Shown: positions 1 to 64,000 of the stretch, in pieces | How positions within the stretch are numbered: position 1 is the stretch's first letter | How the letters are laid out: each line of letters starts with the position of its first letter | Source of the DNA: Candidatus Moraniibacteriota bacterium | Lineage (GTDB): Bacteria; Patescibacteriota; Minisyncoccia; Moranbacterales; UBA1568 | Direction: 5' to 3' | NCBI GenBank assembly: GCA_013334245.1 | Contig: JAAXXZ010000002.1 | Location: 21,166 to 85,165 of the forward strand | Length of the DNA: 64,000 bases | Translations under genes and position numbers: made by a program | The notes under the pieces: model-generated | Seen by the model: only the letters and a program-made list of their open reading frames with translations | The model's database searches: none | Told to the model about the DNA's origin: nothing

Positions 1-2
1 GG

Positions 3-1949
3 TATTATGCCGCAGGCAAGATCAAGGGATCGCGCTTCATCAAGCGCGAGGGCCGTCCTTCGGACGACGCCATCCTTTCGGGGCGGGCGGTGGACCGTAC
101 GGTGCGACCGCTGTTCGACGGACGTATGAGAAGCGAGGTGCAGGTCGTTACGACCGTGCTTTCGTTCGACGGTGAGAACGATCCGGATCTCGTGGCGATC
201 ATCGCGGCCTCGGCGGCGCTCGCGATTTCCGATATTCCATGGAACGGTCCGGTCGGGGCGGTTCGGGTCGGACGGATCAACGGCGGCGATTTCATCCTGA
301 ATCCGACGACCGAAGAGCGCGAGAGTTCGCAGAATGCGCTTGACCTCATGATTTCCGGAACCAAGGACAAGATCAACATGATCGAGGCGGGAGCCAACGA
401 GATTCCCGAGTCTGAGATGGCGGAGGCTTTCAAGTTCGGTTTCGAGAGCGTTCAGAAGATCGCCACCTTCATAGAGGGTATCCGCGCCGAAATCGGAAAG
501 CCGAAGTCGGAAGCCATCATGCTCGCCGGCCCGGAAGGATTCGACGAGGATTTGAAAGCGTTCCTTCGAAAGGAAGGACTTTCCGAAGCCCTTTTCGCCT
601 TGGGGAAGAAAGAGGAAAAGGAAGCTCGCTTCAATGAGATCGCGAAGAAAATGAAGGAATACATCGCCGAAAAGTATCCGGAACAGGCATCCGGGTTGGG
701 CGAGGTTTCTTCCTTGGTCATGGACGAGGTTTCCGACGAGATATTGCACGAGAAAATCCTGAAGGAGGGTATCCGACCGGACGGACGCAAACTCGATGAG
801 ATACGGACCATCACGTCGCATGTCGGCGTGCTGCCGCGTACGCATGGGACCGGTCTCTTTACCCGTGGCGAGACGCAGGCGCTGACCGTGACGACCCTCG
901 GCGCTCCCGGCGATCAGATGATCGTGGACACGATGGAGGTCGACATGAAAAAACGGTACATGCATTTCTACAATTTCCCGCCGTATTCGGTGGGAGAGGT
1001 AAGGCCGATGCGCGGCCCTGGGCGGCGCGAAGTCGGACATGGAGCACTCGCGGAGAAGGCCCTTTTGCCGGTGTTGCCGCCGTTTGAGACATTCCCGTAC
1101 ACCATCCTGCTCGTTTCGGAGGTACTTTCCTCGAACGGCTCTTCGTCCATGGCGTCCACCTGCGGATCGACACTGTCGCTCATGGACGCGGGTGTTCCGA
1201 TCAGGAAGCCGGTCGCGGGCATCGCGATGGGCATAGTCGAGGGTGACGGCGAGTACCGCGTACTGTCGGATATACAGGGACTCGAGGATCACTTCGGCGA
1301 CATGGACTTCAAGGTCGCTGGGACCGCGGACGGTATTACGGCCATGCAGATGGACGTCAAGATAGACGGACTTACGCCGGAGACGCTGGCAGAAGCGCTG
1401 AAACAGGCGAAGGAAAGCCGCCTCTTCATCCTCGGAAAGATGCTCGAGACGATAGCCGAGCCGAGACAGCAGATGTCGGCGTATGCGCCGCGCATCATCA
1501 CCCTGCACATCAACCCGGAGAAGATTCGCGACGTCATCGGTCCGGGTGGCAAGATGATCAATAGGATCATCGATGAGACCGGAGTTTCCATCGATATAGA
1601 GGACGATGGATCGGTTTTCATCACCTCGACCGACGAGACAAGCGCCAAGACCGCCGTCGAATGGATCAATAACCTGACGCGTGAGGTGAAGGCCGGGGAG
1701 CTTTTCCAGGGTCGCATCACGAGACTGATGAACTTCGGAGCGTTCGCGGAAGTGCTGCCGAATCAGGAAGGGCTTATCCATATCTCCGAACTGGCGGACT
1801 ACCGTGTCGAGAAGGTGGAAGACGTCGTCAAGGTCGGTGATGTCATTCCGGTTGTCGTCAAGGAGATCGACAGTCAGGGACGAATCAACCTTTCGCACAA
1901 GGCGGCCGTCCGAAGACTCGAGTCGGAGGGTCAGGCGAGCGCCGAGTAA
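3..1949 (+). CDS. pnp: Polynucleotide phosphorylase (PNPase), 5'-partial (continues upstream of window)
   Basis: Frame from nt 3 reads YYAAGKIKGSRFIKREGRPSDDAILSGRAVDRTVRPLF, the second RNase PH-like PNPase domain. KH and S1 domains are at the C-terminus (GRITRLMNFGAFAEVLPNQEGLIHISELADYRVEKVEDVVKVGDVIPVVV). Confidence 0.9.
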   Translation, partial: YYAAGKIKGSRFIKREGRPSDDAILSGRAVDRTVRPLFDGRMRSEVQVVTTVLSFDGENDPDLVAIIAASAALAISDIPWNGPVGAVRVGRINGGDFILNPTTEERESSQNALDLMISGTKDKINMIEAGANEIPESEMAEAFKFGFESVQKIATFIEGIRAEIGKPKSEAIMLAGPEGFDEDLKAFLRKEGLSEALFALGKKEEKEARFNEIAKKMKEYIAEKYPEQASGLGEVSSLVMDEVSDEILHEKILKEGIRPDGRKLDEIRTITSHVGVLPRTHGTGLFTRGETQALTVTTLGAPGDQMIVDTMEVDMKKRYMHFYNFPPYSVGEVRPMRGPGRREVGHGALAEKALLPVLPPFETFPYTILLVSEVLSSNGSSSMASTCGSTLSLMDAGVPIRKPVAGIAMGIVEGDGEYRVLSDIQGLEDHFGDMDFKVAGTADGITAMQMDVKIDGLTPETLAEALKQAKESRLFILGKMLETIAEPRQQMSAYAPRIITLHINPEKIRDVIGPGGKMINRIIDETGVSIDIEDDGSVFITSTDETSAKTAVEWINNLTREVKAGELFQGRITRLMNFGAFAEVLPNQEGLIHISELADYRVEKVEDVVKVGDVIPVVVKEIDSQGRINLSHKAAVRRLESEGQASAE

Positions 1950-1973
1950 TCTTGGAAAACAAAGCGTAGAAAG

Positions 1974-2003
1974 CGACCCGGACGTCCCGGGTCGCTTTTT
2001 TTA
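1974..2003 (+). terminator. Rho-independent terminator after pnp
   Basis: GC hairpin gcgacccggacgtcccgggtcgc followed by a T7 run. Confidence 0.7.
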
Positions 2004-2061
2004 CGCCGGATTCAATGTTATACTTGAACCGTTCCAAAAAATACCGATCCATTCACGCAGT

Positions 2062-3114
2062 ATGAGTGATCTCAAGGAAATGTTCGCAAAACGGGAGGGA
2101 CAGGAGGAACACGCCGACATAACGCCGGAGGAATATAAACATATTCATGTCATGCAGGACGATCTGGATGAACTTTCCGGAAAAAACACTGAAAAGCCCG
2201 TCGAACGGAACACGGAGGAGACGTCGATCGCGGCGGGAGGCAATCCGTTTCTCGGCGATGTTTCGGGCGCTGGCGCCGTTTCTCCGCAAGAATTGGGCGG
2301 TCCTTCGGAAACCAATGCGAAAACAAAGCTTCGGTCACTGAAAATCGATAGGAAAATACTGATCGTTTCCGGCGTAATCGTGCTCGTCATACTGATAGTC
2401 GCGGCCGTATTCGTAATCGTTGGTAGAAGTGCCCCGCCTCAGGATGTGCCTACCGGCGAAGATCTTTCGTCGAAAGCCGCCGTGACCCCGACCGTTTCGG
2501 AGAGTCTTTCCACTCCGGTCGATACGACGGAAAAGCCTTTCGTCGAGACCGGAGCGAATTACCTGCAGCTGAATACCGATTCGACGGATACGACGACAGA
2601 TGACATCGTCTCGATCCTTGACGAAACGGCATCTAAGATGAGCGTCATGGATACATCTGTTCCGGTCGAGTTCCTTGTCCGGGATATGAACAATAACCCG
2701 ATCGCGTTCTCGCGCTTCGCCTATCTTCTCGGACTGAAGCTTCCGGAGGAGCTGCTCGCGAACGTGAATGAGTCGTTTTCGCTGTATTTCGTGCGCGAAC
2801 CGATCGGTGTCCGCAGGGCGCTTGTCATCCAGGTAAAAGATGCCGAAAAGCTGAGCGCCACGATCGTGAAGAGCGAATCTTCTCTCCCGGCGTCGTTCAG
2901 TGCGTTATTGTATGGCAAGGGAGTCGTCGTTTCGTCCGCGCAGTCTTTTCGGGACGGCTCGTTCGGAACGATGCACACGAGGTTTTCCATCGTGAGTGCG
3001 GAAGCGGGACTTTCATTCGATCACGTGGTATTGGAAAAACGCTGGATCATCGGTACGAGCAAAGATTCGTTTGGTTCGGTCCTGGGCGGCGTGCTGCAAA
3101 AGATTTCAAAATAA
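2062..3114 (+). CDS. Hypothetical membrane-anchored protein (single TM ILIVSGVIVLVILIVAAVFVIVG)
   Basis: Long ORF. I prefer the ATG at 2062 (MSDLKEMF) to the track start at 1804, which would overlap pnp and its terminator. It has one TM helix and a Ser/Thr-rich extracytoplasmic part. Confidence 0.6.
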   Translation: MSDLKEMFAKREGQEEHADITPEEYKHIHVMQDDLDELSGKNTEKPVERNTEETSIAAGGNPFLGDVSGAGAVSPQELGGPSETNAKTKLRSLKIDRKILIVSGVIVLVILIVAAVFVIVGRSAPPQDVPTGEDLSSKAAVTPTVSESLSTPVDTTEKPFVETGANYLQLNTDSTDTTTDDIVSILDETASKMSVMDTSVPVEFLVRDMNNNPIAFSRFAYLLGLKLPEELLANVNESFSLYFVREPIGVRRALVIQVKDAEKLSATIVKSESSLPASFSALLYGKGVVVSSAQSFRDGSFGTMHTRFSIVSAEAGLSFDHVVLEKRWIIGTSKDSFGSVLGGVLQKISK

Positions 3115-3136
3115 GCCTTGTCCAAGACAAAAGAAA

Positions 3137-3172
3137 AAAGTGACCGCATTTATTTTTGCGGTCACTTTTTTC
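3137..3172 (+). terminator. Rho-independent terminator
   Basis: aaaaagtgaccgca...tgcggtcactttttt hairpin followed by a T-run. Confidence 0.7.
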
Positions 3173-3240
3173 GATCACGTGCTCGTGAAGGCCAGAGTGA
3201 TCAAGTATTCGCGAGTTGAAGCGAAAACGGAAAGACATGA

Positions 3241-3269
3241 TTGACCGCGCGATAAAAAAATGCTATACT
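3241..3269 (+). promoter_or_regulatory. Consensus sigma70-like promoter (TTGACC-17nt-TATACT) driving a non-coding-looking transcript
   Basis: ttgaccgcgcgataaaaaaatgctatact, with a 17-nt spacer. The nearest credible CDS (yraN) is about 560 nt downstream, beyond an intrinsic terminator. Confidence 0.5.
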
Positions 3270-3771
3270 ACGGAAGTAAAGAACATTTAAAACGAAGTTG
3301 GTGAACGGAGAAAGAAGTTTCAGCCACGAACTCCCCCTGATCGTGACTGAAACCTCTTTCACTGTTCAAACGCATCAGGTTGAACTCTTCCTGGTGCAAC
3401 CTCGGATCTGACCCGGGGACCAAAACAAAAATAAACAAGCCGAAAAATAATATAATCGGCATGTTTGAAACAAAAAGAAAAAGAGAAAACAGTTCTTTCA
3501 AGAAAGGCTATATGCCAGAGAACGGTGAAAGGAAGTCGTCATAGCAGTCAGACAGACGGCAAAAACGGTATGTATGTTCACAAACTACATGCGGCAGAAT
3601 GGACTATGAGACATCTTCACACCCGGGGATGTGTAGTAGCCTCGCCACATGTTGGGACATGCAGTCGGGCGCTTCAGCCACATTATTTATATATTGGGCG
3701 CACGAAGCGCCCGACACCAACAATCTTTATCTCTGATTGTGATGTCGGGCGGTGGCGGATGGCGGTGGATG

Positions 3772-3797
3772 CCCTGATGGGGCGTTTTTTTATTGCT
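3772..3797 (+). terminator. Intrinsic terminator closing the 3277-3797 transcript
   Basis: gccctgatggggc hairpin followed by tttttttatt. Confidence 0.55.
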
Positions 3798-3827
3798 TAA
3801 ACGTGGTGGGAGGGTTATTCTATCGAC

Positions 3828-4226
3828 ATGAAGGCTATCAGGCGCTTCCATCTCAAAAATCCTTTGGGAAATCGCGGAGAGAATGATGCCGCGACTTTCT
3901 TGCGGTCGCTCGGGTACAAGATCCTCGATAGGAATTACAGGAACGCTGTCGGAAAAGCGCTCGGTGAGATCGATATCGTCGCCAAAGACGGCGACGAGAT
4001 CGTGTTTGTCGAGGTGAAAGCTCGGACCGCATCGGAACGCTCATCCGTTCTTCCCGAGGAAAGCATAACGTTTGGAAAACTGAGAAAACTGGAAAGAATA
4101 TCGTCGGCATATCTCCGGGAAAAATCCGTGCTCTCGGCGCAGTATCGCTTCGATGCCGTGCTTGTGATGTATGGCGACTCTCCACACGGAAGTGAGATAC
4201 GCCACTTCAAAAGTATTTTTCTTTGA
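3828..4226 (+). CDS. yraN: YraN family (UPF0102) endonuclease-like protein
   Basis: GE(I)DIVAKDGDEIVFVEVKARTAS motif typical of UPF0102/YraN. RBS ggtgggagg lies upstream. Confidence 0.8.
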   Translation: MKAIRRFHLKNPLGNRGENDAATFLRSLGYKILDRNYRNAVGKALGEIDIVAKDGDEIVFVEVKARTASERSSVLPEESITFGKLRKLERISSAYLREKSVLSAQYRFDAVLVMYGDSPHGSEIRHFKSIFL

Positions 4227-4345
4227 ATCCCTATGTCTGAGGAAGTGAAAGATATCGCTTAAACGAAGCCAAAACGACGTTGCGTGACTTTACTTTCACA
4301 TGCCTTCGTCGTACAATTGACTCGTATAATCCTGTATTCAAACGT

Positions 4346-4705
4346 ATGACTGTCAGCAGCGAATTCCTGGAAGAGATGAAGGAGGCTCTTCTGTTGGAGA
4401 AGTCCCGGATGGAGGCGGAGCTTGGCCGATTTGCGGATAGGACGGATATTCCCGGTGATTACGAGACCCGCTTCGAGGATATCGGAAACGACCGGGATGA
4501 TAATGCGACCGAAGTCGAGCAATACGCGGATAATATCGCTCTTGAGGAGAATCTGGAAGGCCAGCTGTCCGAGGTAAACGAGGCCATTTCAAGGATTGAT
4601 GCCGGCACATACGGCGTATGTGTCAGTTGCGGTGCCGATATCGAAGAGGGCAGACTTCGGGCATATCCGGCCGCGAAGGAATGCATGGCCTGTTTGAAGA
4701 AATAA
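4346..4705 (+). CDS. TraR/DksA family C4-type zinc-finger transcriptional regulator
   Basis: C-terminal CVSCGADIEEGRLRAYPAAKECMACL four-Cys finger after a coiled-coil N-terminus. Start chosen at the MTVSSEFL ATG. Confidence 0.75.
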   Translation: MTVSSEFLEEMKEALLLEKSRMEAELGRFADRTDIPGDYETRFEDIGNDRDDNATEVEQYADNIALEENLEGQLSEVNEAISRIDAGTYGVCVSCGADIEEGRLRAYPAAKECMACLKK

Positions 4706-4709
4706 GTAG

Positions 4710-5135
4710 ATGCTTTCTTGTATTGAAAAAATTCACGTGAAAGGCCGCGAAATGTTATTGTTCGCGGTCTTGTTGTTTGCGGACCTGTCAGTGAAGAGCT
4801 TGTTCGAAGATTCTTCTCGTGCTTATTGTAATCCGGACGGTCCATGGGGGTGGCGAATCGGTATCGGAATGATGACCGTCTTGGTGATTTTTGCGTTGGC
4901 TGGAATCGTGACCGCCTTCGTTCGAAACAGGTCGATGTCGTTCCGTATCGTTCTTATCGTGATTTTGGCAGGTGGGACGGGCAATCTTCTGGATAGGGCA
5001 CTGCTCGGTTGCGTGCGTGATTACACGATCGTACCATGGTTTCCCGCATTCAATTTGGCTGACATGATGATTACCGCGGGCGCGGTACTGGCGCTATGGT
5101 TTGCAGGTATCCGTCGTTCCGACGGACACGTGTGA
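4710..5135 (+). CDS. lspA: Lipoprotein signal peptidase II
   Basis: GGTGNLLDRAL...VRDY...WFPAFNLADMMITAGAVL matches the LspA conserved motifs (NxxDR, FNxAD). It has multiple TM helices. The start may instead be at 4752. Confidence 0.8.
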   Translation: MLSCIEKIHVKGREMLLFAVLLFADLSVKSLFEDSSRAYCNPDGPWGWRIGIGMMTVLVIFALAGIVTAFVRNRSMSFRIVLIVILAGGTGNLLDRALLGCVRDYTIVPWFPAFNLADMMITAGAVLALWFAGIRRSDGHV

Positions 5136-5162
5136 TATAGTTGAAGCACCTATCGAATCAAT

Positions 5163-6686
5163 ATGCCTGCACGAATATTTTCCGTCGCCACGGTCGGACT
5201 CGACGGGGTGACGGTCGAGGCCGAAGTGGATGTCCTGAATCAGGGATTGCATGCGTTTACGCTCGTCGGACTGCCGGATACCTCGGTGAAGGAATCCCGT
5301 GAGCGCGTCAGTTCTTCGATCAAGAACAGCGGTTTCAAGCCGCCACACCAGAACGGTCGCATCACCGTCAATCTGGCCCCGGCGGATTTGCCGAAACAAG
5401 GGCCCGTGTACGATCTTCCGATAGCGCTCGGCTATCTTCGTGCTACCGGACAGTTGGATTTCGAACCCGCGGGAAAGCTGTTTCTTGGGGAACTCGCGCT
5501 CGATGGCGCCGTACGACGCGTAAATGGCGTGATTTCGGCGGCCGTATTGGCACGTGACGCCGGTTTCCCGGAGTTGTACGTACCTGCGGAGAATGCGGCG
5601 GAGGCGTCGCTTATTCCGGGCATAACCGTCTATCCCGTACGGAATCTCTTGTCACTCGTGTCCCATCTGTTGGGTCGCGAGCGTATCGAGGCCTTCGTGT
5701 CCGAAGAGACGCCGTTTGTCGAAGACTCGAAGGATGTTCTCGATATGTCGGAGGTGCGCGGTCAGGAGCATGCGAAGCGCGCGCTTGAAATCGCGGCTTC
5801 CGGGGGTCACAATGCGATTTTGGTCGGCCCGCCGGGATCGGGAAAGACATTGCTTGCGCGAGCTCTTCCGACCATTCTTCCCGCGTTGTCCCTTTCGGAA
5901 AGCCTGGAAGTGACCAAGATTTTTTCGGTCGCCGGAAAGCTGTCGGCGGAAAAGTCGCTCGTACGTCGTCGTCCGTTCCGATCACCGCACCATAGCGCAT
6001 CGGCGATTTCGCTTGTGGGAGGAGGGACCGTTCCGCGGCCTGGAGAAGTGAGTCTGGCACATCGTGGCGTGCTGTTTCTCGACGAATTTGCGGAGTTTCC
6101 GAAGTCCGTGCTGGAGAACCTTCGTCAGCCGCTTGAGGATGGCCATGTGTCGGTTTCCCGCATCAAGGGAACAAGCACGTTTCCTGCCAGGTTTACTCTG
6201 GTCGCGGCCATGAACCCGTGTCCGTGCGGGTACGCCGGGGATCCGGAACGTATGTGCTCCTGTTCGCCGTTTCATGTGCTCCGATACAGGGAAAAGATAT
6301 CCGGGCCGATACTCGACCGCATCGATCTTCAGGTATCCGTTCCGCGACCGAAAATAGAGAAACTCGAGGAAACCGGACGGGGAGAGTCGAGCGCCGATAT
6401 ACGGGAACGGGTGGAGGCTGCCAGGGCGCGGCAGGAGCGTCGTTTCGAAGGCAAGACGATTCATACCAACAGCGAGATGGGTCCGGAGATGATACGGGAG
6501 TACTGCAGACTTGATGAGGATTCGAAACAGTTGCTTCGCGGAGCCGTTTCAGAGTTGAAATTATCCGCCAGAAGCTATCATCGCATCCTGAAAGTCTCCC
6601 GGACGATCGCCGACCTTGCCGGATCGGAAGATATCCTGATGGGCCATGTCGCGGAAGCACTGCAGTTCCGATTCCGCAGCGAGTAA
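5163..6686 (+). CDS. comM: YifB/ComM family Mg-chelatase-like AAA+ ATPase
   Basis: N-terminal Lon-like domain (GLPDTSVKESRERVSSSIKNSGF), Walker A (GPPGSGKT), AAA+ core and C-terminal ChlI-like domain. Confidence 0.9.
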   Translation: MPARIFSVATVGLDGVTVEAEVDVLNQGLHAFTLVGLPDTSVKESRERVSSSIKNSGFKPPHQNGRITVNLAPADLPKQGPVYDLPIALGYLRATGQLDFEPAGKLFLGELALDGAVRRVNGVISAAVLARDAGFPELYVPAENAAEASLIPGITVYPVRNLLSLVSHLLGRERIEAFVSEETPFVEDSKDVLDMSEVRGQEHAKRALEIAASGGHNAILVGPPGSGKTLLARALPTILPALSLSESLEVTKIFSVAGKLSAEKSLVRRRPFRSPHHSASAISLVGGGTVPRPGEVSLAHRGVLFLDEFAEFPKSVLENLRQPLEDGHVSVSRIKGTSTFPARFTLVAAMNPCPCGYAGDPERMCSCSPFHVLRYREKISGPILDRIDLQVSVPRPKIEKLEETGRGESSADIRERVEAARARQERRFEGKTIHTNSEMGPEMIREYCRLDEDSKQLLRGAVSELKLSARSYHRILKVSRTIADLAGSEDILMGHVAEALQFRFRSE

Positions 6687-6785
6687 GGTGTCCTGGAAAT
6701 CTTGAGAGAAACGAGTATTCCGTATCCCGAGCGCCGATGGCGGCGAGTGGAAAGCATTTCGTAAGCGTGATAACGATGTTCTGGC

Positions 6786-7736
6786 ATGAGCAGAAAAAGA
6801 ACCACTATTATCAGCGCCGTCATTCTTGGAAGCGTAGCCATCGCCTCCTTTTTTATCATGTCGCAAAAAACCGCCCACATATATGGTTCATCCGCGCCGA
6901 AATTCGTTTCCGTGGTCGTCGACGGGTTTCCCATGTCGTACCCTTCGGTGACGGAATTGACTGTCGGGGGCTTTATTGACGGTCTTGGCATGGACATATC
7001 GTCGCGAGACGACGTTTTCCCTTCTCGGGACGTTTTGCTTTCATCGGGTATGAACATCATCGTGAACCGCCTGAAGACCGTCTCGATCCGCGCGGACGGG
7101 GAAACGCGGGAAATTAAAACGAATGCGCGGACCTCGGGGGAAGCGCTTATGGAGACGGATATTACGCTCCGTGAAGAGGATTTGGTCGCTCCGGCACGGG
7201 AAGCGCTGCTGTCCCGAAGCGAAAAAATCACCGTGACCCGCGTCGAGATTCGGGAAGAATCGACGGAGAAAAAAATCGCATTCGAGACGAAAACCAAGGA
7301 AGATGATACGCTGAGCTGGAGGAAGAAGGTCACCGAACAGAAAGGCGAATACGGGATACGGACCTACCGGTATCGTGTGAGCTATCATGATGGAAAGGAG
7401 GTCTCCCGAAAGCTGTTGGGCAGCGAGGTGACCAAGGAGCCGGTTACGGAGATCGTCGTGCAGGGGACGTATGTCAAAACAGGGAAAGCGGTCCGAGGGA
7501 TGGGAACGTGGTATTCGTATACCGGAAAGCGTGCGGCGGCAAGCCTTTCCTTGCCCCTGGGCAGTTATGCCAGGGTCACGAATCCGGCGAACGGAAAGTC
7601 GGTCATTGTCGTCATCAATGACAGGGGTCCGTACGGAAAAGGAAGGATTATCGATCTGGACAAGGTAGCCTTTGAGGAGATAGCATCACTCGGGGCGGGG
7701 GTCATCGATGTGAAAGTGGAGCTGGTACTGAACTAG
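6786..7736 (+). CDS. DUF348-G5-3D domain protein (YabE/RlpA-like cell-wall binding protein)
   Basis: N-terminal TM, a G5-like segment, and a C-terminal 3D/DPBB domain (YTGKRAAASLSLPLGSYARVTNPANGKSVIVVINDRGPYGKGRIIDLD). Confidence 0.75.
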   Translation: MSRKRTTIISAVILGSVAIASFFIMSQKTAHIYGSSAPKFVSVVVDGFPMSYPSVTELTVGGFIDGLGMDISSRDDVFPSRDVLLSSGMNIIVNRLKTVSIRADGETREIKTNARTSGEALMETDITLREEDLVAPAREALLSRSEKITVTRVEIREESTEKKIAFETKTKEDDTLSWRKKVTEQKGEYGIRTYRYRVSYHDGKEVSRKLLGSEVTKEPVTEIVVQGTYVKTGKAVRGMGTWYSYTGKRAAASLSLPLGSYARVTNPANGKSVIVVINDRGPYGKGRIIDLDKVAFEEIASLGAGVIDVKVELVLN

Positions 7737-7844
7737 CGGGAAACGAAAAGAAAAGTGAAAAAAGGAAGGACGGGAATATTCGTATCACATTCACCTTCCG
7801 TTCGTTTCATCCCATGAAGATTCTGCACAATATATACTACAGAT

Positions 7845-8666
7845 ATGGAACAAGTGAAGGCGAAAAAATCACTCGGACAGAACTTCCTCCGCGATGTCGA
7901 TATCATCGACGGGATTTTGGAAATCGCGGACCTCGGATCGGAAGATCGGGTGCTTGAGATAGGTCCGGGAACGGGTGCTCTCACATCTCATCTGCTCGCG
8001 CACGTGGCGTCCGTGACCGCCGTCGAGATCGATCACGACATGATCGTCCGTCTCGGAGAGACCTTTTGCGAATCCAAGGGCTTGTCTTTATTGGAAGCGA
8101 ATATCCTCGACATGGATCTCGGCACCTATCTTCGCGACGCCGGTTTCGAGGATGGAAAGTACAAGATCATCGCGAATATCCCCTATTACATAACCGCTCC
8201 GATCATCCGTCTCCTCTTGTCTTTGGCGATACGTCCGGAGAGGATGGTGCTCATGGTGCAAGAAGAGGTAGCCGATCGACTTTCCGCGGCGCCAGGCGAC
8301 ATGAGTCTCCTCTCGCTTATGGCACAGTACTATGCCGACGTTTCGAAGGAACTGTTTGTGCCCCGATCCGCCTTCATTCCCGAGCCGAAGGTTGACAGCG
8401 CGGTGATCAGGCTCGTTCCAAAACGTCCGTATTCGAAGGATACGGATAGGATTCTTTTCCGCACGGCGAGAGCTGGATTCGCCGCGAGGAGAAAGACCCT
8501 CGCGAACAATCTGTCATCCGCTTTTCATATCGAGCGGAAACAAGCCGAAGAAATGATCGTCGGAATCGGGCTTGGTCGCCTGGTCCGTGCGCAGGAACTG
8601 TCGGTCGAGAACTGGATCACGCTTTCAGAGGAGGTCGAGGCTATGCGGAACGAAACCGGAAATTGA
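7845..8666 (+). CDS. rsmA: 16S rRNA (adenine1518/1519-N6)-dimethyltransferase
   Basis: KSLGQNFLRDVDIIDGILEIADL...VLEIGPGTGALT is the classic KsgA/RsmA N-terminus and SAM motif. Confidence 0.9.
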   Translation: MEQVKAKKSLGQNFLRDVDIIDGILEIADLGSEDRVLEIGPGTGALTSHLLAHVASVTAVEIDHDMIVRLGETFCESKGLSLLEANILDMDLGTYLRDAGFEDGKYKIIANIPYYITAPIIRLLLSLAIRPERMVLMVQEEVADRLSAAPGDMSLLSLMAQYYADVSKELFVPRSAFIPEPKVDSAVIRLVPKRPYSKDTDRILFRTARAGFAARRKTLANNLSSAFHIERKQAEEMIVGIGLGRLVRAQELSVENWITLSEEVEAMRNETGN

Positions 8667-8699
8667 CATCCGGCGGACCGTCGAAAAAACCTCAGTAAA

Positions 8700-8725
8700 A
8701 AAGCCGGCCTGAGCCGGCTTTTGCG
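8700..8725. terminator. Bidirectional terminator between convergent rsmA and the UbiA-like gene
   Basis: aaaagccggcctgagccggctttt, a palindrome flanked by A- and T-runs. Confidence 0.65.
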
Positions 8726-8750
8726 GTCGATACGCCTATCGTTTTGTCCT

Positions 8751-10427
8751 TCACGAAAGAAGGATGAGTGCGACGCAGATGCCGTACAGGGCGATGAAAA
8801 GCATATTCCATGCCGGAAGTGAGCGGAAAGAACCCCAACGGGAACTCTTTTTCCCCGCGCGCCGAATACTCATGAACGCGAGTGATCCGAAGAGAAAGGC
8901 CGGCAAGAACAGGCCGGCATCATGCAGCGCGATTGGGCTGCCGACATAGCATGCGAATAGGACGCTGCCGAGAAAAAGCCGGGCTTTTTCTTCGCCGAGT
9001 ATGACGGGAATGGTGAATACCCCGTCTTGTCTGTCTCCCTTCATGTCTTTGAAGTCTTTGAGCGGTATGGTGGCCGCATAACAGACGAAAAGGAACGCGA
9101 GCAGAGGAAGCGGAACCGGGCTGATCGTGGGAACAGGTGCGATGACGGAGTAGCCGGCAAGCATGACGGCGATTCCTGCCGCCGCCGAGAGCGCCGTCGC
9201 GACGACGGGTATCCGCTTGAGACGGAGTGGGGGCATGGAGTATATCCATGCAATCGCCTGATAGGCCAGGAGGAACAGCATGCTTTTAATGCTGACAATC
9301 GAGGAAAACAGGATGGAGGTGAAAAAGAACAGTATTCCGATATGACGGTATCGGTACTCCGATATGGAGCGAACCGGCAACGGGCGGGACGGATTGGTAA
9401 TCGCGTCGATATGGCGGTCCGTCAGGTCGTTGCCGATCACGGAGGCAAGCCACGCGCTTTCGACGGCTATGACCATGACGATGACGGAAAGGATTTCGAA
9501 GAGTCTGAAGTCGGGTTCCGCACCGGCATAGATCATGGCGAGGCATCCGCCGAGAAGGAGGAGGCCTCCATGCCAGAAGACCTGTGGCCATCGTACGTTT
9601 CCGAGGAGGGCGAGGAATGTCTTTCTGAACGAATGAAAAAGGAGTATGCCGACGGAAAGAACTGACAAAATGGCGTATACGAGACTCATGCGATAGCCGA
9701 GCGACATTCGGGGATCTGCCATCTCCATCCCGAAAAACTTTTTGGTGGAGAGCATGTACCCGGCGATATCCGCGCCCGTGACGTGGAACAGTCCCTGCCG
9801 GGAAGCCAGGGCGCCGATCGCGATATAGGAGGGAAACGTGCCGAGAATGTAGAACACGAGATACGACAAGAAGACGATTCCGACGGAGCGGAGCGGTTTA
9901 CGGGTGCGGAATAACGAATACAGACCGAGAGCGATGCTCATGGCGGCGACTTCGAACCGGACCCCGTATGTGATTCCTATGTCCGGTCTGCCTCCGAAAA
10001 AGTGGAAAAAACCGGAGAAAAGTCCCGAAAGTCCGTCGAGCTGGTAGAAGCTCCAGAACGCCTGGTCGCCGAAAATCATCTTGTCGATAATCGGCGGTGT
10101 CCAGATGATGAGAAATCCGGCGAGGAGCAGATTCGTGGCGCGAGACCATGATGTGGCTCCGGCAAGTCGCGCGACAGGTAAGAAAAGGAGGAACGCGAAG
10201 AGAAAGAACAAAAACGTATGTGAGAACTCGTAGAGCATGTAGTTCAGCGGCTCAGAGCCGAAAAGATTCGTCCCGAGCTCGATCAGGATTCGGACGATAA
10301 TGATGGCGAAGAACGCCGTCGCAAAACCTCCGAGGGTGAGGGGCGCCGCTTCTATCGCCTCAAAAAGATCGGTAATTGCCTTATTGAGTCGTTTTAGCGC
10401 TCGACGAAGGGTTGATTTGTTGCTCAT
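8751..10427 (-). CDS. Polytopic membrane protein with C-terminal UbiA-family prenyltransferase domain (N-terminal ~250-aa multi-TM extension)
   Basis: The C-terminal half carries both Asp-rich UbiA motifs (GNDLTDRHIDAITNPSRPLP and KDFKDMKGDRQDG). The N-terminal half is predicted membrane-spanning with no recognisable motif. Confidence 0.7.
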   Translation of the reverse strand: MSNKSTLRRALKRLNKAITDLFEAIEAAPLTLGGFATAFFAIIIVRILIELGTNLFGSEPLNYMLYEFSHTFLFFLFAFLLFLPVARLAGATSWSRATNLLLAGFLIIWTPPIIDKMIFGDQAFWSFYQLDGLSGLFSGFFHFFGGRPDIGITYGVRFEVAAMSIALGLYSLFRTRKPLRSVGIVFLSYLVFYILGTFPSYIAIGALASRQGLFHVTGADIAGYMLSTKKFFGMEMADPRMSLGYRMSLVYAILSVLSVGILLFHSFRKTFLALLGNVRWPQVFWHGGLLLLGGCLAMIYAGAEPDFRLFEILSVIVMVIAVESAWLASVIGNDLTDRHIDAITNPSRPLPVRSISEYRYRHIGILFFFTSILFSSIVSIKSMLFLLAYQAIAWIYSMPPLRLKRIPVVATALSAAAGIAVMLAGYSVIAPVPTISPVPLPLLAFLFVCYAATIPLKDFKDMKGDRQDGVFTIPVILGEEKARLFLGSVLFACYVGSPIALHDAGLFLPAFLFGSLAFMSIRRAGKKSSRWGSFRSLPAWNMLFIALYGICVALILLS

Positions 10428-10549
10428 AAATCTAAATGTGACTTATAACTTTCTTATTATAGACGGTTTTCATAAATTTGAAGACTTCTTTCTGAAATTG
10501 GACCCATTGCGTTTCCCTGGTATACTGTACCCGTGGGGTTATCCGATAC

Positions 10550-11104
10550 ATGAACCATATGATCATATTTGCCATCGTTGCTATTGTTGTCGTGTTGTGG
10601 GGGGTAGTCGTTTATAACCGTCTGGTCACGCTCAAGAACCGGACCGACGAGTCATGGAGCGATATCGATGTGCAGCTCAAGCGCCGGTACGACTTGATTC
10701 CGAATCTCGTGAACACGGTGAAGGGGTATGCCGCTCATGAAAGCGGGGTATTCGAGAAGGTGACCGAGGCACGGACTCGCGCGATGGACGCTGGGAGTCA
10801 GCAGGAGAAAGCGGAAGCGGAGAACGCTCTTGCCGGCACGCTGAAAAGCCTGTTTGCTGTCGCGGAGAACTATCCCGATCTCAAGGCGAATCAGAACTTC
10901 CTCGAATTGCAGCGTGAGCTGTCCGATACGGAAAACAAGATTCAGTCCGCCCGCCGCTTTTACAATGCGAATGTTAGGGATTTCAACACGCAGATACAGT
11001 CATTCCCGACGAATCTGGTCGCATCGGGACTCGGTTTTCCGAAGCGGGACTTCTTCGAGCTCGATGAAGAGGCGGCAAAGAAGCCGGTCGAGGTCGCATT
11101 CTAA
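10550..11104 (+). CDS. lemA: LemA family protein
   Basis: N-terminal TM plus YNRLV...DESWSDIDVQLKRRYDLIPNLV...ENYPDLKANQNF...RRFYNANVRDFN, the canonical LemA sequence. Confidence 0.9.
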   Translation: MNHMIIFAIVAIVVVLWGVVVYNRLVTLKNRTDESWSDIDVQLKRRYDLIPNLVNTVKGYAAHESGVFEKVTEARTRAMDAGSQQEKAEAENALAGTLKSLFAVAENYPDLKANQNFLELQRELSDTENKIQSARRFYNANVRDFNTQIQSFPTNLVASGLGFPKRDFFELDEEAAKKPVEVAF

Positions 11105-11194
11105 GGGCTTCACCCTGGAAAATACTCTCATTTTCGAGTATAAAGAAGAGGCGACTACCCGCCTCTTTTCCTATTCTTCACCTATTTCGCACGT

Positions 11195-12097
11195 ATGCCA
11201 TCCATTTATACCAGCTTCGATCGGAACAGTCGTCTCACCTGGGTCTATCTTACCGGATTTCTCGTCATCGTAATCGGCGCGGGATATGTGTTCGCGCAGG
11301 CACTCGATATGCCGAGTATCCTTCCGATAGCGGTCCTTTTCTCGGTCATCATGAGTTTCGGCTCATACTGGTGGAGCGACAAGATCGTGCTTTCCATGAG
11401 CGGCGCGAGGCAGATCGGTCCCGAAGACGATAAGGAGTTGTTTCGGGTCGTGGAAAACTTGTCCATCACGGCCGGGCTTCCCATGCCACGGATCTATGTC
11501 ATCGACGATACGGCGATGAATGCGTTCGCGACCGGCCGCGATCCGGAACATGGGGTGATCTGTTTCACGACGGGCATCCTTTCAAGGCTTGAAAAAGCCG
11601 AGGTCGAGGGCGTGGCTGCTCATGAACTCTCCCATATAGGTAATCGGGACACGCTCATTTCGACGGTTGTCGTCATTTTGGTCGGCTTCATCGCACTTCT
11701 TGCGGACTGGTTTCGAAATTCGCTCTGGTTCGGCCGGGATCGCGACGATGACAACGGAAATGGCCAGCTCCAGGTGATATTCTTTGTCCTAGCGATCATT
11801 CTGTCCATTTTGGCCCCGCTTGCCGCGACACTCATACAGCTGGCCATATCACGTAAGCGCGAATTCGTCGCTGACGCCTCGGGAGTTCTTCTGACCCGCT
11901 ATCCGGAAGGTCTTGCCTCCGCATTACGGAAGATTTCCGCGGATTCGGAACCGCTCGAGGCGGCGAATCGTGCCACGGCACACCTCTATATCGCCAATCC
12001 GTTCAAGGGAGGGAAGGGAGCGAAACTTTTTATGACCCATCCGCCGATCGAAGAGCGAATCGCGGCACTTCTTGGTGAACATGCAACTGACCACTGA
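11195..12097 (+). CDS. htpX: Zinc metalloprotease HtpX (M48 family)
   Basis: HELSHIGNRD (HExxH), four TM segments, conserved NAFATG, and the C-terminal FMTHPPIEERIAAL. Confidence 0.9.
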   Translation: MPSIYTSFDRNSRLTWVYLTGFLVIVIGAGYVFAQALDMPSILPIAVLFSVIMSFGSYWWSDKIVLSMSGARQIGPEDDKELFRVVENLSITAGLPMPRIYVIDDTAMNAFATGRDPEHGVICFTTGILSRLEKAEVEGVAAHELSHIGNRDTLISTVVVILVGFIALLADWFRNSLWFGRDRDDDNGNGQLQVIFFVLAIILSILAPLAATLIQLAISRKREFVADASGVLLTRYPEGLASALRKISADSEPLEAANRATAHLYIANPFKGGKGAKLFMTHPPIEERIAALLGEHATDH

Positions 12098-12188
12098 TAA
12101 CTGACAACTTACGACGTTCGGCTGTCATTGTATGTATATCGATACGTTTTCGTTGATAGTCGTCGGTTGTAAGTTGTGAGTAGATGAT

Positions 12189-12680
12189 ATGCCGAACCAT
12201 CAGGATTTTCTCAAGATGGCCCGGGAGCGGCACGGAAAATTGTGCGGCGCCCCGAACCGTACGGTTCGGGGAGGCGTGTCGTTCACGCGCCATGCCGAAT
12301 ACAAGATGAAGCAGTACGGTTTGTCGGCGCAGCGGGTCCGAACGGTCATGCGGAACCCGAAGCGCATACAAGAGGGTGTTGCCAAGGATACGGTAGCCGT
12401 GATGCAACCGGTATCCACGCGGCGAAAGGATGGAAAGGAAACGTGGAGCCAGGAAATATGGGTGATGTACGTTCAACAGAAATCAGTTAACACGAAACAG
12501 AAAGCAGAAAACTCAGCATCCGGGGATTCCCGTTATCTGTTATCTGCTAACGGCTCTCTGCGAGTCATCAGCGCCTGGCGGTATCCCGGGGTAAGCCCTG
12601 CCGGGAACCCGATACCGGAGGATATTTTGCGTGAAATCGAGGAAGGGAGTATCTTTGAGGAAGAGGGAATAATCGGATAA
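12189..12680 (+). CDS. Hypothetical protein, DUF4258-like
   Basis: FTRHAEYKMKQYGLSAQRVRTVMRNP...LRVISAWRYPG resembles the DUF4258 pattern (RHAxxRMxxxGIS...viTvy). Unverified. Confidence 0.5.
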   Translation: MPNHQDFLKMARERHGKLCGAPNRTVRGGVSFTRHAEYKMKQYGLSAQRVRTVMRNPKRIQEGVAKDTVAVMQPVSTRRKDGKETWSQEIWVMYVQQKSVNTKQKAENSASGDSRYLLSANGSLRVISAWRYPGVSPAGNPIPEDILREIEEGSIFEEEGIIG

Positions 12681-12690
12681 TAAACGAAAT

Positions 12691-13197
12691 ATGACCGAAG
12701 AAGTGAAGCAGGAGCCGAAGGCGGAAGAGACGAAGACCGGAGCGGCATCGGATGCGAAGAATATCCTCGCCCAGCTCGAGGCGATCCTCGACGAATATAT
12801 GGTGACGAAGGCCCCGTTCACGATTCCGGCGAACGGAAAGGAGCTGATCGTGAAGATCGCTCCGTATCTCGTGATTCTGAGCGCCATCATCGCGGTGCCC
12901 GCCATTCTTGCGGGGATCGGGCTGTCCGCATTTCTCGCTCCGTTCGCGATGCTCGCCGGGCATGTCGGCATAGCGGCATTCATCTCGCTCATCTTTGCGG
13001 CCGTCTCGCTCGTAATCGATATCATGGCCATCCCGGGCCTTTTCGGTCGGACGAAGAAGGGTTGGAGACTTACGTACTATGCGACCGTCGTGAGTCTTGT
13101 CGGCAATGTCCTTTCCTTCAACATCATCGGAGGAATCATCAGTGCCATCATCGGGTGGTTCATCCTCTTCCAGGTCAAGGACAAGTACGTGAACTAG
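12691..13197 (+). CDS. Hypothetical integral membrane protein (4 TM)
   Basis: ORF with a hydrophilic N-terminus then four hydrophobic helices. It starts 11 nt after the previous ORF. Confidence 0.55.
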   Translation: MTEEVKQEPKAEETKTGAASDAKNILAQLEAILDEYMVTKAPFTIPANGKELIVKIAPYLVILSAIIAVPAILAGIGLSAFLAPFAMLAGHVGIAAFISLIFAAVSLVIDIMAIPGLFGRTKKGWRLTYYATVVSLVGNVLSFNIIGGIISAIIGWFILFQVKDKYVN

Positions 13198-13347
13198 CAG
13201 TTCATGTCGGTTCGAAAGCCGCTCCATATCGGAGCGGTTTTCTTTATCAGGCGGTTGTTCTTGACGGGAACGAGAATAGCATGTATAATGCGATTTCCTT
13301 AATATTATATACTTTTCTCAACCACTATCTCTACGGGAGTGTAAACC

Positions 13348-14376
13348 ATGGGCACTATCGAACAGCTATTTACCGCGATCGGCAAAATGCTGGACGCAAT
13401 TTTCGGAATTTTTAAAGGACAGGAAGTGCATGAGCCGCCCGTGCCTGTTTCGAAAGAGAAGGAGAGATCGGGTCCGGTTCGCTTTAAAAACGAGCCATTC
13501 ATGGCGAATTATGACAAATTTGGCGCTGAGCCGGTTAGGCTGACACCGATTGTCTACGATGAGGATTACAATTGCGGTGTGGGCATTGTCGGCCCTGACG
13601 GAAGCGGGTCAGTCTGGGGGCTCGTTGCTCCGCGAGATCTTGTTGCATCATGGAGAGCTACGGAAATACTCAGGAAGCTCAGTATCATCGAACATGGGAC
13701 ACTGTGTGCTTCATACTATGCGGGCCGACGAAATCCTCACGAAAGTGATCGTAAACGTTACGTCGAGCCGATAATCGGAATAATCGGCAGCGAGACCTAT
13801 GACAGTATCATGGCGATGCCGGTTCCCGAGCAGATTATCAGGGCTATTCTTGATTACCAGGACGCAGAGTTTTCGCCGAGCCTGTATCCGATAACCGAGG
13901 AAATCAAGGCAGGGACGATCAAGTGGCGTCAAGAGTTCGCTGATGCGGGAATCAATCATCCGGATGATGTTGAGATCGAGGAAGAAAGGAAGGCGGGAGT
14001 CATCGCCCGGTACGAACAGCTATTATGCGATTACGCGGAGCGACGTAAGCTTCCACGCGAGTGTCTGGGGATGAACCATGTCGAGGGCGCACTGCTGACG
14101 CTTTTAGATAAGGGGTTCAAAGAATCTTCCTCGCATTCGGACCGCACCCTTGTTGCTCTGTCTGGTATCGTCGGAGAGATTGCAAGCTTTGAGTTCTCAA
14201 TGTTTATGCTTCCCTTCGGTCCGCCGGAGGATTATCACGAAACGAAGAAAAAAGAAGCAATTGAGTTTTCCGCAAACTGGCTCTCAGAAGATGGAGAGAT
14301 GCGAAGAGAAGACGCGGAATGTTTTCTGGTCCTGCTGCTTGACGAATACTTCCCTACAGAGGAGATAGCCGGCTGA
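13348..14376 (+). CDS. Hypothetical protein
   Basis: 342-aa ORF with a plausible start and a terminator hairpin downstream (14399-14430). No recognisable motif. Confidence 0.55.
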   Translation: MGTIEQLFTAIGKMLDAIFGIFKGQEVHEPPVPVSKEKERSGPVRFKNEPFMANYDKFGAEPVRLTPIVYDEDYNCGVGIVGPDGSGSVWGLVAPRDLVASWRATEILRKLSIIEHGTLCASYYAGRRNPHESDRKRYVEPIIGIIGSETYDSIMAMPVPEQIIRAILDYQDAEFSPSLYPITEEIKAGTIKWRQEFADAGINHPDDVEIEEERKAGVIARYEQLLCDYAERRKLPRECLGMNHVEGALLTLLDKGFKESSSHSDRTLVALSGIVGEIASFEFSMFMLPFGPPEDYHETKKKEAIEFSANWLSEDGEMRREDAECFLVLLLDEYFPTEEIAG

Positions 14377-14398
14377 GATAACCCAAAATGAAAATCTG

Positions 14399-14430
14399 CC
14401 ACCAGTCTAACGACTCGTGGCGGTTTTTCA
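14399..14430 (+). terminator. Rho-independent terminator
   Basis: gccaccagtctaacgactcgtggcggttttt. Confidence 0.6.
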
Positions 14431-14493
14431 TTTCATCGGTGACGGGCTATACTGGAATCATCGAAAAACAGTCAATCATAAACGGATACGGAT

Positions 14494-15924
14494 ATGAAAA
14501 ACACCAAGATTGTCACGACTATCGGCCCGGCATCGGAATCCAAAGAGATGCTCCGGGCGCTCGCGGAGGCCGGAATGAACGTCGTCCGTCTCAACTTCTC
14601 GCACAACGAACATGCGTGGCATCGCGATGTCATAAACCGTGTCCGGGAGATATCGCAGGAGCTGAATCAGCCGATAGGCATACTGGCGGATCTGCAGGGA
14701 CCCCGCATCCGCATCGGGAACGATGCGGAAGTCGCGGTAGCGGCTGGACAGTCGGTCCGTGTCAGCGATATCGGACATAAGGAGACGCTTTCCGCTTCGG
14801 ATCTTGCGACCGTCTTCCTCGATATAGCCGGCATATCCGATCCGCTCGAGGCGGGACATCAGGTGCTCATCGAGGACGGTACGATCCGACTCTCCGTCAC
14901 GGGCCGGGAGGAAAGGTGTGCCATCGCGACGGTGGAGACCGATGGACTGATACGGCCTCGCAAGGGCGTGAATCTGCCTGATTCCAAACTCGATCTGCCG
15001 ATTCTTTCCGAAAAGGACCGAAAAGACCTGTCGTTCGTCCTTAAGGAAGGAGTCGATTTCGTCGGTCTTTCGTTTGTCGGGTCGGCCCAAGACATCGAGA
15101 GCGCCCGTGAAGTCATGCGGGCCGAGCTGCCCGAAGGGGCGCGTCTGCCGGATATCGTTTCCAAGATCGAGCGCAAGGAGGCGATCAAGAACATCGACGC
15201 GATCATCAAGGCGACGGATGCGGTCATGGTGGCTCGCGGCGACCTCGGTATCGAAATGCCGGAGTCCGAGGTGACACTTCTGCAAAAGGATATCATCCGC
15301 CGAAGCCTTATGGCGGTGAAGCCGGTCATAGTAGCGACGCAGATGATGAAAAGTATGACGGAACAGCCGATCCCGACACGCGCCGAGGTGAGCGATGTGA
15401 CGAATGCGGTCGTGGATCATGCGGATGCCGTGATGCTTTCCGAAGAGTCGGCTATGGGCAAGTATCCTGCGGAGACCGTTTCCATGATGCGCGAAATCAT
15501 CACAAGGACCGAAGAGTCGCCGTTTGACGACGTGTATGACGCCTTGGACCTGAATATCCATTCCGAATACGCCACATTGATCCGGAGCGTGTACGAGCTG
15601 GCCAAGAGTTTCGAGACCAAGGCGATCCTGCTGCTTTCCATGAGTGGATTCACCGCCAAGCTCGCATCCCATTTCCGACCGGATACGGGTATCTTGGTCG
15701 CGACGAACGACCGTCGAACCTATGATCGCATGGCGCTTGTCTGGGGTGTGCGCCCGTACCTGTTCGATGGGGACAAGGATCTCGACAGCTTTATCGACAA
15801 GATGGTCGATTCGGCCAAGGAAGACGGAATCCTCGCGGCCGGTGATCAGACGGTCGTATTCCTCGGCCGCGTGCCCGGCAACCGCGATATGATGCGCCTT
15901 GTCGGAATCCGGGAAATCGGTTAA
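14494..15924 (+). CDS. pyk: Pyruvate kinase
   Basis: MKNTKIVTTIGPASESKEMLRALAEAGMNVVRLNFSHNEH..., the canonical PK N-terminus. Also MVARGDLGIEMP and the C-terminal regulatory domain. Confidence 0.92.
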   Translation: MKNTKIVTTIGPASESKEMLRALAEAGMNVVRLNFSHNEHAWHRDVINRVREISQELNQPIGILADLQGPRIRIGNDAEVAVAAGQSVRVSDIGHKETLSASDLATVFLDIAGISDPLEAGHQVLIEDGTIRLSVTGREERCAIATVETDGLIRPRKGVNLPDSKLDLPILSEKDRKDLSFVLKEGVDFVGLSFVGSAQDIESAREVMRAELPEGARLPDIVSKIERKEAIKNIDAIIKATDAVMVARGDLGIEMPESEVTLLQKDIIRRSLMAVKPVIVATQMMKSMTEQPIPTRAEVSDVTNAVVDHADAVMLSEESAMGKYPAETVSMMREIITRTEESPFDDVYDALDLNIHSEYATLIRSVYELAKSFETKAILLLSMSGFTAKLASHFRPDTGILVATNDRRTYDRMALVWGVRPYLFDGDKDLDSFIDKMVDSAKEDGILAAGDQTVVFLGRVPGNRDMMRLVGIREIG

Positions 15925-15933
15925 TGGATCGGT

Positions 15934-16860
15934 ATGGAAATGGAATTCGGAGACGCTTCATCGGGAGAGGCACGGGAACAGGAGCGAAGTCGAAGGAGAC
16001 GTGTTTTTCTCGACTCTTGCGCACAGCGACTTCAGACGCTCGAACAGGACGGGGTGTTTCCGAGCGATTATATCGAGGCTCGGTTTGCGGCGGCAAAACT
16101 TTCATCTGGTGATTTCAAGAATCCAGAGGCCGAAGGCGAGTCGTTCGCGAGTCTTGGCGTGAAAGAACGGAAACGGTTTCTCAGCGCGATCGACACGTTG
16201 GTCGAAACCGTCCGTCCTGCGATTGTGAGGATAACAGGGAGGTTGGACGGGCTGGAGCTGAAGAAACTTTCTGGAATAATCTGGGGAGAAGCCTTACCGG
16301 TCAGCGTACATGATATCCGGAAATATCTTGAGCGGCCGTGGGAGGAGTTTCGGGATGCCGTGCGTTGCTGGAAAGAAGATCAGCTCTCTCTGCTTTTTGC
16401 AGTCGAAAATCCCGATTTGGACAGGCTTACCAGCGCCTATGGAGAGATGTTCGCGTGGAAGGACTCGTTATCGGATTCGCATGACGGATTAGATGAAGAT
16501 GACCTTACAACACCTCCCTCGGTCCGTATGTCGGAGGACGGATTGGAAAAACTCTTCTCGTTCGCCGAGGATCGACTGCTACGGAAGGCGGACGATTTTC
16601 GCGGACGGATAGAGGATATATTGGAGCTGAAGGAATCCGAAATTCTGCTCCTGCCGGAATTCGAAGAGTCGCTGTATGCGGAATACAGGAAGCTGAGTGA
16701 CAAGATGGATACCTTTCATGAGGATTCGGCGAAAGTGCGAAAGTGGTTCAGAATACTGGATCAGCTGACGGAAGATTCCCGATGGGATGACGTATTCAAG
16801 GCATTCGATCGGGCGATCGCGAGGGCTGCTCGACGCGGTTCGGGAGAAGAGCCTGTTTAG
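15934..16860 (+). CDS. Hypothetical acidic protein
   Basis: 308-aa ORF directly after pyk (10-nt gap). It is Glu/Asp-rich and helical. Confidence 0.5.
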   Translation: MEMEFGDASSGEAREQERSRRRRVFLDSCAQRLQTLEQDGVFPSDYIEARFAAAKLSSGDFKNPEAEGESFASLGVKERKRFLSAIDTLVETVRPAIVRITGRLDGLELKKLSGIIWGEALPVSVHDIRKYLERPWEEFRDAVRCWKEDQLSLLFAVENPDLDRLTSAYGEMFAWKDSLSDSHDGLDEDDLTTPPSVRMSEDGLEKLFSFAEDRLLRKADDFRGRIEDILELKESEILLLPEFEESLYAEYRKLSDKMDTFHEDSAKVRKWFRILDQLTEDSRWDDVFKAFDRAIARAARRGSGEEPV

Positions 16861-16974
16861 GAGTCTTGCCGCGGGTAGAAAACCTGCTCTTGCTCGACGA
16901 GGAAAAATACGATAGGCTGTCTTTCTGGGGAGTCAGGGTATTTTGTTCGAAAAGCGCTTTTCTCCGGTGTAATT

Positions 16975-16989
16975 GGAGAGGTGGCCGAG
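16975..16989 (+). repeat. Direct duplicate of tRNA-Ser 5' end (ggagaggtggccgag)
   Basis: Exact 15-nt match to the first 15 nt of tRNA-Ser at 17142. It is followed by hairpins (ccctgta..tacaggg, cccgttcg..cgaacggg), not by a tRNA body. Confidence 0.7.
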
Positions 16990-17141
16990 CCCTGTATCGT
17001 ACGGTACAGGGCCGAGTGGTTGCCCGTTCGTCACAGCGAACGGGTCCGCGCACTCCGCAAGGCGGAGATGTCGCAGAAAGGTGCACGCCTGTCCGAATTC
17101 AGAAGTCGTCAGTTGTTCGTTGTCAGTCGTCAGTTACTATT

Positions 17142-17228
17142 GGAGAGGTGGCCGAGTGGTTGAAGGCGCGCGCTTGGAAAGCGCGTTAGGGGCAACTCTA
17201 CGCAGGTTCGAATCCTGTCCTCTCCGCC
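17142..17228 (+). tRNA. tRNA-Ser (anticodon GGA), class II with long variable arm
   Basis: Acceptor GGAGAGG/CCTCTCC, D-arm GCCGAGTGGTTGAAGGC, anticodon stem CGCGC/GCGCG with loop TTGGAAA (GGA), long variable arm, T-arm CAGGTTCGAATCCTG, discriminator G. No encoded CCA. Confidence 0.85.
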
Positions 17229-17255
17229 TTCGCTACGCTGAAGCGTAGCTACGGC

Positions 17256-17543
17256 GTGACACAGTCCGCCGTAGAAACGCGAAAGCGAGGTTCGCAAGAG
17301 ATACACGATATGTATTACGTGTATAGTCTCAAATGCAAGGACGGGTATTATGTCGGGTGCACCGACGATTTGAAGGAACGCCTGAGCCGGCACCAGAACG
17401 GGTATGTTCCGGCGACCAAGAACCGTCTTCCGGTCGAATTGGATTTTTACGTCGCGATCCAAGAGAAATACAAGGCATTTGAATTCGAGAAATATCTCAA
17501 GTCCGGATCTGGTAGGGCATTCGTAATGAAGCATCTTCTTTAG
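17256..17543 (+). CDS. GIY-YIG nuclease family protein (small, tRNA-adjacent)
   Basis: YVYSLKCKDGYYVGCTDDLKERLSRHQ is a GIY-YIG motif. The ATG at 17310 (MYYVYSL) is an alternative, more typical start. A terminator hairpin follows at 17547-17578. Confidence 0.8.
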   Translation: MTQSAVETRKRGSQEIHDMYYVYSLKCKDGYYVGCTDDLKERLSRHQNGYVPATKNRLPVELDFYVAIQEKYKAFEFEKYLKSGSGRAFVMKHLL

Positions 17544-17688
17544 AAATACGGCTCCCCTTAACGGGGAGTCGTATTTATTCGGTATTTGTGCAAGGATAGG
17601 ATTCGAAAGCCGGACCGTCAGAAGGCGGGAGGCGGGGTCGCGACCCCGAACGAGGTCTTCCGAGACCTAGCGTTCGGGAGTTGTGACA

Positions 17689-17706
17689 GAATCCTGTCCT
17701 CTCCGC
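17689..17706 (+). repeat. Direct duplicate of tRNA-Ser 3' end (gaatcctgtcctctccgc)
   Basis: Exact 18-nt match to tRNA-Ser nt 17209-17226. It lies 463 nt downstream of the tRNA, bracketing the GIY-YIG gene. Confidence 0.7.
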
Positions 17707-17818
17707 AGTGAAAGGAGTGCGGAGTTCCGAGGGGCACTCATGGCTATGAAATCGGATACGAAAATACGAAAAGAGGCGCTACCATTTCTGATAGCGCCTC
17801 GGTTTGAATAGGATCGGC

Positions 17819-18955
17819 CTATCTGGCCTTCAACTTTTCCAGCGCGGCCTTTATCTGCACGATGAGCGTGTCTCCCTTGAGGAGTACGCTTTCGTATGTG
17901 AACCAGCCGCCACGAAGGGTGAAGAGGTGTAGCCATTGGCCAAACTTCTTGATAATCCGCTGAATAAGCTTTCTGGGGGGATTCGACCGATAGACGTCGG
18001 CCGCGATGCGGATTCGGCCGCTTTCCGCTTCCTTGAACATGGCACCTTCGTCGACCAGGCGTCCCGCACTCGTGTTGACGAAGATACTACCATCTTGAAT
18101 GAGAGACAATTCTTCTCTCCCGATGATGGGTCGGCCGTATTCCTTGATATACTGTGACATCCGGTCATCGATCGAGATGCGGCCTTCTTGATCGACATTC
18201 GCGTATGGGGAAACATGGAGCGTGACGATGTCGGAAGTACGGAGAAGTGTCTCCAGGTCGGCGTAGCCGACGTGCTCATTTTCCAGTTCTTCCTTACGGT
18301 GCAGCGAGTAGTACAGGGCGTTCATGCCGTATCCCGTAGCGATACGTGCCACTCTCTGTCCGATCCGGCCGAACCCGATGATACCGATCGTCTTTCCTTC
18401 GAACGTGTGGTACGGGATGGCATCCATCTTCGGCACGAAGAGCGATGTCTTCAGGAGTTCGTATACCCACTTCCCGCTTGCGACGTCTTTTGCCTGCCTT
18501 GAAGGCATCCTGTAGAGCGTATGAAGCAGTGAAAACACGTATTCGGCGACGGCGGTGGTTCCGTAGTCGGGAAGGGAGGTGACCTCTATTCCCATCTCCT
18601 TCGCCAGTTCCAGGTTGATCCGGTGATTTACCAGGTTCGTCCAGAATCCGATGTAGCGTATCTGCGGATTATTCCGGAGGACCTCGTCAGGAATGTTGGT
18701 CCAGCAGGTAACGACCGCATCCGCACCGGATAAACGCCGGTTGAGTTCCTGATTTGTCACCTCCTCCATGGCGAGAGCCGTGAAGCATACCGCTCCCGGG
18801 TCATGCGCCTGCTCATGCTGCAGTTTTTCGGTTACTTGCTGCGGCGTCAGGCCTGAATATTCCACGACCTCGTCCGCCAAGGAACGAAGTGTTTTCCACT
18901 GATCTTCCGACAGGATGATCCTGTCGAGAACGACCATTTTTTCGAACTTATCCAT
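17819..18955 (-). CDS. D-isomer-specific 2-hydroxyacid dehydrogenase family protein (NAD-binding) with ~55-aa C-terminal extension
   Basis: GKTIGIIGFGRIGQRVA Rossmann motif, catalytic-domain signature (IVTLHVSPYANVDQEGRI...VNTSAGRLVDEGAM), as in PGDH/LDH-D-like enzymes. Confidence 0.8.
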   Translation of the reverse strand: MDKFEKMVVLDRIILSEDQWKTLRSLADEVVEYSGLTPQQVTEKLQHEQAHDPGAVCFTALAMEEVTNQELNRRLSGADAVVTCWTNIPDEVLRNNPQIRYIGFWTNLVNHRINLELAKEMGIEVTSLPDYGTTAVAEYVFSLLHTLYRMPSRQAKDVASGKWVYELLKTSLFVPKMDAIPYHTFEGKTIGIIGFGRIGQRVARIATGYGMNALYYSLHRKEELENEHVGYADLETLLRTSDIVTLHVSPYANVDQEGRISIDDRMSQYIKEYGRPIIGREELSLIQDGSIFVNTSAGRLVDEGAMFKEAESGRIRIAADVYRSNPPRKLIQRIIKKFGQWLHLFTLRGGWFTYESVLLKGDTLIVQIKAALEKLKAR

Positions 18956-19006
18956 GATTGCCTCCGTTTGTTGTGCTGTTTGTGTGAATGCTGTAAGTAA
19001 TAAGAA

Positions 19007-19693
19007 TTAGAGAGTCAGATTCTTGAGATATCCTCCATCGACAGGAATTACTTTGCCCGTAATCCTTTCCTGGTTGCAAAGAGAATAGATTTCCCTCGCG
19101 ACCTCGATCGGTTCCAGTATCCTGCTTCCCAGAGAGTGACTGAGAAATTCCTCGATATCGCATTCGCCGTAAGCCTCTTCGATCATCGGCGTTCTGACCA
19201 GGCTGGGAGCGACACAGTTTGTGATAACGCCCTCGAGACCGAGGATAGCCTCTTCCATTTCCCTCTGGCATCCTTTTTCGAACGATGGAACAAGGGAGTC
19301 TGGCATGAGCGTGAAGAGCGAGCTGACCGCGCAGACATGCGTGATTCGACCCGGGTCCTGTGCTATGAGGCGGCGAATCAGTTCCACTCCGCCCATTTTC
19401 GTCGCCCGGTACGCCTCACGGTATGCTTCGTCTGCCGATCCGTCGCGCCTGAATATTCCGGCGCAGTGCACGATTTTGCTGATACCGAGCGGCTCGAGTC
19501 GCGGCAACAGTCCGTCGATTTCCTTTAGGTCGCTTACATCGAAAGAAATCCTCAGGGATCCATATAATTCGGGATTCGCGGCTATCTTGTTGATGTTTCT
19601 TCCGATGATGATGACTTTGTGATCCTCTCTGAAGAGGAGGGCCGTCGCAAGGCCTATTCCCGATGTTCCTCCGATGATCAGAACCACTTTCAT
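19007..19693 (-). CDS. SDR family short-chain dehydrogenase/reductase
   Basis: MKVVLIIGGTSGIGLATA (TGxxxGxG) and an active-site region (YRATKMGGVELIRRL, YxxxK-like). The track ORF extends to 19777, but the start at MKVV is more plausible. Confidence 0.8.
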   Translation of the reverse strand: MKVVLIIGGTSGIGLATALLFREDHKVIIIGRNINKIAANPELYGSLRISFDVSDLKEIDGLLPRLEPLGISKIVHCAGIFRRDGSADEAYREAYRATKMGGVELIRRLIAQDPGRITHVCAVSSLFTLMPDSLVPSFEKGCQREMEEAILGLEGVITNCVAPSLVRTPMIEEAYGECDIEEFLSHSLGSRILEPIEVAREIYSLCNQERITGKVIPVDGGYLKNLTL

Positions 19694-19881
19694 GTGCTGA
19701 TCCGCCTCGTTCACGTGATGCATTGTCTTCTCCGATTGGTTATGAATGAACGTTCCAACGCAGAATGGTAGCATCATCAGAACGAAAAGTCAATAGGAAA
19801 TGGCTTATAAGAAGCGCAATATTGACAACCGTATACAAAAGATATACACTAGGAATACGGAAATAGCCTGAATATGGCCGT

Positions 19882-20658
19882 ATGAAGAAGAACGAAACGT
19901 ACCAAAGTCTCTACACTTCGCTGAAAGAATTGGGTCTCGGGGACATGGAGGCCGATTTATACATGGTTTCGCTGAAGCTCGGACCGAGTCGGATTTCCGA
20001 TATCGCCAAGCATTTGGGAATCTCCCGTCCCAATGTCTACAAGGTCATACGGTCGTTGGAAAAGCATGCCTTGGTCCGATATTCCGAAAAGGACAAGTAC
20101 TCGAGGAGTTTCATGGTCGAGCCGCCGAGTCTTGTCTTGGAGGCTTTGAGAAAGAGAAAGAGTCGGCTATCCAAGATTGACGAGGGATTGGTCCTGGAGA
20201 TGCCGGATCTGTTGGCGACGTATCATCAGGGCGAAGGATCTACCAAAATAAAGGTCCTGAAGGGAAAAGAACAGTACATCAAGATATTCAATCAGTCGGT
20301 CGAGGAGGAAGACAAAGAGATCCAGTTCTGCGGATCTTCCGGGGACTTCATCGACTTCATTTCCTGGGATGTGGAGAATGACTGGATCAAGAAACGGCTC
20401 AAACGGAATATATCGATCAAGGTCCTGACGGTGCCGGGGGTTATTCCCGATAACCTGAAATCGAGGGATGATCGGGAAAAGCGCGAGACACGAATCCTTC
20501 AGGTCGCGAATCCCTTCCGGTCGTCCTTCATGCTCTACGCCAACAAGATGATCATCTGGCAGCCGGAGGCTCCGCTCGCGGTCCTCGTCGAGGATATCTA
20601 CATCGTCAGGATGATGAGGGAGTTGTTTGATGTGCTGTGGATTGGTTCCGAGCCCTGA
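19882..20658 (+). CDS. TrmB family transcriptional regulator
   Basis: N-terminal winged HTH (LKELGLGDMEADLYMVSLKLGPSRISDIAKHLGISRPNVYKVIRSLEKHALV) plus a C-terminal TrmB-like domain. Confidence 0.75.
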   Translation: MKKNETYQSLYTSLKELGLGDMEADLYMVSLKLGPSRISDIAKHLGISRPNVYKVIRSLEKHALVRYSEKDKYSRSFMVEPPSLVLEALRKRKSRLSKIDEGLVLEMPDLLATYHQGEGSTKIKVLKGKEQYIKIFNQSVEEEDKEIQFCGSSGDFIDFISWDVENDWIKKRLKRNISIKVLTVPGVIPDNLKSRDDREKRETRILQVANPFRSSFMLYANKMIIWQPEAPLAVLVEDIYIVRMMRELFDVLWIGSEP

Positions 20659-20707
20659 ACGGTAGCATTTCATCGATATTAATCCATAATCAGTAGAAAT
20701 AAGTCCT

Positions 20708-21085
20708 ATGCAGTCCAACAACGGGAAAATATTCCTAAATACGGTCTTCTGGGGATTCGTGCTCTGGCTCGTCGGCTATGTGCTGGGTATCGTTTTCTTC
20801 GCTCTTGTGCCCAAGGAGCAGATCGGGTACTTCGTCATGCCACTTGGTATAGCGTTCACCTTGTGGGTGTTGTGGAAGAAGATAGAGCGGGAGGAACTCA
20901 TATGCTATTTCGGACTGGGCATTATCTGGACGATCATGGCGATCATTTTGGACTATCTTTTCAATGTGAAATTGTTTCACCTGACCGATTACTACAAGCC
21001 GGATGTGTATCTGTACTACGTCCTAACCTTTGTCTTGCCAGTTGCCTTCGGGTGGTATAGGTTCAAGGTGGATAAAGGGCAGTAG
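20708..21085 (+). CDS. Hypothetical small membrane protein (4 TM)
   Basis: ORF with four hydrophobic helices. It is slightly AT-richer than its surroundings. Confidence 0.5.
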   Translation: MQSNNGKIFLNTVFWGFVLWLVGYVLGIVFFALVPKEQIGYFVMPLGIAFTLWVLWKKIEREELICYFGLGIIWTIMAIILDYLFNVKLFHLTDYYKPDVYLYYVLTFVLPVAFGWYRFKVDKGQ

Positions 21086-21216
21086 GGGAGATTATATGGT
21101 ACTCGTCATTGGTCATCCCGGGCTAGACCCGGGATCCAGAGCATAGATTCCGGCTCAAAGTCCGGAATGACAGGAAAAAGAATTTCAACAGGTTTAAACC
21201 ATTCATTTGTACGAAT

Positions 21217-21525
21217 ATGTCCAAGATTTGCAACGCGTGCGGGATGCCGCTTGAGAAGAAAGAGGATTTTGCGGGAGGGAACGAGGAGATGGATTATTGT
21301 CTTCATTGCGCGGATGAGAGCGGAAGCGTGCATTCGTGCGAGGAAATCTTTGAGGGAGGCGTTCAGTTTTTCATGGGGGCGACGGGTGCGGACCGCGCAC
21401 TCGCGGAGCGCGTGACACGCAAGAATATGAAGGGGCTGCCATATTGGCAGGGGAAGACCTGCACCATACTCGAAGGGGAGGAAGCGACCGACGCCGAGTT
21501 CGCTGAGGCGCTCGCAAAGCTGTGA
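21217..21525 (+). CDS. Zinc-ribbon domain protein
   Basis: Two Cys pairs (CNACGMP ... CLHCADE), as in zinc-ribbon family proteins. Confidence 0.6.
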   Translation: MSKICNACGMPLEKKEDFAGGNEEMDYCLHCADESGSVHSCEEIFEGGVQFFMGATGADRALAERVTRKNMKGLPYWQGKTCTILEGEEATDAEFAEALAKL

Positions 21526-21857
21526 GAGAGGATATGACTACCAAATCGTACAAACTCGTCGTGTTCGTGCCGATCACGTATGCGGACGCGGTGCGGGAAG
21601 CGATGGGAAAGGTCGGGGCTGGGAAGATCGGAAACTATACGCACTGCTCGTTCAGTTCGCGTGGGACGGGGCGGTTCCTGCCCGGGGAAGGCGCGCATCC
21701 GTCGATCGGTGAAGTCGGAAAACCTGAGGAGGTCGAGGAGGAGCGGATCGAAGTCTTATGTACCGAGGAATCGATCGATGCGGTCATCGCCGTGATGAAA
21801 TCAGCCCATCCGTACGAGGAAGTCGCGTACGATGTGTATCCGTTGGAGCTGCGGTAG
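21522..21857 (+). CDS. Hypothetical protein (Nif3/YqfO C-terminal-like fold suspected)
   Basis: KLVVFVP...AVREAMGKVGAGKIGNYTHCSFSSRGTGRFLPGEGAHPSIGEVGKPEEVEEERIEV resembles the inserted domain of NIF3-family proteins. Unverified. Confidence 0.5.
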   Translation: MREDMTTKSYKLVVFVPITYADAVREAMGKVGAGKIGNYTHCSFSSRGTGRFLPGEGAHPSIGEVGKPEEVEEERIEVLCTEESIDAVIAVMKSAHPYEEVAYDVYPLELR

Positions 21858-21966
21858 AGTAGAGTGAGGCGGGGAAGGGGAAAACGGTCTTCGGACCGTT
21901 TTTCTTTGTCCGGAACCGTGATAGACTGTCGCGGTACCCGTCGTCCGATGATGCCAGCCGAATCCT

Positions 21967-23130
21967 ATGAAAAAAATGTCGCCGAAATCACTCATCCTCT
22001 TTACCGTCTTTGTCGACGTGCTGGGTATCGGGGTGGTCATTCCGGTATTGCCGTTCTACATCGGCACGTTCAATTCGTCCCCGCAGGTCGTGACGTGGCT
22101 TATCGTCGCGTTCTCCTTCTTTTCGTTCCTTTCGGCGCCGCTGCTCGGGACCCTGTCCGACCGATTCGGACGGCGACCCGTTTTTCTTGTCAGCATCTTC
22201 AGTACGTTCCTTGGGTGGCTCGTCTTCGCGATGGGACAGAGTCTCTGGGTCCTGTTTCTCGGACGCATTATCGACGGACTCGCGGCAGGAAATATCTCGA
22301 CGGCACAGAGCGCGCTTTCCGATATCGCCAAAGACCGCAATGAGCGGATGCACAACCTCGGTTCTATCGGCGCGATATTCGGCATCGGGTTCATCATCGG
22401 TCCGTTGGTGGGAGGATTTCTCGGGAGCATCGACCATCGGCTGCCGTTCCAGTTCGTCGCGGGGCTCGCGTTCGTCAACTTCGTTCTTGCGGTATTTCGT
22501 CTTCCCGAAACCAGGAAGGGCGATTTTTCCGGACAATTCGATATTTCGCTCGCGGATCCGACACTTCCGATCCGGAGCGCCTTCCGCGACCGTGCACTTC
22601 GACCGACGTTCCTCGCCTGGTTCCTGTTTGGAACGGCATTCGCCGCGCAGCAGTCCGTCTTCGCACTCTATATGGGGAGGCTGTTCGGATCCGGAGAGGT
22701 GGTCGTGGGACTTTTTATGACCGGCGTCGGGGTCATGATCGCGCTCAATCAGGGATTTCTGCTCAAAAAATTCTGGCTGAAGCGGTTCACGGAACATGCG
22801 CTCGAGCCCGTGCTGCTCGCGCTGCTTTCCATCGCGTTCCTGGTCATGGGACTTCCGTGGTTCTGGGCCTTTACGGCAGGAATCGTCCTTTTGTCCGCCG
22901 TCCAGCCGGTTATCCGTGTCATCATGAACGGCCGTTTCGCACACGAGGAATCCCGAAGAGGTGAGCTTCTCGGCATGTCTGCGTCCGTCATGTCGCTTTC
23001 GATGATCGTAGGACCTATCGTGGCCGGGTGGCTGTTCGATATCAGGCCGTTCCTCCCGTTCGTGTTCGCGGCCGCGGTCGTCGCGTTTACGCTCGCCTTG
23101 CTTCGGCGGAATCGTGGCGTTCTCGCGTGA
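21967..23130 (+). CDS. MFS transporter
   Basis: 12 predicted TM helices and the MFS motif GTLSDRFGRRPV between TM2 and TM3. Confidence 0.85.
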   Translation: MKKMSPKSLILFTVFVDVLGIGVVIPVLPFYIGTFNSSPQVVTWLIVAFSFFSFLSAPLLGTLSDRFGRRPVFLVSIFSTFLGWLVFAMGQSLWVLFLGRIIDGLAAGNISTAQSALSDIAKDRNERMHNLGSIGAIFGIGFIIGPLVGGFLGSIDHRLPFQFVAGLAFVNFVLAVFRLPETRKGDFSGQFDISLADPTLPIRSAFRDRALRPTFLAWFLFGTAFAAQQSVFALYMGRLFGSGEVVVGLFMTGVGVMIALNQGFLLKKFWLKRFTEHALEPVLLALLSIAFLVMGLPWFWAFTAGIVLLSAVQPVIRVIMNGRFAHEESRRGELLGMSASVMSLSMIVGPIVAGWLFDIRPFLPFVFAAAVVAFTLALLRRNRGVLA

Positions 23131-23190
23131 TCCGGGGTACAGTAGTGGCATGGATGCTCTCCGCCTTGAAGCGTCGGAAAGCGGGAGTGT

Positions 23191-23574
23191 GTGGACTCAT
23201 GGTATACCGCTATGAACCGCGAACTGACCCCCGAAGAAGGGCGCGTGATCGTCGGCAAGGGGACGGAGCCTCCGTTCTTGGGGAAGTATGACGATTTCTT
23301 CGAATCGGGGACGTATCGTTGCCGGCGGTGCGGTGTCGCGCTCTATCGTTCCCGTGACAAGTTCCCTTCCGGTTGCGGCTGGCCGAGCTTCGACGACGAG
23401 ATTGCCGGTGCGGTCACGCGCGTTCCCGATGCGGACGGGCGACGGACCGAGATTACCTGCTCGTCCTGCGGGGCGCATCTCGGACACGTGTTTACGGGTG
23501 AGGGGATGACGCCGAAGAATGTGCGACACTGCGTCAATTCGATCTCGCTTGAGTTTGAGAAAGAAAAGGAATAG
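23191..23574 (+). CDS. msrB: Peptide-methionine (R)-S-oxide reductase
   Basis: Zn-binding CxxC pairs ([21 protein letters not shown]) and the catalytic RHCVNS motif. Confidence 0.9.
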
Positions 23575-23801
23575 CCTTCTGTCATCCCGGACTTGTCACA
23601 GTCGTTCTCGAACGACGTGACTTGATCCAGGATACAAGATGTGAGAGTGGGGAGGATGTGGATTCCGGGTCAACCCGCATACGCCGGTCGGAAGCCCGGA
23701 ATGACATGTGGGAGCATCTTGATATCGACATACTGCGTTATTCAGAGTCAGGATGCCGATATTCTGATGATAAGTCGGAATAATCCGTAACTGAAAATCC
23801 T

Positions 23802-24317
23802 ATGAATACGCGACAGACCGAAACAGCCTATTTCGCGGGAGGGTGCTTTTGGGGCGTCGAGTACTGGATGAAGCGGCTCGACGGCGTGTTATCGGTACGA
23901 TCCGGGTATATGGGCGGAACGGTTCAAAATCCGACCTATGAGGAAGTGTGTACCGGGAAGACCGGACACGCGGAAACGGTTGAAGTCGTCTTTGACTCGA
24001 AACGGACATCATATCGCGACCTTGCAAAACGGTTCTTCGAAATTCATGATCCGACCGAGCTGAATCGGCAGGGTCCAGATATCGGTACGCAGTACCGGTC
24101 GGCAGTCTTTTATACGGACGAAGATAAGAAGCGGCTCACCGGGGAACTGATCGGCATTCTTCGCGACCGGGAATACGACGTACGGACGGAAGTCGTCCCT
24201 GCCGAGACCTTCTATAATGCGGAGGACTATCATCAGGAGTACTATGACAGGTCCGGAGGTGCGCCGTACTGCCATACTCCGGTCGACCGATTCGGGAAAT
24301 CGACCGAGGGACGTTGA
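23802..24317 (+). CDS. msrA: Peptide-methionine (S)-S-oxide reductase
   Basis: AYFAGGCFWGVE (catalytic GCFWG motif), TGHAETVEVVFD, YHQxYY. Confidence 0.9.
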   Translation: MNTRQTETAYFAGGCFWGVEYWMKRLDGVLSVRSGYMGGTVQNPTYEEVCTGKTGHAETVEVVFDSKRTSYRDLAKRFFEIHDPTELNRQGPDIGTQYRSAVFYTDEDKKRLTGELIGILRDREYDVRTEVVPAETFYNAEDYHQEYYDRSGGAPYCHTPVDRFGKSTEGR

Positions 24318-24392
24318 CAAAACATCCGGGATAGGCAAGAATCACCAGTTGTCGTTTTCCAATAACAAAGAAGAGAAAAAAGGAGGTGCCGG

Positions 24393-24888
24393 TATGTCAA
24401 AGTCAATCGAGACGACCATACTCTGGACGGGAGGGAAAGATAAGGCTTTTTCCGGACAGAAGAACGAATTCGTTGCCGTTTTTGGCGGACTCTTCAGAGA
24501 TCTGTTCGGAGTTCTTCCCGGTTTCCGTGTGCCGAAACGGGAAAGAGGGTGTCCGTTCGGGTATGTCGCTATTTTCGGAGAAAAAGAAGTCCTTCGTCTG
24601 GCGCATCCCGATCCGGACCGACCGTTTTCCCGTCGTCCGGATAAATCGCTCGAGAGCGAATTTCTGCTCTCGGTCGACATATCGGACATGTCGGAAGAGA
24701 TACGTGATATGTTCCTGGACGCCCTGTTCCGGTTCCTGACCTACGGACGGGGGCATATAGGGAGAACGTCGAGGATATTTCAGGAGCGGTTGTTGGTGAA
24801 CGGTACCTTCATACGGCTGCCGGACGTGATGCAGGAGTCGGTCGAGCCACAGTGCACAGAGTTTATGAAAGCCATCCTGAAGGAATAA
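24393..24888 (+). CDS. Hypothetical protein
   Basis: ORF with a strong RBS (aaaggaggtgccggtATG). The track ORF from 24217 overlaps msrA, so I prefer the internal start. A terminator follows at about 24860-24902. Confidence 0.55.
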
Positions 24889-24955
24889 GGGTGGCTTTTT
24901 GTTAGAGGAAAGTACGCGCATCTCCCGTATGCTATGATGCCGGTATCGATCCGTC

Positions 24956-25678
24956 ATGTTTATGCGCGAGATTCCGAAATCCATTCCTATCCTTCTCACC
25001 GTCATGTTCCTGCTTTTCACGGCAGCCGTCGTTCTTTTTGGTAAGCCGTCCGAGCCAACGGTTCCGAATCAAACTCCGGTATCACCGGGTTCGACTTCGA
25101 ATGTACGGATGAACGGCCTGTCGGAGTCGGATCAGGTTTCGTCGGTGACGTCGGAATCGGGGGACGGTTCAAACTTCGTCCCGCCGTTCGCGCTCGCGAA
25201 CGAACGCGTGACGAAAAAGCCGTTCGGCATCTTTATCACGAAAGCCGCGTCGCCGGTTCAACCGGAACGGTTTTCGGGGTATCATACGGGAACGGATTTC
25301 GAAGTCTTTCCGGATGAGACGGATACTGACGTGGGCGTATCGGCAATCTGCGACGGCACACTGCTTATGAAACGCTCTGCAAGCGGTTACGGTGGCGTCG
25401 CGGTCCAATCGTGCGCATACGATGGGCGGCCGATAACGGTCGTATACGGTCATCTACGACTTTCAAGTATCCGGGTAAAGGTTGGGGAACCGATTGCCGC
25501 CGGTGATTTCCTAGGAAATCTTGGAGCGGGATACTCTTTGGAAACGGATGGGGAGCGGAAGCACCTCCATCTCGGAATACACAGGGGAGACATCGTCGAC
25601 ATACGCGGGTATGTGACGACCGTTCGACAGATGTCGGACTGGATGGATCCGTATGAACTGATACACTCTCAGCAATAA
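24956..25678 (+). CDS. M23 family metallopeptidase (LytM-like), membrane anchored
   Basis: N-terminal TM. The C-terminus carries the M23 motifs HTGTDF...VYGHL...HLHLGIH. Confidence 0.8.
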   Translation: MFMREIPKSIPILLTVMFLLFTAAVVLFGKPSEPTVPNQTPVSPGSTSNVRMNGLSESDQVSSVTSESGDGSNFVPPFALANERVTKKPFGIFITKAASPVQPERFSGYHTGTDFEVFPDETDTDVGVSAICDGTLLMKRSASGYGGVAVQSCAYDGRPITVVYGHLRLSSIRVKVGEPIAAGDFLGNLGAGYSLETDGERKHLHLGIHRGDIVDIRGYVTTVRQMSDWMDPYELIHSQQ

Positions 25679-25687
25679 TAATGGCTT

Positions 25688-26302
25688 ATGGACAAGAAAG
25701 TGATCATATTCGATTTCGACGGGACGATAGCGGACACGTTTCCGGTTTTCGTCGAATTCGCCCGCAGTGAGGGCTTCGATTTCAGTCCGGAGGAAACCGA
25801 AGAACTTCGGAATTTTTCCATGCGCGACGTAATCGCGAAACTGGACATATCCATGTGGAAAGTCCTGTTTCTTGCGAGCAAGTTTCACGGATATTTCCAA
25901 AAAGCGTCTCCGCGGGTGCCCCTGTTCGAGGGAATCGTCGATGTGATCCGAGATCTCCGTGAGAGTGGACACACCCTGGCGATCGTGACGTCGAACAGTC
26001 GATCGAACGTGGAGAATCTCCTGAACCGTGACGGAATTTACGATTGTTTCGAAACAATACATTCCGAACGAAGCCTTTTCGGAAAAGCGAGACCGCTGCG
26101 AAACATCATGCGACAGCTGCGGGCACTGCCAAACGATGCATGGTACGTTGGCGACGAGGTTCGTGATGTGGAAGCCGCGCGCGGAGCCGGAATGAGATCG
26201 CTGGCCGTTTCCTGGGGGTTCAATTCCGAGTCGGCGTTACGGGCGTCGCATCCGGATAGTCTCGCCTTCGAGCCTTCCGAACTGTCCTCGCTTCTCAACT
26301 GA
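25688..26302 (+). CDS. HAD-IA family hydrolase (phosphatase)
   Basis: MDKKVIIFDFDGTIADT (DxDGT motif I), VTSNS (motif II), and the GDEVRDVEAARGAG (DD) motif. Confidence 0.85.
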   Translation: MDKKVIIFDFDGTIADTFPVFVEFARSEGFDFSPEETEELRNFSMRDVIAKLDISMWKVLFLASKFHGYFQKASPRVPLFEGIVDVIRDLRESGHTLAIVTSNSRSNVENLLNRDGIYDCFETIHSERSLFGKARPLRNIMRQLRALPNDAWYVGDEVRDVEAARGAGMRSLAVSWGFNSESALRASHPDSLAFEPSELSSLLN

Positions 26303-26655
26303 TGTCATTCTATCGTATGAGTCCCGCCACCTTGCCGATCCTTGTCGGAGTAGCGCTGTCCTTCATCACCGTCGGGGCGGACTATCTTGTCAAAAGGTCT
26401 TCACAGGCACCTGGCTTTTGGGGATGGCGATCATTGTTGCTGGGCGCCACGATTTACGCGCTGACAGCGGTAGGCTGGTTCTTCGTCATGCGCTATGTGA
26501 AACTCTCGGTTCTCGGCGTGCTATACGCGGTAACCTGTGCCGTTCTCCTCGTCTTTCTCGGAGTGGCGCAATTCCATGAGCGACTCGTCTGGCAGGAGGT
26601 GATGGGGGTCGCATTCGCTCTCGTTTCATTGGTTCTCCTGTCGAGATTCGCATAA
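26302..26655 (+). CDS. DMT-superfamily small membrane protein (EamA/SMR-like, 4 TM)
   Basis: 117 aa, four TM helices. Overlaps the HAD stop (TGATG). ArnE/EamA-like topology. Confidence 0.6.
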   Translation: MSFYRMSPATLPILVGVALSFITVGADYLVKRSSQAPGFWGWRSLLLGATIYALTAVGWFFVMRYVKLSVLGVLYAVTCAVLLVFLGVAQFHERLVWQEVMGVAFALVSLVLLSRFA

Positions 26656-26667
26656 ACGCGAACACAA

Positions 26668-26700
26668 AAAAAGACCCGCCGAAGCGGGTCTTTTTTTCCG
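26668..26700. terminator. Bidirectional rho-independent terminator
   Basis: aaaaaaagacccgccgaagcgggtcttttttt between convergent genes. Confidence 0.8.
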
Positions 26701-26709
26701 ACTACCGTA

Positions 26710-26991
26710 TTAGTAGCGCGGGCGATCGTCGCGGCGCGGGCGATCCTCAAGCGGGCGGGCCTCGTTGACCACGAGCTCACGTCCGTCGAGTTCCTTTCCG
26801 TTCCACATGTCGATAGCCTTGTCGGCATCGGCATCTTCCATCTCGACAAAACCGAAACCGCGGGAGCGGCCCGTCATTTTGTCCATGATGACTGCAACCG
26901 AGACGACGGTTCCTGCCTGCTGGAAAGCGGCGCGGAGTCCCTCATCAGTCGTGTTGTAGGAAAGATTGCCAATGTAAAGCTTCTTTGCCAT
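26710..26991 (-). CDS. RRM-domain RNA-binding protein
   Basis: KLYIGNLSY (RNP2) and RGFGFVEM (RNP1) motifs, with an Arg/Asp-rich tail. Confidence 0.85.
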   Translation of the reverse strand: MAKKLYIGNLSYNTTDEGLRAAFQQAGTVVSVAVIMDKMTGRSRGFGFVEMEDADADKAIDMWNGKELDGRELVVNEARPLEDRPRRDDRPRY

Positions 26992-27224
26992 ATCTTCGAT
27001 AGAATCCTGAATTTACGCGTAAGACGACCTTCTTCTGGCGCGCCTCAGGTCGAATGGCCTTAACGCGCTCCCTTGCCGGCAAGCCGGGTGGGAAAAACCA
27101 AAAAGAAAACTTACAGGGCCATTATAGCGTAAAGGCGCGGAAAAGGCAAGTCCTGGCTGGAGACGGTCGAAAATCGGTCTTGAAGGGCATGGTATACTGA
27201 ATCAATAATCCGTTCCGAAACCAT

Positions 27225-27590
27225 ATGACATATTTTTTGGGAAATATCGCCGATAAGACGCTTGGCAATGTCAATTATCGCGAAGTTCTCTATTCCGGTC
27301 CGAAAATGCAGCTCGTGGTTATGTCTCTCGAGCCTGGAGAAGAGATCGGGGAGGAGATTCACGCGGATCACGATCAACTTCTTCATTTTGAGGCTGGTGA
27401 GGGAAAGGCGGTTCTCGATGGCGTCCCACATGACGTCAAAGTGGGTGACGTAGTCATCGTTCCGGCGGGAATGCGGCACAACATCATCAACTCCTCGACC
27501 GATGCCATGATGAAGCTTCATACCGTGTACGCGCCGCCGGAGCACAAGCCGGGGACGATACAGCCGCGGAAACGCGACTCGATATCATGA
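27225..27590 (+). CDS. Cupin domain protein
   Basis: Cupin motifs G(x)5HxH(x)3E...G(x)5PxG(x)2H: EEIHADHDQLLHFEAGEG...VIVPAGMRHNI. Confidence 0.7.
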   Translation: MTYFLGNIADKTLGNVNYREVLYSGPKMQLVVMSLEPGEEIGEEIHADHDQLLHFEAGEGKAVLDGVPHDVKVGDVVIVPAGMRHNIINSSTDAMMKLHTVYAPPEHKPGTIQPRKRDSIS

Positions 27591-27674
27591 CGAACCATTT
27601 CGGATGCCATAGCGGCGTCCGATTTTTTTTACTTGCATCGTTTGTGGTATACTTGACGTATCGTTATCACGAAT

Positions 27675-28250
27675 ATGCAGAACGAAACGAACGAAAAGAA
27701 AAGTCCGGGAGTTTCCTCCGGAAGCGCCGCTTTGGTGCGCGTCGCGGTCGTTATCGGGATAGCGATACTCATAAATGTCTTTCTCGCGTACCTGGTGCGC
27801 GTATTCTATCTGGAACCGACGTATACGGATTTTTGTCCCGAGTCGCAGGTGGTGAAGCCCGTTTCGGATCAGGAATCCTGCCTGTCGATCGGTGGGCAGT
27901 GGAATGAATCGGGGACATCGGGGCCTGTTTTGGAGGGAAAGGGGTCCGATTCGGCGTACTGCAACGAGCAGTTCACCTGTTCGAAGGATTTCGAGACGGC
28001 GAATTCGCTCTACAATCGCAACCTGTTCATCGTCTTCGTCATTGCCGGCGCGGCATTGTTGCTTGGCAGTTCTTTTCTTACAGCCGCCCGAACGGTTTCC
28101 TCGGGATTGTCCCTGGGCGGTGTGATCGCGCTGATTTTCGGTTCTCTGCGATACTGGTCGGATATGGATGATCGGTTGCGGGTCGTCGTTTCCGGGGCGG
28201 CATTGCTCGCATTGCTCGCCATCGCATGGAGAAGGTTCAAGGACGAATAA
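27675..28250 (+). CDS. Hypothetical membrane protein
   Basis: N-terminal TM, Cys-containing extracytoplasmic segment, two C-terminal TM helices. Confidence 0.5.
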   Translation: MQNETNEKKSPGVSSGSAALVRVAVVIGIAILINVFLAYLVRVFYLEPTYTDFCPESQVVKPVSDQESCLSIGGQWNESGTSGPVLEGKGSDSAYCNEQFTCSKDFETANSLYNRNLFIVFVIAGAALLLGSSFLTAARTVSSGLSLGGVIALIFGSLRYWSDMDDRLRVVVSGAALLALLAIAWRRFKDE

Positions 28251-28861
28251 ACGTCGTACGGAATCATATGAAAAAGGGTGAGGAACAGATTGCGGCGGAT
28301 ACACGAAACACCGTCTCGAAACCGGGTATGTATCGGGAAAGCCGACGGGATGATTTACTCGGGAAGACCGTCATGTTCTCGGTGGCCGTCCTTGTTGTCG
28401 GCGTCGCGGCTTTTTTCGTGTATATCGCGTATCGCATGGCAGGCTCGGATGCGACGGAAGGCGCCTCGATAGCGTCTATCGCGAACGAGAATCAGACTCC
28501 CACAGACGCGAAGGAGACATCAAAAGCGGAAGAGGCGCCCATAACGGAAAAAAAGATCGAGGACGCGTCTTTCAAAAAAGACTCGGTTGCCATATCCGTA
28601 CTCAATGGCGGTGCCCCGAAAGGTTCCGCGGCGATTATCGCCGACATCTTGAAGTCCGACGGGTTTTCGAGGACGACGACGGGCAACTCTTCTGGTGACT
28701 ATTCTGGGTTGGTCGTGTATCGGAAAGAGGGGAATGAAGAGGCCGCCGAGGCGGTGAGAAAAACGCTTTCCGTGAAATATCCCTCTGTCAGCGTGAAAGC
28801 CGCCGATCTGAAAAACAGCGAGACGTCGGTAACTCCTGTCGTCGTCGTGTTCGGAAAATAA
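28226..28861 (+). CDS. LytR_C (cell-envelope related) domain protein, membrane anchored
   Basis: TM anchor then VAISVLNGGAPKGSAAIIADILKSDGF...VVYRKEGNEEAAEAVRKTL, typical of the LytR C-terminal domain. The start may be at 28269. Confidence 0.6.
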   Translation: MEKVQGRINVVRNHMKKGEEQIAADTRNTVSKPGMYRESRRDDLLGKTVMFSVAVLVVGVAAFFVYIAYRMAGSDATEGASIASIANENQTPTDAKETSKAEEAPITEKKIEDASFKKDSVAISVLNGGAPKGSAAIIADILKSDGFSRTTTGNSSGDYSGLVVYRKEGNEEAAEAVRKTLSVKYPSVSVKAADLKNSETSVTPVVVVFGK

Positions 28862-28888
28862 ACGTTCGATAAGCGTCAATACACAACT

Positions 28889-30490
28889 ATGAGGATCATC
28901 CGGAACAGGGTCTTTTTTTTGGTAAGTCTCATCGTTGCCGTGACGATGACGGTCATGTTCCTCGTGACCTCCTACTTTCTCATGAAGGGATTCGGACAGG
29001 AAGAGGTTTCCCGCGCAAACGAGGAAGCTAATCGCGCGACGGAGCTTCTTTCAAGCCAGATCGATCAGCTGAACCTGAAATTGGCCGATTGGGCCCAGTG
29101 GGACGACTCGTATGAGTTCATACAGGATTCGGATCCGGACTACATAAAGTCGAACGTGAACAACGAGGCGTTGAAGATTCTCGGCATCGAGTCGATGATC
29201 TTCGTCAATGATGAAGGGCGGATCGTCCAATCTCTCAGTATCGACCCCGAGACCGGGACCGAGATGTCGTTGCCGCGCGGCTTGGAGGAGCACCTTCGGA
29301 AGGGGGATTTCCTCGTCAGCCACGAGGATGTAAAGAGTGCGAAGAAGGGCGTGCTCAATCTCGATGATGGGCCCGTCATGGTCGCGTCTCAGCCTGTCGT
29401 GAAAAGCGACGGTGAGGGGCCTGCGAAGGGTACGATCGTTTTTGTCAGTTATCTTGATAAGAAGTGGCAGAAGGATTTTACGGGTATCATCCATTTTCCG
29501 TTTTCAGTCGCATCGTTCCGTGATCCGAGGCTTTCACGCGAATTTTCCCAGGCCAAAGCCGGGCTTTCCGCGGACCGGCCCGTAACGGTCACAGAGCTGA
29601 ACGATGAGACTCTTGCCGTGTTCGGGCTGATGCCGGACGTATACGGTGAGCCGGGACTGCTGTTTCGGATGGAGATTTCCCGGGACATGCATCAGCAGGG
29701 TATGCGGACCTTGTACGTTTTCGCTTTCCTGCTCGCGGCGATAGGCCTGTTGTTTTTCTTCTCGCTCTCCTCGCTTCTGCGTCGTGAGGTCCTCGCGAGG
29801 CTTGAACAATTGTCGGAGGTCGTTTCCGAGATACGGCTTTCCGGAGGCTCGAAGATTCCCCATATTTCAATTTCTGGAGACGATGAGATCGCACAGCTGG
29901 CCGAAAAAATCAACGAGATGGTCGACGTATTGCGCAAGACGAAGTTGCGCGGCGAGGAGAGCGAACGGCGTTTTCAGACGATCGCCGATACGACCCCTAT
30001 CATGATCTGGATGTCGGACAAAACAGGGCTGTTCACATATTTGAACAAGGGGTGGCTTGAATATACGGGAAGAGAGTTCGATGACGTGATCGGGGAGGGA
30101 TATATGCAGGATATCCACATTCTCGATCGGGAGAAGGCCGTTGCCGCGTATCGTGAGGCATTCGAGAAGAGGCGGCCGTTCCGCACGGAGTTCCGATTGA
30201 GGCGGCATGATGGCGAATATCGGTACATGTTGGGAAACGGCGTGCCATACTATGCCGCACTCGGGGAGTTCCTCGGGTATGTGGGTGTGTGTTTTGATAT
30301 ACAGGACCGGCATGCCGTGGAGATGAAGCGTGAGGAGCGTATCGAGGAAGTCGAAAAACTGAACGCGGTCATGATCAGCCGCGAGCTTCGTATGGTCGAG
30401 CTCAAGGAGGAAGTGAAGCGTCTGCGCAAGGAGCTGGACGAAATGGGCGCGGCGATGTCACGTAAGAAGTCGGGAAGATCGGAAAAGTGA
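28889..30490 (+). CDS. Sensor protein: 2-TM periplasmic CHASE4-like sensor domain - HAMP-like linker - PAS; lacks kinase core (probable N-terminal part of a split histidine kinase)
   Basis: TM1 (aa 8-30), about 240-aa periplasmic domain (LADWAQWDDSYEFIQDSDPDYIKSNVNNEALKILGIESMIFVNDEGRIV), TM2, amphipathic linker, PAS (IMIWMSDKTGLFTYLNKGWLEYTGREF...). There is no HisKA/HATPase domain. Confidence 0.75.
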   Translation: MRIIRNRVFFLVSLIVAVTMTVMFLVTSYFLMKGFGQEEVSRANEEANRATELLSSQIDQLNLKLADWAQWDDSYEFIQDSDPDYIKSNVNNEALKILGIESMIFVNDEGRIVQSLSIDPETGTEMSLPRGLEEHLRKGDFLVSHEDVKSAKKGVLNLDDGPVMVASQPVVKSDGEGPAKGTIVFVSYLDKKWQKDFTGIIHFPFSVASFRDPRLSREFSQAKAGLSADRPVTVTELNDETLAVFGLMPDVYGEPGLLFRMEISRDMHQQGMRTLYVFAFLLAAIGLLFFFSLSSLLRREVLARLEQLSEVVSEIRLSGGSKIPHISISGDDEIAQLAEKINEMVDVLRKTKLRGEESERRFQTIADTTPIMIWMSDKTGLFTYLNKGWLEYTGREFDDVIGEGYMQDIHILDREKAVAAYREAFEKRRPFRTEFRLRRHDGEYRYMLGNGVPYYAALGEFLGYVGVCFDIQDRHAVEMKREERIEEVEKLNAVMISRELRMVELKEEVKRLRKELDEMGAAMSRKKSGRSEK

Positions 30491-32280
30491 GCACTCATAT
30501 GGAAACAGGAACGACAAAAGTCGGCGCTTCGGGGCGAAGGATGTCCCCCCGGTCGCTCGATGCCGTGTCTGTCGCAAAAAACTCAGACAAAAAATTGGTA
30601 ATATCCGATGATGTGAACAGTGGCGATGTCGAGGACGTCGTATCGCTTGCTGAGCTGGAATCCCGCAACAGGACCCTTCGGAATACCGAGCGTGCCATCA
30701 TGAATGTTCTGGAGGATACGCTTGAAATCCAGGAGAAATATCGGTACGAGGCCGAGGAGCTTCGGAAGTTCCGCATGGCTGTTGACAATAGTCCTATCCA
30801 TACGGTGATAACGGATATCGACGGTCTTATCCTGTATGCCAACGATGCCGTCGAAAGGACAACGGGATATACCGCGGAGGAGATGTTCGGTGAGACGCCG
30901 CGACTGTGGGGGAAGCAGATGCCGATCGAATTCTATGAGGATCTCTGGAAAACCATAAAAACCCTCAAGAAGCCGTTTTTCAGCGAGATTACGAACAAAC
31001 GGAAAAATGGACGGCAGTATATAGTGGACGCGGGAATTTTTCCGTTGCTCGATGAGAAGGGAGACGTGAGTTTTTTTGTCGGGGTCGAGCGGGACGTCAC
31101 TCCCGAAAAGCGGTATCAGGAAGAGTTGCTTGCTCAGGCATCGGTTCTCGAAAAGACGAATATTGAAATCCTGAAGGAGAAGGAGCGCGCCGAAGGAGTG
31201 CTACGGTTCCTGCGCTCCATCGGCAGCGGGGTATTCGCGACCGATCGTGAAGGAAGAATCGTATTCATGAACAAGTCGGCGGAAGATCTGACGGGATATC
31301 CGGTGTCCGACACCGAAGGAAGCCATTATTCGAAGATATTCTGCTTTTCGTTCGAACATAATCGTACGCCGGGCTGTGCGAGAATAGTCGAGGAGGCTAT
31401 CGATGAAAATCGGTCGGATCGGGGCGGCGCGACCCGTATCGTCATTACCCGTCGGGATGGGGAGGAAGTTCCCGTCACGTATACGGCCGCGCCGATACGC
31501 GATGCGGAGGGGGTGGCGATCGGCTGCATCGTGACGTTGGAAGACGCGAGCCGGGACCGGCAGACGGAAGCCCTCCGTGATGACTTTCTTTCGGTCGCGG
31601 CTCATCAGCTTCGTACTCCGCTTACCGGCATCCGCTGGGGACTCGAGTTGCTGCTCGAAGAGAAAGACGTTCCCGAATCCGTCCGGAAAGAGTTGACCAA
31701 GATCCACGAAAGCAGCCGTCAGATGTCGTACCTCATTGACGGACTTATCGATGAGTCAAGGTTGGACCAGGTGATCCGCACGGAAATGCCCGAGTGCGTC
31801 GATCCGGCCAATATCGTGGCGGAAGTGGTGGACGGCTTGCGTTCCGAGGCGAAACGGATCGGAACGAAAATGTCGTTGCATTCCGAGGGAAAGGGTGGGG
31901 CCATGGTCGTCCCACGCGCCGGATTGTTGGAGGTCGTGCGAAATATCGTTTCGAATGCCGTGAAATACAGTCGCAAGGGAGGGTCGGTGGAGATAGTGAC
32001 GTCACGTAAGGACGGATATTTCCTCGTGAGCGTCGCAGACAGCGGCATAGGGATACCGAAGAGCGAACAGGACCGCGTATTCTCGAAATTCTTCCGGGCG
32101 ACGAATGCCGTACTGAAGGAAAGCGAGGGTGCCGGAATCGGGCTTTCGGCGGTGAAGTCATTTCTTGACGGGATGGGCGGTCGGATCTGGTTTGAGAGCG
32201 AGGAGGGCGTCGGTACGACGTTTTACGTCGAGGTTCCCGATCTGTCGGCTTCGAAACATGGGAAGCGTAAGGCAAAATGA
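30487..32280 (+). CDS. PAS-PAS-HisKA-HATPase_c histidine kinase (C-terminal part of split sensor kinase)
   Basis: Two PAS domains, an H-box (LSVAAHQLRTPLTGIRWGLELL), and N/G1/G2 boxes (NAVKYSRKGGSV, DSGIGIP, GAGIGLS). The GTG start overlaps the upstream stop (GTGA). An alternative ATG lies at 30499. Confidence 0.85.
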   Translation: MSTHMETGTTKVGASGRRMSPRSLDAVSVAKNSDKKLVISDDVNSGDVEDVVSLAELESRNRTLRNTERAIMNVLEDTLEIQEKYRYEAEELRKFRMAVDNSPIHTVITDIDGLILYANDAVERTTGYTAEEMFGETPRLWGKQMPIEFYEDLWKTIKTLKKPFFSEITNKRKNGRQYIVDAGIFPLLDEKGDVSFFVGVERDVTPEKRYQEELLAQASVLEKTNIEILKEKERAEGVLRFLRSIGSGVFATDREGRIVFMNKSAEDLTGYPVSDTEGSHYSKIFCFSFEHNRTPGCARIVEEAIDENRSDRGGATRIVITRRDGEEVPVTYTAAPIRDAEGVAIGCIVTLEDASRDRQTEALRDDFLSVAAHQLRTPLTGIRWGLELLLEEKDVPESVRKELTKIHESSRQMSYLIDGLIDESRLDQVIRTEMPECVDPANIVAEVVDGLRSEAKRIGTKMSLHSEGKGGAMVVPRAGLLEVVRNIVSNAVKYSRKGGSVEIVTSRKDGYFLVSVADSGIGIPKSEQDRVFSKFFRATNAVLKESEGAGIGLSAVKSFLDGMGGRIWFESEEGVGTTFYVEVPDLSASKHGKRKAK

Positions 32281-32369
32281 ATCAAAGCGGTCTTTTCGTG
32301 GAAGGGTGAGTGAAGCGGCGCAAGGCGACAGGGCATAATTTTGTCGAAATAAGTATTCCAAGAACGCGT

Positions 32370-32747
32370 ATGGCGTCAACGAAAGGAAATGTGTTAGTCG
32401 TCGAAGACGACGAGTTTATCTCTGCAATCTATGAGAAGAAGCTGACGACGGAGGGATATTCGGTCAGATTGGCGAAAAACGGCGAAGAGGCGCTTCGGAT
32501 GATGCGCGAGGAACGGCCAGACGTCGTCTTGCTCGATATTATTATGCCGATAAAGGACGGGTTTGATACGTTGACGGAGATGCGGGCGGACGAACACCTG
32601 AAAGACATACGAGTGGCTGTGCTTTCGAATCTGAGCGATGACCGTGAAATGGGTCGTATGAAAGAGCTTCACGCGATAGACTACCTCGTCAAGGCGAACG
32701 TGTCGGTTCAGGAACTGGCTGGGAAGGTCGCGGCCTATATTGGCTGA
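32370..32747 (+). CDS. Single-domain response regulator (CheY-like receiver)
   Basis: NVLVVEDDEF...DVVLLDIIMP (phospho-acceptor Asp)...VAVLSNLS...K. The track ORF starts at 32310, but MASTKGNVLVV is the more typical start. Confidence 0.85.
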   Translation: MASTKGNVLVVEDDEFISAIYEKKLTTEGYSVRLAKNGEEALRMMREERPDVVLLDIIMPIKDGFDTLTEMRADEHLKDIRVAVLSNLSDDREMGRMKELHAIDYLVKANVSVQELAGKVAAYIG

Positions 32748-33846
32748 ATTGGCGACGGAAAAGGGAACGAGTATGTCTGAAGTATTCCATGTCAAACGCC
32801 GACAGATCGGCGCACTGTATCGGCTGTGTGCGTTGTTCGTATTCGTTTTCCCGGCGAGTGCGAATTATCAGCTGCAGGGATACGGATTCGGAAGCGGAGG
32901 GGAGGAGAATGCGACGTCGGCGAATTACGCGCTGGACGCCATGACCGGTGAGACCGGAGCGAGCAATCTGGTTGGAGCGAATTATTCTCTGGGCGCCGGG
33001 CTTTCGTTTGCCCAGCAGGCGGATGTGCCGGCTGCCCCGACGTTCACGAATCCGAGCAATTATTACAACAAGCTCCATCTCGTCATCAATACGTCCGGCA
33101 ACGCGAGCGATGCACTCTTTGCGATCGCCATCAGCACGGACGGTTTTGCGACCACGAACTACGTGAAAAGCGACCATACGGTCGGTGCCACGCTCACGCT
33201 TTCCGACTATCAGACCTATGCGGCCTGGGGCGGCGCAACGGGTATCGATGTTATCGGACTCACCGCAAATACGACGTACCAGGTGAAGGCCAAGGCCATG
33301 CACGGCAAATTCACGGAAACCGGATACGGTCCGACTGCGAGCGCGGCCACCGTCAATCCGACGCTTTCCTTCGGTATCACGACCGATACGCAATCGAGCC
33401 CGCCGTTTTCCGTCGATTTCGGCGTCATGGTTCCCGGATCGGTCAATACGAGTCCTCATCAGGTCAACGTCACCATGAATACGAACGGGGCGAACGGGGG
33501 ACAGGTATACCTATCCGGTGCTAATGCTGGTTTGCGGAGTGCCGGCGTCAGTTACACGATCGCCGCGGTGTCCGGAAACCTCTCGTCGCTGTCCGAAGGA
33601 TTCGGCGCACAGGGGATTTCCGCGACCCAGACATCCGGTGGCCCGTTCACGATCGCGACGCTTTACAATCAGGGGAGTGATATCGTTGGCATCACCGATA
33701 CGAACGTGCGGACCATTTTCACCAGCGCGGGACCTGTGGTCGGCGCAGCCGGATCGTTCAATTTCAAGGCGAAGCCGTCCTCGATCGCACCCGCCGCAAG
33801 CGATTATTCGGAAACGCTGACGATAGTGGCAGCGGGTAGTTTCTGA
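32740..33846 (+). CDS. Secreted Thr/Ser/Gly/Ala-rich protein, paralog A (C-terminal ...DYSETLTIVAAGSF; SCPU/Csu-pilin-like C-terminal motif suspected)
   Basis: N-terminal hydrophobic signal (ALYRLCALFVFVFPASA), beta-rich low-complexity body, and a C-terminal motif shared with the next ORF. Confidence 0.65.
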   Translation: MAELATEKGTSMSEVFHVKRRQIGALYRLCALFVFVFPASANYQLQGYGFGSGGEENATSANYALDAMTGETGASNLVGANYSLGAGLSFAQQADVPAAPTFTNPSNYYNKLHLVINTSGNASDALFAIAISTDGFATTNYVKSDHTVGATLTLSDYQTYAAWGGATGIDVIGLTANTTYQVKAKAMHGKFTETGYGPTASAATVNPTLSFGITTDTQSSPPFSVDFGVMVPGSVNTSPHQVNVTMNTNGANGGQVYLSGANAGLRSAGVSYTIAAVSGNLSSLSEGFGAQGISATQTSGGPFTIATLYNQGSDIVGITDTNVRTIFTSAGPVVGAAGSFNFKAKPSSIAPAASDYSETLTIVAAGSF

Positions 33847-33897
33847 TCGATGTGACTCAAATGATTCTTAGCGACGGTTTTGGACGCTTGTCGAAAT

Positions 33898-33909
33898 AAG
33901 TGCTATAAT
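33898..33909 (+). promoter_or_regulatory. Extended -10 promoter (TGcTATAAT) upstream of paralog B
   Basis: gtgctataat about 40 nt upstream of the 33948 ATG. Confidence 0.4.
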
Positions 33910-33947
33910 TTCACCAAGATTTCCGAAACGCAAAGTCGCAAACGAGT

Positions 33948-34997
33948 ATGGAATTCAAAGGAAAGAAAATCGTCTCGATAATCGGCGTGGTCGCCATCCT
34001 CGTGGCGATAGTGGCGCCGATCGTGATGATTCAGAACGCGAAAGCTTCCGGTCTTACGCAGGCATACGTACGTCTGGATCGACTGAAGACCGCGACCGCG
34101 ACTACGGGTTTGGTGTGCGCGCGACCGACGACCGCAACGACAACGAATATTGATGTCGCAGTCACTTTTCCGACCGTTGCCGTTACGAATTATATCGTCA
34201 GTTCGACGGCATCGAAATGGGCGGCAACCGGTTCCAATATCCCAACAGGAACGACTGCATGGCCGGGAATAGCATCGGCCACGGTGACAGTTTCCGGGCA
34301 AAAGGTCACGTGGACCTATGCTGCACAGACGCTCAATACCGGTACGACATATTGCTTCACGTGGGCAGATTCGACGGCACTGACGACGTCAGCTGCCGGA
34401 GTGGATCAGTTGGGTCTTATCGAGCTGCATAATACCGGTCCGACGCTTACGGATTCCTCACAATATGCGCTTTCAATCATCGCCAACGATCAGGTATTGA
34501 TTACCGGTACGGTAAATCCAACCTTTACCTTCAGTCTCTCACAGACTTCTACCTCGTTCTCCAGTATCGGTACATCCGTAGTCAATGCCAGTCCGACTCC
34601 CGTCGTCTCGGTTACGACCAATGCGAGGAACGGATATACGGCCTGGGTGCAGGACGCAAATAATGGAACGCTGAATTCGGCTGGTGCAAGTACCAATATT
34701 CCCGCTCCGGGCGCTGTCGGTTCGAATTACGATCTGGCGACACTGACGGCTAACGGCGCGTTCGGACTCGGTGTCACCGTAAGCGGCGGCAGTACGACTG
34801 CGGCTACGGAATACAACGGGGCTACGACGGGTCATGCCGGAGCATTGTCCACGTCTTTTCGACCGATGGCTTCCTCGACGACAGTTTCAGCAGGGGATAC
34901 GATAACGATGATTCCACGAGCTATCGCGAAAAGCACACAGGCACCGGCCAACGACTATACGGATACGCTGACGGTAGTTGCTGCCGGACAATTCTAA
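33948..34997 (+). CDS. Secreted Thr/Ser/Gly/Ala-rich protein, paralog B (C-terminal ...DYTDTLTVVAAGQF)
   Basis: Signal/TM (IVSIIGVVAILVAIVAPIV), a similar composition, and a C-terminal motif matching paralog A. A terminator follows at 35006-35041. Confidence 0.65.
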   Translation: MEFKGKKIVSIIGVVAILVAIVAPIVMIQNAKASGLTQAYVRLDRLKTATATTGLVCARPTTATTTNIDVAVTFPTVAVTNYIVSSTASKWAATGSNIPTGTTAWPGIASATVTVSGQKVTWTYAAQTLNTGTTYCFTWADSTALTTSAAGVDQLGLIELHNTGPTLTDSSQYALSIIANDQVLITGTVNPTFTFSLSQTSTSFSSIGTSVVNASPTPVVSVTTNARNGYTAWVQDANNGTLNSAGASTNIPAPGAVGSNYDLATLTANGAFGLGVTVSGGSTTAATEYNGATTGHAGALSTSFRPMASSTTVSAGDTITMIPRAIAKSTQAPANDYTDTLTVVAAGQF

Positions 34998-35005
34998 AGC
35001 CTGAA

Positions 35006-35041
35006 GGCCTCTAAGGCCCCGGAGAAGTCCGGGGCTTTTTA
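35006..35041 (+). terminator. Rho-independent terminator
   Basis: gccccggagaagtccggggcttttt. Confidence 0.7.
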
Positions 35042-35051
35042 ATAACGAAAA

Positions 35052-36182
35052 ATGGTGTATAATTGGGGCATTACAGATATCATCCCTATGATCCAAAACT
35101 TCTTCCGAAGAATCGGAACAGTCGGGGTTCTCGTTACGTCTCTTATTTGCTTCTACCCGATTGCCTCTCAGGCACAATCAACCGGCGAACTGCGTCTGAC
35201 CACATCGCCATTGCCAATCAATCTGAAGGTGGCGCCGGGATCGTCGGTGTCCGCGCCTATCAAGATTAAGAATGACGGGAATCTGAACGAGAATCTCAAG
35301 GTGATTCTGATGAAGTTCAAGGCGGATTCGGATACCGGCGTAGCGCAGTTGGTGGAGCGCGGGCCTTCGGACAGCTATTTCGATTGGGTCACCTTTTCCG
35401 ATCCGACGTTCACACTGACTCCGAACGAGTGGAAGACCGTCACCGCGACGTTCAATGTCCCGTCGACGGCGGCGTTCGACTATTACTACGCCATCGTCTT
35501 TTTCCGGGCGGATCAGCAGGTCGGTGCCGGAGATCGGCAAGCGGTTCTCAATGGGGGCACGGCAACGCTTGTATTGCTGACCGCCGACGTACCGAACGCG
35601 AAGAAGCAGTTGAATCTTGATTCGTTCTCCGTTGACAAGAACATCTTTGAGTTTCTGCCGGCGACATTCGATGTCCGAATCAGGAATACCGGTGATGTCC
35701 ATGTGATTCCACACGGGAACATCTTCATCAGCGATCAGGGCGGGAAGGATGTCGCCACGCTCAACGTCAACGATACACAGGGCTCCATACTTCCGGACTC
35801 GCCGCGTGATTTTCAATCGGCTTGGAGTGACGGTTTCCCAAAATACGTTTTTAAGGAAGAGAACGGAGTGAAGACGAAAGATTCCAAAGGGAATCCGATT
35901 CAGGAACTGAACTGGAACTGGGCAGATGCCGCGAAACTGCGGTGGGGAAAATATACCGCGAAGATGGTCATGGTGTATGACGACGGCCGTCGGGACGTAC
36001 CGATCGAAGCTGAGGCCTCCTTCTGGGTCATACCGTGGAGACTGATCGGTGGATCGCTGGTGATACTCCTGCTCGTCCTCATCGGATTGAGATCGGCCCT
36101 GCTCAATTTCTGGAACCGACTGCGGCGTGTTTCCGGCGGGAAGTCGGGCACCGGAAGCGGAACGGGACAGAAGAAGAAATAA
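35052..36182 (+). CDS. Cell-surface protein with signal peptide and C-terminal TM anchor (DUF916/DUF3324-like architecture), paralog 1
   Basis: Signal peptide (VTSLICFYPIASQAQS), beta-sandwich-like body (LRLTTSPLPINLKVAPGSSVSAPIKIKNDGNLNENLKV...), C-terminal TM (LIGGSLVILLLVLIGL), and a basic/Gly tail. Clear paralogy with the 36323 ORF. Confidence 0.65.
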   Translation: MVYNWGITDIIPMIQNFFRRIGTVGVLVTSLICFYPIASQAQSTGELRLTTSPLPINLKVAPGSSVSAPIKIKNDGNLNENLKVILMKFKADSDTGVAQLVERGPSDSYFDWVTFSDPTFTLTPNEWKTVTATFNVPSTAAFDYYYAIVFFRADQQVGAGDRQAVLNGGTATLVLLTADVPNAKKQLNLDSFSVDKNIFEFLPATFDVRIRNTGDVHVIPHGNIFISDQGGKDVATLNVNDTQGSILPDSPRDFQSAWSDGFPKYVFKEENGVKTKDSKGNPIQELNWNWADAAKLRWGKYTAKMVMVYDDGRRDVPIEAEASFWVIPWRLIGGSLVILLLVLIGLRSALLNFWNRLRRVSGGKSGTGSGTGQKKK

Positions 36183-36322
36183 CACCGTGTAAGAGTCGTC
36201 GCGACACATCAGATCGGCTATCTACGTAGCCGATTTGATTGTCACTGGTATACTTGAAGATATCGACGCGGGGTGAACGGCGGATTCGGATCCGTACATG
36301 CGTCGAAGAATGATCAAACGAT

Positions 36323-37249
36323 ATGAAGCATGTATTTTCAGTGTCGGTACTGCTCGCAGGGCTTTTCCTTCCCCTTCCATTTTCAAGATGTTTCGCCGAG
36401 TCGGCTCCCGCATCCGGATTCACTATCAGTCCGTTCTATCGGGAAATAGACATCCAAAAGAGTCAGGAAAGGGTTTCCTTCGCGATCGACGTGACGAATA
36501 ATTCCCAACAGATCGCGGAATTCCGCGTTTCAGTGCTCGATTTCGGCGCGCTCGACGAGACGGGCGGCGTCGCCTTTCTGGGATCATCGGATTCTTTGAA
36601 GTATGCACTCGCTTCCTGGGTGCAACTTGAGAACGATACGCTCCTTATCAAGGCCGGCGAGACCCAGACCGTCAGGGGGTATGTCGAAAACAGGGATTCC
36701 CTGTCACCCGGGGGTCATTACGGGGCGATTTATCTGAAATCCGAAGGGCCGGGTGTCTCCGCTGAAACGCGCCGGAATGTCGCCTTCGACCCGTCCATGG
36801 CATCGCTCCTGTTCGTCCGTAAAGTCGGCGGCGAGGTATACGATATGCGGCTTGATGGTCGGGAGTATCCGCAGTCGCTTTTCACACTTCCATCGTCGGT
36901 CACGCTTCGGTTTCAAAATATCGGAAACGTGCATGTCATACCGCGCGGAACGGTCAAGATCACAGATCCTCTCGGTCGTGTCGTGCGGAGCGGGGTTATC
37001 AATGAGCAGTCTGGTATCGTCCTGCCGGAGGCGTTCCGGAAGCTGTCGGCGAACCTGATGCGTGTGGAAACGCCTTTCATCCCCGGCCGATACACCGTGA
37101 CGATCGGCTACCGGTATGACGGAAAGGATTCAACCGACAGCAATATATCGGATTATATCTACATACCGCCCATCTTCGCACTGGCAATGGCCGTCATTGT
37201 AGTACTATCCATGCTTACGTTCCGTTATCTGCGCGCAAAAAACGTATGA
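36323..37249 (+). CDS. Cell-surface protein with signal peptide and C-terminal TM anchor, paralog 2
   Basis: Signal peptide (VSVLLAGLFLPLPFSRCFAES), shared motifs with paralog 1 (GHYGAIYLKS vs YYYAIVFFRAD; NVHVIPRGTVKITD vs DVHVIPHGNIFISD), C-terminal TM. Confidence 0.65.
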   Translation: MKHVFSVSVLLAGLFLPLPFSRCFAESAPASGFTISPFYREIDIQKSQERVSFAIDVTNNSQQIAEFRVSVLDFGALDETGGVAFLGSSDSLKYALASWVQLENDTLLIKAGETQTVRGYVENRDSLSPGGHYGAIYLKSEGPGVSAETRRNVAFDPSMASLLFVRKVGGEVYDMRLDGREYPQSLFTLPSSVTLRFQNIGNVHVIPRGTVKITDPLGRVVRSGVINEQSGIVLPEAFRKLSANLMRVETPFIPGRYTVTIGYRYDGKDSTDSNISDYIYIPPIFALAMAVIVVLSMLTFRYLRAKNV

Positions 37250-37845
37250 GCGAAGCAAACGTCAAGCCCGGTCGAGCAAAGCGTCTCGTGACCATTTTTC
37301 TGGTAGTTCTTTGTATTTGCGGTGCCGTCTTCCTCTACTTTTTTGCGAATCAGCCGTCGCGAGATACCAAAAAGAGCACATTGGCAACTTCGGATACCAA
37401 AACGGCGGTCCAAAAACCACAAGAAGAATTTGCAGGGAAGTACGTTTCGTTCACACATGGCGGTGATTACGTGGTCAAGACGCATGATACGGATGAGCGA
37501 GAGGGCGCCGTTATTTTGGAAAGCGCCTATCTGAGTGAAACGTCGGCATTATCAAAAAAAATCGGCTTGACGGTGCGATTTCTGCCCTCAAAGAGCGCGG
37601 ATGCTGATCCGGACTATACCATGCGACGGCAGAATCCCGATCGTTACCGGATGGATTCGTTCGATTTTGACGGGATGCAGGGAACATCGTTCACGTCCGT
37701 CGACACGGGGACATTCGAGAAGACGTGCTTTATGCGACACGGGGACAAAATGGTTTCCCTTACGCTGGGTGCTCCCGGCGCGGAAGATGCAAAAGTCGAT
37801 GCCGAGGCCGAAGCGCTCGTGCGGAGCATCCGATGGAACCAATAG
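37246..37845 (+). CDS. Hypothetical membrane-anchored protein (translationally coupled to preceding gene, ATGA overlap)
   Basis: N-terminal TM (LVTIFLVVLCICGAVFLYFFA) and a soluble domain with no recognisable motif. Confidence 0.55.
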   Translation: MSEANVKPGRAKRLVTIFLVVLCICGAVFLYFFANQPSRDTKKSTLATSDTKTAVQKPQEEFAGKYVSFTHGGDYVVKTHDTDEREGAVILESAYLSETSALSKKIGLTVRFLPSKSADADPDYTMRRQNPDRYRMDSFDFDGMQGTSFTSVDTGTFEKTCFMRHGDKMVSLTLGAPGAEDAKVDAEAEALVRSIRWNQ

Positions 37846-38015
37846 GAACGTTCCATGAATACATAATTTTTTAAATGTGATGATGCGTTTTTGATACCGG
37901 AAATAATCTCTGATTCAAGCCAAATTTCGTCAGAAAAGGATTCAAAAAGAAGTAGACGCACTTTTTATGAATGCAAAAAGACTTTCTTCTGTCCGATTTG
38001 AGTAAGTCAACCTGA

Positions 38016-38044
38016 TTTGAGGCTTGACCAAAGGATTTTTTTGC
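38016..38044 (+). promoter_or_regulatory. Consensus promoter TTGACC-17-TATACT upstream of giant gene
   Basis: cttgaccaaaggatttttttgctgtatact. Confidence 0.55.
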
Positions 38045-38067
38045 TGTATACTGTCTCTAGAGATATA

Positions 38068-38115
38068 TGAACGGGTGGCCCGGATTCCTTTTCCGGGCAC
38101 CCGTTTTCTTTTTGC
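38068..38115 (+). promoter_or_regulatory. Leader stem-loop with T-run (terminator/attenuator-like) in 5'UTR of giant gene
   Basis: aacgggtggcccgg-attcctttt-ccgggcacccgtt followed by ttctttttg, between the promoter and the ATG at 38123. Confidence 0.45.
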
Positions 38116-38122
38116 GGCAGCT

Positions 38123-41100
38123 ATGTTGGAGGGAAAAACAAAACACATTTCAAAAATTGCCTTGTATTCCGGAATTCTCGTGATTCTCGGGATTTTTTCG
38201 TTTTCTCAGGAGGCCTTGGCGGCTACTGGAATCAACAGTCAGATCAATTTTCAGGGCAAAGTGGTCAATACCGACGGCACGAACGTTGCGAACGGGAACT
38301 ACAACATGATATTTCGCGTCTATACGGCCTCATCCGGCGGATCGGCGATCTGGACGGAGACATGGAACTCGGGCACGTCGCAGGTCGGCGTTACGGACGG
38401 CATATTCCAGGTCGCGCTCGGAACGCATACATCGTTTCCCGGGTCTATCGACTTCAACACGGACAACATCTACCTCACGGTCGAGTTTAACGGCAACGGC
38501 GAAATGAGCCCGCGTATCCGATTCACTGCCGTTCCCTATGCCTTCAACGCGGAAAAGGTTTCGGGACTGACCGTGACGGATACGACGGGAACGCTGACCG
38601 TCGCGAACGGGAAAACGGTCTCATTCGCCGACGCGTTCACGACTTCCGGAGCCTATCCCCTTACGCTGACAACGACCGCCTCGACCAGCCTTACGCTTCC
38701 GACGACGGGGACGCTGGCGACGCTCGCCGGATCGGAACAGCTCACGAACAAGACCATCGGCTCCACGGGACTGGTATTTTCCGGGGCAACGACGGATATT
38801 GATGCTGCAACCGGGGAAGGGCTTGCGATTCAGGGTCGCGCCGCGTCCTCGTTTTCGACGACGTCCGGGACATTGACGTTCGAGTCTGCCGGAACAGGAA
38901 CAACGGGTATCGTGCAGGTAGGCTCGGGCGGATCCGGATCTGCGACACCGGACTATTTCGGTCTTGACGTGAAGTCGACGACTGGGGATCCCGCCGCCGG
39001 TTTCGAGGGAGCGATGTACTACAACACGTACGACAATAAATTCCGTTGTTATCAGGGTTCGGCCTGGGCGGATTGTATCGGGAGCGGATCGGGCGGCATG
39101 AGCATCGGTGGCACGATTACGAGCGCTACGCAGGGCTCAATCCTTTTCGCCGGATCGGCTGGTATTCTTGCTCAGGATAACGCGAACTTTTTTTGGGACG
39201 ATGCGAATGATTCCCTTGGCCTTGGCACAGCCACCCCGGCTGCCACCCTCGATGTCATTGGCGACGCTCATTTTGGCGACGTCACGAACTATACGGGTAT
39301 CGATGTTGACGGGGACCTTTCCTTTACCGGTACCGCTGACTATCTGGTCGGCGCTAATGACTATGCCTTTCGATATTCCGGAGACGAGGATTTCGGCATG
39401 TTCTTTAATGGCACCAGTGGGACGGTCGACTTACTCGGAGACGGACAGGCGCTCGCCCACCGGTTCAGTGTTGTTGGCGGCACATCATATATCAGCACGG
39501 CACTCGGCATCGGGACGACAGGACCGGATCATATGCTCGACGTCCTCGACGCGTCCAATCCGCAACTGCGCCTCACACATACCGATGGGACCGTCTATAC
39601 CGACTTCCAGACGACCTCTGCCGGAGACCTCACGATCACGCCGTCGGGCGGAGATATGACACTTGTCGGCAATCTTCTCCCGGGAGGCACTTCCGGCACC
39701 TACAACCTCGGTTCCGATACCGCCCGATGGGGTGACCTCTACCTCGACGGCGACACGATCCATATCGGCGCCTCCACAACTGACGAAGGCACCATCGGTT
39801 ACAATGCCTCGACGAACATTCTCTCTTTCGGCACCGATGCTACGACCAACGGCGACATCGCCTTCTTCACCGACGATCTGTATCTCGACAAGTCGAGCGG
39901 ATATGTGGGGATCAATACCACCGCTCCATCCGACCGTTTTCACCTCAAGGGTGGCACGCTACGTGTGGATGCGCCGTCGAATCCCACACTGACAGGTACC
40001 TACAATACGAGCGGATATGCACAAGGTGTCGCCGTGTCCGGTCGCTATGCCTATGTCGCCGATTCTACCGCAGGCCTCCACATCATCGACATATCCAATC
40101 CCGCAAGCCCGTCCCTTGTCGGTACCTACAATACGAGTGGAACTGCATACAGTGTCGCCGTGTCCGGCCGTTATGCCTATGTTGACGACTCCGCTTCAGG
40201 CCTCCACATCATCGACATATCCAATCCCGCAAGTCCGTCCCTTGTCGGTACCTACGATACGAGCGGATATGCATACAGTGTCGCTGTCTCCGGCCGCTAT
40301 GCCTATGTCGCCGATTCTACCGCAGGCCTCCACATCATCGACATATCCAATCCCGCAAGCCCGTCCCTTGTCGGTACCTACGATACGAGTGGAGACGCAA
40401 TCGGCGTCGCCGTGTCCGGTCGCTATGCCTATGTTGCCGATCATAGCTCAGGCCTCCACATCATCGACATATCCAATCCCGCAAGCCCGTCCCTTGTCGG
40501 TACCTACAATACGAGTGGAACTGCATACAGTGTCGCCGTGTCCGGTCGCTATGCCTATGTTGCCGATGTGGGTTCCGGCCTCCACATCATCGACATATCC
40601 AATCCCGCAAGCCCGTCCCTTGTCGGTACCTACGATACGAGCGGATATGCACAAGGTGTCGCCGTGTCCGGCCGCTATGCCTATGTTTCTGATTCTACCG
40701 CAGGCCTCCAAGTCATCGACATATCCAATCCCGCAAGCCCGTCCCTTGTCGGTACCTATAATACGAGCGGAGAAGCAATCGGCATCGCCGTGTCCGGCCG
40801 CTATGCCTATGTTTCCGATTCTACCGCAGGCCTCCAAGTCATCGACATCGGCGGTACCGATACCCATGCCCTCGTCGCCGGCGAAACCGAGACCGGCTTC
40901 CTCTCCGTCAATGGCAATGCCCAAGTGGCGCAGAACCTCTCGGTGAACGGGGGACTGTCTGTCGGTCCGGGTGGTATTCTCTCGCAGGGAGCGGGATCGG
41001 TGTATGCCAACGGTGCCAATACCGCCTTTACAGTGACACAGTATGGTACTGGCGACATTCTCAATCTTTTCGACGGCGCGACCGAAGTATTGACCGTTCT

Positions 41101-43810
41101 TGACGGTGGCAACGCCGGTATTGGCACTTCCTCCCCCGACCGTCGTCTCGACGTCCTCGACACCTCCAATCCGCAACTGCGCCTCACCTATACCGACGGC
41201 TCGGTCTATACCGACTTCCAGACGACCTCTGGTGGAGACCTCACGATCACGCCGTCGGGTGGGGATACCCGCGTTGCGGGAACCCTGGGCATTCTCGAAG
41301 GTGGCACCACACCTAGCTACTACACGATCTTCCAGGGAGGGGACCAGAGTGCCGACATTACCTATACCCTCCCGACCGGAGCTCCGGCGTCGAACGGGTA
41401 TGTGCTCTCGTCAACGACCGAGGGCGTGATGTCGTGGATTGCGGCGGGATCTGGCAGTACGACGCTTCAAACCGCTTATAATACCACTAGCGGTAACACC
41501 ATAACGACGACGACCGGAAGGAACGTCATCTTCACGTTGGCGGAACTCGCGACAGCGACCTCGTTTACGATCGAGAACCAGGATACGGGCGGTGCGGCGG
41601 CGGAGAAGATTACGAACTCCATCGCGTCCGGCACGCTGACTAACGGACTCCAGTTCGAGCAGACCGGTGCAGGCACGGTTACGAATGCCATAAGCATCCT
41701 GAGAACGGCGGGGACCATCACGAAAGGCATCGACATTTCCGGCACCGTGGGAACGGGCATTTCGATCGGCTCGAGCGTTACGACCGGCATCGCCTTCGCC
41801 GGGACGACGAATACGATCGATATGAACAATGCCTCGAACAGTACGCTTTCCATAACAAACTCGGGGACCGGTGTCGCGTCGGTCTCTGTCGAGGCGGGAG
41901 GTTCCTATACCGGCGCGGGCGCGGTGACGCTCTCATCTGCCGCTGCGACGGGTCTGACGATCGACTCCGGTACGACGGGCAACCTTGATATCGGCACCGG
42001 TGCCAATGCCAAGACCGTTACGATCGGAAACGCCACCGGAGCAACCGCGGTGAACATCAGTTCTGGGACGGCCGGTATCAAACTGCAGGCAGCCGGAACC
42101 GGCACTACCGGAACCGTGCAGATCGGTGAGGGCGGCCTTACGGGGTCGACGACGCCCGATCTCCTGGCTTTCGATACGAAGAGTGACTCGGGAAATCCGG
42201 CCGGAGCGGAAGGAAAGATGTACTATAACCTGTACGATCACAAGTTCCGCTGCTATCAGAACTCAGACTGGACGGATTGCGTGGGTATCACGTCCATCAA
42301 TACCACGTTGCCGGTGTTCCGTGCCGTGGGAACGTCGGCTACTGGAACCGGCGCGGTCAACCCGGGACTGCCTGCCGGGCACGTCGCGAACGATATCTTG
42401 ATCTTGTTCGTGCAGTCCGACAACGAGGCGGTGACGGCACCGGCCGGATATACGCAGATCGGCCCACAGCACGGCAGCGGTACGAACGCGACCGCCCTCG
42501 GGAACCGTTTGGCCATGTTCTGGAAACGTGATTCCGGATCGGAAAGCGCCCCGACCGTCGCGGACTCCGGGGACCACACTTTCGCGGTCATAGCGGCGTT
42601 CAGCGGTTGTCCGACGACGGGCGATCCGTTCAAATATATCGCTGGCGGCGAGAAATCGACGGCGAGCGTGACGGGAACGGCTAGCGGCGGACAGACGACC
42701 ATAGACAATTCGCTCGTCGTCGTGGCATTCGCCAACTCCGTCGACGGGGCGACATCGACGATGTATAGCGGTTGGACGAATGCGAGCCTTTCAAGTGTCA
42801 CGGAAATATTCGATACGGGTGTCGCGGATGGAAACGGCGGCAGTATCGGTATCATGACAGGCGCGAAGGCATCGGCTGGATCGGTCAGTTCGACGACGGT
42901 GACGGAGACCAGTGCCGTAGACGCTTATACGACCATAGCCCTTCTTCCTGCCGATGAAAAACAGATCGGAGCCTCGAACGAGGGTGTCGAGATACAGGAA
43001 TTCACCAATACCAACGCGACCGCGGATACGTGGGTCATGCCGTACGGCGCGCAGTCGGTGGAAATCATTGCAATCGGTGGCGGCGGTGCAGGAGGCCAGG
43101 GTATCGCTGCGACCGCCGCAGGCGGTGGTGGTGGTGGAGGTGGAGCCTATTCTAGAAAAGTTTTCGATGCATACGAATTGCCATCTACTCTGACGGTTAC
43201 CGTCGGCAAAGGCGGTGTCGGCGGCGCGACCAAATCCGCCGCGACGGCGTCGACCGTGACGGGAGGCGGTAGGACGCTTGTCAGCGCGGGATTCGGCGTG
43301 ATCGGAATCGCAGCTTCGTCTGGGAGCGGCGGCGGAGGCGGTGGCGGTGGTTCGGTGGGATCGCTGGCAGTCGCGGCAAACGGAAATCCCGGCGTACAGG
43401 GCCCTGGCGGCGGTGGCGCGGGCGGTGGAACGGGCGCGACGACCGGAGCTGTCGGAGGAAAAGGCTATGAAGGCGGTGGCGGTGGTGGAGGCGGAAAGAA
43501 CGCCGCAGGAACGGGAACCGGTGGGACCTCGGAACACGGTGGTGGTGGTGGAGGAGGGGGAGGTTCCGTGACGAACGGAGCCGTCGGTGGTGTCGGCGGC
43601 GCGGGTCAGGCTGGCGGTAGCAACGCGGGTGGGTCCGCGACGGCAACCGGTATGTTCACGCTGGGAGGGTCCGGGGGAGGAGGAAACTTCAGCACGGGAA
43701 CCGGCGGCAACGGCGCACAGCCGGGCGGTGGTGGCGGTGGAGGAGGTGCCACGACGAACAACGGTGGTAACGGCGCTGCCGGTGCGATCACAATCATCGT
43801 GCATTTCTAG
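38123..43810 (+). CDS. Giant secreted surface protein (~1896 aa) with 7 LVIVD beta-propeller repeats, internal large-scale duplication and C-terminal poly-Gly region
   Basis: Signal peptide ([24 protein letters not shown]). LVIVD-type repeats ([31 protein letters not shown]) x7. Duplicated blocks (MYYN.YD.KFRCYQ.S.W.DC.G; [36 protein letters not shown]). Gly-rich tail (runs of 8-9 Gly). The track start at 38024 precedes the predicted promoter, so the ATG at 38123 is preferred. Confidence 0.8.
39989..40870 (+). repeat. Seven near-identical in-frame 126-bp tandem repeats (LVIVD units) inside giant gene
   Basis: The unit cttgtcggtacctacaatacgag...ccaatcccgcaagcccgtcc recurs at 40115, 40241, 40367, 40493, 40619 and 40745, with a first degenerate unit at about 39989. 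Nucleotide identity is very high. Confidence 0.9.
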
Positions 43811-43841
43811 ACTCAGGTGATTTCGACCAAGAAAGATACAT

Positions 43842-44624
43842 ATGCGGAAAATGCAGTTCATCATCATCGGAATCGTTTTCGTTCTCCCGTTCCGTGCGGA
43901 GGCGGCGTATTTCACTCGGACGGAGGATAACCGGATCGAGGTATCCGGAGACTGTCGTTCGAACGGTGTCGACGTACTTATCCGGCTTTCGGAGGCAAGA
44001 AACGCATCGAAGACCGTCTATACGGCCGGTTCGTCGTGCGCGAACGGAAAATTCTTATTCAGCGACGACCTGACGAAGTGGCATTTTCCGGACGGACGGT
44101 ATGTCGTGACGGTGAATGGCGAAAAGACCGGGAAAGCGGTGGAGAAAAAATCTGATGCCGTCGAAGTCCGTGATGATGCGGAGCCGTCCGAAACAAAACG
44201 ACAGGATGCATCGTCGTCGGATGTCCCAGGTGTTGAGAGAGTCTCGGAACCGAAAGTGAATTTCTTGGAAGCATTCGCGACGCTTCAGCAATCCCTCGCG
44301 GATATGCGTTTGTGGCTTGCCGATTCCGAGTATCCGGAACCGATGAAAGTCGGCTTGGATGCGGCGATTGACGGGGTAGACCTCGCTGCCGGAAAGATCG
44401 CCGACCTTTTGTTCGCATCGGAAAGCGCACACGCTGCCACGACCGATGGAAGCGAGACGACAGGAAAGGTGCAGGCGACGGAAAACGCGACAATATCGCA
44501 GGGCGAGGCTTCCGGCACGGCGGACGCGACGACGACTTCGATACGTGAAGCGTCGGATCTTGCCACAACGTCGATCGATGCGGGAGGATTGCTGACCTCG
44601 GGCGGTCTGAGTGTTTCGCCTTAG
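43842..44624 (+). CDS. Hypothetical secreted protein
   Basis: Signal peptide (MQFIIIGIVFVLPFRAEAA). The C-terminal half is acidic and Thr/Ala-rich. Confidence 0.55.
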   Translation: MRKMQFIIIGIVFVLPFRAEAAYFTRTEDNRIEVSGDCRSNGVDVLIRLSEARNASKTVYTAGSSCANGKFLFSDDLTKWHFPDGRYVVTVNGEKTGKAVEKKSDAVEVRDDAEPSETKRQDASSSDVPGVERVSEPKVNFLEAFATLQQSLADMRLWLADSEYPEPMKVGLDAAIDGVDLAAGKIADLLFASESAHAATTDGSETTGKVQATENATISQGEASGTADATTTSIREASDLATTSIDAGGLLTSGGLSVSP

Positions 44625-44716
44625 GGAACGACGAATGTTCGTCCGGAGAGGTGGAGATGCCGTCTTCCGGGTAATGAACAATCAAAAGGAACGCGCCTTC
44701 CCGGCGCGTATTTTTC

Positions 44717-45742
44717 TTGCGTGTGATTTTCGTAATGGGTATAATGGTCTCAAAGAGAAATATAAACGGAACACGTATGCCGCAAAAGAAAAAAACGAAT
44801 GCCATATCGGCGGAGGCGCCGCTTGAGTCGGAAACCGAACCGAAGAAAACGCTTGCCACGATGAAGACATTCCAGAAAAATGAATCCGTTCAGGTGGCTC
44901 CCGTCGCAGTGAAGACGAAGCCAGGTATCAAGATCACGAAAGTTTCGGATTCCGGTAAGACGAGCCGGAAAGACAAGACCGGGATGACGATGTGGTTCGT
45001 CGGTGCTGTCCTTCTGTTGGCCGCACTCGGAGCGGCGATCTATTTCTATATCGCGTACCGCCAGGCGATCGAAGCCAGACCGGCGGAAAGCGAGGTCGGA
45101 CAGCTGATCGCCCGCATCTCTCGTTTTATGGAGCTCCCGGCCGGAGAGACGCCCACTTTGGCGACCGTCACCGATAAGGGAAAGTTGTCCGGTCAGGATT
45201 TTTTTGCGATCGCCGAAAACGGGGACAAGGTCCTGATCTACGAAAAGGCGGCGAAGGCGGTATTGTTCCGCCCATCGACCGGCAGGGTCATGAATGTCGC
45301 TCCTATAAATACGTCGGCGGAGACGGAGAAAACGTCGGCCGAACCCGCCACCCAGACGCTAGCCGAGTCTCCCTCGGAGAATGTGACGCCGACGGAGCCG
45401 GCGACGACGGATGGCGCTGCAGCGGCCCAGATTCAATCTGCGCCGGTCGGTAAGGCGAAGGTGGCGCTCTATAACGGCAGTACGACGGTCGGGATAACGA
45501 CGAAGGTGGAAAAGGAGCTTGCAACGGGCTTGGCCGATTCGGTGGAAGTGGTCGCCAAGGACGCCGCTTCCAAGAAAGATTACGAGGGGGTGACGGTCGT
45601 TGATCTTTCGGGGGCGAGGTCGCAGGATGCGTCGTCCATAGCGGGTTTGCTCGGGGGGGCCGTCGCAACCGCTCTTCCAGACAGCGAGGCGACTCCGGAG
45701 GGGGCGGATATCGTCGTCATCATCGGCAACGTGAAAAAGTGA
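44717..45742 (+). CDS. Membrane-anchored protein with C-terminal LytR_C-like domain
   Basis: TM (MWFVGAVLLLAALGAAIYFYIA). The C-terminus (KVALYNGSTTVGITTKVEKELATGLADSVEVVAKDAA...VVIIGN) resembles the LytR_C domain of the 28226 ORF. Start uncertain (alternative MPQKKK at 44778). A terminator follows at 45768-45795. Confidence 0.55.
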   Translation: MRVIFVMGIMVSKRNINGTRMPQKKKTNAISAEAPLESETEPKKTLATMKTFQKNESVQVAPVAVKTKPGIKITKVSDSGKTSRKDKTGMTMWFVGAVLLLAALGAAIYFYIAYRQAIEARPAESEVGQLIARISRFMELPAGETPTLATVTDKGKLSGQDFFAIAENGDKVLIYEKAAKAVLFRPSTGRVMNVAPINTSAETEKTSAEPATQTLAESPSENVTPTEPATTDGAAAAQIQSAPVGKAKVALYNGSTTVGITTKVEKELATGLADSVEVVAKDAASKKDYEGVTVVDLSGARSQDASSIAGLLGGAVATALPDSEATPEGADIVVIIGNVKK

Positions 45743-45822
45743 GGAGACTTTTCTTTCGGACTGAAAATCCCCTGAGAAGGGGATTTTTTTCTTTTTTATC
45801 CGCTTTTCCGTATAATGGAATC

Positions 45823-47268
45823 ATGAAATCAAGGAAGCAAAAAAACAAGTGGAAGAAAGTCGCGGGAATCCATGTCCGTGTGTCCGTTTGGATGTTCGTC
45901 TCGTACCTCGTCCTTTCGGTCGCCTACAGCCCGGAGTTCCTGGTTTCCGATATCCGACATAAATGGAGCGCGCTTGCCGACGACACCATAACGATAACGG
46001 GTCGGGTATTGGGACCGCCGCAGAAGGCAGTCGTGACGGCTGATTCGGTATGTTCGGCCGGAACTCTTTCCGTGAGGCTGGATTGGGCGGATGACGAGAA
46101 CTCCCAGTCGTTCGATGTGCTGCGCGATGGCGCTCCGCTTGTGACGGGGCTCGGGTCCTCTTCATATGTCGATACGACGGTCGTTGTCGGGGAAACGTAC
46201 TCGTATGAGGTCGTTTCAAACGGCCCCATGAGCCCCGGCTCGGCGACATCGGATCCGGTTGCCGCGGTCATGCCGGACGAATGTGTCGTCGTGTTCGTGC
46301 CTTCCGTCGAGATAGTTTCTTTCCAAGGAAAGGCGATTTCCGATTACGTTGGCATCCCGAAGACGGACGCGAGGAAACCGACTATAACCGGGACGACGAA
46401 TATCCCGTCCGCACAGGTCGATTTCCTCATAAACGATTCTGTGGTCGTATCGTCGCGCGTATTCGCGAATACGAACGGCTACTGGAGCTTCAGGGTTCCG
46501 ACGAACCTGTCGTATGGGACGCATACAATATTCGTGACGGCTTCGGATCCCGCCAATCCCTCTGTTACCGTTTCAAAAAGTCTTACGTTCCGTATCGTGA
46601 AGAATAAGAGCGACGGCGATGACGATACGAAGACCGAGCCGGCGTTGCCGAGTACTCCCAAGCCGTCCGTTCCGGGTACCGCGCCCACCCTTTCTCTGGA
46701 ACGACCGGCCACGACGTCCCCGGAATCGGTTCCGCTCGATTATACCCTCCGTCCGCTTTCGGAAGAGGTTTATCAGGGTCGCGACGTGTCTTTCGAAGTA
46801 CGGATTATCCGACTTGATCCCGCATACGCCGGCACGTCGGCGGTGGCGAAATATTCGTTGATCGACCATGAGGGCAGAGTGGTCGCTACGTCCGTCGGTA
46901 ACGTCGCGCTACGGTCAGGCGAATCGGTTTTCGATCGGATATATCTTCCACCATACGTGAGCGGGGGGCAGTACCGGCTGCGCGCCGAACTTTTCTTTGG
47001 CAAGTATGCGGTAAGCCGGGAAGCTCCCGTGACCGTTCTGCCGTTGCCGATATTGTCCTTCGGCGGGGGACTTATGCTAACGTATCCGGATTTGCTGAGC
47101 CGTATCGGCACGATATCCATGCTCCTCCTCCTGCTCCTCCTCTTATGGCTGTCACTGTTCTTGCGTGAGTATCTCCTCTATTCCGAATCGATCCGTCACA
47201 TCACTGAGCGGAATCTGATCGGTGCCGGCTTTTTCGGCCGGAAAAAAAGGAAGGGGGTGTCAGGCTGA
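45823..47268 (+). CDS. Hypothetical membrane-anchored protein with Ig/FN3-like segments and C-terminal poly-Leu TM
   Basis: Start MKSRKQKNK preceded by a TATAAT box at 45811. The track start at 45739 would span the upstream terminator. N-terminal TM, beta-rich middle, C-terminal LLLLLLLLWLSLFL. Confidence 0.55.
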   Translation: MKSRKQKNKWKKVAGIHVRVSVWMFVSYLVLSVAYSPEFLVSDIRHKWSALADDTITITGRVLGPPQKAVVTADSVCSAGTLSVRLDWADDENSQSFDVLRDGAPLVTGLGSSSYVDTTVVVGETYSYEVVSNGPMSPGSATSDPVAAVMPDECVVVFVPSVEIVSFQGKAISDYVGIPKTDARKPTITGTTNIPSAQVDFLINDSVVVSSRVFANTNGYWSFRVPTNLSYGTHTIFVTASDPANPSVTVSKSLTFRIVKNKSDGDDDTKTEPALPSTPKPSVPGTAPTLSLERPATTSPESVPLDYTLRPLSEEVYQGRDVSFEVRIIRLDPAYAGTSAVAKYSLIDHEGRVVATSVGNVALRSGESVFDRIYLPPYVSGGQYRLRAELFFGKYAVSREAPVTVLPLPILSFGGGLMLTYPDLLSRIGTISMLLLLLLLLWLSLFLREYLLYSESIRHITERNLIGAGFFGRKKRKGVSG

Positions 47269-47269
47269 T

Positions 47270-47587
47270 ATGGAAACGCTTTCATTGATCGTCGACTCGA
47301 TTCTCTTCGTCTCACTCCTACTTTCCATCGTTTTCACCGCCGGAGTGGTGTGGCGAGTCGAAATGAGGCTCGATGTCTCATATAAGTTCTATCTCGCGGC
47401 CATCGTCTGTTTTCTCCTGGCGGAAATTTTCGATCTCTGGTATGTTCCGGAGACCAGGGAGATAGCGATCTTAGCCTCTCATGCGCTCCGAACGCTCTTT
47501 TCGGTCCTGTTCCTGGCCGGCATCCTGTCCATGCGGCGCATCGTGCGCGATATGGACGGGGAACGCCGAAAGAAGGGACGAAAATAA
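47270..47587 (+). CDS. Hypothetical small membrane protein
   Basis: Three hydrophobic helices. Start at METLSLIV, 2 nt after the previous stop. Confidence 0.45.
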   Translation: METLSLIVDSILFVSLLLSIVFTAGVVWRVEMRLDVSYKFYLAAIVCFLLAEIFDLWYVPETREIAILASHALRTLFSVLFLAGILSMRRIVRDMDGERRKKGRK

Positions 47588-47614
47588 GGGAATAACCGGT
47601 AATGCCCAGAGACA

Positions 47615-49405
47615 ATGGATTCCATCGTTCCAGAAATCAAGTCGAAACTCAATATCGTGGACGTGGTCGGATCGTATCTCCGGCTTACGAAGGCCGGTGC
47701 CTACTGGAAAGCCTGCTGCCCGTTCCACAATGAAAAGACGCCGTCCTTCACCGTGAACGAGGAACGGCAGGCTTTTCATTGCTTCGGATGCGGGAAAGGC
47801 GGGGACATATTCTCGTTTGTCGAGGAAATCGAGGGTATCGAATTCCGAGAAGCGCTTAAACTTTTGGCGGAACGTGCCGGAGTCGAGATTCCGGCATATC
47901 GGAAATCGTCGGTATTTTCGAAAGATGGCGTCGAGAAACCGGATCGGACAAGGGAAATTCTCGAACTTTCGACAAAGTTTTTTGAAAAACAGCTCTGGGA
48001 AGGCGAGGGCGCGAAGACGGCGCTTCCATACCTGCGAAAGCGTGGGCTCTCGGATGAAAGCATAAAGACTTTCCGGGTTGGCTATTCGCTTTCGGGGTGG
48101 CGGCATCTGCACGATTTTCTGGCCTCCAGGGGGTATAGACCGGAAGAGCTCGAACGTGCCGGGCTCGTCATCGCAAAGGACGGTCGGACGGGATACTATG
48201 ACCGTTTCCGCGACCGGATCATGTTCCCGATATCCGACGTGGTCGGACGTGTCATCGGATATTCCGCACGCGTAGCCCCGGGAGGGGACGAGAGCCAGGC
48301 AAAATATATCAATACGCCGGAAACGCCCGTCTATCACAAGGGACGTGTCCTGTATGGCCTGTATCAGGCGAAGCAGGCGATCAAGGCGGAAGGGGTATCG
48401 GTGCTGGTCGAGGGACAGATGGACGTGATCGCCTGTCATCAGGCCGGCATAAAAAACGCTATCGCGGCATCGGGTACCGCGCTTACCGGCGAACAGCTGG
48501 ATATTCTCAAGCGATACGGAAGGGAAATACGTTTGTTCTTCGATATGGATGGAGCCGGACAGGCCGCCGCCTGGAAGAGCGCGCTTCTTTCTTTGGGAAA
48601 GGAAATGTCCGTGTCCGTCGTACTATTGCCAGAGGGGAAGGATGCGGCCGATGCGGCGCTTGAAGATCCTGAGGCGCTGCGACAGGCGGTGATCCGATCC
48701 ACTCCCGCGGCGAAATATTTTCTGGACCGGGCGGTCTCGGCGAACGACGTCAGGATTCCGGACGGAAAGCGTTCCGTGGCGGAGGGATACGCCCCGCTTC
48801 TGGCAGCGATGACGAATCGGATAGACCGCGATTTTTGGCAGCGTGAGCTTGCGGACGCGATCGGGGTCGAGGAGCGTTCACTCCTCGCGACGTTACGGGC
48901 CGCCGAGGTGGCTCCGCGCGAGTCTGCTCCCGAAATACCCAAGACGAAGTCGTCCGGGGAGCGTGGAGACGTGTTTCTGACCCGTTCAGACGTTTTATGT
49001 GACCGGATTCTCGGGCTTATGCTGCTTGAGCCGGTGTTCCGCAAGGATTCGCGCATTTCGGGAAGGGTCGAAGAGGCTCTTTCCAGTGACCCGCTCTTTC
49101 TGTTGATCCGTTCGGCGTCACCGGATGACCTGTTTCCGGTTTCGGAAGACGAAGCGGTGAAACGTCGCCTGGCCAGGTTGTTGTTCGATGCCGAGGAACT
49201 TCTTGCCGGGGAGCGGGGAGAGGATGAACAGGACAAGCGAAAAGAAGTCGTCTTTTCCGAACTGCTTGGTCAGCTCTCTGAGGAATTCCGCAAGGAAGAA
49301 TTGCAGCGTATCGTAAAGGCTATCGGGGCCGCTCGTGTGGACGGTGACCGCGCGCTTGAAAAAAAGCTTCTCGAACGCTTCGCGGAACTTTCGCGGGAAA
49401 ATTGA
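47615..49405 (+). CDS. dnaG: DNA primase
   Basis: CHC2 zinc finger (CCPFHNEKTPSFTVNEERQAFHCFGCGKGGD) and TOPRIM region (VLVEGQMDVIA...DMDGAGQAAA). Confidence 0.92.
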   Translation: MDSIVPEIKSKLNIVDVVGSYLRLTKAGAYWKACCPFHNEKTPSFTVNEERQAFHCFGCGKGGDIFSFVEEIEGIEFREALKLLAERAGVEIPAYRKSSVFSKDGVEKPDRTREILELSTKFFEKQLWEGEGAKTALPYLRKRGLSDESIKTFRVGYSLSGWRHLHDFLASRGYRPEELERAGLVIAKDGRTGYYDRFRDRIMFPISDVVGRVIGYSARVAPGGDESQAKYINTPETPVYHKGRVLYGLYQAKQAIKAEGVSVLVEGQMDVIACHQAGIKNAIAASGTALTGEQLDILKRYGREIRLFFDMDGAGQAAAWKSALLSLGKEMSVSVVLLPEGKDAADAALEDPEALRQAVIRSTPAAKYFLDRAVSANDVRIPDGKRSVAEGYAPLLAAMTNRIDRDFWQRELADAIGVEERSLLATLRAAEVAPRESAPEIPKTKSSGERGDVFLTRSDVLCDRILGLMLLEPVFRKDSRISGRVEEALSSDPLFLLIRSASPDDLFPVSEDEAVKRRLARLLFDAEELLAGERGEDEQDKRKEVVFSELLGQLSEEFRKEELQRIVKAIGAARVDGDRALEKKLLERFAELSREN

Positions 49406-49494
49406 CTTTTCGCCTGAATAAAGCTATTTTATGATTACTGTCGCTTCGGCGACCCTTCGTGTTTCCTTTCGTTTTTGAATACTATCAAAACCGT

Positions 49495-50967
49495 ATGAGC
49501 GTCAAGAAGAAGCCCGTAAAAAAGCCGGTGAAAAAGGGTTCGAAAAAGCCTGTGAAAAAGGTGGCCCCGAAGAAGCCCGTAAAAAAGACGTCTTCAAGCA
49601 AAGCGGCAATGAAAAAGCTGGTGAAAAAGGTTGTTTCGAAGAAGGTTCCAGCGAAAAAAGTAACATCGATACCGAAAAAGACCGTGAAAAAAGCACCGAT
49701 CAAGAAAGTCATCGCCAAGTCCGTTCCGAAGAAGGCTGCGCCAAAGAAAGCGGCACCGAAGAAACTTCCGTCGAAGCAGGCGAAGGCGGCGCCAAAAAAG
49801 AAGGTGTCCGCTCCGAAGTCGGAACCGAAGAAAACCAAGGCCGAGGTCAAGAAGGAAGAGAAGAATGACGCGTTCGAGGAGATCGTGAACCGTGGCAAGC
49901 AGCGCGGTTTCGTGACGGAAGACGAGATCATCCATATCCTCCCGGATGTCGAGACCGACCTCGATGCCCTTGAACGGTTGTATGGAAGTCTTGAAGAGGC
50001 CGGTGTCCGCGTGGTCACGTCCGACGAGATGCTCAAGGTGGAGACCGACCAGATTGCCGAGACCTTCGAGACCGTCAAGGAGAAGGTGCCGAAGAAGAAA
50101 TCCCAGGAGCGCCCTCAGCCGGTGGACGGTGAGGATGATACCTCCGATCTCGTGCAGATGTATCTTCGGGAAATCGGTCGTGTCGCGCTTCTGAACGCCG
50201 AGGAGGAAGTGCGTCTTGCCAAGAATATCGAAAAGGGCGATATCGCGTCCAAGCAGAAGCTGACCGAGGCAAACCTTCGTCTTGTGGTCTCGATCGCGAA
50301 GAAGTATGTCGGCCGTTCACACAATCTCTCCCTTCTCGATCTCATTCAGGAGGGGAATATGGGGTTGTTTCGCGCCGTCGAGAAATTCGATTATCGCAAG
50401 GGGTATAAGTTCTCGACGTATGCCACCTGGTGGATCCGTCAGGCCATCACCCGCGCACTCGCGGACCAGTCCCGTACTATCCGCATCCCGGTCCATATGG
50501 TGGAGACGATCAATAAGTATCTTCAGGTAACCCGACGACTGGTTCAGGACCTTGGCCGTGAACCGTTGCCGGAGGAGATCGCCGCGGAAATGGGCATGGA
50601 GGTTGACAAGGTCCGTCATATACAGAAGATCTCGCAGGAGACCGTCTCCCTCGAGACGTCCATCGGGGACAGCGACGATGATTCGGTGCTGGGCGATTTC
50701 ATCGAGGACACCGAAACCGTCATGCCGAACCAGTCCGCAGCACGAAAGCTCCTGAAAGAGCATATCGCCGACATTTTGGGCGAGCTGACTCCTCGCGAGC
50801 AGAAGATCCTTCGGATCCGGTTCGGTCTCGAGGACGGTGTGACTCATACGCTCGAGGAGGTCGGTCAGGAGTTCGGCGTCACTCGCGAGCGCATCCGACA
50901 GATCGAGGCCAAAGCGCTCGAGAAGATCCGCGAGCACGACAACGTGAAGAAGCTCCGGCATTACTAA
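49495..50967 (+). CDS. rpoD: RNA polymerase sigma-70 factor RpoD with N-terminal Lys/Pro/Ala-rich (KKPVKK) histone-H1-like repeat extension
   Basis: Regions 1.2-4.2 are present ([54 protein letters not shown]). About 120 aa of KKPVKK/AAPKK repeats precede them. Classic dnaG-rpoD synteny. Confidence 0.92.
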
Positions 50968-51180
50968 AACTCGTCGAAAGCATGCCCCGTAGCAGAGTCC
51001 GCGAGGCTTTACGGGGTCAAAAGCCCATAAAGTCTATCAAGTCGGAATGTGGGGGCTGAATCAGGAATAGGGAATAAGGAATCAGGAAAGAACGCAAGAA
51101 TCCGTCCGAAAGGGCGGATTCTTGCCAATATGGAAGGGTTTGGTTATACTGTCTCTGTTTCAAGTTCGCTTGAAAATCAG

Positions 51181-51196
51181 ATTCCGGTGTAGCTCA
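51181..51196 (+). repeat. Direct duplicate of tRNA-Asn 5' end plus 2 upstream nt (attccggtgtagctca)
   Basis: Exact 16-nt match to 51596-51611. The two copies bracket the GIY-YIG ORF. Confidence 0.7.
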
Positions 51197-51245
51197 ACCC
51201 AACGGGTCCCCTTCGGGGGCGGTAGGGCAGGGTGAATTAAATGAT

Positions 51246-51608
51246 ATGAAGTATTTTGTTTATCTTCTGCAGAGCGAAAAAGATAAGCGTTTTTATATCG
51301 GTTCGACATCGGATCTTGAAAAAAGACTGACGTACCATAATCGCGGTTCGAACAAGTCGACACGGCATAGGAGACCGTTGAAGCTTGTACACGTCGAGGA
51401 GTACGATGAGAAGTCGGATGCGACGAAACGAGAATTTCTTCTGAAAAGTCCGAAAGGTTTTTTGGAAAAGAAGAGAATTATAGAAGATGTACGAAATTCC
51501 GGCGAACCTCAAACAAACGGGTTCCCTTCGGGTGTGGCAGAGCAGGAGAAAGGAGTTTCGTTTGATGAGAATGGTGATGTCTTGAAAGAGAATGATATTC
51601 CGGTGTAG
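51246..51608 (+). CDS. GIY-YIG nuclease family protein (tRNA-adjacent; stop codon lies inside tRNA-Asn 5' end)
   Basis: MKYFVYLLQSEKDKRFYIGSTSDLEKRLTYHN is a GIY-YIG motif. It is a paralog of the 17256 ORF. Its TAG stop is at 51606-51608, within the tRNA acceptor/D region. Confidence 0.8.
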   Translation: MKYFVYLLQSEKDKRFYIGSTSDLEKRLTYHNRGSNKSTRHRRPLKLVHVEEYDEKSDATKREFLLKSPKGFLEKKRIIEDVRNSGEPQTNGFPSGVAEQEKGVSFDENGDVLKENDIPV

Positions 51609-51671
51609 CTCAGCGGTAGAGCAGGGGACTGTTAATCCCTTGGTCGCAGGTTCGAATCCTGCCGCCGGAGC
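51599..51671 (+). tRNA. tRNA-Asn (anticodon GUU)
   Basis: Acceptor TCCGGTG/CGCCGGA, D-arm GCTCAGCGGTAGAGC, anticodon stem GGGGA/TCCCT with loop CTGTTAA (GTT), T-arm GCAGGTTCGAATCCTGC, discriminator G. A terminator hairpin follows (51681-51706). Confidence 0.85.
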
Positions 51672-51756
51672 CGACAAATGCAAGGCCACCCATTCGGGTG
51701 GCTTTTGCGTTTGCTTCGGCTCCGAGCGGAGCGAGTGAACGGTTTCACTCGCGTCA

Positions 51757-52052
51757 GGATTCGAAAGGCGGAGCGTCGTTCGGTCAGCAGACCGGACAGC
51801 GAGCCGGGGTCGAGGAATTATCCCGCGACGGCGGGATAATATTTGTGACCGAATCCGCCGCCGGATATTCAGATGTGCTTCCGTCAGGATGAGAACGCCG
51901 GAGCGTCTTTTGCCAGCAGGCAAAAGCGCTTGTCACGTCGCTCACGAACGACGTGATGAAACGGTGCCCAGCCCGAGGGGCGCGACGGCGCACCGAGAGG
52001 CGAGTCACGTCATTCGCGAACGACGTGGCGAGGGAGCATCCTGCCGCCGGAA
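51757..52052 (+). repeat. Two degenerate tandem ~130-nt units each ending in a tRNA-Asn 3'-end-like segment (aatcc(t)gccgccgga)
   Basis: The units begin cgtcaggat..gaa..gccggagcgtc (51757 and 51886). tRNA-3'-like matches are at 51851-51865 (gaatccgccgccgga) and 52038-52051 (atcctgccgccgga, exact 14 nt). Confidence 0.5.
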
Positions 52053-52375
52053 CCCTGTGCCGTTTTCTGAATTTTCAGGGCATACTGCCGTTTACGAAAT
52101 ATGATGTTATTTGATTCTTCCAGTATTTCCAAAGATAACTTTACCGAAAGATTATCCGTCACGTTCAGGACAAGTCTATTCCCGAATTTCTCGTGCAACG
52201 GCCGAAGGAATTCATCTCCCCAGGAAGGGGAAAACGTGGTTACCCCGTCAAAATCGACGATGACATCTTGATTGTCTTTGACATCATTGAGAGTCGGAGT
52301 AAATGCTGAAAGCGCCTCTTTTCCGGCCTGGCGGGAGGTGAGGACAGTCCCGAATTTTTTCAGTTCGATGTTCAT
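52010..52375 (-). CDS. STAS-like (DUF4325-type) protein
   Basis: About 120 aa with SpoIIAA/STAS-like pattern (VIVDFDGVTTFSPSWGDEFL). Immediately downstream of the GHKL ATPase gene. Start chosen at MNIELKK. Confidence 0.55.
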   Translation of the reverse strand: MNIELKKFGTVLTSRQAGKEALSAFTPTLNDVKDNQDVIVDFDGVTTFSPSWGDEFLRPLHEKFGNRLVLNVTDNLSVKLSLEILEESNNIIFRKRQYALKIQKTAQGSGGRMLPRHVVRE

Positions 52376-52386
52376 ATCGGTCAATT

Positions 52387-53112
52387 CTAAAAAGTGATGT
52401 ACGTGAAGCATCCCGAAACGGTATCCGGCGTTTCCTGGATATCAAGGCCGGTCCTTTCCTTTGAGATTTCAACGGTCGCGTTACCGGTCTGAAAGAATAT
52501 GTCCATATTCGCGATCGGAGCGACTTTTCTCACGAACTTTAGTCCGTTGCCTCGTTCCTCGGGGGCTCTTCCGGAAAGAATCTCCGTGAACGCCGTCCTG
52601 AGCGCCTCCGCATCATTCTTCAGGGATGGCTTGACTCGCTTCAACGTTTTCAGGATGCCTTGTCCCTTGTCCGCGAGAACGATCTGTCCTTTTGCGACGT
52701 CATAGCCGAAAAATATGCCTCGGATATCCGGCCAGTTGCCGATATTATGATCGTAGGAGTTGTTCCCGATTTCGCTGGTAGCCGCCACGATAAGGGAAAA
52801 CGAGGCGCTGAGGTCGGGGTTTAACCGCAGATCTCGCTCCAGATTCTCGATTCTTGATTGAAATACGGCTGTGCTGGGACAGTAAAAGTCCGGAGGGGGC
52901 AGTGTTCCATTGGGAGCGTTCAGCCACTCTATCGCCTGGTTATACAAAGAGTCTCCCAGAAAAATTCGGATTTTTCGTACTGAAAAACGCCGACTCCCAC
53001 CCGGGGTCCGAATCGCGGTCAGTTTCCCGTTCTTATCCCACGCCCTGAGCGTGGTAGGGGTAACGCCGAGTATTTTCGCCGCCTTTCCTATCGATATGTA
53101 TTCTTCGTCCAT
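52387..53112 (-). CDS. HTH_17 (excisionase/MerR-like) DNA-binding domain fused to GHKL/SpoIIAB-like ATPase domain
   Basis: N-terminal ISIGKAAKILGVTPTTLRAWDKNGKLTAIRTPGGSRRF (HTH_17 pattern). The C-terminal part carries an N-box (EIGNNSYDHN) and G-box (ERGNGLKFV) of the anti-sigma-factor kinase-like ATPase fold. Confidence 0.65.
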   Translation of the reverse strand: MDEEYISIGKAAKILGVTPTTLRAWDKNGKLTAIRTPGGSRRFSVRKIRIFLGDSLYNQAIEWLNAPNGTLPPPDFYCPSTAVFQSRIENLERDLRLNPDLSASFSLIVAATSEIGNNSYDHNIGNWPDIRGIFFGYDVAKGQIVLADKGQGILKTLKRVKPSLKNDAEALRTAFTEILSGRAPEERGNGLKFVRKVAPIANMDIFFQTGNATVEISKERTGLDIQETPDTVSGCFTYITF

Positions 53113-53215
53113 ATTTCGGAAATATATTCACAGTGTATCAAAAGTTATAAATATTGTCAAAGAATATAAAAATATATAAATCTGAATATTATATATAAAT
53201 AAATCTTTACTCCCC

Positions 53216-53239
53216 GACATCTTCGGGAGGGAGTATGAC
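53216..53239 (+). repeat. Intergenic repeat family copy R1 (core cgacatcttcgggagggagtatga)
   Basis: Identical 24-nt core to the copies at 54706 and 56541. Confidence 0.7.
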
Positions 53240-53287
53240 TTCGATAATCCATCTTCTGATTTTGCGTAGCATTCGCATGGCGAATGA

Positions 53288-53983
53288 CTACTTCTCATTC
53301 TCGATTGCCACGTTCAGGAAGAAGATCGTTTCACTTTTCAGTTTCGCGCGGGCCCAGTCTTTTTGCGGTTCACCCAGGAGTTCTCCGAGGCCGTCGAGGA
53401 TATGCCGGTCGTCCATGTGCTCAAGCATATCGACGCACTTTTGCAGGGCCTCTTTGAAGGGGAGTCCGGAACGCTGCTCCGCTATTTCGCGGTTGATCTC
53501 CCAGCCTTGTTTGAAGAAATAATACACGTCGAAGACATCGCGGCTCGTTTTGCCGATCCGTTCGTACATGGCCATGAGCTTGTGCGCGAACATGTCCGGC
53601 TCGGTCATGACGAGCATGGAAATCCCCAGAAAGGTCTTCATCTCGTAGTTCGATCCGAACTGTCTTCGGTTGATCTCGATCTTTATATTCTGCGCTCCCG
53701 CCTCGTATGAAATAACGGTAAGCAGATTGAAGCGTTTTCTATGGGAATCCACGATGACCCCGTACGTTTCGGCGATTTTCTGGATTTTCCCGAACACGAA
53801 CTCCTCCTTGGAGTCGTCCAAGAGATCGAGATCGATATCGACCGAATATCGGTCGAGACCGTAGAAGAGCATCGCGGCCGTCCCGCCCTTGAATCCGAGG
53901 TACGGAGCGATAGTCGTATCGGTATAGATATCCTTGAGGATCCGGAGCAGGATGCTCTTATGTTTGGCGTAGTTCGCAGCCAT
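53288..53983 (-). CDS. Nucleotidyltransferase AbiEii/AbiGii toxin family protein
   Basis: LGFKGGTAAMLFYGLDRYSVDIDLDL, the characteristic AbiEii NTase motif (GGTAL...S.DIDL). Confidence 0.8.
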   Translation of the reverse strand: MAANYAKHKSILLRILKDIYTDTTIAPYLGFKGGTAAMLFYGLDRYSVDIDLDLLDDSKEEFVFGKIQKIAETYGVIVDSHRKRFNLLTVISYEAGAQNIKIEINRRQFGSNYEMKTFLGISMLVMTEPDMFAHKLMAMYERIGKTSRDVFDVYYFFKQGWEINREIAEQRSGLPFKEALQKCVDMLEHMDDRHILDGLGELLGEPQKDWARAKLKSETIFFLNVAIENEK

Positions 53984-53984
53984 A

Positions 53985-54581
53985 TCATTTCGTGTTTATG
54001 AAGTTCCGGTGAAATTTCCGTACCTGTTTTTCCAGCCGCTTGTTGCCATATACGGGCAGGATTTCGAAAACCTTGTCCCAATCCAAGACATTCAGGCTAT
54101 CGAAGTAATATTCCTTGGTCACATACAACCGGTCCAGAAAAGCCCGCTCTTTCGTAGCCCAGGCGACGCCGTTTCTATGATCGATTCCCGTGGTATCGCT
54201 CAAGACGGAACTTTTCATGCGGACATAGTTGATTTTCTGACCGTTAGCCTCTATCTCGCGGTTCAGATACGATGCGACGAAGATATTCCCATAGTACTGG
54301 AAACTGACTCCTTCACGGGTCAAAACGGTCTCGAAGCCGATATAGGAGGGGGTATAGATCCGCGTCGCCAGCTCGTACCGGTCGTAGTTTTCGTCTTTGG
54401 CATACAGGCCATGGCGGACCCGTAACAGCTTCCCTGCGCGGATGTACTTCTTCAGGCGATTGGTGATGGTCGCACTCTCTGATTCGCCCCACAGCAAAGC
54501 CACGTCCTGAACGGAGAAGACGGTTTTCGATGATCGTAGCAGTATTTCCAGGAAATTTCCCTTTGAAGGTCTATTTTCCAT
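53985..54581 (-). CDS. AbiEi-family type IV antitoxin
   Basis: N-terminal wHTH and C-terminal domain typical of AbiEi (FSVQDVALLWGESESATITNRLKKYIRAGKLLRVRHGLY...). 1-nt gap to AbiEii. The track start at 54632 is possible. Confidence 0.75.
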   Translation of the reverse strand: MENRPSKGNFLEILLRSSKTVFSVQDVALLWGESESATITNRLKKYIRAGKLLRVRHGLYAKDENYDRYELATRIYTPSYIGFETVLTREGVSFQYYGNIFVASYLNREIEANGQKINYVRMKSSVLSDTTGIDHRNGVAWATKERAFLDRLYVTKEYYFDSLNVLDWDKVFEILPVYGNKRLEKQVRKFHRNFINTK

Positions 54582-54652
54582 ATATGTACTGATATGGTAC
54601 TTTAAGTACCCTTTCAGTAACAATAGTAGCATATTTTGATACTGCGCGCAAG

Positions 54653-54731
54653 GACCCGGGTTTTTGATTGCTCAAGAAAGGCTTCACAAAGCGACACTTG
54701 CGACATCTTTGGGAGGGAGTATGATGATATG
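54653..54731 (+). repeat. Intergenic repeat family copy R2 (palindrome cccgggtttttgattg + ggcttcacaaagcgacacttgcgacatctttgggagggagtatgatgatatg)
   Basis: Shares about 75 nt with R3 and the 3' core with R1 and R4. Confidence 0.75.
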
Positions 54732-54838
54732 TAACCTTGGAAACGCACCTGACTTCTTTTCTGTTCTGGTATAAGGAATTATATGGAAAAACTTGAACTC
54801 AGGAATAGAAAAATCAGAAGATCGTCGGTATACTCGAG

Positions 54839-55579
54839 ATGCCGGAGGGGCTAGTACATGGTACGGCTGTGGTTTTGCACGGTTTCGGTGGGATAAAGGA
54901 ACAGGATCATATTCTGAAGATGGCGGCCACATTCCGAGACAACGGATTTATCACGTTCAACTTTGATGCCACTAACTCTTTCGGCGAGAGTGAGGGGGAG
55001 TACTGGGACGCGCGGCTCGGGCTACACGCTGAGGATTTGGAGGATGTCGTGAAATGGGTGCGACAGCAGGTCTGGTTCAGGGAACCTCTGGCATTGACGG
55101 GGCACAGTATGGGCGGGTATGCCGTTGCTCGATACGCGGAACGATATCCGGACGAAGTCTCGATCCTTGTCCCGATCGCCCCGGTCGTTTCGGGCAAGCT
55201 TTCTTTTGAAGCGCATCATGAGGAAGACCCCGTCGCATTCGAGGAATTCAGGCGGCGTGGATTCAAAGAATCCGTGAGTCATACATCCGGTCGTCTCAAG
55301 CGTTCCTCGTGGGCGGAAATGGAGGAACGGCTGCATCATGATCTTTTGCCGGATGCGAAGAAACTCGTCATGCCGACGCTTCTGGTCGTCGGGTCGAAGG
55401 ACTTCTCGATCAGACCTCGGGATGTGCAATCACTCTACGACGCGCTTCCGGCGAGAAAAGACAACGAGATCCGGATTATCGAGGGGGCGCCGCACACGTA
55501 TCGAAGTCGGGAAGATGTCGATGCCTTGTATGAGATCATCTCGAACTGGTTGAAGGACTTGATGCTGAAGAAACATTAG
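54839..55579 (+). CDS. Alpha/beta hydrolase
   Basis: HGFGG oxyanion region and GHSMGG nucleophile elbow. GC-rich, unlike its neighbours. Flanked by R2 and R3. Confidence 0.75.
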   Translation: MPEGLVHGTAVVLHGFGGIKEQDHILKMAATFRDNGFITFNFDATNSFGESEGEYWDARLGLHAEDLEDVVKWVRQQVWFREPLALTGHSMGGYAVARYAERYPDEVSILVPIAPVVSGKLSFEAHHEEDPVAFEEFRRRGFKESVSHTSGRLKRSSWAEMEERLHHDLLPDAKKLVMPTLLVVGSKDFSIRPRDVQSLYDALPARKDNEIRIIEGAPHTYRSREDVDALYEIISNWLKDLMLKKH

Positions 55580-55636
55580 GAATAAGCCAGAAAAGGAGCC
55601 ATGCACCATTGTTGTGAACAGCTTCTATCCCGATTG

Positions 55637-55732
55637 AATCAATCAAAAACAACCAAAAACCCGGCCATCCACACGGACCCGGGTTTTTGATTGAGAAAAA
55701 AGGCTTCACAGAGCGACGCTTGCGACATCTTC
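55637..55732 (+). repeat. Intergenic repeat family copy R3 (long hairpin caatcaaaaac...cccgggtttttgattg + ggcttcacagagcgacgcttgcgacatcttc)
   Basis: Direct repeat of R2, diverging after cgacatcttc. Confidence 0.75.
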
Positions 55733-55790
55733 TGAAAGTGAGCGCGTCATTATTAGCTCTTGAAAACAAGTGATTTCGTCTGTAGCTTGA

Positions 55791-56258
55791 TTATTTTATT
55801 GCATTCAATTCGACAGGAAAATTGTGAAGATTATCACATTCGCTGCAAATGTAGGTCATACTTCCAGCATAGCTCTCATTTAATCCTGTTATTGAAATAA
55901 CAAATGAGCCTGCTCCTTTTATCCTATGTTTTTGGTCAAAATAATTAATTACTCCTATTCTGTCCGGAGTAACAAAACCTTGAAGAATAAAAGCGACCTT
56001 TAGAATAGAGTTTGAAAAAACTTCATATTTACCGGTAATGCGTTTTCCATGCTGTGATATGGATAAAATACCTTTTTCGCCTTCGAACCACGGCTTTTGC
56101 CGGTCTTGATTGCCATACACAATTTCATATTTCCCTGAAATGTTCGGATAGAACTTCATAAACAGTGAATAATACCATTCAAATATCTTATTTTTTAGTA
56201 AATAAGCAATGAATGTGGCAAAGAGTGATGAAACGATGCCTGTAATGAAAGCGCTCAT
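55791..56258 (-). CDS. Hypothetical membrane-anchored protein (AT-rich, island)
   Basis: 155 aa with an N-terminal TM (ITGIVSSLFATFIAYLL) and a soluble domain with CSEC. About 30% GC. Confidence 0.5.
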   Translation of the reverse strand: MSAFITGIVSSLFATFIAYLLKNKIFEWYYSLFMKFYPNISGKYEIVYGNQDRQKPWFEGEKGILSISQHGKRITGKYEVFSNSILKVAFILQGFVTPDRIGVINYFDQKHRIKGAGSFVISITGLNESYAGSMTYICSECDNLHNFPVELNAIK

Positions 56259-56540
56259 AGGTTCGAAAATAGTAAAATAATTAAGCCAATACTATATATC
56301 ATACCCCAATTAAACCGAAATACAATTTTGCAGGAAAGTAATTTGGATGCCAAAATGAACTAGGCACTTTGCTCCCTTTGGGCCTAATTGTTTTAGGTAT
56401 TGGTTGCTGATATAAAAAAGGGTATACACATGAAGTGGCATACGCCTCTTTGGTTAATTGCTGGTCAAGCTGGCACCGGCACCGCCCATAAGGGATGCCT
56501 TTTTGGCGCAATCCTCGATTTTGAAACAAATCTGCCTTTT

Positions 56541-56571
56541 CGACATCTTCGGGAGGGAGTATGATGATATG
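56541..56571 (+). repeat. Intergenic repeat family copy R4 (cgacatcttcgggagggagtatgatgatatg)
   Basis: Identical core to R1 and R2. Confidence 0.7.
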
Positions 56572-56777
56572 AACTCCGAAATGTACAAATATCTGTTCCG
56601 GATTAATTCATATTTTTCCGGCCCGGAAGGCATAAGGGGGGGGTGCTGACGGGACAAAATGTACCTGATGCATTTTCTGAGATCAAAATGAGAAAGATGT
56701 TAATGATTTCTTTGCCTCATTAAATTAGCTTTGACTAAGGCTAGTTTGGGGCGTAGAATCTATAAAATCATTACTTT

Positions 56778-59270
56778 ATGATTCCGGTTAGAATTAAGAA
56801 CAATTTATATAGATTTAAGAGTTTTTGGCTGTTCAAGAAATGGCTTAACAGGCCTGTATTTTTGTTTTGGGCAAATATGTTCCATGGGCATTACACTATG
56901 GATAATACTAAAAATTACATACGAATATTAAAGCCAACCATAGTTCCCTTTTTGGGATCTGTATTGTATAGCGCCTTTATCATATTTATTCTTGAGCTTT
57001 ACAATAAATATTTTCCAATAAATTCTCAGTTTTTTGATAAGGCTTCAACTGATTCATTGCTTACTGCTGTGGCTAGTCTTATGGGTGTATTTCTCGGACT
57101 TTATTTTGCAGCTCTTTCTGGCATTGCAAGCAATTTCTTAATAAGAGCAACACAGGATGTCAGAAGATTCTTTTTTTCTGCTCCCCTGGGGTTGCAATAT
57201 GTTCGCACTATTGCAATTACTGGAATTGTAAGCGTATTTTATTTATTCCTTAAATCGTTTGGGCACACCTTTCACCCCGTTGGCCTTGCTTTTCTGTCTC
57301 TATTAGCTGCATACATAATTATAAGGTTCTGGAGTATTGGATCTTCGGTTTTTAATTCAATGGAACCGGGCAGCTCCTTTCCATTTGTTAGAAAGGATAT
57401 AGAAGATTCTATAAAAGATATTGCACCACCAGGATTTCAATGGCAAACGCCATTGCTTCAAAATCATAGACGTAGATTGGTTGTTACTGATTTGGATTTG
57501 CTAGCAAACTTGGTAGATTTTGGAATTAAAGAACTCGAACTTCCTGATGAGCAGTTGCTTACAGCTATTGCTCACTTGCGATTAATCTTACTCAAATATT
57601 CAGAAAGCAAGGGAAAAATACCCAGAAAGAGTCTCTGGCATGAGACCAAAAGCCAGTTTGAGAATTGGGCATTTACTGACTCTACCCGAATTAGTCTTGC
57701 TCTAAATACCGGAACATCTATCCAGCCTAAATCAATTCAGGATTTCTTCTGGTTTGAAAATAGAGTCTTTGATATTGTCGTCAAAATACTCAATGAGCTT
57801 GGAAAAAAGAACAAAATACTATCTGTATTTCAGGGCTCTGAATATTTTATTGATGTGGCTGAAGAATATGGGGAAAATCTTGAAGAAGAAAATGTAAAAA
57901 CATTGCTTCAAAAACTAGAGGGAATTTTTTCCAACACTCATTTGGAGAAAACAGATGAAGGTCAAGTTGCGCACAAGGAGCAACTTGCACTTTTAGAAAC
58001 CCAGGGAAGATTAGCCATAGCCGCATTACTTGGGCTAATTAGACACATTGATAAATATCCTTGTGAAAAAATTTCATCGAAAATATCTGGGATTAATTGG
58101 AATTCCAAAAAGAAAGAAACTATTTATTTGACGGGACTTCCATCTTCCATGCTGCCAAGATTAGAAGAAATAGAAGCTAATCTGGAAAATGAAAAGGTTA
58201 TTGAGGGCAAGATACAATCTCCTAGATGGTATATAAAAACTCTTTGCATGCAACAGTACTTATACTCTCTTGAGAAGTATTTTATTTATATAAAATCATT
58301 GCATTCTAATTATTTTCAACGAAAATTCGATAAATTATTAGCAGAGGAACAATATTCGCTTGCAGTGCATTTCCTTCAAAGATGGCTTGAGTTTTCCAAT
58401 AAGTATCAGAGTTTAATTGGATATCTCAAAAAACAGGCTGAATGCTGTAGAAAATTTCATTGGGTAAAAGATTTGCCATTTCCAGACTTTGATTTTTCTC
58501 AAGAAGAAAAAACTGCTTTAGACAGAGAAAGAGAGGTTACTGATAAAATGATTCAGTTACTTCCCAAATTAAAATCAGCAGTAACTGGAAAAGAATTACC
58601 TGACTACTTTGGTCAAGCGCTCACTCTTGGGCTCCAAGCTTGCTATGAAGCATGCATGGATAATGATGTGGAAAGATTTATAAATATTTTCCCAATTATT
58701 TTTGATGCATCGCTGGTATCTCATGATAAAATTCGGAAAGAAGTTCAAAATTGGAGCCAGGACGATAGTAAGATTATTTACTCAACAGAACCACTGGCTA
58801 ATCTGTTCGAAATAAGTGGGTTTGCTCTTCTTTATGCGGAGCTATATCAAAAAAATGAACTCTGGGACATAACAAAAAAAACGTGGAATGCATATTTAAA
58901 AATTGTAGATGCTAAAGCGGCAATTCAGTTTATGATTGCAATTGTGGGATACCGAAATAGCTTGTTTGTCTTGATGCCCCAAGCAATTCTGAGAACAAAC
59001 TGGCAGATGAATTTTAATAGAAAAATGAAAGAAGCGGGGTTGCCAGTTTTTCCTGAAGATAGATATGGCAGAAAAGGAAAAATATCTCATAAAAGTGCGT
59101 TAATAAGAGTTATTGCAAAATGGGGAGGCCTATCAATATTTTCTGCCCAAGAAGTATTTTTCACTATTTATTTATCGAATCGTCCTGAAGCAAAAGACCT
59201 AGCTTTCCTAGATAAGCATGAGCTTAAAGAGGAGGTTGAAAAAGAGGAAAAAGGAAACATTGAAGAATAA
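56778..59270 (+). CDS. Hypothetical 830-aa protein: N-terminal 4-TM domain + large all-alpha cytoplasmic domain (AT-rich island, unknown function)
   Basis: Long ORF at about 31% GC. TM helices at about aa 55-75, 95-120, 150-170 and 175-195. No recognisable catalytic motif. Confidence 0.6.
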   Translation: MIPVRIKNNLYRFKSFWLFKKWLNRPVFLFWANMFHGHYTMDNTKNYIRILKPTIVPFLGSVLYSAFIIFILELYNKYFPINSQFFDKASTDSLLTAVASLMGVFLGLYFAALSGIASNFLIRATQDVRRFFFSAPLGLQYVRTIAITGIVSVFYLFLKSFGHTFHPVGLAFLSLLAAYIIIRFWSIGSSVFNSMEPGSSFPFVRKDIEDSIKDIAPPGFQWQTPLLQNHRRRLVVTDLDLLANLVDFGIKELELPDEQLLTAIAHLRLILLKYSESKGKIPRKSLWHETKSQFENWAFTDSTRISLALNTGTSIQPKSIQDFFWFENRVFDIVVKILNELGKKNKILSVFQGSEYFIDVAEEYGENLEEENVKTLLQKLEGIFSNTHLEKTDEGQVAHKEQLALLETQGRLAIAALLGLIRHIDKYPCEKISSKISGINWNSKKKETIYLTGLPSSMLPRLEEIEANLENEKVIEGKIQSPRWYIKTLCMQQYLYSLEKYFIYIKSLHSNYFQRKFDKLLAEEQYSLAVHFLQRWLEFSNKYQSLIGYLKKQAECCRKFHWVKDLPFPDFDFSQEEKTALDREREVTDKMIQLLPKLKSAVTGKELPDYFGQALTLGLQACYEACMDNDVERFINIFPIIFDASLVSHDKIRKEVQNWSQDDSKIIYSTEPLANLFEISGFALLYAELYQKNELWDITKKTWNAYLKIVDAKAAIQFMIAIVGYRNSLFVLMPQAILRTNWQMNFNRKMKEAGLPVFPEDRYGRKGKISHKSALIRVIAKWGGLSIFSAQEVFFTIYLSNRPEAKDLAFLDKHELKEEVEKEEKGNIEE

Positions 59271-59271
59271 T

Positions 59272-60321
59272 ATGAATAGCTTGATAAAAAAAATTATAGA
59301 AAAAATTAAACCTGTCTTGCGGGATCCTCTTTGTCTGAAAAAATGGGATTCTCCTGATCATTATGGGCATCGCTTAGAAGACAGTAATCGTCTATCCGTA
59401 AGGGTTTCAGGCTCCATGAGAAGAGATTTGTACTCTTATAATGGGGATGCTTTTATGTTCACTCAAGATATCTATGCTGGAATAATGCCATTCATGCATT
59501 ACAGAGGAAAAAGAGAAGCCTACCCAACTAAAGTAATGCCTGCAAATAAAGAGAAAGAGCAAATGATTTGCGAAGGAATTTCAGATAGAGGCAATGCATA
59601 TTTCATTGAGGATGCATTGTGTGATTTTGTTAGAAAAACAGCACAAATATTATGCACTGATGGCATTGTATTTTATGAGATAATTTATGACAAAGATGAA
59701 AATGGACAAATTGAGAGTTTTGAATTAGAAACAATCAGGTCAAAATATTTTTTCCGTTTTCTTGGAAATTATTACCAAATAATACCTTGGTGGGAGGCAA
59801 AAAGATCTCACGTTAGAGTTCAGCTTGTAAAAATTCCAAAAGACAAAATTTTAAGAATAGATATCCCTCTTGAACTTGGGGGTGGTAGAAAATTAAAGAG
59901 AGTAATCAAGCGGTTATGGAAATTGAGTAAAGAAATAATACCTATATTTCAAATGGAAGCGATGGAGAATGATAAGAGTATCGGTTTTGATATGGAAAAA
60001 TTTAGCATGGCCAAATATTTAGAAATAGCAAAAGTAACAAGAGATTTTGGGTGGAGCCAGAGACAACGAGCTGAGAGTAGTTCAATCACTGAATACTATC
60101 TGATATTGCGTCATTTAAGAACAAAGAAGGCGGAAGCTTTAATTAGGGAAAAAATTATATTGGAGTTAAACAATACTCTCAATGGACTAGTTTTAAATTT
60201 GGGCGTAAAAGTAAGTATGGACAACTTGTTTACGTTACGAGACGTGGAAAAACAAGAGGAAATTCTAAAAAAAGGAAATGTTACTTTTGTGGATATTGTT
60301 AATGCTATAAAACTAGAATAG
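59272..60321 (+). CDS. Hypothetical 349-aa protein, translationally coupled to upstream 830-aa gene (unknown function)
   Basis: ATG 2 nt after the upstream TAA. AT-rich. No recognisable motif. Confidence 0.6.
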   Translation: MNSLIKKIIEKIKPVLRDPLCLKKWDSPDHYGHRLEDSNRLSVRVSGSMRRDLYSYNGDAFMFTQDIYAGIMPFMHYRGKREAYPTKVMPANKEKEQMICEGISDRGNAYFIEDALCDFVRKTAQILCTDGIVFYEIIYDKDENGQIESFELETIRSKYFFRFLGNYYQIIPWWEAKRSHVRVQLVKIPKDKILRIDIPLELGGGRKLKRVIKRLWKLSKEIIPIFQMEAMENDKSIGFDMEKFSMAKYLEIAKVTRDFGWSQRQRAESSSITEYYLILRHLRTKKAEALIREKIILELNNTLNGLVLNLGVKVSMDNLFTLRDVEKQEEILKKGNVTFVDIVNAIKLE

Positions 60322-60447
60322 CTAAGCTTTATTCATCAAGGTTCTGACTTCTTCCATAACGTGGAGCAAAACGAAATCCGCCCGGAGCCGGAAAATGGGT
60401 TAAGTGCATTTTTTTAAAGATCACGTCTGATTCATTTCGCTTCTTAA

Positions 60448-60482
60448 CTAATATAAAAGGGTATACGTACGTATACCCTTTT
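60448..60482 (-). terminator. Perfect palindromic intrinsic terminator closing the rSAM-peptide operon
   Basis: aaaagggtatacgtacgtataccctttt. Confidence 0.75.
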
Positions 60483-60484
60483 GG

Positions 60485-60523
60485 TTACTTGCCGGCGGAG
60501 CCGGTGCTTGCGCCACTATCCAT
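60485..60523 (-). CDS. Tiny ORF 2: MDSGASTGSAGK (12 aa) with consensus SD, candidate ribosomal peptide
   Basis: Minus strand reads GAGGAGGtaaacgctATGGATAGTGGCGCAAGCACCGGCTCCGCCGGCAAGTAA. 8-nt SD-to-ATG spacing. It resembles tiny ORF 1. Confidence 0.45.
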   Translation of the reverse strand: MDSGASTGSAGK

Positions 60524-60576
60524 AGCGTTTACCTCCTCTGCGTCATTGTTTTTTTTTGAAAAAAGCCTCTGTTTGA

Positions 60577-60612
60577 CTACTTGCCTGTGGAACCGGTGTT
60601 TGCGCCGCCCAT
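60577..60612 (-). CDS. Tiny ORF 1: MGGANTGSTGK (11 aa), SD formed by last two Arg codons of rSAM gene, candidate ribosomal peptide
   Basis: Minus strand reads AGGAGGTGAgaataATGGGCGGCGCAAACACCGGTTCCACAGGCAAGTAG, immediately after the rSAM stop. Confidence 0.45.
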   Translation of the reverse strand: MGGANTGSTGK

Positions 60613-60617
60613 TATTC

Positions 60618-61760
60618 TCACCTCCTTTCGTGTTCGTTTTGATTTTGGAAAATTGTCGCTTCTATTGCAATTGCCTGTTCGAAATGCATGTCGAGCCACC
60701 TTCGCACGCATTCTTGATAGAGTTTCGAGAGGGTGTTGTCCGGTCCGATGGGGCCGACGGTGAGCGGAGAAAAGTCTTTGCCGAAACGCGATATGCCTGA
60801 CTGAAGCTCCCGTAGGGAATACGCATTGGCGTAGGGGAGCCGGAAACAGGCATCGGCATCGATGACGAAGGTTTCCTTCGGGGCTATGGAGTGCGGGAAA
60901 TATCGGATCTCGATACCGTCGATCTCGAACCAGACCGATGAATAGTCCGCGATTGCTTGTGAGAATGCGCAATCGAAGACTTTTCGCCCTACGGCTTCAA
61001 TCAGTTTTGGTACATCATCTGTCCAGTAGAACTTTAACGTGACGGGTCGATGTTTACTGATTTGCTTCAGTTGTCTCCAGGATTCCTTGAATTGTTCTGC
61101 GGTCACGGAGAGCGGCATGAGCTCGGGTCTGGCCGGGGTTACGGTCGTCACGTGCCACGCTTCGATACTTTGTGTCAGTGTATCGCATGTCGCGACGAGC
61201 GTATCGTAATTGAGGCCTGTGAGCGTGGTCAGCGCGCTTACCGATCCATTTGCAACAAGGATATCATGTGCGGCGTCGATGCCTGTGAGCGCATTACGGA
61301 ACGCCGTAGTGGAACATCGCTGCCGGTTGTGGACGGCCTCTGGTCCGTCTATCGAGATATCAAGCCCGTCGAAGCGGAATCCGGAGGCGAGAATCTCTGG
61401 CAGGTGCCGGACATACGAACCATTGTCGATAAGACCGATATAGGCATCTGGCCGTATTTGTCGTACCGCACGGAGCCAGTCGAGGTGTTCCGGCGAGAAG
61501 GTTCGGCCTTCGTGAATGAGGGCGAATCCATGGGGCATCTGCCGGGAAATCGTTTCGACGGCGATACCGAGAGCGTGACTGTCGGCTGGCAGCGAGTCAT
61601 CGTGGGGGAATATGCAGTGTCGGCATTGCAGATTACACTTCCTCGTACCGATGACAGAGAGAATGTTCGGGAGATCGTCGGGCATACGGGTACGGATCGC
61701 TTCGGCGGAACCCGCCTGACGCATGTATGCCAGCCACAAGTCGGCGACGGAATGTTTCAT
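60618..61760 (-). CDS. Radical SAM domain protein
   Basis: CNLQCRHC (Cx3Cx2C) near the N-terminus. The track ORF extends to 61820, but I prefer the start at MKHSVADLW. No SPASM-like Cys cluster. Confidence 0.75.
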   Translation of the reverse strand: MKHSVADLWLAYMRQAGSAEAIRTRMPDDLPNILSVIGTRKCNLQCRHCIFPHDDSLPADSHALGIAVETISRQMPHGFALIHEGRTFSPEHLDWLRAVRQIRPDAYIGLIDNGSYVRHLPEILASGFRFDGLDISIDGPEAVHNRQRCSTTAFRNALTGIDAAHDILVANGSVSALTTLTGLNYDTLVATCDTLTQSIEAWHVTTVTPARPELMPLSVTAEQFKESWRQLKQISKHRPVTLKFYWTDDVPKLIEAVGRKVFDCAFSQAIADYSSVWFEIDGIEIRYFPHSIAPKETFVIDADACFRLPYANAYSLRELQSGISRFGKDFSPLTVGPIGPDNTLSKLYQECVRRWLDMHFEQAIAIEATIFQNQNEHERR

Positions 61761-61946
61761 GGTCGTTTTGCTAGGGGTTGTGAAAGGGCTTTTCTGTCCA
61801 GAGTATGAGCTGGTGTTCAAGAATAGACAAAATAGATGAATGAAACAAAGTTCGATTTTGTATTTATATAAAGCAAAAGAAACGACATCTGATTCTATTC
61901 ATCAAAAATATTGACTCTTTGGATGATTCGGGAATATCATAGGCGT

Positions 61947-62744
61947 ATGGAACTCATGGAATCGCTCATCAATCTGGGACTCAACGACAAGGAAGCCAAG
62001 GTGTACCTGGCTCTGCTTCCGCTTGAAAAGGCGACGGCCTATACGGTCGCGGTCCGGAGTGGGCTCAAAAAGCCGACGGCCTATGTCGTGCTCGATACGT
62101 TGGTGGGAAAAGGGTTCGTCTTGAAGATACCGGGCTCGGACAAGCATCTGTTCATGGCGAAGTCCCCGAAGGAATGCGTCGCGGCCGCTCGACAACGACT
62201 CTCGACTGCCGAGGACGCCTTGCCGGAACTCATGGCCCTGCGCAAGAAAGGGGAGGAGAAGGCGAACGTTTCCTATTTCGAGGGGTTCGACGGGATACGG
62301 GAAATGTATACACGATTGGTGACGGATATGAAGGGGAGGCCGATCGGGGACCGCTCGTTTGTCGCCTTCTATGCGCACCAGAAACACACGCCGGACTTTC
62401 TTCGCGACTACTGGCTGGAATTGAACGAGACGTATCGGGAAGCCGGTATCCGTCGGAAGGCGATCACGACACTCGATCCGTCGATTCGGCAGTACCTGGA
62501 GGAAGAGACGAAACGTCGCTTCGGCATGGACCTGCGTCCGCTTCCGGAATCCGAGTATGCAAGCAATGTCTCCATCGAAATCTACGGCGACCGCGTGCAG
62601 ATCGTCTCGCATCGCGGGATTCAGGGCGTACTCATCGAACACCAAGATATCGCCGACGTCATGCGGCAGATATTCGCCTTGGTGTGGAAAACGACGGAAG
62701 TGACGAACGAAGGAAATGAATCGCAGGAACACCTAAACGGATGA
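61947..62744 (+). CDS. TrmB family transcriptional regulator (paralog of 19882)
   Basis: wHTH LINLGLNDKEAKVYLALLPLEKATAYTVAVRSGLKKPTAYVVLDTLVGKGFV. Divergent from the rSAM gene. Confidence 0.75.
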   Translation: MELMESLINLGLNDKEAKVYLALLPLEKATAYTVAVRSGLKKPTAYVVLDTLVGKGFVLKIPGSDKHLFMAKSPKECVAAARQRLSTAEDALPELMALRKKGEEKANVSYFEGFDGIREMYTRLVTDMKGRPIGDRSFVAFYAHQKHTPDFLRDYWLELNETYREAGIRRKAITTLDPSIRQYLEEETKRRFGMDLRPLPESEYASNVSIEIYGDRVQIVSHRGIQGVLIEHQDIADVMRQIFALVWKTTEVTNEGNESQEHLNG

Positions 62745-63838
62745 CTCTTGAAGACCTGGGATACGATGACTTTTTCGAATCGAGCCGCGCGGAGCGCGGA
62801 TCGGAGGGTGTTCGTGTCGCGCGGGTGATCGCGCAGGCGCGCGGCGGGTACCGGGTGAAGGATGCGGACGGGGAATATGTCGCCAAGGTGACGGGAAAGC
62901 GCATGCACACGGCTTCGTCGCGGGAGGACTATCCGGCCGTAGGGGACTGGGTGGAGCTCTCGGACGTCGCGGGAGGTCAGGCGGTGATTCAACAGATACT
63001 GCCGAGAAAAACCGTTATCCGGAGGAAGTCCGTCGGGAAGGGCAACGGATACGAGGGAAAGAGCGGGGTCCAGATTATCGCGACGAACGTCGACGTGGCC
63101 TTCGTCGTCGAGGCGGTCGACCGCGACTACAACCTGAACCGGATGGAGCGCTACTTCGCCATCGCACGTGACGGAGGCGTACGGCCGGCACTCATTTTGA
63201 ACAAAATGGATCTGATACCCGAAGAGGAGCGGGACGCGAAGGTCGCTGAAATCCGTGGACGGTTCGGGAATATCGACGTGATGACGACCAGCACCGTGAA
63301 CGGGGAAGGGGTGGGTTCGGTGCGGAACGCTATCGAGAAAGGGAAGACGTATTGCTTTCTGGGCTCATCGGGCGTCGGGAAGTCGTCGCTTATAAACGGT
63401 CTCCTTGAATCGGATGGCATCCTGACAGGTGAGATCGGCTCGTATTCCGGACGAGGAAAACATGTGACCACCGCGCGCGAGATGTATTTCCTCACAAACG
63501 GTGGGATAGTGATCGACAACCCCGGTGTCCGGGAAGTGGGGATGACGGATACGGAAACCGGTATCGAGGAAAGTTTCGACGAAATCGCTTCGCTTTCCGG
63601 AAAATGCCGGTTCGCCGACTGTACGCACGAACATGAGCCGGGATGTGCGGTCTTGGCCGCGCTTGGATCGGGGGAGATGAACCGGGAACGATACGACAAC
63701 TATCACAGGCTCCGGAAAGAGGCGGAGTTCTTCGGCTCGTCCGCGTTGGAGCGTCGCGACAAGGACCGGAGCTTCGGGAAATTCATGAAGACCGCCAAGA
63801 AGGAACTGAAGAAGCGCAAAGGGTGCTACGTGGACTGA
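62741..63838 (+). CDS. rsgA: Ribosome small-subunit-dependent GTPase A
   Basis: G4-G1-G3 circular permutation (LNKMDL, GSSGVGKSSLIN, DNPGVRE) and a C-terminal Zn finger (CRFADCTHEHEPGC). ATGA overlap with the TrmB stop. Confidence 0.9.
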   Translation: MTLEDLGYDDFFESSRAERGSEGVRVARVIAQARGGYRVKDADGEYVAKVTGKRMHTASSREDYPAVGDWVELSDVAGGQAVIQQILPRKTVIRRKSVGKGNGYEGKSGVQIIATNVDVAFVVEAVDRDYNLNRMERYFAIARDGGVRPALILNKMDLIPEEERDAKVAEIRGRFGNIDVMTTSTVNGEGVGSVRNAIEKGKTYCFLGSSGVGKSSLINGLLESDGILTGEIGSYSGRGKHVTTAREMYFLTNGGIVIDNPGVREVGMTDTETGIEESFDEIASLSGKCRFADCTHEHEPGCAVLAALGSGEMNRERYDNYHRLRKEAEFFGSSALERRDKDRSFGKFMKTAKKELKKRKGCYVD

Positions 63839-63860
63839 CGGAGCTATTGATTCAGCCTTT

Positions 63861-64000
63861 CTATTTCTTCGCCACCGCCCAGAGGGTGTCGAACTGGAGC
63901 TTTTGGAGAGCGGCGAATTCGGCACTCTCGACGATGAACCCGAACGATTCCTTGTTCGAGCTGATAAAGGCGACTTTCTGGTCGTACAGGATGTAGCTCA
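63861..64000 (-). CDS. Hypothetical protein, 3' end only (continues beyond window)
   Basis: Minus-strand open frame ending ...FDTLWAVAKK* with its stop at 63861-63863. Confidence 0.35.
   Translation of the reverse strand, partial: SYILYDQKVAFISSNKESFGFIVESAEFAALQKLQFDTLWAVAKK

What the first reader, a model, noticed from the sequence alone, without database searches (positions are those of the whole stretch)
60448..61946. Radical SAM enzyme followed by two tandem 11-12-codon ORFs (MGGANTGSTGK / MDSGASTGSAGK) with optimal Shine-Dalgarno sites and a shared terminator
Reading the minus strand directly, the last two Arg codons of the radical SAM gene (AGGAGG) plus its TGA stop form a perfect SD, 8 nt upstream of ATG-GGC-GGC-GCA-AAC-ACC-GGT-TCC-ACA-GGC-AAG-TAG. 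About 50 nt further on, a second perfect SD (GAGGAGG, 8-nt spacer) precedes ATG-GAT-AGT-GGC-GCA-AGC-ACC-GGC-TCC-GCC-GGC-AAG-TAA. A 12-bp-stem palindromic terminator follows immediately. The two peptides are similar (Gly/Ser/Thr/Ala-rich, both ending TGS(T/A)GK) and the underlying DNA is a diverged direct repeat. The layout, with an rSAM maturase, duplicated tiny precursors, a single terminator and a divergent TrmB-like regulator, looks like a RiPP cluster. But the precursors have no leader peptide and are shorter than PqqA or MftA. I do not recognise this as a described rSAM-peptide family. It could produce a small modified peptide (crosslinked or epimerised) acting as a cofactor or signal.
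Basis: seen in the sequence. Interest (0 to 1): 0.88.

Follow-up and report, generated by a model that had tools for sequence, protein, structure and literature searches.

The report
New radical-SAM peptide system in Patescibacteria
The two 11-12-codon reading frames are real, conserved peptide genes that always accompany an undescribed radical SAM enzyme and a TrmB-type regulator in candidate-phyla-radiation bacteria, so this is very probably a new family of enzyme-modified mini-peptides whose chemistry is still unknown.

Summary

Comparative data support the RiPP-like (ribosomal, post-translationally modified peptide) reading and extend it:
- **Enzyme family.** The rSAM belongs to a small uncurated family, about 77 clusters at 50% identity. 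Nearly all labelled records are Patescibacteria.
- **Peptide genes.** All 22 non-redundant loci with readable DNA on the relevant flank (enzyme identity down to about 28%) have a same-strand peptide gene. It starts M-x-G-A-N-T-G-S-A-G, and the most constant part is [N/S]-x-G-S.
- **Protein-level selection.** All eight third-codon positions of the core vary, so selection acts on the protein.
- **Longer relatives.** Distant relatives carry one to four such units plus a Pro/Arg/Lys-rich C-terminal tail. The window's 11-mers are single units with the tail reduced to Lys.
- **Natural fusion.** One lineage fuses enzyme and peptide in frame.
- **Enzyme features.** The enzyme folds like SPASM/twitch peptide maturases (SkfB, anSME, SuiB). 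It keeps only the CxxxCxxC cysteines, so it has no auxiliary cluster, and it has no RRE (peptide-recognition) domain.
- **Regulation.** A conserved GTCA-N7-TGA[C/T] operator overlaps the TrmB promoter.

No Pfam or NCBIfam model, and no paper in the library searched, describes this system. The chemistry is unresolved. In this clade the 3' end of the peptide gene also acts as an insertion hot spot.

The parts
61947..62744 (+). TrmB-family winged-helix regulator gene (265 aa from ATG 61947; the mechanical ORF starts at TTG 61911)
   Evidence: Pfam PF01978 scores 58 bits against a cut-off of 25.6. Sequence match to the PDB TrmB structure 3qph over residues 14-139. A homolog lies divergently next to the rSAM in nearly every locus that has upstream DNA; L040 is the exception.
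61899..61915 (.). Conserved operator-like inverted repeat GTCAATATTTTTGATGA (GTCA-N7-TGA[C/T]). It overlaps the -35 box TTGACT (61911-61916) of the TrmB promoter, whose -10 TATCAT ends at 61940. The mRNA is near-leaderless.
   Evidence: The same 17-mer pattern sits in the TrmB-rSAM intergenic region of the window and 15 of the 20 loci scanned, about 30 nt before the TrmB start wherever the start was called. Promoter scan.
60618..61760 (-). Radical SAM enzyme, 380 aa, with a single CxxxCxxC cluster motif (C42, C46, C49) and a family-specific C-terminal domain that has no conserved Cys
60577..60612 (-). Peptide gene 1, MGGANTGSTGK. Its SD GGAGGTGA (60625-60618) overlaps the rSAM stop codon, which suggests translational coupling.
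   Evidence: In L005 the gene differs by 4 synonymous and 0 non-synonymous changes.
60485..60523 (-). Peptide gene 2, MDSGASTGSAGK, with its own SD GAGGAGG at 60538-60532
   Evidence: The peptide is identical in L003 and L005, where only synonymous and stop-codon changes occur.
60455..60482 (-). Intrinsic terminator hairpin (12-bp stem, 4-nt loop, T-tract) that closes the operon
   Evidence: The hairpin is conserved with compensatory stem changes (GGGTATAC versus GGGCATAC) in L001-L006.
60424..60454 (-). Conserved stretch after the terminator (TATATTAGTTAAGAAGCGAAATGAATCAGAC). It is part of the repeat unit that recurs with partial peptide-gene copies.
56412..56489 (-). Decayed third copy of the peptide gene plus half of the terminator (ATGGGCGGTGCCGGTGCCAGCTTGACCAGCAATTAA...GTGTATACCCTTTTTT). 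It forms the distal direct repeat of a roughly 4-kb AT-rich insertion.
   Evidence: GC profile.

Best explanation
This is a three-part, Patescibacteria-specific, RiPP-like module.

**Regulation.** The TrmB-type repressor or sensor binds the GTCA-N7-TGA[C/T] operator over its own promoter and next to the rSAM promoter.

**Operon.** The operon encodes a single-cluster radical SAM enzyme and, translationally coupled to it, one or more tiny substrate peptides.

**Peptides.** The peptide core sits directly at the N-terminus (M-x-G-A-N-T-G-S-A-G), and its most constant part is [N/S]-x-G-S. There is no leader, so the core itself is presumably the recognition element and is bound by the enzyme's family-specific C-terminal domain. 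In most lineages the core is followed by a Pro/Arg/Lys-rich tail, or is repeated as 11-13-residue units that each end in Lys or Arg. The window's lineage encodes single units, GGANTGSTGK and DSGASTGSAGK.

**Proposed reaction.** The enzyme cleaves SAM reductively. The 5'-deoxyadenosyl radical abstracts a hydrogen within the invariant Gly-Ser. My preferred guess is Ser C-beta, giving an aldehyde (formylglycine-type, -2 Da) in the way anSME and DesII oxidise alcohols. Gly C-alpha chemistry, a crosslink, or epimerisation are alternatives.

**What is shown and what is inferred.**
- Shown: gene conservation, protein-level selection on the peptide, co-occurrence with the enzyme, the fold class, and the absence of auxiliary-cluster cysteines.
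- Inferred: translation of the peptides, that the peptide is the enzyme's substrate, the role of the regulator, and all of the chemistry.
For: - **Co-occurrence.** Peptide genes sit next to the rSAM in 22 of 22 non-redundant loci with readable flanks, from 85% down to about 28% enzyme identity. They lie downstream or, in L013, L015, L037 and L040, upstream, and always on the enzyme's strand. The further place, for which no DNA was available, shows a called 33-aa ORF in the same position.
- **Protein-level selection.** All 8 third-codon positions of the core vary. There are 481 synonymous against 152 non-synonymous codon differences.
- **Specificity.** The motif occurs 39 times against 0.45 expected. 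It is absent from non-family rSAM loci L030-L035 and L042.
- **Natural fusion.** P0003 is an in-frame enzyme-peptide fusion found in independent assemblies.
- **Translation signals.** A conserved GGAGGTGA SD precedes the peptide start in most lineages, although L037, L038 and L040 show no clear SD.
- **No competing assignment.** No curated family is reached.
- **Regulator.** The regulator and its operator are conserved.
Against: - There are no expression, ribosome-profiling or mass-spectrometry data.
- AF2 leaves the fused peptide tail of P0003 disordered (pLDDT about 40), so there is no structural hint of docking.
- No protease, exporter or immunity gene is conserved in the neighbourhood. The fate and role of the product are therefore unknown.
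- No conserved Cys or auxiliary cluster is present to act as H-donor or electron conduit. This argues against the usual crosslinking or epimerase mechanisms and leaves the chemistry open.
- The TrmB-like regulator also pairs with a different rSAM that has no NxGS peptide in L041.
- In the window's clade the core DNA is conserved far beyond what the peptide requires, and partial copies flank foreign DNA. The DNA therefore has a second, non-coding role there.
Confidence: 0.7

Rival explanations
1. The mini-ORFs encode genuine small peptides or proteins, for example basic nucleic-acid-binding, ribosome-binding or signalling peptides. They are co-regulated with the rSAM but are not its substrate. 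The rSAM acts on something else.
For: The Pro/Arg/Lys tails in distant homologs look like nucleic-acid-binding or ribosome-binding tails. AF2 does not dock the fused tail. The enzyme has no RRE domain.
Against: Gene adjacency is kept through rearrangements, both upstream and downstream of the enzyme. The SD overlaps the enzyme's stop codon. A natural in-frame fusion exists. The conserved part is the non-basic N-terminal core, which is repeated in multi-unit precursors. The window's clade has lost the tail but kept the core. The nearest folds are peptide maturases.
Confidence: 0.13
2. The peptide is not the final product. It is a scaffold or sacrificial donor from which a small molecule or cofactor is made (as with PqqA or MftA), or a partner that activates the rSAM towards another substrate.
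For: The module is minimal and has no exporter or immunity gene. It occurs in reduced-genome bacteria. The core is very small and highly conserved.
Against: No peptidase or other tailoring genes are conserved nearby. The residue between N and G varies (T, S, A, V, M), so no fixed small molecule would come from the whole core. Multi-unit precursors that end in K or R look more like released peptides.
Confidence: 0.1
3. The tandem repeat is a DNA-level element, a recombination or attachment site or a protein-binding site, and the reading frames are incidental.
For: In the Moranbacteria-like clade the 20-mer GCAAGCACCGGCTCCGCCGG is identical in six lineages whose rSAMs are only 67-85% identical. 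In L001, three more copies of the core plus terminator without a recognisable SD (two also lack a start at the normal position) separate unrelated gene cassettes. A decayed copy bounds a roughly 4-kb AT-rich insertion in the window.
Against: Across the family the DNA diverges freely at synonymous sites while the peptide, SD, start and stop are kept. This therefore cannot be the primary explanation. It is best seen as a secondary property of the locus in one clade.
Confidence: 0.04

Closest known systems
SPASM/twitch radical SAM RiPP maturases (SkfB, SuiB/StrB, CteB, PqqE, MftC)
   Different: No conserved cysteines beyond CxxxCxxC, so no auxiliary [4Fe-4S] cluster. No PF13186 hit. No N-terminal RRE, since only about 35 residues precede the cluster motif. 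The precursors have no leader. The core contains no Cys or aromatic residues.
Anaerobic sulfatase-maturating enzyme (anSME)
   Different: anSME has two auxiliary clusters and recognises C/S-x-P/A-x-R in sulfatases (own knowledge). Neither feature is present here. The score against TIGR03942 is at most 26 bits against a cut-off of 349.
Bottromycin-type precursors (N-terminal core plus C-terminal follower peptide)
   Same: The core lies at the extreme N-terminus and is followed by a C-terminal extension in most family members. PMC5103208, listed, states that the N-terminus of BtmD is converted into bottromycin.
   Different: The enzymes are unrelated. The tail here is Pro/Arg/Lys-rich and dispensable, since the window's clade has lost it. 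The core may be repeated up to four times.
Leaderless mini-precursors: biarylitides (5 aa) and microcin C MccA (7 aa)
   Same: Very short gene-encoded peptides that are modified without a leader. Biarylitides are described as having the smallest reported precursor peptide (abstract of PMC12951456, listed). MccA is from own knowledge.
   Different: Those are modified by a P450 or by a ThiF-like adenylyltransferase, not by a radical SAM enzyme. To my knowledge, 11-12 aa would be the shortest rSAM-associated precursors.
Regulator-linked rSAM-RiPP operons of streptococci (RaS-RiPPs, for example streptide with Rgg/SHP)
   Same: A dedicated transcription factor sits next to an rSAM-plus-short-peptide operon (own knowledge; compare, PMC12445099). 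This suggests a signalling role.
   Different: The regulator here is TrmB-type, not Rgg. No separate pheromone gene or exporter is present. The enzyme lacks a SPASM domain.
His-Xaa-Ser system (HxsA repeats with HxsB/HxsC rSAMs)
   Same: An uncharacterised rSAM system with a short repeated motif in its target peptide. There are recurrent weak hits to HxsB, up to 38 bits.
   Different: Scores are far below the cut-off of 370. The motif and gene set are different.

Membership tests
Radical SAM superfamily (PF04055) | CxxxCxxC motif that binds the SAM-cleaving [4Fe-4S] cluster, within a partial TIM-barrel core | tested here: met
SPASM/twitch subfamily | C-terminal Cys-rich motif that ligates one or two auxiliary [4Fe-4S] clusters (TIGR04085 / PF13186) | tested here: not met
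   No column outside CxxxCxxC has more than 22% Cys in 73 full-length members. The window protein and 9 diverse family members give no PF13186 hit.
SPASM/twitch subfamily | Overall fold similarity of the core plus the start of the C-terminal extension | tested here: met
RRE-dependent RiPP maturases | PqqD-like RiPP recognition element, either in the enzyme or as a separate small protein, together with a leader peptide in the precursor | tested here: not met
   Only two short helices precede the cluster motif. No PqqD-like gene is conserved nearby. The peptides begin with the conserved core.
PqqE/PqqA and MftC/MftA | Family HMM above cut-off; a precursor with E-x3-Y (PqqA) or C-terminal GVY (MftA); partner PqqD or MftB | tested here: not met
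   The window protein gives no hit to either. The best score among the other proteins scanned is 25-30 bits against cut-offs of 381 and 265. The peptides contain no Tyr.
Anaerobic sulfatase maturase | TIGR03942 above cut-off; a C/S-x-P/A-x-R target inside a sulfatase | tested here: not met
   At most 26 bits against a cut-off of 349. There is no sulfatase gene, and the motif differs.
RiPP (general definition) | A ribosomally made precursor peptide encoded beside its modifying enzyme | tested here: met
   The peptide gene is conserved and under protein-level selection in 22 of 22 loci.
RiPP (general definition) | A demonstrated post-translational modification of the peptide | not testable with these tools
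   This needs expression and mass spectrometry. AF2 modelling of the natural fusion was uninformative.
TrmB family regulators | N-terminal winged helix-turn-helix (PF01978) followed by a dimerisation helix | tested here: met
   PF01978 scores 58 bits. Residues 14-139 align to the TrmB structure 3qph.
TrmB family regulators | C-terminal sugar-binding effector domain, as in archaeal TrmB | tested here: inconclusive
   No Pfam or NCBIfam hit covers residues beyond about 140, and equivalog scores are far below cut-off. No structure was predicted for this protein.

The most novel reading that the evidence does not exclude
A previously unrecognised class of radical-SAM-modified peptides confined to Patescibacteria/CPR. 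A single-cluster rSAM with a cluster-less, twitch-like C-terminal domain performs new chemistry on an [N/S]-x-G-S core that contains neither Cys nor aromatic residues. It recognises the core without a leader. The 11-12-aa precursors would be the shortest known for any rSAM enzyme. The product could be a signal sensed through the TrmB-type regulator, or an effector in the host-dependent lifestyle of these bacteria.
Probability: 0.5. Interest if true: 0.82.

Novelty: new variant of a known kind. Interest (0 to 1): 0.72.

Why it matters
CPR/Patescibacteria have tiny genomes with few biosynthetic genes, yet many lineages retain this three-gene module. That implies a function important to their poorly understood, largely host-dependent biology.

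For enzymology, the system offers a peptide-associated radical SAM enzyme with no auxiliary cluster and no RRE. Its substrate has no leader and no Cys or aromatic residues, a combination that known rSAM-RiPP chemistries do not cover. The substrates are also short enough (10-12 residues) to be synthesised chemically, so the reaction can be tested directly in vitro.

The finding also shows that 11-codon genes, which standard gene callers miss, can be identified with confidence by comparative genomics.

Tried and rejected
- **AF2 of the natural enzyme-peptide fusion P0003.** The aim was to see whether the peptide docks. The tail came out disordered (pLDDT about 40), so the result is uninformative.
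- **Pfam and NCBIfam scans of seven longer peptides.** No hits, even at E = 10.
- **Literature.** Full-text searches for the motif strings, and for combinations of radical SAM with Patescibacteria or CPR, TrmB, or follower peptide, found no description of this system.
- **Rfam on the window (55300-62100).** No RNA family explains the mini-ORF region. RNA folding of the region shows only the terminator, with z = -0.7.
- **PADLOC and PHROGs on the ORFs of the AT-rich island.** Nothing apart from a marginal 2TM effector hit for the 155-aa ORF.
- **AFDB Foldseek search.** The library was not available.
- **TrmB-like protein as an RRE-like dedicated partner.** Considered but unlikely. A 60%-identical homolog with the same operator sits next to a different rSAM that has no NxGS peptide.
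- **Sulfatase-type S-x-P-x-R motif.** Considered and rejected. The spacing of the basic residue after Ser is not constant.
- **Pure DNA-site explanation.** Rejected by the codon-position analysis.
Full report
**1. Observation**

On the minus strand the window carries a 380-aa radical SAM (rSAM) ORF at 61760..60618, with cluster motif CNLQCRHC. Its last codons and stop (AGG AGG TGA) form GGAGGTGA.
- Eight nucleotides later, ATG 60612 opens MGGANTGSTGK* (to 60577).
- GAGGAGG (60538-60532) plus an 8-nt spacer precedes MDSGASTGSAGK* (60523..60485).
- A hairpin with a 12-bp stem and a T-tract (60482-60455) follows.
- A TrmB-family gene lies divergently upstream.

The two 24-nt cores are identical at 20 of 24 bases. 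The description is accurate.

**2. The enzyme**

The protein matches only the generic Pfam Radical_SAM model (35.5 bits). It reaches no NCBIfam cut-off: the best score is TIGR04133 at 39 bits against 425. The same holds for nine diverse family members scanned.

A word-indexed search of 5.8 billion proteins found only 25 clusters. A full HMMER profile search of 1.84 billion representatives found 77 clusters at E < 1e-30, most of them full length.

Labelled records are Moranbacteria, Nomurabacteria, Saccharibacteria, Uhrbacteria or "Patescibacteria group". One MAG is labelled Candidatus Fimivivens (Bacillota), but its locus is syntenic with the window and its enzyme is 85% identical.

In 73 full-length members only the three CxxxCxxC cysteines are conserved, so there is no SPASM/twitch auxiliary cluster. 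Family-specific conserved residues include H48, H83-x-G85-R86 (in place of the usual GGE motif), D134, S136, D138, G139, H144, N145, Q147 and R148. In the C-terminal domain they are P289, S291, E296, D301, D303, R307, W355 and E367.

**3. The peptides are conserved genes**

Close orthologs (67-85% identity) keep one or two mini-ORFs, M[SG]GA[SN]TGS[TA]GK and MDSGASTGSAGK, with the same SD and terminator.

Distant homologs (47% down to about 28% identity, from genome and metagenome scans and from the profile search) all have a same-strand ORF beside the rSAM. Examples are:
- MAGANTGSAGLPKNPQPVKKGKPKNQSKGK
- MNINTGSAGVRMTGANTGSAGVPRRPRPVKKAK
- MAGANTGSAGVGKPRRPKKRRK
- MAAANTGSTGVTRPRPVR
- MAGANAGSTFRGKPQAPTKIKPPPKPRHPSK (upstream of the enzyme)
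- MAISNSGSSKIRSLASNSGSSKIRSIGSNSGSSKIRR (upstream)
- MTNNNMGSANAPKRGRKPRAVKRAKKAAKK (upstream)
- 63-aa precursors with three or four units

All 22 non-redundant loci with readable flanks have such a gene. Only loci cut off at contig ends give no information. A further place, for which no DNA was available, shows a called 33-aa ORF in the same position.

The most constant part of the core is [N/S]-x-G-S, usually within A-N-T-G-S-A-G.

Identical cores are encoded by different codons. All 8 third positions vary, against 4 and 5 of 8 at the first and second positions. There are 481 synonymous and 152 non-synonymous codon differences over 105 pairs. The strict motif occurs 39 times in about 609,000 six-frame residues against 0.45 in shuffles. 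It is absent from loci of non-family rSAMs (L030-L035, L042). Selection therefore acts on the peptide sequence.

**4. Architecture inferred from the family**

The core is N-terminal, and Met is followed by a small residue in most peptides. There is no leader.

Most lineages add a Pro/Arg/Lys-rich tail (a follower). Alternatively they concatenate units of 11-13 residues, each ending in Arg or Lys. The window's peptides equal one such unit ending in Lys. They are best read as the trimmed, single-unit form of a family that is ancestrally longer. This is inference.

In P0003, a 1-nt insertion in an A-run just before the SD fuses the enzyme in frame to peptide 1 (...KEVSIMGGANTGSTGK). The same sequence occurs in JGI and NCBI assemblies. 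It is a natural fusion ("Rosetta stone" link) of the two partners, although a shared assembly error cannot be excluded.

**5. Regulation**

A TrmB-like gene lies divergently adjacent in nearly every locus with upstream DNA, and it is at least as conserved as the enzyme. L040 has only a 70-aa ORF without a Pfam hit there.

A 17-bp inverted repeat, GTCA-N7-TGA[C/T], lies in the intergenic region of the window and 15 of 20 other loci. It sits about 30 nt before the TrmB start.

In the window (61915-61899) it overlaps the -35 box TTGACT of a promoter. The -10 box TATCAT of that promoter ends 7 nt before ATG 61947, so the mRNA is near-leaderless. This suggests autoregulation and control of the divergent rSAM operon, which is inference.

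The regulator family is larger than the enzyme family, with at least 135 clusters. In L041 a 60%-identical homolog with the same operator is paired with a different 304-aa rSAM that has no NxGS peptide. It is therefore a regulator type associated with rSAM genes in these bacteria, not an obligatory peptide chaperone.

**6. Mechanism**

The following points are shown:
- The enzyme and peptide genes are linked.
- Selection acts at the peptide level.
- The fold is that of a peptide-maturase-like rSAM.
- The enzyme has a single cluster.

It is inferred that the enzyme binds the core through its family-specific C-terminal domain and abstracts a hydrogen within the invariant Gly-Ser.

The enzyme has no auxiliary cluster and no conserved Cys H-donor. 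For that reason I favour an alcohol-oxidation type reaction at Ser C-beta, giving -2 Da and an aldehyde that could cyclise on a nearby nitrogen. From my own knowledge, DesII does comparable chemistry with a single cluster and anSME does it on Ser. Both are among the structural neighbours.

The alternatives are epimerisation, Gly C-alpha chemistry or a crosslink. Confidence in any specific chemistry is low, at most 0.2. AF2 of the natural fusion left the tail disordered, which neither supports nor refutes binding.

**7. Second layer in this clade**

The segment GGCGCAAGCACCGGCTCCGCCGGCAAGTAA, its hairpin and about 40 nt after it are almost invariant among lineages whose enzymes are 67-85% identical.

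In L001, three more copies without a recognisable SD separate unrelated cassettes. Two of them begin at the core and lack a start at the normal position.

In the window, a decayed copy (56489-56412; MGGAGASLTSN* plus half a hairpin) lies about 4 kb downstream. It bounds most of an AT-rich block (55650-60450, 34-38% GC against 52-60% elsewhere). That block encodes 830-aa and 367-aa proteins with no family hits.

The 3' end of the peptide gene plus its terminator thus behaves as an insertion or recombination hot spot. This explains part of the "diverged direct repeat". It does not explain the family-wide coding conservation.

**8. Comparison and novelty**

The module works like an rSAM-RiPP system. 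However, it fails the defining tests for SPASM/twitch, RRE-dependent, PqqE, MftC and anSME membership (see the membership table).

N-terminal cores with followers are known from bottromycin (PMC5103208). Leaderless mini-precursors are known from biarylitides (PMC12951456) and microcin C (own knowledge), but those use unrelated enzymes.

No paper in the library searched, and no Pfam or NCBIfam model, describes the motif or the enzyme family.

I rate it a new variant of a known kind: a new rSAM-peptide family with unusual features.

**Verdict**

The chemistry and biological role remain open. Interest is 0.72.

Noticed in passing
window 55650-60450: AT-rich block (34-38% GC against 52-60% around it) directly after the peptide-gene terminator. 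It carries ORFs 56778-59270 (830 aa), 59218-60321 (367 aa) and 55791-56258 (155 aa). The two large ORFs have no Pfam, NCBIfam, PADLOC or PHROGs family. The 155-aa ORF (scanned against PADLOC and PHROGs only) gives just a marginal 2TM effector hit. This is probably horizontally acquired DNA, and a decayed copy of the peptide gene at 56489-56412 bounds about 4 kb of it.
   Followed up: partly
L001:6338-6440, 7800-7900, 8680-8770: Three further copies of the peptide core, terminator and about 40 nt, without a recognisable SD, separate unrelated gene cassettes downstream of the rSAM operon. Two begin at the core. The third keeps an ATG and reads MDDSASTGSAGK. The pattern looks like an att-like or cassette-array structure. 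No recombinase was seen in the DNA available.
   Followed up: partly
L003:5100-5185 (also L004, L009, L016): A 1-nt insertion in an A-run (CAAAAGGAGG versus CTAAGGAGG or GAAAGGAGG) fuses the rSAM in frame with peptide 1, giving the 394-aa protein P0003. It could be a real fusion, a frameshift-prone site or a shared assembly error.
   Followed up: partly
L037:2254-2308: A type III hammerhead ribozyme match (45.2 bits, gathering score 48.5, E = 4e-7; core CUGAUGAG...CGAAA visible) lies roughly 50 nt upstream of the 37-aa triple-repeat peptide gene. This suggests that the peptide mRNA is processed.
   Followed up: no
L014:4126-4162 and 4441-4473; L015:2575-2606, 2760-2791 and 4142-4174; L029:558-594 and 875-907: Seven copies of a conserved RNA-like element, GAyUCGGAG-(variable hairpin with compensatory changes)-UUGGCAACAGAA. 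One follows the rSAM gene and one follows each peptide gene in the clade at about 30% identity. There is no Rfam match. It could be a processing or stability element.
   Followed up: no
L041:1968-3771: A TrmB-like homolog (60% identical, same operator AGTCAATAATTTTGATGAAT) is divergently paired with a different 304-aa rSAM (22 bits to the family profile). That locus has no NxGS peptide and has tRNA-like sequences downstream. A second TrmB paralog lies nearby. The regulator type seems generally linked to rSAM genes in Patescibacteria.
   Followed up: partly
L042:404-5073: The nearest out-group rSAM (P0102, 108 bits to the family profile) is embedded in an Opp/Dpp-type oligopeptide ABC transporter operon. 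It has no TrmB gene and no NxGS peptide, which marks the boundary of the family.
   Followed up: partly
L036:3626-3772: Two complete peptide units, each with its own PRP-type tail, are joined in one ORF. The second unit's SD AGGAGGTGA is read in frame as RKEV: MAGANSGSAGITTPRPPKGIRKEVKAMAGANTGSAGVGKPRRPEKRSK. Either a stop codon was lost, or translation starts at both sites.
   Followed up: no
window 61911-61949: The TrmB-like gene appears to be transcribed as a leaderless or near-leaderless mRNA (TTGACT, 18 nt, TATCAT, 6 nt, then ATG). The same arrangement is visible in L039.
   Followed up: partly
window 62741-63838: An RsgA ribosome-biogenesis GTPase gene overlaps the end of the TrmB-like gene by 4 nt. 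RsgA is also next to TrmB in L001, and an RsgA gene lies about 2.6 kb from TrmB in L005. This neighbourhood is not kept in more distant loci, so it is probably not part of the system.
   Followed up: partly
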